From a virus (taxonomy: Duplodnaviria > Heunggongvirae > Uroviricota > Caudoviricetes), in the IMG/VR virus record IMGVR_UViG_3300031760_000012, positions 97,387-117,455 of that record: a DNA stretch of 20,069 nt. One strand, written 5' to 3'. The notes under the pieces are model-generated. The model saw only the letters and a list, made by a program, of their open reading frames with translations, did no database searches and was not told where the DNA came from. Positions 1 through 20,069 of the stretch are shown piece by piece; position 1 is the stretch's first letter, and each line of letters begins with the position of its first letter. A program made the position numbers and the translations under genes.

Positions 1-114
1 CCCTGAGCAGATCCGCTCATACTCTTTTCCGTCTTTTGTTTTATACATCCGCCCCAACCAGTAATTGTACGCATCACCGTTGAGGATGTACCCTGACTCA
101 AGCTGGATCTTCAT
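1..114 (-). CDS. Hypothetical protein, 5' part only (runs off the window edge)
   Basis: GGAGG RBS at 121-125, ATG at 114, open frame MKIQLESGYILNGDAYNYWLG... to position 1. Confidence 0.6.
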   Translation of the reverse strand, partial: MKIQLESGYILNGDAYNYWLGRMYKTKDGKEYERICSG

Positions 115-127
115 TCAAAACCTCCAT

Positions 128-153
128 AAAAAAGAGGAGCCCGTAGGCTCCTC
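128..153 (-). terminator. Intrinsic terminator
   Basis: GAGGAGCC-UACG-GGCUCCUC hairpin followed by U6, starting at the stop codon of the upstream CDS. Confidence 0.8.
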
Positions 154-850
154 AATTGAGATAATCTGTAACTGTTCTGTTTAGATAAACCACGTTCGAA
201 TTTTTCGCATCACTCGCGGCTGTTAATCGATGCGTCGCACGGTCGTAGTATAACAACGTACTCGTCAGCTGGTCATCCGGATAGATTCGCTCGTTCTGGT
301 CGATCAACAAATCCTGCAGGCGATCAGCGTCTTTCGTCCCGTCGTCTGCCGCCAGAAGGAAAAAGTCTTTGGTCAGCGGCATGATGAAGTAGCTACATCC
401 GAAGCTCTCCGCGATCTGTTCCATCATCCCTTCGTAGAACAGTGCTGATGCTCCGAAAACCTCGTCCGTATGGATCAGATAAAAGTTCGGATCCTCGAAC
501 AGCATGGACACATTCACTCGATCCGTCGCCTTCTCGAAGATCGCCGGGAAGTGTCGCTCCATGCATTCCAGCGCATCGTCGAACATGTCCGAGATGTCAA
601 GAGACTCCCGAACCGCGACGAATGTCTCAACCGGAACATGGTAAAATCCGTCTGGCTCCTGCATTAAAACCTCAACGACCATTGTTAACCCGCCCGGAAG
701 CTCCTCTTTGCAAAAAGTTGTTTCATTCTCAGCTTCTTCTTCTCTGACGGCATCGGACGGATAAATCACAACGCCGAGCTGATTTTTGATATCGTCATAA
801 TCTTTCGCATGACGACTTTCTTCTATTGTAAAATACTTTTCTTCTTCCAT
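152..850 (-). CDS. DUF5688-like protein (divergent)
   Basis: C-terminal half FYLIHTDEVFGASALFY...SYFIMPLTKDF...LTSTLLYYD resembles DUF5688; likely start MEEEK at 850 after AAGGTAGG. Confidence 0.55.
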   Translation of the reverse strand: MEEEKYFTIEESRHAKDYDDIKNQLGVVIYPSDAVREEEAENETTFCKEELPGGLTMVVEVLMQEPDGFYHVPVETFVAVRESLDISDMFDDALECMERHFPAIFEKATDRVNVSMLFEDPNFYLIHTDEVFGASALFYEGMMEQIAESFGCSYFIMPLTKDFFLLAADDGTKDADRLQDLLIDQNERIYPDDQLTSTLLYYDRATHRLTAASDAKNSNVVYLNRTVTDYLN

Positions 851-866
851 GCACCCTACCTTTCTT

Positions 867-1097
867 TTATTCAAATGCAACCTCGTGACACATATCCATT
901 ACATAGTCTGGCGGAACTCCTAACGCATACACTGCGTAATACTGTGAATTAAACCACTTTTCACACTCCTGCTGTCCATCAGTGTCGCCGGAGCGAAGCG
1001 CCTTGATATAATCGTAGGCAACTCCTTTGATAATCTCTCCCGCTAGATTGATGTATGGATCAGATACAATCGGTCTGTTATACGGCTTCCTCTTAAT
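867..1097 (-). CDS. Phage hypothetical protein (about 76 aa)
   Basis: 3' part of track ORF 867..1421 (DPYINLAGEIIKGVAYDYIKAL...EKWFNSQYY); RBS GGAAGGTG; start uncertain, possibly ATT at 1097. Confidence 0.5.
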   Translation of the reverse strand: MKRKPYNRPIVSDPYINLAGEIIKGVAYDYIKALRSGDTDGQQECEKWFNSQYYAVYALGVPPDYVMDMCHEVAFE

Positions 1098-1113
1098 TTT
1101 ACCACACCTTCCT

Positions 1114-1755
1114 TCACAGTAAACCTTCGAGCTCTTCCTCGTCGATCTCAGGAATCGTTTCCATAACAAGATACTCTTCCGGGATGTCCTCGTGTGTTCC
1201 GTCGTACTCCTCGTACCACGATGTATCCGTCTCGTAGATGTATCCGTTGTCAGTGAAGTCGCCGTTCTCTTCCATCGCCACGTCGCTACCGAACGATTCG
1301 TAGTCGAAATACCTCTTGGCGAAATCGGATAGCTCATCTCCGTAGCATCCGGATTCTTCGATCCAGTACATCCCGAGATCCTCTTCATCATGGACGTCGC
1401 CCAACAGACAGTAATTTTCAAGGTTGAACGTCATGTTGATCAAACCCTGAATGTCACATGCATAGTCACAGATCCCCAGAGCTGACTCGTATACGAGCTC
1501 GTCGTAACCGTCGAGATCGTCGAGAACATGTGCCAGATAGTTCAACTCGTCCAGATTCTCATATTCGCTGAGCTTGTCGGAAACTCCGTAGATCGAGATG
1601 TCGTAATCTGTTATGAAAATCTCTCCGGGTCCGAGCCTGTCGAGAACTGCAGAGATATTTTTCTGTGTTGCCGGGAACGTGACCCATTCGCCGACCAGAT
1701 CGCCCATGGTATATTTGCTCAGATTTGTTACGAATGCTGCAAACTTCATATCCAA
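1114..1755 (-). CDS. ardA: ArdA-family antirestriction protein (acidic DNA mimic)
   Basis: Very acidic; motifs YTMGDLVGEWVTFP, EIFITDYD, EYENLDELNYLA, DEEDLG, YFDYESFGSDV, GDFTDNGY; start is TTG 1755 or ATG 1749. Confidence 0.9.
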   Translation of the reverse strand: MDMKFAAFVTNLSKYTMGDLVGEWVTFPATQKNISAVLDRLGPGEIFITDYDISIYGVSDKLSEYENLDELNYLAHVLDDLDGYDELVYESALGICDYACDIQGLINMTFNLENYCLLGDVHDEEDLGMYWIEESGCYGDELSDFAKRYFDYESFGSDVAMEENGDFTDNGYIYETDTSWYEEYDGTHEDIPEEYLVMETIPEIDEEELEGLL

Positions 1756-2180
1756 CCGCCTTCCTTCATCGATGTATAACCTTTATGCGAAACGATAACG
1801 TGATCCAGAAGCTCAATGCCGATCTTCCGCCCAGCGTCGCGGACTCGGCGCGTTATGTCGAAGTCGATATCGGATGGACTCGTGTCGCCACTTGGGTGGT
1901 TGTGAACCATGATGATCGACCGCGCGTTCGCGAGTAGCGCCCTCTTGAAAATGTTTGGTGGATCCAGATATGATCCGGATATGCCACCGTGTGAAACCTC
2001 AGAAACTCCTATGACGTTCAGGGCTGAGTCCGCCAGAAGAATGAAGATGTGCTCCTCTGGCATTCGATCAAGCTTCAGTCGCTTGCACACCTCATATACA
2101 TCCTGCGGACTGCTCGAGTTGCCGACGACTTCAAAATCCTCATCAGCAACCAGTTCTAACGACCATTTGGTAATATTCAA
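1746..2180 (-). CDS. radC: RadC-like JAB domain protein (UPF0758 family)
   Basis: EEHIFILL, HNHPSGDTSPSDID and LLDHVIV motifs; TTG start after AGAAAGGAG. Confidence 0.9.
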   Translation of the reverse strand: MNITKWSLELVADEDFEVVGNSSSPQDVYEVCKRLKLDRMPEEHIFILLADSALNVIGVSEVSHGGISGSYLDPPNIFKRALLANARSIIMVHNHPSGDTSPSDIDFDITRRVRDAGRKIGIELLDHVIVSHKGYTSMKEGGWI

Positions 2181-2202
2181 CTAACCACTCCTTTCTCTCT
2201 CT

Positions 2203-2346
2203 GGCGGTCTTTTTAAGGTATAGTGTCATCCTTAAAACACAAGAGGCTTAAGTTTTCCGTCTCTCGGAAAAGTTAAGCCGAGAAACTCAGACATTGTGGA
2301 ACTTCGGCGAATCACCAAAGTAGCGCTGTGCGCACTCATCACCGCC
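2203..2346 (-). ncRNA. Retron-like ncRNA cassette A (predicted)
   Basis: 6-bp terminal IR GGCGGU/ACCGCC, unpaired G at 2340, conserved two-hairpin core at 2300-2340, long msd-like hairpin at 2245-2279 and a second hairpin at 2211-2237. Confidence 0.65.
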
Positions 2347-2355
2347 GTGTTAAAT

Positions 2356-2630
2356 GCAACGACCTCGTTATAATTGCAGCATTATTCCCCAGCATTAGTC
2401 TGCGTAAAGTTCCAGGTTTACGTACGCCATCTCGTGGCTGTGGGGGTCCAACCAGCTCGATCGTCTGGCTGTTCCTTTTGGAATTCCAACGGTTGTCCAG
2501 TCATCTTCGCTCGCAGGTTGTGTCGATGGAGGTCTTCCTCCGGATGCGCCTCCTCGGGATCCCCTTCCTGGCTTCTTGAAACTTCAGCGTATCGCTAAAG
2601 TAGTGCACTATGCACACTCATCGTCGTTGC
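2356..2630 (-). ncRNA. Retron-like ncRNA cassette B (predicted)
   Basis: 8-bp terminal IR GCAACGAC/GUCGUUGC, unpaired G at 2622, conserved core at 2580-2622. Confidence 0.7.
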
Positions 2631-2866
2631 TACAGTAAATTCATTACATCGTCAAAATCGATTGGATCTACGACACGAATCTTTTCTAATCGCCATGCGA
2701 GCAAGCTTATTTCGCCTAATCTATCATGATATATATTAATAAACGCTTCTCTTCCATCATCAAGGTAATCAATACCTTCCACTTCAAAAACCTCCCCATA
2801 ATACTCTGAAAGATGGTCGTTCGCTCCATTCTCTTTCAACATTACACGATCGCCTACTTGAAACAT
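2630..2866 (-). CDS. Small SH3/KOW-like protein with acidic-hydrophobic C-tail
   Basis: MFQVGDRV N-terminus, tail PIDFDDVMNLL, GGAGG RBS. Confidence 0.7.
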   Translation of the reverse strand: MFQVGDRVMLKENGANDHLSEYYGEVFEVEGIDYLDDGREAFINIYHDRLGEISLLAWRLEKIRVVDPIDFDDVMNLL

Positions 2867-2880
2867 AAAATCTCCCTCCG

Positions 2881-2909
2881 AAAAAGGAGGGCGGACCGAA
2901 GCCCGCCCT
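2881..2909 (-). terminator. Probable intrinsic terminator or attenuator
   Basis: AGGGCGGGC-UUCG-GUCCGCCCU hairpin, then CCUUUUU. Confidence 0.65.
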
Positions 2910-2917
2910 GTTGATTA

Positions 2918-3289
2918 TTAATCGAAATATACTGTGAAACTTACATTGAACATGTCGTTCAGCGTCGCGAGATCGTCGATCGTCGCGTTCCGGATTTCGC
3001 CATGGATCTTTTTCCCTTTGGCGGCTTTCTGAGCAACCTCCGCCAGTGTTACCTGCCTGAGCGCGTTCTCTTTCTGAGTGTCATCAACTGCTGTCGCCTT
3101 CTTGTTGGCAAGTCTTGCACGCCTCCGTGCATCTTTTGCTTTGCGATACTCTGGAAGAATGTACGCCTTAGCTGTCTCACCGGAAACTCCGAAGACCTTG
3201 CCGATTCTTTCGTAGCTTAAGCCCTCCTTGTTTCTGAGCATGCGCATAACTTCAACCTGTTCATTGTTGCACATAAATTTTCTTGCCAT
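2918..3289 (-). CDS. Putative HTH DNA-binding protein
   Basis: N-terminal MLRNKEGLSYERIGKVFGVSGETAKAY is HTH-like; RBS GGAGG. Confidence 0.6.
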   Translation of the reverse strand: MARKFMCNNEQVEVMRMLRNKEGLSYERIGKVFGVSGETAKAYILPEYRKAKDARRRARLANKKATAVDDTQKENALRQVTLAEVAQKAAKGKKIHGEIRNATIDDLATLNDMFNVSFTVYFD

Positions 3290-3299
3290 GTAATACCTC

Positions 3300-3524
3300 C
3301 TACAGCAAACCCTTTACTTCATCAAATGTAAATTCATCAATTGGATTGAATGGCTCAATGTCGCCATAGTCGAAATGCCAACGGAGTCCTTTCAATTTTA
3401 CATAATCTCCATTGTCTTCCTCTACAGGAAAAACCTGACCTCGTATTTCCTGCACAGCTTTAACGTATTGATCAATCGGTACTCGCAATAAACTGATTGT
3501 CACCAAATCTCCTTTTTTGTACAA
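3300..3524 (-). CDS. Small SH3/KOW-like protein
   Basis: MYKKGDLV N-terminus, tail FTFDEVKGLL, RBS GGAGGTG. Confidence 0.7.
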   Translation of the reverse strand: MYKKGDLVTISLLRVPIDQYVKAVQEIRGQVFPVEEDNGDYVKLKGLRWHFDYGDIEPFNPIDEFTFDEVKGLL

Positions 3525-3542
3525 TTAACCACCTCCTTAATA

Positions 3543-3813
3543 ATCAATTAATACACTCATTATGAATCGTACGCCATTTGGTCCCAGCTGCACTCCGAAT
3601 CTGCCGGCTTCGAGATGACTCGACAGTCGAGGACTACCGAGCTGCTGCAACGGTTTCTGCACCCTGACCTCGAATTCCAAGCGGGATTGCTTCCCGATGA
3701 CCAGCCTTAAGCGCGCATCCAGGTGCCTCCGGCAGCCGTTCCCCTTCTGGCTTCTTAAAACTTCGGCGAAGCGCCAAAGCAGTGCAAACGCACACTAATC
3801 TATATTAATTGAT
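3543..3813 (-). ncRNA. Retron-like ncRNA cassette C (predicted)
   Basis: 13-bp terminal stem (11-bp perfect IR at 3543-3553/3803-3813 plus U-G and A-U), unpaired G at 3800, conserved core at 3759-3800. Confidence 0.7.
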
Positions 3814-4053
3814 CAGTTCCAAAACCTCATCAAAATCAATCGGTTCGACTCCGCCAACAAGAGAAAGTTCCTCTTCTAAAAAGTAATCTCCGTCCTCACA
3901 TATATCCAAGTAGTAGCGATCCCCTTCGGAACCAGGTCCAGTTTTTATAATCGATCCAATCTTGCCTTCGTACATATCTGGATACGCGTCCGGAACGTCG
4001 TCACGATTTCCGTCGAAATGAACTTTCACAACATCTCCTATTTTGTACTTCAT
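3805..4053 (-). CDS. Small SH3/KOW-like protein
   Basis: MKYKIGDVV N-terminus, tail PIDFDEVLELIN; paralog of 4050..4304. Confidence 0.75.
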   Translation of the reverse strand: MKYKIGDVVKVHFDGNRDDVPDAYPDMYEGKIGSIIKTGPGSEGDRYYLDICEDGDYFLEEELSLVGGVEPIDFDEVLELIN

Positions 4054-4304
4054 ATAATCCTCCTGTCGATCAGATCGAGAACCTCATCAAAGTCAATCGG
4101 ATCTACTTCGTTAAAAGGGAGAAGTTCATCTTCGAAGAAGTAGTCGTCTGGCTCGCTTATATCCAAGGTGTAAGTGGCATCTTCACCTGTGCCACAAACA
4201 TTAACAACCTCACCAACCCGATCTTGATACGCCTCAATATACCTGTCCGGTGTTATACCCCTTATGAGATGGCATATAACTATATCGCCAACCTTGTAAC
4301 TCAT
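4050..4304 (-). CDS. Small SH3/KOW-like protein
   Basis: MSYKVGDIV N-terminus, PIDFDEVLDLI; ATGA overlap with the RT stop. Confidence 0.75.
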   Translation of the reverse strand: MSYKVGDIVICHLIRGITPDRYIEAYQDRVGEVVNVCGTGEDATYTLDISEPDDYFFEDELLPFNEVDPIDFDEVLDLIDRRII

Positions 4305-5473
4305 ACGATCCTCCCTGCGATTGTATCTTTCAGCTCTTGCTCAATGTCAAAACCATACTTCTGGCGGCACTTCTCGAAGGCGCTCGTTATGAAGCTCGGC
4401 TCAACATTGCGGTAGTACGAAACCAGACCAAGCATGTAATGCATATCCCCGAGCTCCCATTCGTTGCGGTGATTCGCGAAATTGTGGCACATCGACCGGA
4501 ACGTGCGCTTCTTCTTTGAGCCGATCGTGATTTCGTTGTCCTTGTTCAGCATTAAGCCATGGATCCAGTTCCTACCTGCTCTTGAGCCGTAGTGCGTCTT
4601 TTCTTGCTTCAATTCATATGGAGCCCCGAACTCGTCCAAAACCCCTCTCATATATGCGAGAACATCCTGAAACATGAACGAACCTTTACAGCTGATATTC
4701 ATATCGTCAGCGTATCGAGTGTACACGAAATGATTTCCATCAAAGAGATCTCCGTTATTGTTCCGGAAATCTCTGGCGAAGCGGAAGTCGATCGGGATCA
4801 TGATGACGTTTGTCAGGAATGGACTGATCGGTGTTCCCTGTGGCAGACCGCCATTTAAGAAGCACAAATCCAACGCTCGCTCGAGCTGCTCCCGTCCGGT
4901 CGGCAAGTTCATCACCTCGCTGAACGGGAATATATCCGACAACATCCGTGTCACAAATTCCTGATCTGTGCTCCCGAAGAAGTTACTGAAATCCGTCTTC
5001 AAAAACCACCATGATGCGTTGCGCTGGTGGCGCTTCACAGCATCGAGTGCTGAGCGCTTCTTGATGTACGCAAACGCTGATGTGTGATATAGCGGATTGT
5101 ACACAGTTTCGAAGATAAACTTCAGCTGACGCAGTGCTTCTTTCAGTTCGTCGCACGGTTCGTCGATCGTCCGGAAACCTCCAGACGCTTTCGGGATTCG
5201 GAACTCCGTATACATACTCTGGCGGTCACGCTCGAACAGATCCGCATGGCGCTGATTCCACTCCCTCAGTGAGCTGACCATCCGGTCGAGCCCTAAGTCA
5301 CGGTAGTACTTAAACGGAACTCGGTATGGGTAATACCAAGTTCTTGTGAATGTGTCATTCTGTGCGTACTGCCGAGATCTCAGAACAGCTTCGAGATCAA
5401 CCGTGTTATTCAGAATATCATCTACGTGTATTTGACGGACTTTTGCCGCCAAAGGAGTAACAATGTATGGCAT
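4301..5473 (-). CDS. Retron-type reverse transcriptase (390 aa)
   Basis: FRIPKASGGFRTIDEP, SAFAYIKKRS...H, LKTDFSNFF, LPQGTPISPFLTN, YTRYADD, and IHGLMLN in place of the retron VTG motif; start MPYIV at 5473 after AAGGAGG. Confidence 0.9.
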   Translation of the reverse strand: MPYIVTPLAAKVRQIHVDDILNNTVDLEAVLRSRQYAQNDTFTRTWYYPYRVPFKYYRDLGLDRMVSSLREWNQRHADLFERDRQSMYTEFRIPKASGGFRTIDEPCDELKEALRQLKFIFETVYNPLYHTSAFAYIKKRSALDAVKRHQRNASWWFLKTDFSNFFGSTDQEFVTRMLSDIFPFSEVMNLPTGREQLERALDLCFLNGGLPQGTPISPFLTNVIMIPIDFRFARDFRNNNGDLFDGNHFVYTRYADDMNISCKGSFMFQDVLAYMRGVLDEFGAPYELKQEKTHYGSRAGRNWIHGLMLNKDNEITIGSKKKRTFRSMCHNFANHRNEWELGDMHYMLGLVSYYRNVEPSFITSAFEKCRQKYGFDIEQELKDTIAGRIV

Positions 5474-5485
5474 AGAAACCTCCTT

Positions 5486-5600
5486 CCTGCTCATGCACAT
5501 TACTGAACGGACCGATGTTAAGAAAGGAGACATGTCGTTTGGAGGTATTATGTATTCGTACACCAATCCGTTCGGTAATGAGCACGGGCATGTGCTCATC
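5486..5600 (-). ncRNA. Structured RNA in the RT leader (element D)
   Basis: 8-bp hairpin AUGAGCAC/GUGCUCAU plus a 21-bp stem (5560-5580 with 5498-5518; one mismatch, three G-U) directly before the RT RBS. Confidence 0.5.
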
Positions 5601-5871
5601 ATATTAAATCGTCGATTCCGTCGAAATTTGCGATAAACCCGTGATACGGGATCAGGTTCTCTGCCGACCATACGAAATCATCAATTGACGGGCAGTCACC
5701 ACTCATGGAATTCTTTGTCAGATAATACCCTTTGTAGTTAGAACGGTCTGTGACGATCCGCTTTATCGTAAAAACTCTGCCGCCAAAAGAATCGATCATG
5801 TATTCATTCGCCGGAATAATGATCTCGTTCTTTACGTACACAAGGTCACCTTCTATAAATTCATAATTCAT
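5599..5871 (-). CDS. Small SH3/KOW-like protein
   Basis: FIEGDLVYVK, tail NFDGIDDLI; paralog of 5868..6140. Confidence 0.75.
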   Translation of the reverse strand: MNYEFIEGDLVYVKNEIIIPANEYMIDSFGGRVFTIKRIVTDRSNYKGYYLTKNSMSGDCPSIDDFVWSAENLIPYHGFIANFDGIDDLI

Positions 5872-6140
5872 ATCAGATCATCAACTCCGTCGAAGTCCAT
5901 GTCGTTATATCCATACGGAATCAGGTTTTGTGCCGCCCAGATGTAACAACTAATCGGTGGACAATCCTGACTCATGGGCGTTCTCTCCAAGTGGTACCGA
6001 ACATCCCCGGCGCCGTTATGATATCGCTCTTGTATTTCGAAAACTCTCCCGCTGAAGGAATCGATCATATCTTGGTTTGCCGGGCCGATAACCTTGTTTT
6101 TAACGAGTACGAGATCTCCTTCATTGAATTCTGTCATCAT
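5868..6140 (-). CDS. Small SH3/KOW-like protein
   Basis: Start MMTEFNEGDLVLVK at 6140 after GAGGTGA; tail DFDGVDDLI. Confidence 0.75.
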   Translation of the reverse strand: MMTEFNEGDLVLVKNKVIGPANQDMIDSFSGRVFEIQERYHNGAGDVRYHLERTPMSQDCPPISCYIWAAQNLIPYGYNDMDFDGVDDLI

Positions 6141-6147
6141 AGTCACC

Positions 6148-6819
6148 TCAGAACGCGTTGATTGCGAAGTTGAAACCGTCAACGATGATGATCTTCTTGA
6201 GATCCTTTCCCCTGACAAAGTTCAGCCAGTTGTTGACTCCGATATCTGCGATCAGCCTTGGAATCGAACCAACCCCCAGTGTCGTACCACATGCACTCAC
6301 CGGTGTGGCAGCTGTTGCTTCCTCATGGGTGAAATCCATCGAGGCGAAGAAATTCTCAATGTCATCAGGAACCTGCCAGTCAGCGGCGAAGGTCTGCGCG
6401 TCCTCGAGCCTCGTCCGGAAGTCGAACATTGCTTTGATCCCTGTGTTGTACTGATTCTCCGTCACGATCTGGCGGCGGACGTCGATCGAGTCAGGTGCGA
6501 CGAAGACATACCCTGAAAGCTTCTGACCAGTCCAGCCATCATATACAAGCTTCAGATTCATATCCGGGTTGATGTCATTGAGGATCTCCGCCAGAGCATC
6601 GATCTTATATTCTCCGATATCCTTCTGACGAAAAACCTGATTCGCTATGTTATGAGACTCGACTCGGTCGAAGTCGTACAGAACCATTTTCGTAACACCC
6701 AGACGGGCGAGGTTGACCGCAATGTTCCCGCCAACAGAACCACACCCGATGATGTGGCACCGACTCGAACCTAAGTCGGACGGGCTGAAGTACTCTAATG
6801 ATTTTTTCAGATCGATCAT
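6148..6819 (-). CDS. ThiF/MoeB/E1-family adenylyltransferase (Ubl-activating)
   Basis: IIGCGSVGG nucleotide-binding loop, LYDFDRVESHNIANQ, candidate catalytic Cys in PVSACG. Confidence 0.9.
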   Translation of the reverse strand: MIDLKKSLEYFSPSDLGSSRCHIIGCGSVGGNIAVNLARLGVTKMVLYDFDRVESHNIANQVFRQKDIGEYKIDALAEILNDINPDMNLKLVYDGWTGQKLSGYVFVAPDSIDVRRQIVTENQYNTGIKAMFDFRTRLEDAQTFAADWQVPDDIENFFASMDFTHEEATAATPVSACGTTLGVGSIPRLIADIGVNNWLNFVRGKDLKKIIIVDGFNFAINAF

Positions 6820-7172
6820 AATTCGCTCCTTTCGTTTGCCGCCAGAAGAGAATCAATGTCTTCTGACATGTTTTCGTTAAGTAAAACCCACGTCGGAACC
6901 GGGTCGCCATCGAACATAGGTTCAGTCCGCTCGAACATGATATCCTCCCATGCATATCTTCCACCATCGATGTCGAGGCGGTATATGTCAGATTCGCGGG
7001 AATGATATCTCGAGCTCGCATGAATTATCGTCGCGATGCTTCCACCGTACCGGTGCATACCAGGTACAACATTCGCTGTGTATGCTTCATCTGCTTTTTC
7101 GGTCCAGTCGTAATACTCATTAAGCAAAAACTCTGGGAGTATGGTAACCGTATCTCCTACGTTATATTTCAT
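6816..7172 (-). CDS. SH3/KOW-like protein
   Basis: MKYNVGDTVTI ... YRLDIDGGRYAWEDIMF. Confidence 0.7.
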   Translation of the reverse strand: MKYNVGDTVTILPEFLLNEYYDWTEKADEAYTANVVPGMHRYGGSIATIIHASSRYHSRESDIYRLDIDGGRYAWEDIMFERTEPMFDGDPVPTWVLLNENMSEDIDSLLAANERSEL

Positions 7173-7426
7173 TAGATCAACTCCTCCACCCCACTGAAAT
7201 CAATCGCCGTCGTTGTCTCTGCGAAACACCATTCGTCCCATGTCCAGGTATCACCCTCAAGGTAGTACCTATCGTAACCCGTTCCGTGATGGGCACTCTT
7301 TATCACATGTACCTCTCCTTCCATATCGATCATGTCCTGATTGATCCATAGGTTGTTTGGCGTTCTCTGATTTTCTCCCAGATACTTCATCGTGATTGTG
7401 ACCTTGTCACCTTTTTTGTATCTCAT
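7172..7426 (-). CDS. Small SH3/KOW-like protein
   Basis: MRYKKGDKVTI ... YYLEGDTWTWDEWCF, tail IDFSGVEELI. Confidence 0.75.
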   Translation of the reverse strand: MRYKKGDKVTITMKYLGENQRTPNNLWINQDMIDMEGEVHVIKSAHHGTGYDRYYLEGDTWTWDEWCFAETTTAIDFSGVEELI

Positions 7427-7989
7427 ATCAATTCCTCAACTCCTTCAAACCCTAGCACCGTCGCGACCATGAGAACCCCGTTGACGATTTCGTATGGGTC
7501 GTCCGCCAGATAGAGATCATCAGTGATCATGTCTGTGCCGTTTATGGATTTAACAATGCCTTTCAGATCAGTTAGATCAATTTCTTTTCCTATTACCATC
7601 CACTCATGGACCGATGAAGGAAGCAGGTAAAACCCGTCAGGGAACACCTCACTCATTTTTCTTTTGGCGGCATCGCTCAGAACAACCCCGGCTCCGTAGA
7701 TTCCATGATTCGTCGTAAGTATATACATCTCAGCATCACTAGACTGTGGCATTCCGATACGCGATAACATACTCATGAGCACAACCTCGTCTTCAGGAAG
7801 GTTCTGTGCACGGTCGAGCAGGTCGAAGATCACGAAGTCATCTTCTGACACTGGAAGAGTCAGTCCGTCGACGTACCTGTAAAACCCGAGCAGGAAGTCA
7901 GAGTATCTTGTGTAGATAAATCCGTTCTGCATTAACCACTTTTCTTTCTCTGGCGGCAACAGCATCGGATAAACTTCTTCTATACGCAT
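7423..7989 (-). CDS. DUF5688-family protein
   Basis: YILTTNHGIYGAGVVL and FYLLPSSVHEWMVI motifs. Confidence 0.75.
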   Translation of the reverse strand: MRIEEVYPMLLPPEKEKWLMQNGFIYTRYSDFLLGFYRYVDGLTLPVSEDDFVIFDLLDRAQNLPEDEVVLMSMLSRIGMPQSSDAEMYILTTNHGIYGAGVVLSDAAKRKMSEVFPDGFYLLPSSVHEWMVIGKEIDLTDLKGIVKSINGTDMITDDLYLADDPYEIVNGVLMVATVLGFEGVEELI

Positions 7990-8002
7990 ATAAACACCTC
8001 AT

Positions 8003-8153
8003 TTCGGGTGGCACGTAGCGTAAGGTAATTGTTCCCCGTATATTCACATTCAACACGGCGACCCGCGGTCTCGGAGAGATTGCAATTACCTTGCTACAGC
8101 CGAATCCTGAATCAAGTTTTTCTTAACAGTTTCTTAAGCTTTGATTATCAAAG
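8003..8153 (-). other. Structured intergenic element E (long stem plus two small hairpins)
   Basis: IRs at 8022-8031/8083-8092, 8015-8019/8093-8097 and 8003-8007/8100-8104; hairpins CTTAA/TTAAG and CTTTGA/TCAAAG. Confidence 0.5.
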
Positions 8154-8156
8154 GAA

Positions 8157-8957
8157 TTATTTTCCAGAATAGAAGGACCTATTCCACTCCTCCCAGTCCA
8201 GATCACGCTCATACATGTCTAAACATCTCGTAGAGGTGTCCTGTTTCGCAGGCTTCTGGATCGACGTTGGCGTTTTCATCGCGGTCGTTTTGTAAACCTT
8301 TCTCACCGCCAGCTCCTTCGCCTTGCTGACGAATGAAACGATATCGTTGTCATCATCAAATATGTAATACTTGACATCATTGTTCTCGTAGACCACATTG
8401 TTCTCGATGTCGTACACGTCGAAGTGAATCTGACATCTTTTATTGAAGATGACAAATACATAGAACGGATTTTCTGAATCCGGTTTCAGCTGGGAAACGA
8501 TCTTCTCCTGATGATCCATATCCGTTCCTGACGGTGAAACCCCCATGTTGACATGAGAATGACCCTGACCTCGGATATTATTGAACTGCTCATCCGGAAT
8601 CGTCATGAGCCACTGTCCGTATGTGGCTTCGTCCATCTCGACATTCGTTCCGGTAACCTCCTGCGGATATACGATTACATCCGTCAAGATGAAAGCTAAT
8701 GGATCCTCTGGGTCGCGCTCGGCAAGGAAGTGCCATGCTACCTCGTTCGAAAACTCATCGACGAGTGTCCACATTTTGAGCCATGCGATCGGACGGAATA
8801 CAACCTTGCACTTCTCTTTTGGCGGCTGATCGATCTTCCCAAGATCCAGCGTCAAGTTGATCTTCGATGATTTAACCGCTCCGGCAGTCTGGAGCATCTG
8901 GATAATTTTCGATGTCTGTTCCTGAATCTCTTCGGGTGTAAGCCTCAGTTTTCTCAT
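8157..8957 (-). CDS. JAB/Mov34/MPN metallopeptidase (deubiquitinase-like)
   Basis: JAMM signature EVAWH ... GHSHVNMGVSPSGTD. Confidence 0.85.
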   Translation of the reverse strand: MRKLRLTPEEIQEQTSKIIQMLQTAGAVKSSKINLTLDLGKIDQPPKEKCKVVFRPIAWLKMWTLVDEFSNEVAWHFLAERDPEDPLAFILTDVIVYPQEVTGTNVEMDEATYGQWLMTIPDEQFNNIRGQGHSHVNMGVSPSGTDMDHQEKIVSQLKPDSENPFYVFVIFNKRCQIHFDVYDIENNVVYENNDVKYYIFDDDNDIVSFVSKAKELAVRKVYKTTAMKTPTSIQKPAKQDTSTRCLDMYERDLDWEEWNRSFYSGK

Positions 8958-10312
8958 TTCTCCTCCTTGATTCTTCTGATTGCTTCTGCGACAGTGATTT
9001 CTTCACCGCCAGGAGCGATGATTATTTTGTCTGCCGTTATGAAAAGCTCATTGAAGAACGCCTCATTCGACGCTGCTTCAGAGACATTGATATTCGCGAC
9101 AGACGCGATGATCGCATTGACGACTCCGATATCGTTGCCGGAATCGAAAGCCTGACGGATCATCTCTCCGTTGTTTCCTAAGCATGCGTGGAGCTGCATG
9201 TGCTTGTTCGGCATATAGCCGCCCTTCTGATTGAAACCTCGGATCGACTGCGCATACCGCTGGATGAGGTTCAGCGAGAATTCTGCGTACATCTTGATGA
9301 CGTATGTCTCCTCAACGAAGATCTCCTTCAGAAGAGCCATTGCATCTTCCGTTGAATAACTTCCAGTGCGTGAGTAGATGTATGCGTCAGGATTCGTCAC
9401 GACATTCTCTGCGTCGTCGCGGTCAAAGTTCGACAGCGTTGTCGCAACCCCGATGCGAAGCTCTCCATCGTTCGAAACTGACTTGACATCGATTGATTCC
9501 GTATCGATCAAGAACTGCGTGAGATCCTCTACGTCCTCGCCGACAACAGACAAACCATTGAAACGGATTGATCTCTCCATGATCTCCTTGCGGTTTTCAC
9601 GGATGCGATTGTAATGAGATTCGATTTGTTCTTCGAGATAGTTGATCTCTCCTTTCAACGATTCGCGCATCGTATTGATATAGCGTTCGCGATAACCGTC
9701 CAGAGCCATGTGGATCATGGCGGATCTCAGGTCGAAGCGCTTCTCCGTGAGTTCATTGCACATGCGCTTAAACTCTTCTCCGTCAGACGCGATCATGGTC
9801 TTGACGAAGGAGGTTTCCTCTTCTGTCAAAGGCTTATCTTTGAAGTACCACGGGAGTAACCTCGATACGAAAACCCCCATGGTGTGAAACGAGATTATAT
9901 TAAGTCCCTCGACCAGTACAATCGACTGGCGCCTGGATTCATTTATTACGATGTGGGCGTTGATACGCCTATCGCTTAAGAAGGTTTCGATGTCGCGCAA
10001 ATGTTCGTAGCCTTCTGGATATTCTTTTTCGGGTAAGGTTCCAACCTTATAAAACCTTAATGCGTTTTCAGGTGTTCCTTCGATGAACGTATGAAAATCT
10101 TCGAAGTCACGTTCATTAAGCTCGGCGGACAACAAGTCCATCCATGGCTTTGGTGTGCCTTCTGGAATTCTAGGCTGAAGCAAAACCGTCAGCTCAGCCG
10201 TAATGGACAGGTCGAGTCCGTCGACCATGTTCATTGAATCGATATAGTTCTGAAACCCAGGATACGGGCTGATTATCCTTAAATCCTGGGGTTGAATGTG
10301 TTCTGCAAACAT
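8954..10312 (-). CDS. Putative E2-like conjugating protein with central coiled coil (452 aa)
   Basis: C-terminal PNKHMQLHACLG resembles the H...CLG active-site region of prokaryotic E2 families; lies between the Ubl and JAB genes; start MFAEH after AGGAGGAG. Confidence 0.5.
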   Translation of the reverse strand: MFAEHIQPQDLRIISPYPGFQNYIDSMNMVDGLDLSITAELTVLLQPRIPEGTPKPWMDLLSAELNERDFEDFHTFIEGTPENALRFYKVGTLPEKEYPEGYEHLRDIETFLSDRRINAHIVINESRRQSIVLVEGLNIISFHTMGVFVSRLLPWYFKDKPLTEEETSFVKTMIASDGEEFKRMCNELTEKRFDLRSAMIHMALDGYRERYINTMRESLKGEINYLEEQIESHYNRIRENRKEIMERSIRFNGLSVVGEDVEDLTQFLIDTESIDVKSVSNDGELRIGVATTLSNFDRDDAENVVTNPDAYIYSRTGSYSTEDAMALLKEIFVEETYVIKMYAEFSLNLIQRYAQSIRGFNQKGGYMPNKHMQLHACLGNNGEMIRQAFDSGNDIGVVNAIIASVANINVSEAASNEAFFNELFITADKIIIAPGGEEITVAEAIRRIKEEK

Positions 10313-10335
10313 GTCTCCTCCTGTTGGCGGCAATT

Positions 10336-10375
10336 AAAAAACGGCTCCCATGTGAACCGCCACACATGAGAGCCG
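10336..10375 (-). terminator. Intrinsic terminator after the Ubl gene
   Basis: 13-bp stem (one G-U on the minus strand) followed by U6. Confidence 0.75.
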
Positions 10376-10452
10376 AACGGATAAGTGTTGCAAACTATGG
10401 ATTCTTACGTGCAATTTTATTTCATGTATCACCCCCTCCGCCAGAAGAAGAA

Positions 10453-10689
10453 TTATCTGGTTGCGTTGTCAGTCTTTGCCATGCCGAACAGACTGGCTGA
10501 TGTATCGACACCAAGCTCAGCAAACGTGCGATCGATATCTCCGGCGCGAACAGCAACGCCGTTGAGAAGCACCGTGATACCATCAACAGGGAAACCATTT
10601 GCTTCGAACGCTTCGCGGAGTGTTGTGGTGTTTTCATCGAGGACTGTCTTAACTTTGTTTGTGTTGTTCATAATTGTTGCGCTGATCAT
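10453..10689 (-). CDS. Ubiquitin-like (beta-grasp) protein
   Basis: 78 aa; TLREAFEANGF...VLLNGVAV..GDIDRTFAELGV pattern; adjacent to E2-like and JAB genes; ends KTDNATR. Confidence 0.7.
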   Translation of the reverse strand: MISATIMNNTNKVKTVLDENTTTLREAFEANGFPVDGITVLLNGVAVRAGDIDRTFAELGVDTSASLFGMAKTDNATR

Positions 10690-10793
10690 AAATTTTTCTC
10701 CTTTTCTCCAGTGGGGAGGACGTCAAATCCTCCCCGTACAAAGTGTTTACGCGTGTGTGTCACGCTTTTAGATTGGTTCAGGACTAACAGGTC

Positions 10794-11177
10794 CTATGCG
10801 ATCTCGATTGCGTCCTTGATCGCATTAATTTCGGCTTCGACCTCGTCGAGTGCTCCGGCGATCCTGGCTTCGACTTTGTTCAGCTTGTTTATCGCAGTCC
10901 CGACCTCTTCGAGGACGAACTCCTCGGCGGTGGCGTATGCGTCGCCACCCAGAACCGTAACGCAAGCTTTTCCGTTGCCGAAAGTCTCATCGGCAAATCC
11001 GATCCCGAAGTCGGATACGGATCCGACACAGGAAGTTCCGACCTTGAAGATGACGTTGCCGTCATAGTCCTCGAGTACGAGTGCTTCAGGGCGATACTTC
11101 TGAAGCCTTACAAAGTCCTCGTAAGTGTAATTGGATACGATAGTTGCTGTTCTGCCTGAAACTTTGATATTTGCCAT
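10794..11177 (-). CDS. Hypothetical protein (127 aa, C-terminal coiled coil)
   Basis: Start MANIKV at 11177 after AAGGAG. Confidence 0.7.
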   Translation of the reverse strand: MANIKVSGRTATIVSNYTYEDFVRLQKYRPEALVLEDYDGNVIFKVGTSCVGSVSDFGIGFADETFGNGKACVTVLGGDAYATAEEFVLEEVGTAINKLNKVEARIAGALDEVEAEINAIKDAIEIA

Positions 11178-11228
11178 TTGCGGCTCCTTTCTTTTGCGCA
11201 TTTTGCGCCTCATAAAAAATTTGTAATG

Positions 11229-11272
11229 TGCTCCCATCCGGAATCGAACCGGATTAAAAACCCTTTGGGAAC
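11229..11272 (-). ncRNA. tRNA-like minihelix (acceptor stem and T arm only)
   Basis: GUUCCCA-12 nt-UCCGG UUCGAUU CCGGA-UGGGAGC-A; no D or anticodon arm and no encoded CCA. Confidence 0.5.
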
Positions 11273-11303
11273 ATGAAGAGGATCTCGCAAGATCCTCGTG
11301 CAG

Positions 11304-11582
11304 TTAGTCTTGACAAACCAGAGCCCGTGCGATCTCGAACGGATCGACCAGCTCGATTTCTTCCGGCGTGAAAACCGTGTCGAAAAACTTCGAGTGGATG
11401 AACGCGTCGATCCACGCGGCAAGGAAGCCTGTGCGTTCCTCATTTGTTACATCCCCGAGATTTTCCGTCTTCGCGTAGATCTCATCACACCGTTCAAAAT
11501 TCTGCTCGTCGATAAACATTTCGGCGAAGCATTCTTCGGTTTCATGGTTTGACCACTCATGGCGTAGCAGGTCACCGAACAT
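11304..11582 (-). CDS. Hypothetical protein
   Basis: 92 aa acidic ORF in operon orientation. Confidence 0.65.
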   Translation of the reverse strand: MFGDLLRHEWSNHETEECFAEMFIDEQNFERCDEIYAKTENLGDVTNEERTGFLAAWIDAFIHSKFFDTVFTPEEIELVDPFEIARALVCQD

Positions 11583-11817
11583 TCTTTATCACATCCTTTA
11601 TTATTTCTACGAACGAGTCCCACTCGATCGAAACCCGACGCTGAAACCCGTCGTCGTAATGGACTATAGCTGCTTCATATCCGGACTCATCTCCATCGTC
11701 GTACTCGATATGGTCGACGCCGGCACGGGTCTGGCTCAGAAGCCACCCGAGATTCTGGACGAAAAGTTCCCGGTTCTCTCTCGCGGCATCTCCGCCGCAT
11801 TCGACTGCTTTTCTCAT
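11572..11817 (-). CDS. Hypothetical protein, homologous to the C-terminal domain of the SLH protein
   Basis: ENRELFVQNLGWLLSQT versus ENDREIFIDNLGWLLRQT. Confidence 0.7.
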   Translation of the reverse strand: MRKAVECGGDAARENRELFVQNLGWLLSQTRAGVDHIEYDDGDESGYEAAIVHYDDGFQRRVSIEWDSFVEIIKDVIKNVR

Positions 11818-12221
11818 GCGATTAATTCCTCCACTCCTTCAAAACTCAAGGATCTTTCTTTCTCTGGCTGGAAAGCTTCGGCGTACTCGTCTGTATCTGA
11901 GTACTGATTGATGATGTCCGCCAGCGTATATTCATCAAGGGTTTCGAATTCATCCCATCCCTCATCATAACCTTTATATACGAACCCATCGTGATACCCG
12001 ACATTGTCGTACAGGAATTTGAGACATTCAGCCAAATTCTGCCAGCTATTCCAGCGCAGGTGATCTGCGATCTGCTCATCTACATATGACGAGAAGATCT
12101 CGGTATCGTAAATGTCGTAGTCGCTTCTGATGAGGTTTTTAAGACCTTCGAAATCGTCGTCTGTTTCGAGCGTGTAAATCTGCTGCTCCAACGAAAGCTC
12201 ATCGAATTCTTTTCTGGTCAT
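11814..12221 (-). CDS. Hypothetical protein, tandem paralog 1 of 3
   Basis: MTRKEFDELSLEQQ N-terminus, tail SFEGVEELIA; ATGA overlaps. Confidence 0.75.
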   Translation of the reverse strand: MTRKEFDELSLEQQIYTLETDDDFEGLKNLIRSDYDIYDTEIFSSYVDEQIADHLRWNSWQNLAECLKFLYDNVGYHDGFVYKGYDEGWDEFETLDEYTLADIINQYSDTDEYAEAFQPEKERSLSFEGVEELIA

Positions 12222-12610
12222 ATCAGCTCCTCCACTCCACTGAAGTTCATTTCTTCTTCGAATAACTCTTTGTAATAATCGTCATCGCTGAACTCATCGA
12301 GGATTATTGCGAGGCTGCCTTTGTTGAACGCTTTAAATTCACACCAGTCGCACTCGTGTTGAGTAGTAAACCTATATCTATATACAAGATAGGAATCTCT
12401 GATATTCGAGTCGAGCCTGTTCAGCGCACGCATTGTGTTAACCCAGCCGAATTCACGTATGTAAAAATCTATACCATCATAGACCTCATCATTCAATTCG
12501 CCTCGGTTTACTATGTGATAGTACTTATTTATTTCAACCCATAATTTCGACCTTTCCAGAAAATTTATCTGCTCGACAAATTGAAGCCGGTCGAACTCTG
12601 ATCTGGTCAT
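12218..12610 (-). CDS. Hypothetical protein, tandem paralog 2 of 3
   Basis: MTRSEFDRLQFVEQ N-terminus, tail NFSGVEELI. Confidence 0.75.
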   Translation of the reverse strand: MTRSEFDRLQFVEQINFLERSKLWVEINKYYHIVNRGELNDEVYDGIDFYIREFGWVNTMRALNRLDSNIRDSYLVYRYRFTTQHECDWCEFKAFNKGSLAIILDEFSDDDYYKELFEEEMNFSGVEELI

Positions 12611-13014
12611 GCGATCAACTCCTCTACGCCATCGAATGTGATGGCTTCTTCCTCTGGCGGCTCTGCTTCGAAAAAACTTTCGTAGTACTCATCGTCTGAG
12701 TACTCGTCGAGTATGTCGGACAACCCCTGTTGCGTTAGCGGGATCATATCGTCCCAGAACTCGTCACACATATTCCAATACACAAACCCGTCGTACCCGT
12801 TTGTGGCACGCACGATCCGATTAAGCGAGTTATATAAATCCGCAACACCGAATTCGCGTAACGTATAAATGACCCAGTCTTCGATTCGGTCAGGAATTTC
12901 GTCAGTATGTATGATCTCCCAATCGTCACACACTGAATAATCCCACAGATCTGACTCCAGGAACCTCCTGACCTGTTCATCAAACGGGAGCCGTTCGAAT
13001 TCTTCTCTTGTCAT
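12607..13014 (-). CDS. Hypothetical protein, tandem paralog 3 of 3
   Basis: MTREEFERLPFDEQ N-terminus, tail TFDGVEELIA. Confidence 0.75.
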   Translation of the reverse strand: MTREEFERLPFDEQVRRFLESDLWDYSVCDDWEIIHTDEIPDRIEDWVIYTLREFGVADLYNSLNRIVRATNGYDGFVYWNMCDEFWDDMIPLTQQGLSDILDEYSDDEYYESFFEAEPPEEEAITFDGVEELIA

Positions 13015-13847
13015 ATCTTGTCCATCACCTTTCTGGCGGCGTCGACGTAGGATAACCCTTCAATGTCGACGTCGATTTTCGACCCGTCCTGAAACCATAC
13101 GGTTACTATGGCATCTGACTGATCGAGGGTACACTCAACAACTCCGGTTTCCGTCTGGCGGAGAAGCCATCCGAGGTTGTCGATGAAAATCTCCCGGTCG
13201 TTCTCATGGTTGACCACGCGGGTCTCGTTCGCCTCAATCCGAAATCCTGCTCTTGCCCATTCGTGATCGATGTCCGAAAACCTCTTTAAAATCGTCGCGA
13301 TCTGACCCCGGGTCAAAACCGCCTGTGGATCAAATACGTTCTCAGCGGTTCCGGTCATTAAACCCTCGTATGACGACCATGCAACGGCGTCCCGGGCGTA
13401 CTCGGAAATCGATTCGCGATCTGAATACCCAAGAAGTTCCTCTTCCGGCGAGCTGGCTTTGTACCCAGACGCCAGATTGAATCGGTACATGATCGTGGCA
13501 AATTGCTCACGTGTGATGGAACTTTCCGGATCGAAGTGGTTTCGATCAATGCCTTTCATTATTCCGGTACCTGACGCGTAGTTCACAGCCGGATTGTTCC
13601 GGACGTCGCGGAAACTCATGCCGGAGACGATCGGCGTATCGTCGTATCGCCAGATCGCGTCTGCGATTTCGACACGGGAAACCTCGCGGTATGGGTGGAA
13701 TAAACCTCCCGCGTCCATATCCATGATGTTGTTCTCGACGACCGCGAACTCAAACCCCGGTCGCCACCATTCTGTAGCTGCTGACGGAACCGCCAGAGAG
13801 AAAAGAAGGGCGGCTCCGAGTGCCGCCGTGATTACTAACCTTTTCAT
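13011..13847 (-). CDS. Secreted S-layer homology (SLH) domain protein with C-terminal phage domain
   Basis: Signal peptide MKRLVITAALGAALLFSLAVPSAA; three SLH repeats (VSRVEIA, FDPESSITREQFATIMYR, FDPQAVLTRGQIATILKR); RBS GGAGG. Confidence 0.85.
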   Translation of the reverse strand: MKRLVITAALGAALLFSLAVPSAATEWWRPGFEFAVVENNIMDMDAGGLFHPYREVSRVEIADAIWRYDDTPIVSGMSFRDVRNNPAVNYASGTGIMKGIDRNHFDPESSITREQFATIMYRFNLASGYKASSPEEELLGYSDRESISEYARDAVAWSSYEGLMTGTAENVFDPQAVLTRGQIATILKRFSDIDHEWARAGFRIEANETRVVNHENDREIFIDNLGWLLRQTETGVVECTLDQSDAIVTVWFQDGSKIDVDIEGLSYVDAARKVMDKI

Positions 13848-13857
13848 AAAACCCTCC

Positions 13858-14160
13858 TTAGTCAAACGTCGCCCAGATGTAATCCATCGTCGGCGACTCA
13901 AAGCACACGGATAAAACTGCCTTGTTCGGATGATACTCTTCTCCTTCTGGCAGCTCGATGTGCTGGAACTGCTCAAGGAAAACCTCCTGAATGTAATCCC
14001 TGTCGCGACCCGTTAATGCTTGGTCGCAATAGAAATACTCAGTGTGGACCTTGAACTCATCTTCGTACAGATCCACCTGATATACGTAGACAGCAGGAAG
14101 CTTCGATCTCAAAACCATGTTCCCTTTATGCGGGAAAACTTTATAATCTGGATATTTCAT
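13858..14160 (-). CDS. Hypothetical protein
   Basis: 100 aa ORF preceded by GAGGT. Confidence 0.65.
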   Translation of the reverse strand: MKYPDYKVFPHKGNMVLRSKLPAVYVYQVDLYEDEFKVHTEYFYCDQALTGRDRDYIQEVFLEQFQHIELPEGEEYHPNKAVLSVCFESPTMDYIWATFD

Positions 14161-14169
14161 CGTATTACC

Positions 14170-14520
14170 TCACGCGTTATCGATCTTGTTCATGAAATAT
14201 AGTGCTATCCTTTCGTCGGAACCAATAAGCTCTGATAAAGGTCTATCGTAATCGCTTTCAAGAACCATTCCGCCATTGAGTAAACAGCAATCCGCCTCAA
14301 TTCCTAAATGTTCGGCGATGAAAGAAATACTTCTCTCTTTGCTTACTTTTATACTCTCAAATAAAGAGCATGTGAGAACTCGCGCAACGCATCCGGTATC
14401 ATCAATGACAACAACTACGTCGATACTATGATCACGGATATCTTCTCTCTGGCGGGACTTCTCAGGACTCAGCAGAAACGCTATAAAACCCGCCATCGCT
14501 ATGTGTTTCAAAAGCTTCAT
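14170..14520 (-). CDS. Second ubiquitin-like protein with hydrophobic N-terminus
   Basis: LLNGGMVLESDYDRPLSEL...LYFMNKIDNA aligns with LLNGVAVRAGDIDRTFAEL...LFGMAKTDNA of 10453..10689; start MKLLKH at 14520. Confidence 0.55.
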   Translation of the reverse strand: MKLLKHIAMAGFIAFLLSPEKSRQREDIRDHSIDVVVVIDDTGCVARVLTCSLFESIKVSKERSISFIAEHLGIEADCCLLNGGMVLESDYDRPLSELIGSDERIALYFMNKIDNA

Positions 14521-14570
14521 AGCATCACCCCCACGTCGGCTGAGCTTCGATGATGCTCTGCCATGATTCG

Positions 14571-14783
14571 TCATGCACTTTCTGTCTTGTGCGAATTGCG
14601 GCTTTGTGCTTTTTCTTCGAGTAGCGCTTTAAGCAGATCCGGATCATGAAGAATCCGAGAACAAACCCGATAATAATACCTGACATCACATGCCTCCATT
14701 ATTTCTCTAACGAAAACCCCCGCCAGAAAGAGAAGCGGGGGAATCGTAATCATTACAAAAACCAGCTCTTCGAAAGCCCTCAT
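14571..14783 (-). CDS. Small membrane protein
   Basis: Hydrophobic LVFVMITIPPLLFLAGVFV. Confidence 0.6.
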   Translation of the reverse strand: MRAFEELVFVMITIPPLLFLAGVFVREIMEACDVRYYYRVCSRILHDPDLLKALLEEKAQSRNSHKTESA

Positions 14784-15064
14784 CTGAGAGCCTTCTTTCC
14801 GCCGTTCATGACGTCTCCGAGTGCGTAATCGTTCTCGATATCGGAAACGTACGCGGCTTCGGATTCATACTCCGAAACCTCTCTGGCGTACTTTGACCAT
14901 CCATGAATGTACTCAGGGACGATCGTATACATGTCGATTTTGCGTGCGGCCTTCGGAGACCGGATCAAAACCTCGTGCTGATCCTTAGAGATCAGCCTGC
15001 GGTATAGCATGTCATCCGCAAGATCTCCCGCGGTTACAGTCGTTCTTCTTGCTTCAGTCAACAT
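14780..15064 (-). CDS. Hypothetical protein
   Basis: RBS GGAGG; ATGA coupling to the next gene. Confidence 0.7.
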   Translation of the reverse strand: MLTEARRTTVTAGDLADDMLYRRLISKDQHEVLIRSPKAARKIDMYTIVPEYIHGWSKYAREVSEYESEAAYVSDIENDYALGDVMNGGKKALR

Positions 15065-15075
15065 TTCGAAACCTC

Positions 15076-15537
15076 CTATAAAGCTTTTGCCATCGTGTTC
15101 AGTGCTTCCTGCATCTGTGCGATCTGTTCCTTCAGAGCTGCGATTTCGTCGGACTCAGGAGCCTCCTTCTTGGCGGCCTTGGCTTTCGCCGCCTTCTTCG
15201 GAACCTTCGGCTCTTCGGCGGTCGCCTTCTTCGGAGCCTTGCAAACCCCGACCCAGATGCGCGTCTCGCCATCGATCGGCGCGACGACACCCTTGCGCTT
15301 TCTGCACACGACTGGATTCGTGTACTCGATCTTCACGTCCGGACCGACCAGCTTCTTAAGACCTTTGGTCACGTCAGACTTCTTCTCTGCCGTCAGACAG
15401 AAAAACCCTCTGGATCTAAGTGGACGACCCAGATTCCCGCGGAGTGTTGCCGCTGTCATCATTGCATCGCGATTCCCGTAGTAGGAAACCTTTACATTCT
15501 CAGTTGCTTTCTGTGTAGCTTTCTTAGTAGTAGCCAT
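15076..15537 (-). CDS. Basic Lys/Ala-rich protein with C-terminal coiled coil
   Basis: Start MATTKK after GGAGGA; PKKATAEEPKVPKKAAKAKAAKK segment. Confidence 0.7.
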   Translation of the reverse strand: MATTKKATQKATENVKVSYYGNRDAMMTAATLRGNLGRPLRSRGFFCLTAEKKSDVTKGLKKLVGPDVKIEYTNPVVCRKRKGVVAPIDGETRIWVGVCKAPKKATAEEPKVPKKAAKAKAAKKEAPESDEIAALKEQIAQMQEALNTMAKAL

Positions 15538-15708
15538 AATATCCTCCTTTGCGCATTTCTGGCGCATAAACCGCACCCTCTGGGTGCAAACCCGGTGCAC
15601 CAAATGTGCACCCCGTAGATCGCTCATGCGACCCTCAACTCAAAACCTCCGAAGAGATTCTCAGTTGAGATCCACATGAGCTCCGGAGCCGAAACCCCGG
15701 AGCTACGA

Positions 15709-15789
15709 TTACCGCCACTTCAGATGCCGGTACAGCATTCCTGCGAATCCCATACCGGCAATGAAATATGCCCATGGCGACTCAGGCAT
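15709..15789 (-). CDS. Putative 26-aa membrane microprotein
   Basis: MPESPWAYFIAGMGFAGMLYRHLKWR; start uncertain. Confidence 0.35.
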   Translation of the reverse strand: MPESPWAYFIAGMGFAGMLYRHLKWR

Positions 15790-15806
15790 TCCTACATACG
15801 GGTCGA

Positions 15807-15890
15807 TTACAGATCACCTCCCATAAGATCAAGGATCCACCAGAAAATGAATCCGAATACAAAACCTGCGATTAGAGCAACAACCCTCAT
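15807..15890 (-). CDS. Putative 27-aa membrane microprotein
   Basis: GGAGG RBS; MRVVALIAGFVFGFIFWWILDLMGGDL. Confidence 0.55.
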   Translation of the reverse strand: MRVVALIAGFVFGFIFWWILDLMGGDL

Positions 15891-15936
15891 ATCAAAACCT
15901 CCTACTCGAGACCCGGCAGCTTGTGCATACCGACCC

Positions 15937-15993
15937 TCAGTAATTAACGGCGACCAGAACGAGCATCGCCGCCAGAAGGAAAAAGATGTCCAT
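15937..15993 (-). CDS. Putative 18-aa hydrophobic micropeptide
   Basis: GGAGGG RBS; MDIFFLLAAMLVLVAVNY. Confidence 0.45.
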   Translation of the reverse strand: MDIFFLLAAMLVLVAVNY

Positions 15994-16005
15994 TGTGAAA
16001 CCCTC

Positions 16006-16239
16006 CTACGCTCCTTCGATAAACAGCTTCAGAATCGGAACCGGAATCCGGGTCTGGACCGGCTTAATATCGATCCAGACGTCGAAATCTTCCGGACGTC
16101 CGGACTCTGCACGCTTCAGGCGCTTTTCGAGAAGCCTCAGTTCTGCCTTTGTCGGCTGGGACTCAGACCAGAAACCTCTGACGTGCTCAAACTTTTTCTG
16201 CTTGCGACTCGTTACAGTCGCTGTGATTTTGTATGCCAT
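16006..16239 (-). CDS. Hypothetical basic protein
   Basis: Start MAYKIT after GGAGGG. Confidence 0.65.
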   Translation of the reverse strand: MAYKITATVTSRKQKKFEHVRGFWSESQPTKAELRLLEKRLKRAESGRPEDFDVWIDIKPVQTRIPVPILKLFIEGA

Positions 16240-16450
16240 ATAAAAACCCTCCATACAGTGGTAAGGCTCCCACATCAACTAGCGTTACAATTTTCAGGTA
16301 CTGCCAGAACGCAGTCTCTTCCATCAGCTCCAGCTCAGAATAACCTGATGCACCAGCAACAGGAAACCCTAGCGGCTTGCTGTATATAGACAAGAATTTG
16401 TTCATTCGGTCTTCGTACCGAATTTCCTGTCTGTGCCTTTGCTTAATCAC
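16187..16450 (-). CDS. Possible hypothetical protein
   Basis: ATGA coupling to the upstream stop, but overlaps the next gene by 53 nt. Confidence 0.35.
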   Translation of the reverse strand: MIKQRHRQEIRYEDRMNKFLSIYSKPLGFPVAGASGYSELELMEETAFWQYLKIVTLVDVGALPLYGGFLYGIQNHSDCNESQAEKV

Positions 16451-16680
16451 ACCAAAACCTCCTGCTCCTCAATGCGGAAGTAATTCAGAGATGCGAACGT
16501 CTGCACGAATGCGCCGTCATCCATGAATCTCACCTTTACATCTTCATACTCGGCTTCAACGAGCTCGTCTTCGACCTCGGAAACCCAGTCATTCATTCCT
16601 CTGGCGGCATCAGTTCTAGTGCGAAAAACTTTTATGGTCGACTCACCTTCTGCCTCCATTACGACCAAGTAAACCTTCAT
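16447..16680 (-). CDS. Hypothetical protein
   Basis: MKVYLVVME..., GGAGG RBS. Confidence 0.7.
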   Translation of the reverse strand: MKVYLVVMEAEGESTIKVFRTRTDAARGMNDWVSEVEDELVEAEYEDVKVRFMDDGAFVQTFASLNYFRIEEQEVLV

Positions 16681-16703
16681 GTTGAAACCTCCTGCTTGAT
16701 GGC

Positions 16704-16937
16704 TTAGTCTTCACCATCTTTGAATACAAACGATTCTAAAGCAAATACCGCTGAACCAACAGCAAAACCACCCATAAACAAAGCGACAGTTATTCCTGCG
16801 ACAAAACCATAATGAATCATCGTGATATAAGCTAACACGGCAATCAATACAGCAGCTCCGCATATCGCTGTTGCAATTCCAGCACCAGCAACCACGCCAA
16901 AAATGCCGACTGCTACAGTCTTCACATACTCTTTCAT
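16704..16937 (-). CDS. Small protein with two predicted TM helices
   Basis: Start MKEYVK after GGAGG; Gly/Ala/Val-rich hydrophobic sequence. Confidence 0.7.
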   Translation of the reverse strand: MKEYVKTVAVGIFGVVAGAGIATAICGAAVLIAVLAYITMIHYGFVAGITVALFMGGFAVGSAVFALESFVFKDGED

Positions 16938-17294
16938 ATTAAAAACCTCCTCCTCTCGGACGATAACGATTTCAATGTCGGAAACCTCCGGCACTCAAAT
17001 TATTGCCGCCAGAAGAAGGGTTTTGAAGTTTGTTCCTCAAAACCCTTCCGGGGTTCAGCCTGCAACTCTGAACCCTCACAACAAACCAAAGGGGTGACTC
17101 TGGATAGATACCACGAGGACGACAGCGTCGGTAGGTGCGTCCCATACTGTCGTTACGAGGCTCGATCTCGAAACCTCGGCACCTTCTTGAAAGGAGGACT
17201 GTTCAGCCTTCCTCTGAACCGCCTTGCTGTACTTGAGTGGAAATCTAACAGGAGGTACTGCTTAGCGGCTCGGAGCAAGGTTGAAAAACCTCGC

Positions 17295-17459
17295 TCAGAT
17301 AACGATACCTTCATCTGAAATGTCCAGCGGCTTCGGCTCTGGCTCGAAAACCTTGCGGAGCTTCGCCCTGATTTTTTCAACCAGAGTCGGCTCAAGGAAC
17401 CTGTCGCATGGCTCGTTCATCATCTCGACAGAAACCTCAATCGAATAGTTTGTCAGCAT
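17295..17459 (-). CDS. Hypothetical protein (54 aa, absent from the ORF track)
   Basis: GGAGG RBS; MLTNYSIEVSVEMMNEPCDRFLEPTLVEKIRAKLRKVFEPEPKPLDISDEGIVI. Confidence 0.6.
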   Translation of the reverse strand: MLTNYSIEVSVEMMNEPCDRFLEPTLVEKIRAKLRKVFEPEPKPLDISDEGIVI

Positions 17460-17720
17460 TTAAAACCTCCTCTCGTACTGAATGCCGTCATCCCAGTAGA
17501 CGGCGTAAAACCCGTCGTCCTCGACGACACACGGCTCAACCTCGTCCATGTGCCAGAGGATCGACGCCGCTTCCTCGTCGGACTGCGGCTCCTGTGCATC
17601 CAGAGCCATAAACTCAGGGAACGATACCCTACGCTCAAGGATGCCTGTGTTTACTGCGTACAGGCAGAAATAATGCCTGCACTCAGAGCATGATGGAATA
17701 TCTGGGCATAAGTTTTTCAT
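17460..17720 (-). CDS. Hypothetical protein with Cys cluster
   Basis: Start MKNLCPD after GGAGG; CSECRHYFC. Confidence 0.65.
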   Translation of the reverse strand: MKNLCPDIPSCSECRHYFCLYAVNTGILERRVSFPEFMALDAQEPQSDEEAASILWHMDEVEPCVVEDDGFYAVYWDDGIQYERRF

Positions 17721-17829
17721 ACCAAACCTCCTTCGGGCGTTCAGCACCCGTTTCAAGGCAGGACATAAACCCTGCCCTCAAATGCGTGTTGAACACAAGA
17801 GGGGTGACTCTCGCCACCCCTCGGGAAAT

Positions 17830-18867
17830 CTACGCTGTCTTGGCTTCGGCAACTGCGGCTGCGGCTTCTGGCTCAGCATGCTCAGGCTCTTCATCGCACA
17901 TGGTTGCCATGAGTACAGGAACAACCTTTTTCGTGAGAAGCTCCTTATTCGCCTTTTTGCTGTACTTGACGTTATGCTGATCAAGAAGCTCTTTCATCTG
18001 CTTCATCGTCATCTCTTTAGCCGCTTCTTTTGCCTTCTCCTTGAGCTCTTCTTTTTTCTTCTTGTCCATTACCTCTTGAATAGTCGGCTCAGTTGCAACT
18101 CCGTTAGGATTGTTGCCATAAAAAGCCTTTAATGCACGCTCAGCGTTTTTCTGGGCCGCTTTAGCACCCTCGATTTTTGCGGTCAAATTTTTGATGACCT
18201 CATCGAAATACTCAGCTCCGCCAGACGCCTTTTCTTTTGCGTTCTGGATTCCTGTCAGTTCAGAGGAAAGATCATCCACTGTCTTTTTGGCAGATCTGAC
18301 CTTACCGAGAAGATTACGTTCTTCACGCAGGAATGTTGCCCGCTCAGGGGACATCATGCCAGCGTTAAGAATGATCCGCCCCCAATAACCTTCGAGTGCA
18401 TGACGGAACTTTGCACGGGAAGCAAATGTATCCTGACGGGTTGACTCGAAGCCTTTTTTACCCTCGACATTGTTAGCTGTCGCTTCAGTTCCATGTGCCA
18501 TGATCCCGATAACGTCACCGTCATGACTGGAAACGATGTGCTTGCCCTCTGGGTCGATGCGTTTGAGCATTTCCTTTTTGAGTGCAATAAGCTCTTTGCA
18601 GATTGCGTCAAGCTCAGCATCACGTTTCTGCTGAGCTTCCTCAACGGTGATACCGTCAAGCTCAACGACGTCGAAAAGACGGCTTACGTATCTGCGTGCA
18701 GTCTCTTCAAAATCACACATGATCTTATCGTACCAATCCCAAGACGGATCAGAACCGCCATGATCGAGAATATTAGATCTTCTGACATACGACGTGTTTC
18801 CATTCGCCGCTTTTTCGAGAAGTGCCTGTCTGACGGAATTCTGAGTCTGATTCGTGTTAGTTGCCAT
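17830..18867 (-). CDS. Coiled-coil protein with C-terminal HeH/LEM-like motif; probably the first gene of the operon
   Basis: GGAGG RBS; TMKQMKELLDQHNVKYSKKANKELL. Confidence 0.65.
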   Translation of the reverse strand: MATNTNQTQNSVRQALLEKAANGNTSYVRRSNILDHGGSDPSWDWYDKIMCDFEETARRYVSRLFDVVELDGITVEEAQQKRDAELDAICKELIALKKEMLKRIDPEGKHIVSSHDGDVIGIMAHGTEATANNVEGKKGFESTRQDTFASRAKFRHALEGYWGRIILNAGMMSPERATFLREERNLLGKVRSAKKTVDDLSSELTGIQNAKEKASGGAEYFDEVIKNLTAKIEGAKAAQKNAERALKAFYGNNPNGVATEPTIQEVMDKKKKEELKEKAKEAAKEMTMKQMKELLDQHNVKYSKKANKELLTKKVVPVLMATMCDEEPEHAEPEAAAAVAEAKTA

Positions 18868-18921
18868 AATAATCCTCCTTAAAATCCGGATAGTTCCGGT
18901 TTACAAAAATTTAGCCTTGCA

Positions 18922-18950
18922 TTGAACCGCCGTCAGAAAAATGGTATAAT
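18922..18950 (+). promoter_or_regulatory. Sigma70/SigA-type promoter, divergent from the operon
   Basis: TTGAAC-N17-TATAAT with extended TG. Confidence 0.55.
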
Positions 18951-19699
18951 TATCCAAAGGCGACTCAAGGCAAGGTTAAAATCTTGCTCAAGGTAGATTT
19001 TGCAAAATGGGCTTTCAACGCAACAGGTCTAGGTCATAGCTCAACCCCTCACAACCGAGGCAACGAACCGCCGAAACGGACGTTGTTTTGTCCCCTTGTC
19101 TCGCCCTACCCAACCGCAACAGAAGCACGTGGCAAAAGTCGCAGTCCCGAGTTGTGGGCTTGCTCAAGTCAAGCTTTTGACCGCTCAGAGTCGAACCCTT
19201 TCGAGCCGAGGCGGTTGGAATACCGCCCTCGATGTTACAGCCAGCGTAGCTAGCACACGAGTGTTTCGGTTTTTGGGACTCCTTGCGTCCTGAGTTATCC
19301 AGCCCCTCCGGATTACGCACACCATTCGGCTTGCGTCCCATTGGAAACGGGTAACTTATTAAGCATTTCCAACTTATTATTTTATAAGTGAGAAACACTT
19401 TAAAAGGAAAGAAACTTTTAATTTCTTCCACTTATACTGTCGAACTAGAATAGAGAAATGCCAAAATAAATCGAAAAAAAATAAAAAAATTTTTCCATGA
19501 TATTTTGTAATGTTTTCGGTATGTTTTGCCGTTCCAAAAACCGTCGCGAAATAAGGAATACCCGTGAGACGCTGTGAGACGCCGATAGAGAAAAGAATAT
19601 AGTATCATGGTACTTTAATATCTATTTGTTGTAAAAGTCGCTTAAATCGCCGCTGAGAGCTTCCAGAAAATGGTAGTTTGGTTTATAACAGTTGCATAT

Positions 19700-19733
19700 A
19701 AAAAGCCCCTATGTACTGGGAATACATAGGGGC
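19700..19733 (-). terminator. Intrinsic terminator
   Basis: Perfect 11-bp IR GCCCCTATGTA/TACATAGGGGC followed by a U-tract on the minus strand. Confidence 0.75.
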
Positions 19734-19770
19734 GGTAACACTGTTGTGTGCTTTAATTATGCACTGTTGT

Positions 19771-20069
19771 TTATTTTTCATCGTGAGTGGAAACAACTAT
19801 TGCAAGGATGTTTTCACTCACTTTTTTAGATTTAATTTTGCTTATTTCAGCGTTAACCGACTCTTTTGGATAATGTTTGATTAAGTAATCGGCAATATCC
19901 TTTTTGCTTGCTTCAGAAGTCTTTTTAGACTTCAGTGCAGAGACTAATGTTTCAATCGGGATAACTGTATTTGATTTGACATTTTTAGTTGGAGTTGGGC
20001 TCCAACCTTTTACATCTGAAATAGATGTAATCTGTGGAATTTTATAAGCAATAGCAGGTTTAAATTCGT
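19771..20069 (-). CDS. 3' part of an AT-rich hypothetical protein (enters from the window edge)
   Basis: Open frame EFKPAIAYKIPQ...VVSTHDEK-stop, followed by a terminator. Confidence 0.55.
   Translation of the reverse strand, partial: EFKPAIAYKIPQITSISDVKGWSPTPTKNVKSNTVIPIETLVSALKSKKTSEASKKDIADYLIKHYPKESVNAEISKIKSKKVSENILAIVVSTHDEK

What the first reader, a model, noticed from the sequence alone, without database searches (positions are those of the whole stretch)
6148..10689. Near-complete ubiquitin-like conjugation module (Ubl, E2-like, JAB, E1) in a phage-like region
Seen in sequence: Ubl (10453..10689), a large protein with a HACLG Cys motif (8954..10312), a JAMM peptidase (8157..8957) and ThiF/E1 (6148..6819) are co-oriented, and no sulfur-transfer pathway genes are visible. 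Established knowledge: E1-E2-JAB-Ubl operons occur in prokaryotes (PRTRC-type, Bil anti-phage system). Inference: this element may modify proteins, possibly to counter host defences. The E2 call is the weakest link.
Basis: partly seen in the sequence, partly recalled or inferred. Interest (0 to 1): 0.75.

Follow-up and report, generated by a model that had tools for sequence, protein, structure and literature searches.

The report
Phage ubiquitin-like tagging cassette
A 117-kb cattle-gut phage carries its own ubiquitin-style protein-tagging kit (a small tag ending in alanine, an activating enzyme, a probable carrier enzyme, a trimming protease and a partner protein), a kit shared by a very large family of uncultured gut phages and so far described only as a bacterial anti-phage defence.

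Summary
All four genes are at the stated coordinates, co-oriented on the minus strand of a complete 117-kb IMG/VR phage record. ThiF/E1 passes Pfam's cut-off. The 266-aa protein has an invariant JAMM motif. The 78-aa protein has a beta-grasp fold in the Atlas model. With a 149-sequence alignment the 452-aa protein folds at pLDDT 94. Its C-terminal domain aligns to E2 and RWD structures at modest Z (4-5). N369, H371 and C377 are conserved in the HPN-to-Cys position. A controlled complex model docks the Ubl on this domain much as ubiquitin sits on a charged E2 (0.65 against 0.00).

New points: a fifth member, p147, is fused to the Ubl in at least 117 protein clusters at a fixed KADNA|A junction. 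The Ubl ends in Ala, not Gly. A terminator-like hairpin follows the Ubl gene. p147-Ubl-E2-like-JAB-E1 is syntenic in nearly all of 80 related phage contigs. The adjacent retron-type RT is usual but not obligatory. A NifS-type desulfurase lies 26 kb away but is not co-conserved.

This scan has already reported the same cassette on at least 8 other genomes, with the same reading. I found no paper describing it. Targets and biological role are unknown.

The parts
10794..11177 (-). p147 partner protein (about 127 aa from the conserved MANIKV start; the ORF can be extended to 11237). It has no known family. It is fused behind the Ubl in many relatives.
   Evidence: BLAST finds homologs just upstream of the Ubl in 64 of 80 loci. 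The alignment is A6. At least 117 clusters are about 205-aa Ubl-p147 fusions with the junction K[AS]DNA|A. The p147 and Ubl genes are duplicated as a pair in L031 and L070. No match in PDB or Pfam.
10453..10689 (-). Ubiquitin-like modifier precursor, 78 aa, ending KTDNA followed by TR. The family C-terminus is V-V-K-A-D-N-A plus 0-3 variable residues.
   Evidence: The Atlas model has TM 0.63-0.75 to ThiS, SUMO, UBX and Multi_ubiq clusters. 12 of 13 best PDB profile hits are beta-grasp Ubls, at E 0.18-1.6. C-terminal alignment. Found in 20 of 20 cassette phage genomes that are at least 90% complete.
10332..10375 (-). Terminator-like hairpin (13-bp stem, 8 G-C pairs) followed by TTTTTT, between the Ubl and the E2-like gene.
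   Evidence: A hairpin abutting a T-run occurs in 39 of 61 distinct Ubl-p452 intergenic regions, against 3.6 of 61 in shuffles.
8954..10312 (-). p452: N-terminal alpha/beta domain, a 50-residue helix (207-256) and a C-terminal UBC/RWD-like domain (about 255-432) carrying N369-x-H371-x5-C377-L-G. Proposed E2-like carrier.
8157..8957 (-). JAMM/MPN+ metallopeptidase, 266 aa. Its start overlaps the p452 stop by 4 nt.
   Evidence: E72, H133-x-H135, S143 and D146 are invariant. Rpn11 profile hit at E 0.007. PADLOC JAB (Cap3-type) at 1.6e-4. More than 565 homolog clusters.
6816..7989 (-). Three small genes (7423-7989, with a DUF5688-like C-terminus; 7172-7426; 6816-7172) inserted between JAB and E1. 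They are not part of the conserved cassette.
   Evidence: They have no counterpart at this place in the 80 loci; 7423-7989 matches one ORF elsewhere in a single locus. Most relatives have JAB and ThiF adjacent. DUF5688 hit.
6148..6819 (-). Minimal E1-like adenylyltransferase (ThiF/MoeB type, 223 aa) with the GCGSVG loop, D110, R115 and an invariant Cys177 in ETPVSAC.
   Evidence: Pfam ThiF at 3.5e-22. NCBIfam ThiF and Cap2-type hits. PADLOC E1-E2 at 2e-18. Conservation in 58 homologs. It is the only ThiF gene in the genome.
4301..5671 (-). Retron-type reverse transcriptase. A frequent downstream neighbour of the cassette, not shown to belong to it.
   Evidence: Found downstream of ThiF in 71 of 80 loci. 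No RT homolog at E <= 0.001 in two complete cassette-bearing genomes, G015 and G023.
14170..14574 (-). Candidate second, diverged Ubl-like protein (134 aa as called). It has a hydrophobic N-terminal segment and ends KIDNA at the stop codon.
   Evidence: hhalign to the Ubl profile gives E 2.6e-4, probability 42%, over 60 columns up to the C-terminus. HMMER with the same profile does not recover it.

Best explanation
This is a phage-encoded ubiquitin-like conjugation-type cascade. It is a core, vertically inherited module of a large clade of roughly 50-150-kb phages from gut metagenomes; MAG binning points to Clostridia hosts.

Proposed steps:
1. p147 and the Ubl are made from an upstream unit that ends at a terminator-like hairpin. 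The enzymes come from read-through or their own start (inferred).
2. The JAMM peptidase trims the Ubl precursor after Ala76, removing TR here. In relatives it would cut the Ubl-p147 polyprotein at KADNA|A, exposing an ...Asp-Asn-Ala carboxylate (inferred from conservation).
3. The 223-aa ThiF-type E1 adenylates that carboxylate and may carry it on invariant Cys177 (by homology).
4. The Ubl passes to invariant Cys377 of the UBC-like C-terminal domain of p452. The N-terminal domain and long helix of p452 would choose the targets, as proposed for Bil E2s (fold and model support only).
5. The Ubl is attached to unknown phage or host proteins, and the JAMM enzyme can also remove it.

p147 is an obligate partner, candidate target or adaptor. 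The biological role is inferred to serve the phage's own infection cycle, because the cassette behaves as a core gene block rather than an accessory island.
For: - Family calls for E1, JAB and Ubl.
- The secondary-structure order is helix, two strands, an insert, two strands, the N369-x-H371 loop, C377, then three helices. This matches the UBC order. N369 and H371 sit 8 and 6 residues before the invariant Cys.
- Complex prediction of p452 with Ubl(1-76): ipSAE 0.65, best of 3 controls 0.00. That mark was reached by 58 of 80 solved complexes and 2 of 110 mismatched pairs. The runs share at least 91% of contacts and the partner pLDDT is at least 86.
- In that model, Ubl residues 5-12, 39-50 and 66-74 touch p452 residues 379-409, right after C377. 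From my own knowledge this resembles the closed E2~Ub arrangement, so the pass may reflect likeness to solved E2-Ub complexes.
- Gene order Ubl, E2-like, JAB, E1 equals BilA-D (PMC11601596). The block is syntenic in nearly all of 80 contigs, at only about 25% identity for p452.
- Ubl C-terminus: conserved KADNA with 0-3 variable trailing residues. At least 117 Ubl-p147 fusion clusters share the junction KADNA|A, where the Ala corresponds to residue 2 of free p147.
- A C-terminal Ala is accepted by Cap2-type E1/E2 enzymes in CBASS (PMC10097602).
Against: - No biochemistry and no RNA evidence.
- The motif is N-x-H, not H-P-N.
- The E1 is a single small domain without the separate Cys domain of Bil or eukaryotic E1s. 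The position aligning with the Arg of the MoeB 'RQ' motif (recalled from memory) reads Asn.
- The Ubl ends in Ala, which is unprecedented for a free Ubl.
- A NifS-type desulfurase exists in the genome.
- Targets are unknown.
- Some relatives are proviruses, so a defence role is possible.
Confidence: 0.6

Rival explanations
1. Same chemistry, different role. The cassette is a prophage-carried anti-phage or superinfection-exclusion system like Bil, tagging proteins of competing phages.
For: All characterised Ubl-E2-JAB-E1 operons in bacteria are defence systems (10.1101/2023.09.04.556158; PMC11601596). Two cassette-bearing records are classed as proviruses. Two MAG contigs of 244 and 359 kb carry the cassette. 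A retron-type RT, typical of defence loci, is usually adjacent.
Against: The block sits at a fixed place among co-oriented early-region genes. It is kept across relatives that share almost nothing else locally and are only about 25% identical in p452. That is core-gene behaviour, not that of a swappable defence island. It is present in all 20 records that are at least 90% complete and were checked for the Ubl.
Confidence: 0.15
2. A sulfur-carrier pathway. The Ubl is adenylated by ThiF and converted to a thiocarboxylate using the phage cysteine desulfurase, for a thio-cofactor or a nucleic-acid modification. JAB would expose or recycle the C-terminus, as in the CysO/Mec+ and QbsE/QbsD systems (those two recalled from memory). 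p452 would be a sulfur acceptor or transferase.
For: The best NCBIfam hits of the E1 are ThiS adenylyltransferases. A NifS/IscS-type desulfurase is encoded at genome 77528-78691 (E 6e-132). The E1 is a minimal MoeB/ThiF-type domain. The cassette lies in the early/replication-side region. In Flavobacterium phage FpV4 the related JAB-ThiF pair lies among primase, UDG and exonuclease genes.
Against: - The desulfurase is 26 kb away and present in only 12 of 27 cassette-bearing records (10 of 19 that are at least 90% complete).
- It has another likely client, a radical-SAM protein.
- No rhodanese, PP-loop ATPase, MoaE or PAPS-reductase/DndC is present.
- The C-terminus is not Gly-Gly.
- The UBC-like Cys domain and its modelled Ubl docking fit conjugation.
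- The widespread Ubl-p147 fusions are not explained by this reading.
Confidence: 0.1
3. No transfer cascade. The Ubl is only a cleavable N-terminal or chaperone domain for p147 and is processed by JAB, like the lambda tail-assembly Ubl/JAB pair. ThiF and p452 would do something else, for example adenylate or modify another substrate.
For: Ubl-p147 fusions are very common. Phage Ubl plus JAB without E1 or E2 is a known theme (PMC1779556). The E2 fold evidence is only modest.
Against: Free-standing Ubl genes ending exactly at KADNA are the majority form, yet JAB, E1 and p452 are still retained with them. The conserved small C-terminal residue, the invariant E1 Cys177 and p452 Cys377, and the specific Ubl-p452 model are all unexplained by this reading.
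Confidence: 0.1

Closest known systems
Bil (BilABCD, types I and II) bacterial ISG15-like anti-phage ubiquitination operons (10.1101/2023.09.04.556158; PMC11601596)
   Same: Same four activities in the same gene order (Ubl, E2, JAB, E1). No E3 gene. The E2 is thought to pick targets itself. Some Ubls carry short C-terminal overhangs that need trimming.
   Different: - Encoded by a phage as a core block, not in a bacterial defence island.
- The Ubl is a single beta-grasp domain ending in Ala, not a double Ubl ending in Gly.
- The E1 is one 223-aa ThiF-type domain, not IAD-AAD-CYS.
- The E2-like protein has 452 aa, with an extra N-terminal domain and a long helix, and N-x-H instead of H-P-N.
- There is an added partner, p147.
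- No sequence-level match of p452, the Ubl or p147 to any PADLOC model.
Type II CBASS Cap2 (E2-E1) / Cap3 (JAB) (PMC10097602)
   Same: The E1 and JAB are the best defence-library matches. A C-terminal Ala is an accepted acyl donor there.
   Different: No CD-NTase in the genome. The donor here is a dedicated beta-grasp Ubl. E1 and the E2-like protein are separate genes.
Type I Bub (6E.1) operons: BubAB Ubl-E2 fusion cleaved by the JAB domain of BubCD (PMC11601596)
   Same: The Ubl is made as a fusion protein whose junction would need JAB cleavage to free the C-terminus, as in the Ubl-p147 fusions of relatives here.
   Different: Bub works through Ser oxyesters and lacks catalytic Cys residues, whereas here Cys177 (E1) and Cys377 (p452) are invariant. 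The fusion partner here is p147, not the E2. A BubE/DUF6527 protein was not looked for.
ThiS/MoaD-ThiF/MoeB sulfur-carrier pairs, with JAB in the CysO and QbsE pathways
   Same: Minimal E1 domain, a small beta-grasp carrier and a JAB peptidase.
   Different: The C-terminus is not Gly-Gly. There are no acceptor enzymes. The desulfurase is not co-conserved. An E2-like Cys protein is present.
Lambda/T1 tail-assembly Ubl (TAPI) with JAB-NlpC (TAPK) (PMC1779556)
   Same: A phage-encoded Ubl plus JAB, with proposed JAB processing of an Ubl fusion.
   Different: That pair lies in the tail module and has no E1 or E2. The cassette here lies outside the structural module and has both.

Membership tests
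E1-like adenylyltransferase (ThiF/MoeB superfamily) | Rossmann-type nucleotide-binding domain that matches the ThiF family model above its curated cut-off | tested here: met
   Pfam PF00899 scores 79.2 bits against a cut-off of 28.1, over residues 15-118. The GCGSVG loop, K72, D110 and R115 are conserved in 58 homologs.
E1-like adenylyltransferase (ThiF/MoeB superfamily) | Conserved Cys downstream of the adenylation core that could carry the acyl group | tested here: met
   Cys177 in ETPVSAC is invariant in 58 homologs. Its chemistry is not testable here.
JAMM/MPN+ metallopeptidase | The E ... H-x-H-x7-S-x2-D zinc and catalytic motif | tested here: met
   E72, H133, H135, S143 and D146 are invariant in 25 homologs. 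They align to the Rpn11 motif at E 0.007. PADLOC JAB scores 1.6e-4. No Pfam hit.
Ubiquitin-like beta-grasp modifiers | Beta-grasp fold | tested here: met
   The Atlas model (pLDDT 0.76) has TM 0.63-0.75 to ThiS, SUMO, UBX and Multi_ubiq clusters. 12 of 13 top PDB profile hits are Ubls, although at E 0.18-1.6.
Ubiquitin-like beta-grasp modifiers | C-terminal Gly or Gly-Gly as the acyl donor | tested here: not met
   The family C-terminus is K-A-D-N-A; the window has KTDNA followed by TR. Ala is accepted in CBASS conjugation, so the mechanism may still hold.
UBC/E2 superfamily (including RWD/UEV) | UBC alpha/beta fold | tested here: inconclusive
UBC/E2 superfamily (including RWD/UEV) | Catalytic Cys after the fourth strand, preceded by an HPN-type loop | tested here: inconclusive
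   C377 is invariant, and N369 and H371 are invariant or nearly so. They lie after strand 353-356 and before helix 381-390. The motif reads N-x-H, not H-P-N. No residue-level structural alignment was available.
UBC/E2 superfamily (including RWD/UEV) | Binds its cognate Ubl with the tail directed at the active-site Cys | tested here: inconclusive
   The model scores 0.65 against a best control of 0.00. The interface covers p452 residues 379-409 and the Ubl tail 66-74. This is a prediction only and may reflect likeness to solved E2-Ub complexes.
Bil (BilABCD) | [quoted passage not shown] | tested here: not met
   The E1 is 223 aa with a single adenylation domain. The Bil architecture is taken from PMC11601596.
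Bil (BilABCD) | Ubl with an invariant C-terminal Gly | tested here: not met
   One search compared with 10.1101/2023.09.04.556158.
Type II CBASS | A CD-NTase as the conjugated protein | tested here: not met
   No SMODS/CD-NTase match in the complete phage genome.
PRTRC system | ThiF protein matching the PRTRC_ThiF model, with a ParB-related partner | tested here: not met
   TIGR03736 scores 26.4 bits against a cut-off of 144.75. The Pfam scans of the window's larger ORFs returned no ParB-family hit.
ThiS/MoaD sulfur-carrier pathway | A cysteine desulfurase or sulfurtransferase and an acceptor enzyme linked to the carrier | tested here: not met
   A NifS-type gene is present but 26 kb away, and it occurs in only 12 of 27 cassette-bearing records. 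No rhodanese, PP-loop ATPase, MoaE or PAPS reductase.

The most novel reading that the evidence does not exclude
Bacteriophages run a complete ubiquitin-like conjugation cascade of their own as a core infection function. The modifier ends in Asp-Asn-Ala, is often made as a polyprotein with its partner p147, is activated by a minimal one-domain E1 and is carried by a giant E2-like protein that selects host or phage targets. This would be a viral counterpart of the bacterial Bil, CBASS and Bub systems, and possibly their evolutionary source or mirror.
Probability: 0.45. Interest if true: 0.85.

Novelty: new variant of a known kind. Interest (0 to 1): 0.77.

Why it matters
In the papers I could search, ubiquitin-like conjugation in the prokaryotic world is described only as a bacterial weapon against phages (Bil, type II CBASS, probably Bub). 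Here the same logic sits inside the phages. It is a conserved block in a very large, uncultured clade of animal-gut phages. The p452 family has 1497 clusters at 50% identity, and none of p452, the Ubl, p147 or this JAB subfamily is in Pfam.

If it conjugates, three things follow:
- Phages can rewrite host or their own proteomes with a private tag.
- It extends E1/E2 chemistry to an Ala-terminated free Ubl and to a one-domain E1.
- It gives a compact five-gene system that could be reconstituted in E. coli.

It also offers a natural polyprotein (Ubl-p147) for testing JAMM specificity.

Tried and rejected
Neighbourhoods were taken from the search for related loci instead.
- The first AF2 run, with 5 sequences, failed at pLDDT 37.
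- Foldseek of the whole good model against PDB found nothing at E <= 0.001.
- VIA-wide was swamped by the 50-residue helix.
- BFVD gave only uncharacterised phage proteins.
- HMMER profiles of p452 and p147 against PDB gave only coiled-coil or chance hits.
- A Pfam scan of 100 p452 family members found no shared family. The Atlas found nothing for p452.
- blastn of the cassette against plasmid and phage records gave no match. tblastn of p452 hit one unannotated human-faecal phage record.
- hhalign of p452 against FpV4 gp52 and against the 892-aa protein upstream of ThiF in Xanthomonas phage PhiXhv-12 showed no relation. A 16-column H..CLG match is chance-level.
- The 574-aa p452 variants (L031 type) have no fused Ubl.
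- The strict G[VI][DE][DE]L[IL] C-terminal tag of the window's small proteins is absent from the 80 loci.
- No RNA holder was listed among public runs, and read laying was not used.
- The ART preprint on RT arrays does not mention ThiF, JAB or ubiquitin. The jumbo-phage review and Iyer et al. 2006 describe no phage E1/E2 cassette.

Full report
**Where the window lies.** The window is the last 20 kb (97387-117455) of a 117,455-bp IMG/VR virus record that CheckV rates 100% complete. My ORF map of the genome puts long, co-oriented plus-strand genes, including ORFs of 2720, 1824 and 2002 aa, at about 3-55 kb. I take these to be the structural module, but did not annotate them. A long minus-strand block holds everything discussed here. 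Near-identical DNA occurs in bovine-gut metagenomes from two studies, one of which may be the source sample.

**The observation.** The four ORFs are real and co-oriented.
- The 223-aa protein (6148-6819) passes the Pfam ThiF cut-off at 79.2 against 28.1 bits. Its next-best matches are ThiS adenylyltransferases and Cap2-type E1 domains.
- The 266-aa protein (8157-8957) has no Pfam hit. In 25 homologs E72, H133, H135, S143 and D146 are invariant. A profile finds Rpn11 with the JAMM motif aligned at E 0.007. CBASS JAB models match at 1.6e-4.
- The 78-aa protein (10453-10689) has no family. The Atlas's own model of it matches ThiS, SUMO, UBX and bacterial Multi_ubiq clusters at TM 0.63-0.75. 12 of the 13 best PDB profile hits are beta-grasp Ubls, though none is individually significant.
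The upstream TTG extension is not conserved.

**The E2 question.** A word-index search found only four relatives of p452, and the first fold failed at pLDDT 37. An exhaustive HMMER search then found 1497 clusters at 50% identity, mostly 450-500 aa. In 149 of them H371, C377 and G379 are invariant, and N369, H143 and N409 nearly so. The consensus is P-N-P-H-x5-C-L-G.

With this alignment AlphaFold gives pLDDT 94. The model has an N-terminal alpha/beta domain, a helix at 207-256 and a C-terminal alpha/beta domain.

Whole-model searches were unhelpful. Foldseek found nothing at E <= 0.001, and VIA-wide was dominated by the long helix. The second look at Foldseek's candidates was more informative. 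Residues 255-432 align with:

A controlled complex prediction of p452 with Ubl(1-76) scored ipSAE 0.65 against 0.00 for the best of three controls. That mark was reached by 58 of 80 solved complexes and 2 of 110 mismatched pairs. The runs share at least 91% of contacts and the partner pLDDT is at least 86. The interface joins Ubl residues 5-12, 39-50 and 66-74 to p452 residues 263-273, 291-297, 335-338 and 379-409, the helices that directly follow C377. From my own knowledge this resembles the closed E2~ubiquitin arrangement. The pass may therefore come from likeness to solved complexes. It shows likeness, not binding.

No HMMER or Pfam signal links p452 to E2s. I rate the E2 reading as probable, not shown.

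**The cassette is a conserved five-gene block.** A JAB profile retrieved 80 IMG/VR loci on contigs of 7-148 kb, most of them 50-148 kb. The order p147, Ubl, p452, JAB, ThiF is kept in nearly all of them. p452 is only about 25% identical between them and ThiF about 50%. No other protein of the window recurs in more than two of these loci, apart from the RT. Loci where BLAST missed the Ubl do have one. A Ubl profile hits all 20 genomes checked, each at least 90% complete.

- It is present upstream of the Ubl in at least 64 loci.
- It is duplicated together with the Ubl in L031 and L070.
- It is fused behind the Ubl in L003, L015 and L016.
- In the big protein collection, 117 of the 120 listed longer Ubl-containing clusters carry the junction K[AS]DNA|A; nearly all are about 205-aa Ubl-p147 fusions. 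The Ala after the junction corresponds to residue 2 of free p147.

**The Ubl C-terminus.** The family ends V-V-K-A-D-N-A, followed by 0-3 variable residues. The window has KTDNA plus TR. A conserved end followed by variable overhangs, together with fusions at exactly that point, is the signature of a processed C-terminus, and the JAMM enzyme is the obvious processor (inference). Gly is the rule for Ubls. However, CBASS CD-NTases conjugated by Cap2 end in Gly or Ala, and a Gly-to-Ala mutant still forms the thioester (PMC10097602).

**The E1.** Conserved features are the GCGSVG loop, K72, D110, R115 and an invariant Cys177 in ETPVSAC. I saw no CxxC pairs. The position aligning with the Arg of the MoeB 'RQ' motif (recalled from memory) reads Asn. 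It is the only ThiF gene in the genome.

**Expression layout.** A 13-bp G+C-rich hairpin followed by TTTTTT lies between the Ubl and p452, at 10375-10342 on the minus strand. Hairpins abutting a T-run occur there in 39 of 61 distinct intergenic regions, against 3.6 of 61 in shuffles, and their sequences are unrelated. Some relatives have tRNA genes at that spot. This suggests that p147 and the Ubl are made in excess over the enzymes (inference).

In this phage three unrelated small genes are inserted between JAB and ThiF, and two more between ThiF and the RT. Relatives mostly lack them.

**The RT.** A retron-type RT follows ThiF in 71 of 80 loci. Two complete cassette-bearing genomes (G015, with terminal repeats, and G023) have no RT homolog at E <= 0.001. 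So the RT is a usual neighbour, not an obligatory part.

**The sulfur rival.** It is 26 kb away and occurs in only 12 of 27 cassette-bearing records, or 10 of 19 that are at least 90% complete. It has another plausible client, a radical-SAM protein. No rhodanese, PP-loop enzyme, MoaE or DndC-type protein is present. This keeps the rival alive but weak.

**Hosts and relatives.** 42 MAG contigs carry JAB relatives. Most are Clostridia (Oscillospiraceae, Acutalibacteraceae, Ruminococcus, Defluviitaleaceae) from human, ruminant, horse, rabbit and other animal gut samples. Two contigs are 244 and 359 kb long. Some IMG/VR records are classed as proviruses. No cultured phage has the full cassette. 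Flavobacterium phage FpV4 has a distant JAB (gp51, hhalign E 3.8e-5) next to a ThiF (gp50, 30% identity) among replication genes.

**Literature and earlier notes.** Searches found Bil, Bub and CBASS as bacterial systems, and the lambda tail Ubl/JAB pair. I found no phage-borne E1-E2-JAB-Ubl cassette. This scan has reported the same cassette on at least 8 other genomes with the same reading. My result on the RT qualifies the notes that say it is always adjacent.

**Verdict.** The mechanism is committed at about 0.6: a phage-run Ubl conjugation-type cascade with p452 as the E2-like carrier and p147 as its partner. Targets and role are unknown. It is a new variant of a known kind and of high interest.

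Noticed in passing
window 5599-5871, 5868-6218, 7172-7426, 7423-7989, 12218-12610; also L073:2575-3336 and L070:1673-2332: Small paralogous proteins share a C-terminal tag within one phage: F-x-G-[VI]-[DE]-[DE]-L-I here. A paralog subset also shares an N-terminus of the type M-x-[YF]-x-x-G-D-x-V. Relatives carry other tags on similar small proteins: CKSLL in L073 and KNN[FY]Y in L070. The strict tag of this phage is absent from the 80 related loci.
   Followed up: partly
genome G000:C1:77528-78691 (outside the window; L084:7529-8692): A NifS/IscS-type cysteine desulfurase (E 6e-132). It is present in 12 of 27 related phage records. A radical-SAM protein lies at genome 68532-69089.
   Followed up: partly
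genome G000:C1:80734-81150 and 81945-82514 (L084): A Lar-like restriction-alleviation protein and a DruA/Mom-like protein. These are likely anti-restriction or DNA-modification genes of the phage.
   Followed up: no
L009:4434-4519, L010:4462-4538, L024:4469-4622: In some relatives, tRNA genes (Leu-TAA, or two Thr) sit exactly between the Ubl gene and the E2-like gene, where this phage has a terminator-like hairpin. ARAGORN finds no tRNA in the window.
   Followed up: partly
window 14170-14574: A second, diverged Ubl-like protein with a hydrophobic N-terminal segment that ends KIDNA at its stop codon (hhalign E 2.6e-4). HMMER with the same Ubl profile does not recover it.
   Followed up: partly
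L082 (Flavobacterium phage FpV4, NC_041872.1 63878-65810): A cultured phage has a JAB-domain protein (gp51, 423 aa) directly upstream of a ThiF-like gene (gp50, annotated 'thiamine biosynthesis protein'). The pair lies among primase, UDG and exonuclease genes. ThiF homologs also occur in 227-kb Xanthomonas and Erwinia phages.
   Followed up: partly
window 152-880, 1746-2180, 13011-13976: A second DUF5688-like protein, a RadC-like JAB protein and a protein with two SLH domains.
   Followed up: no
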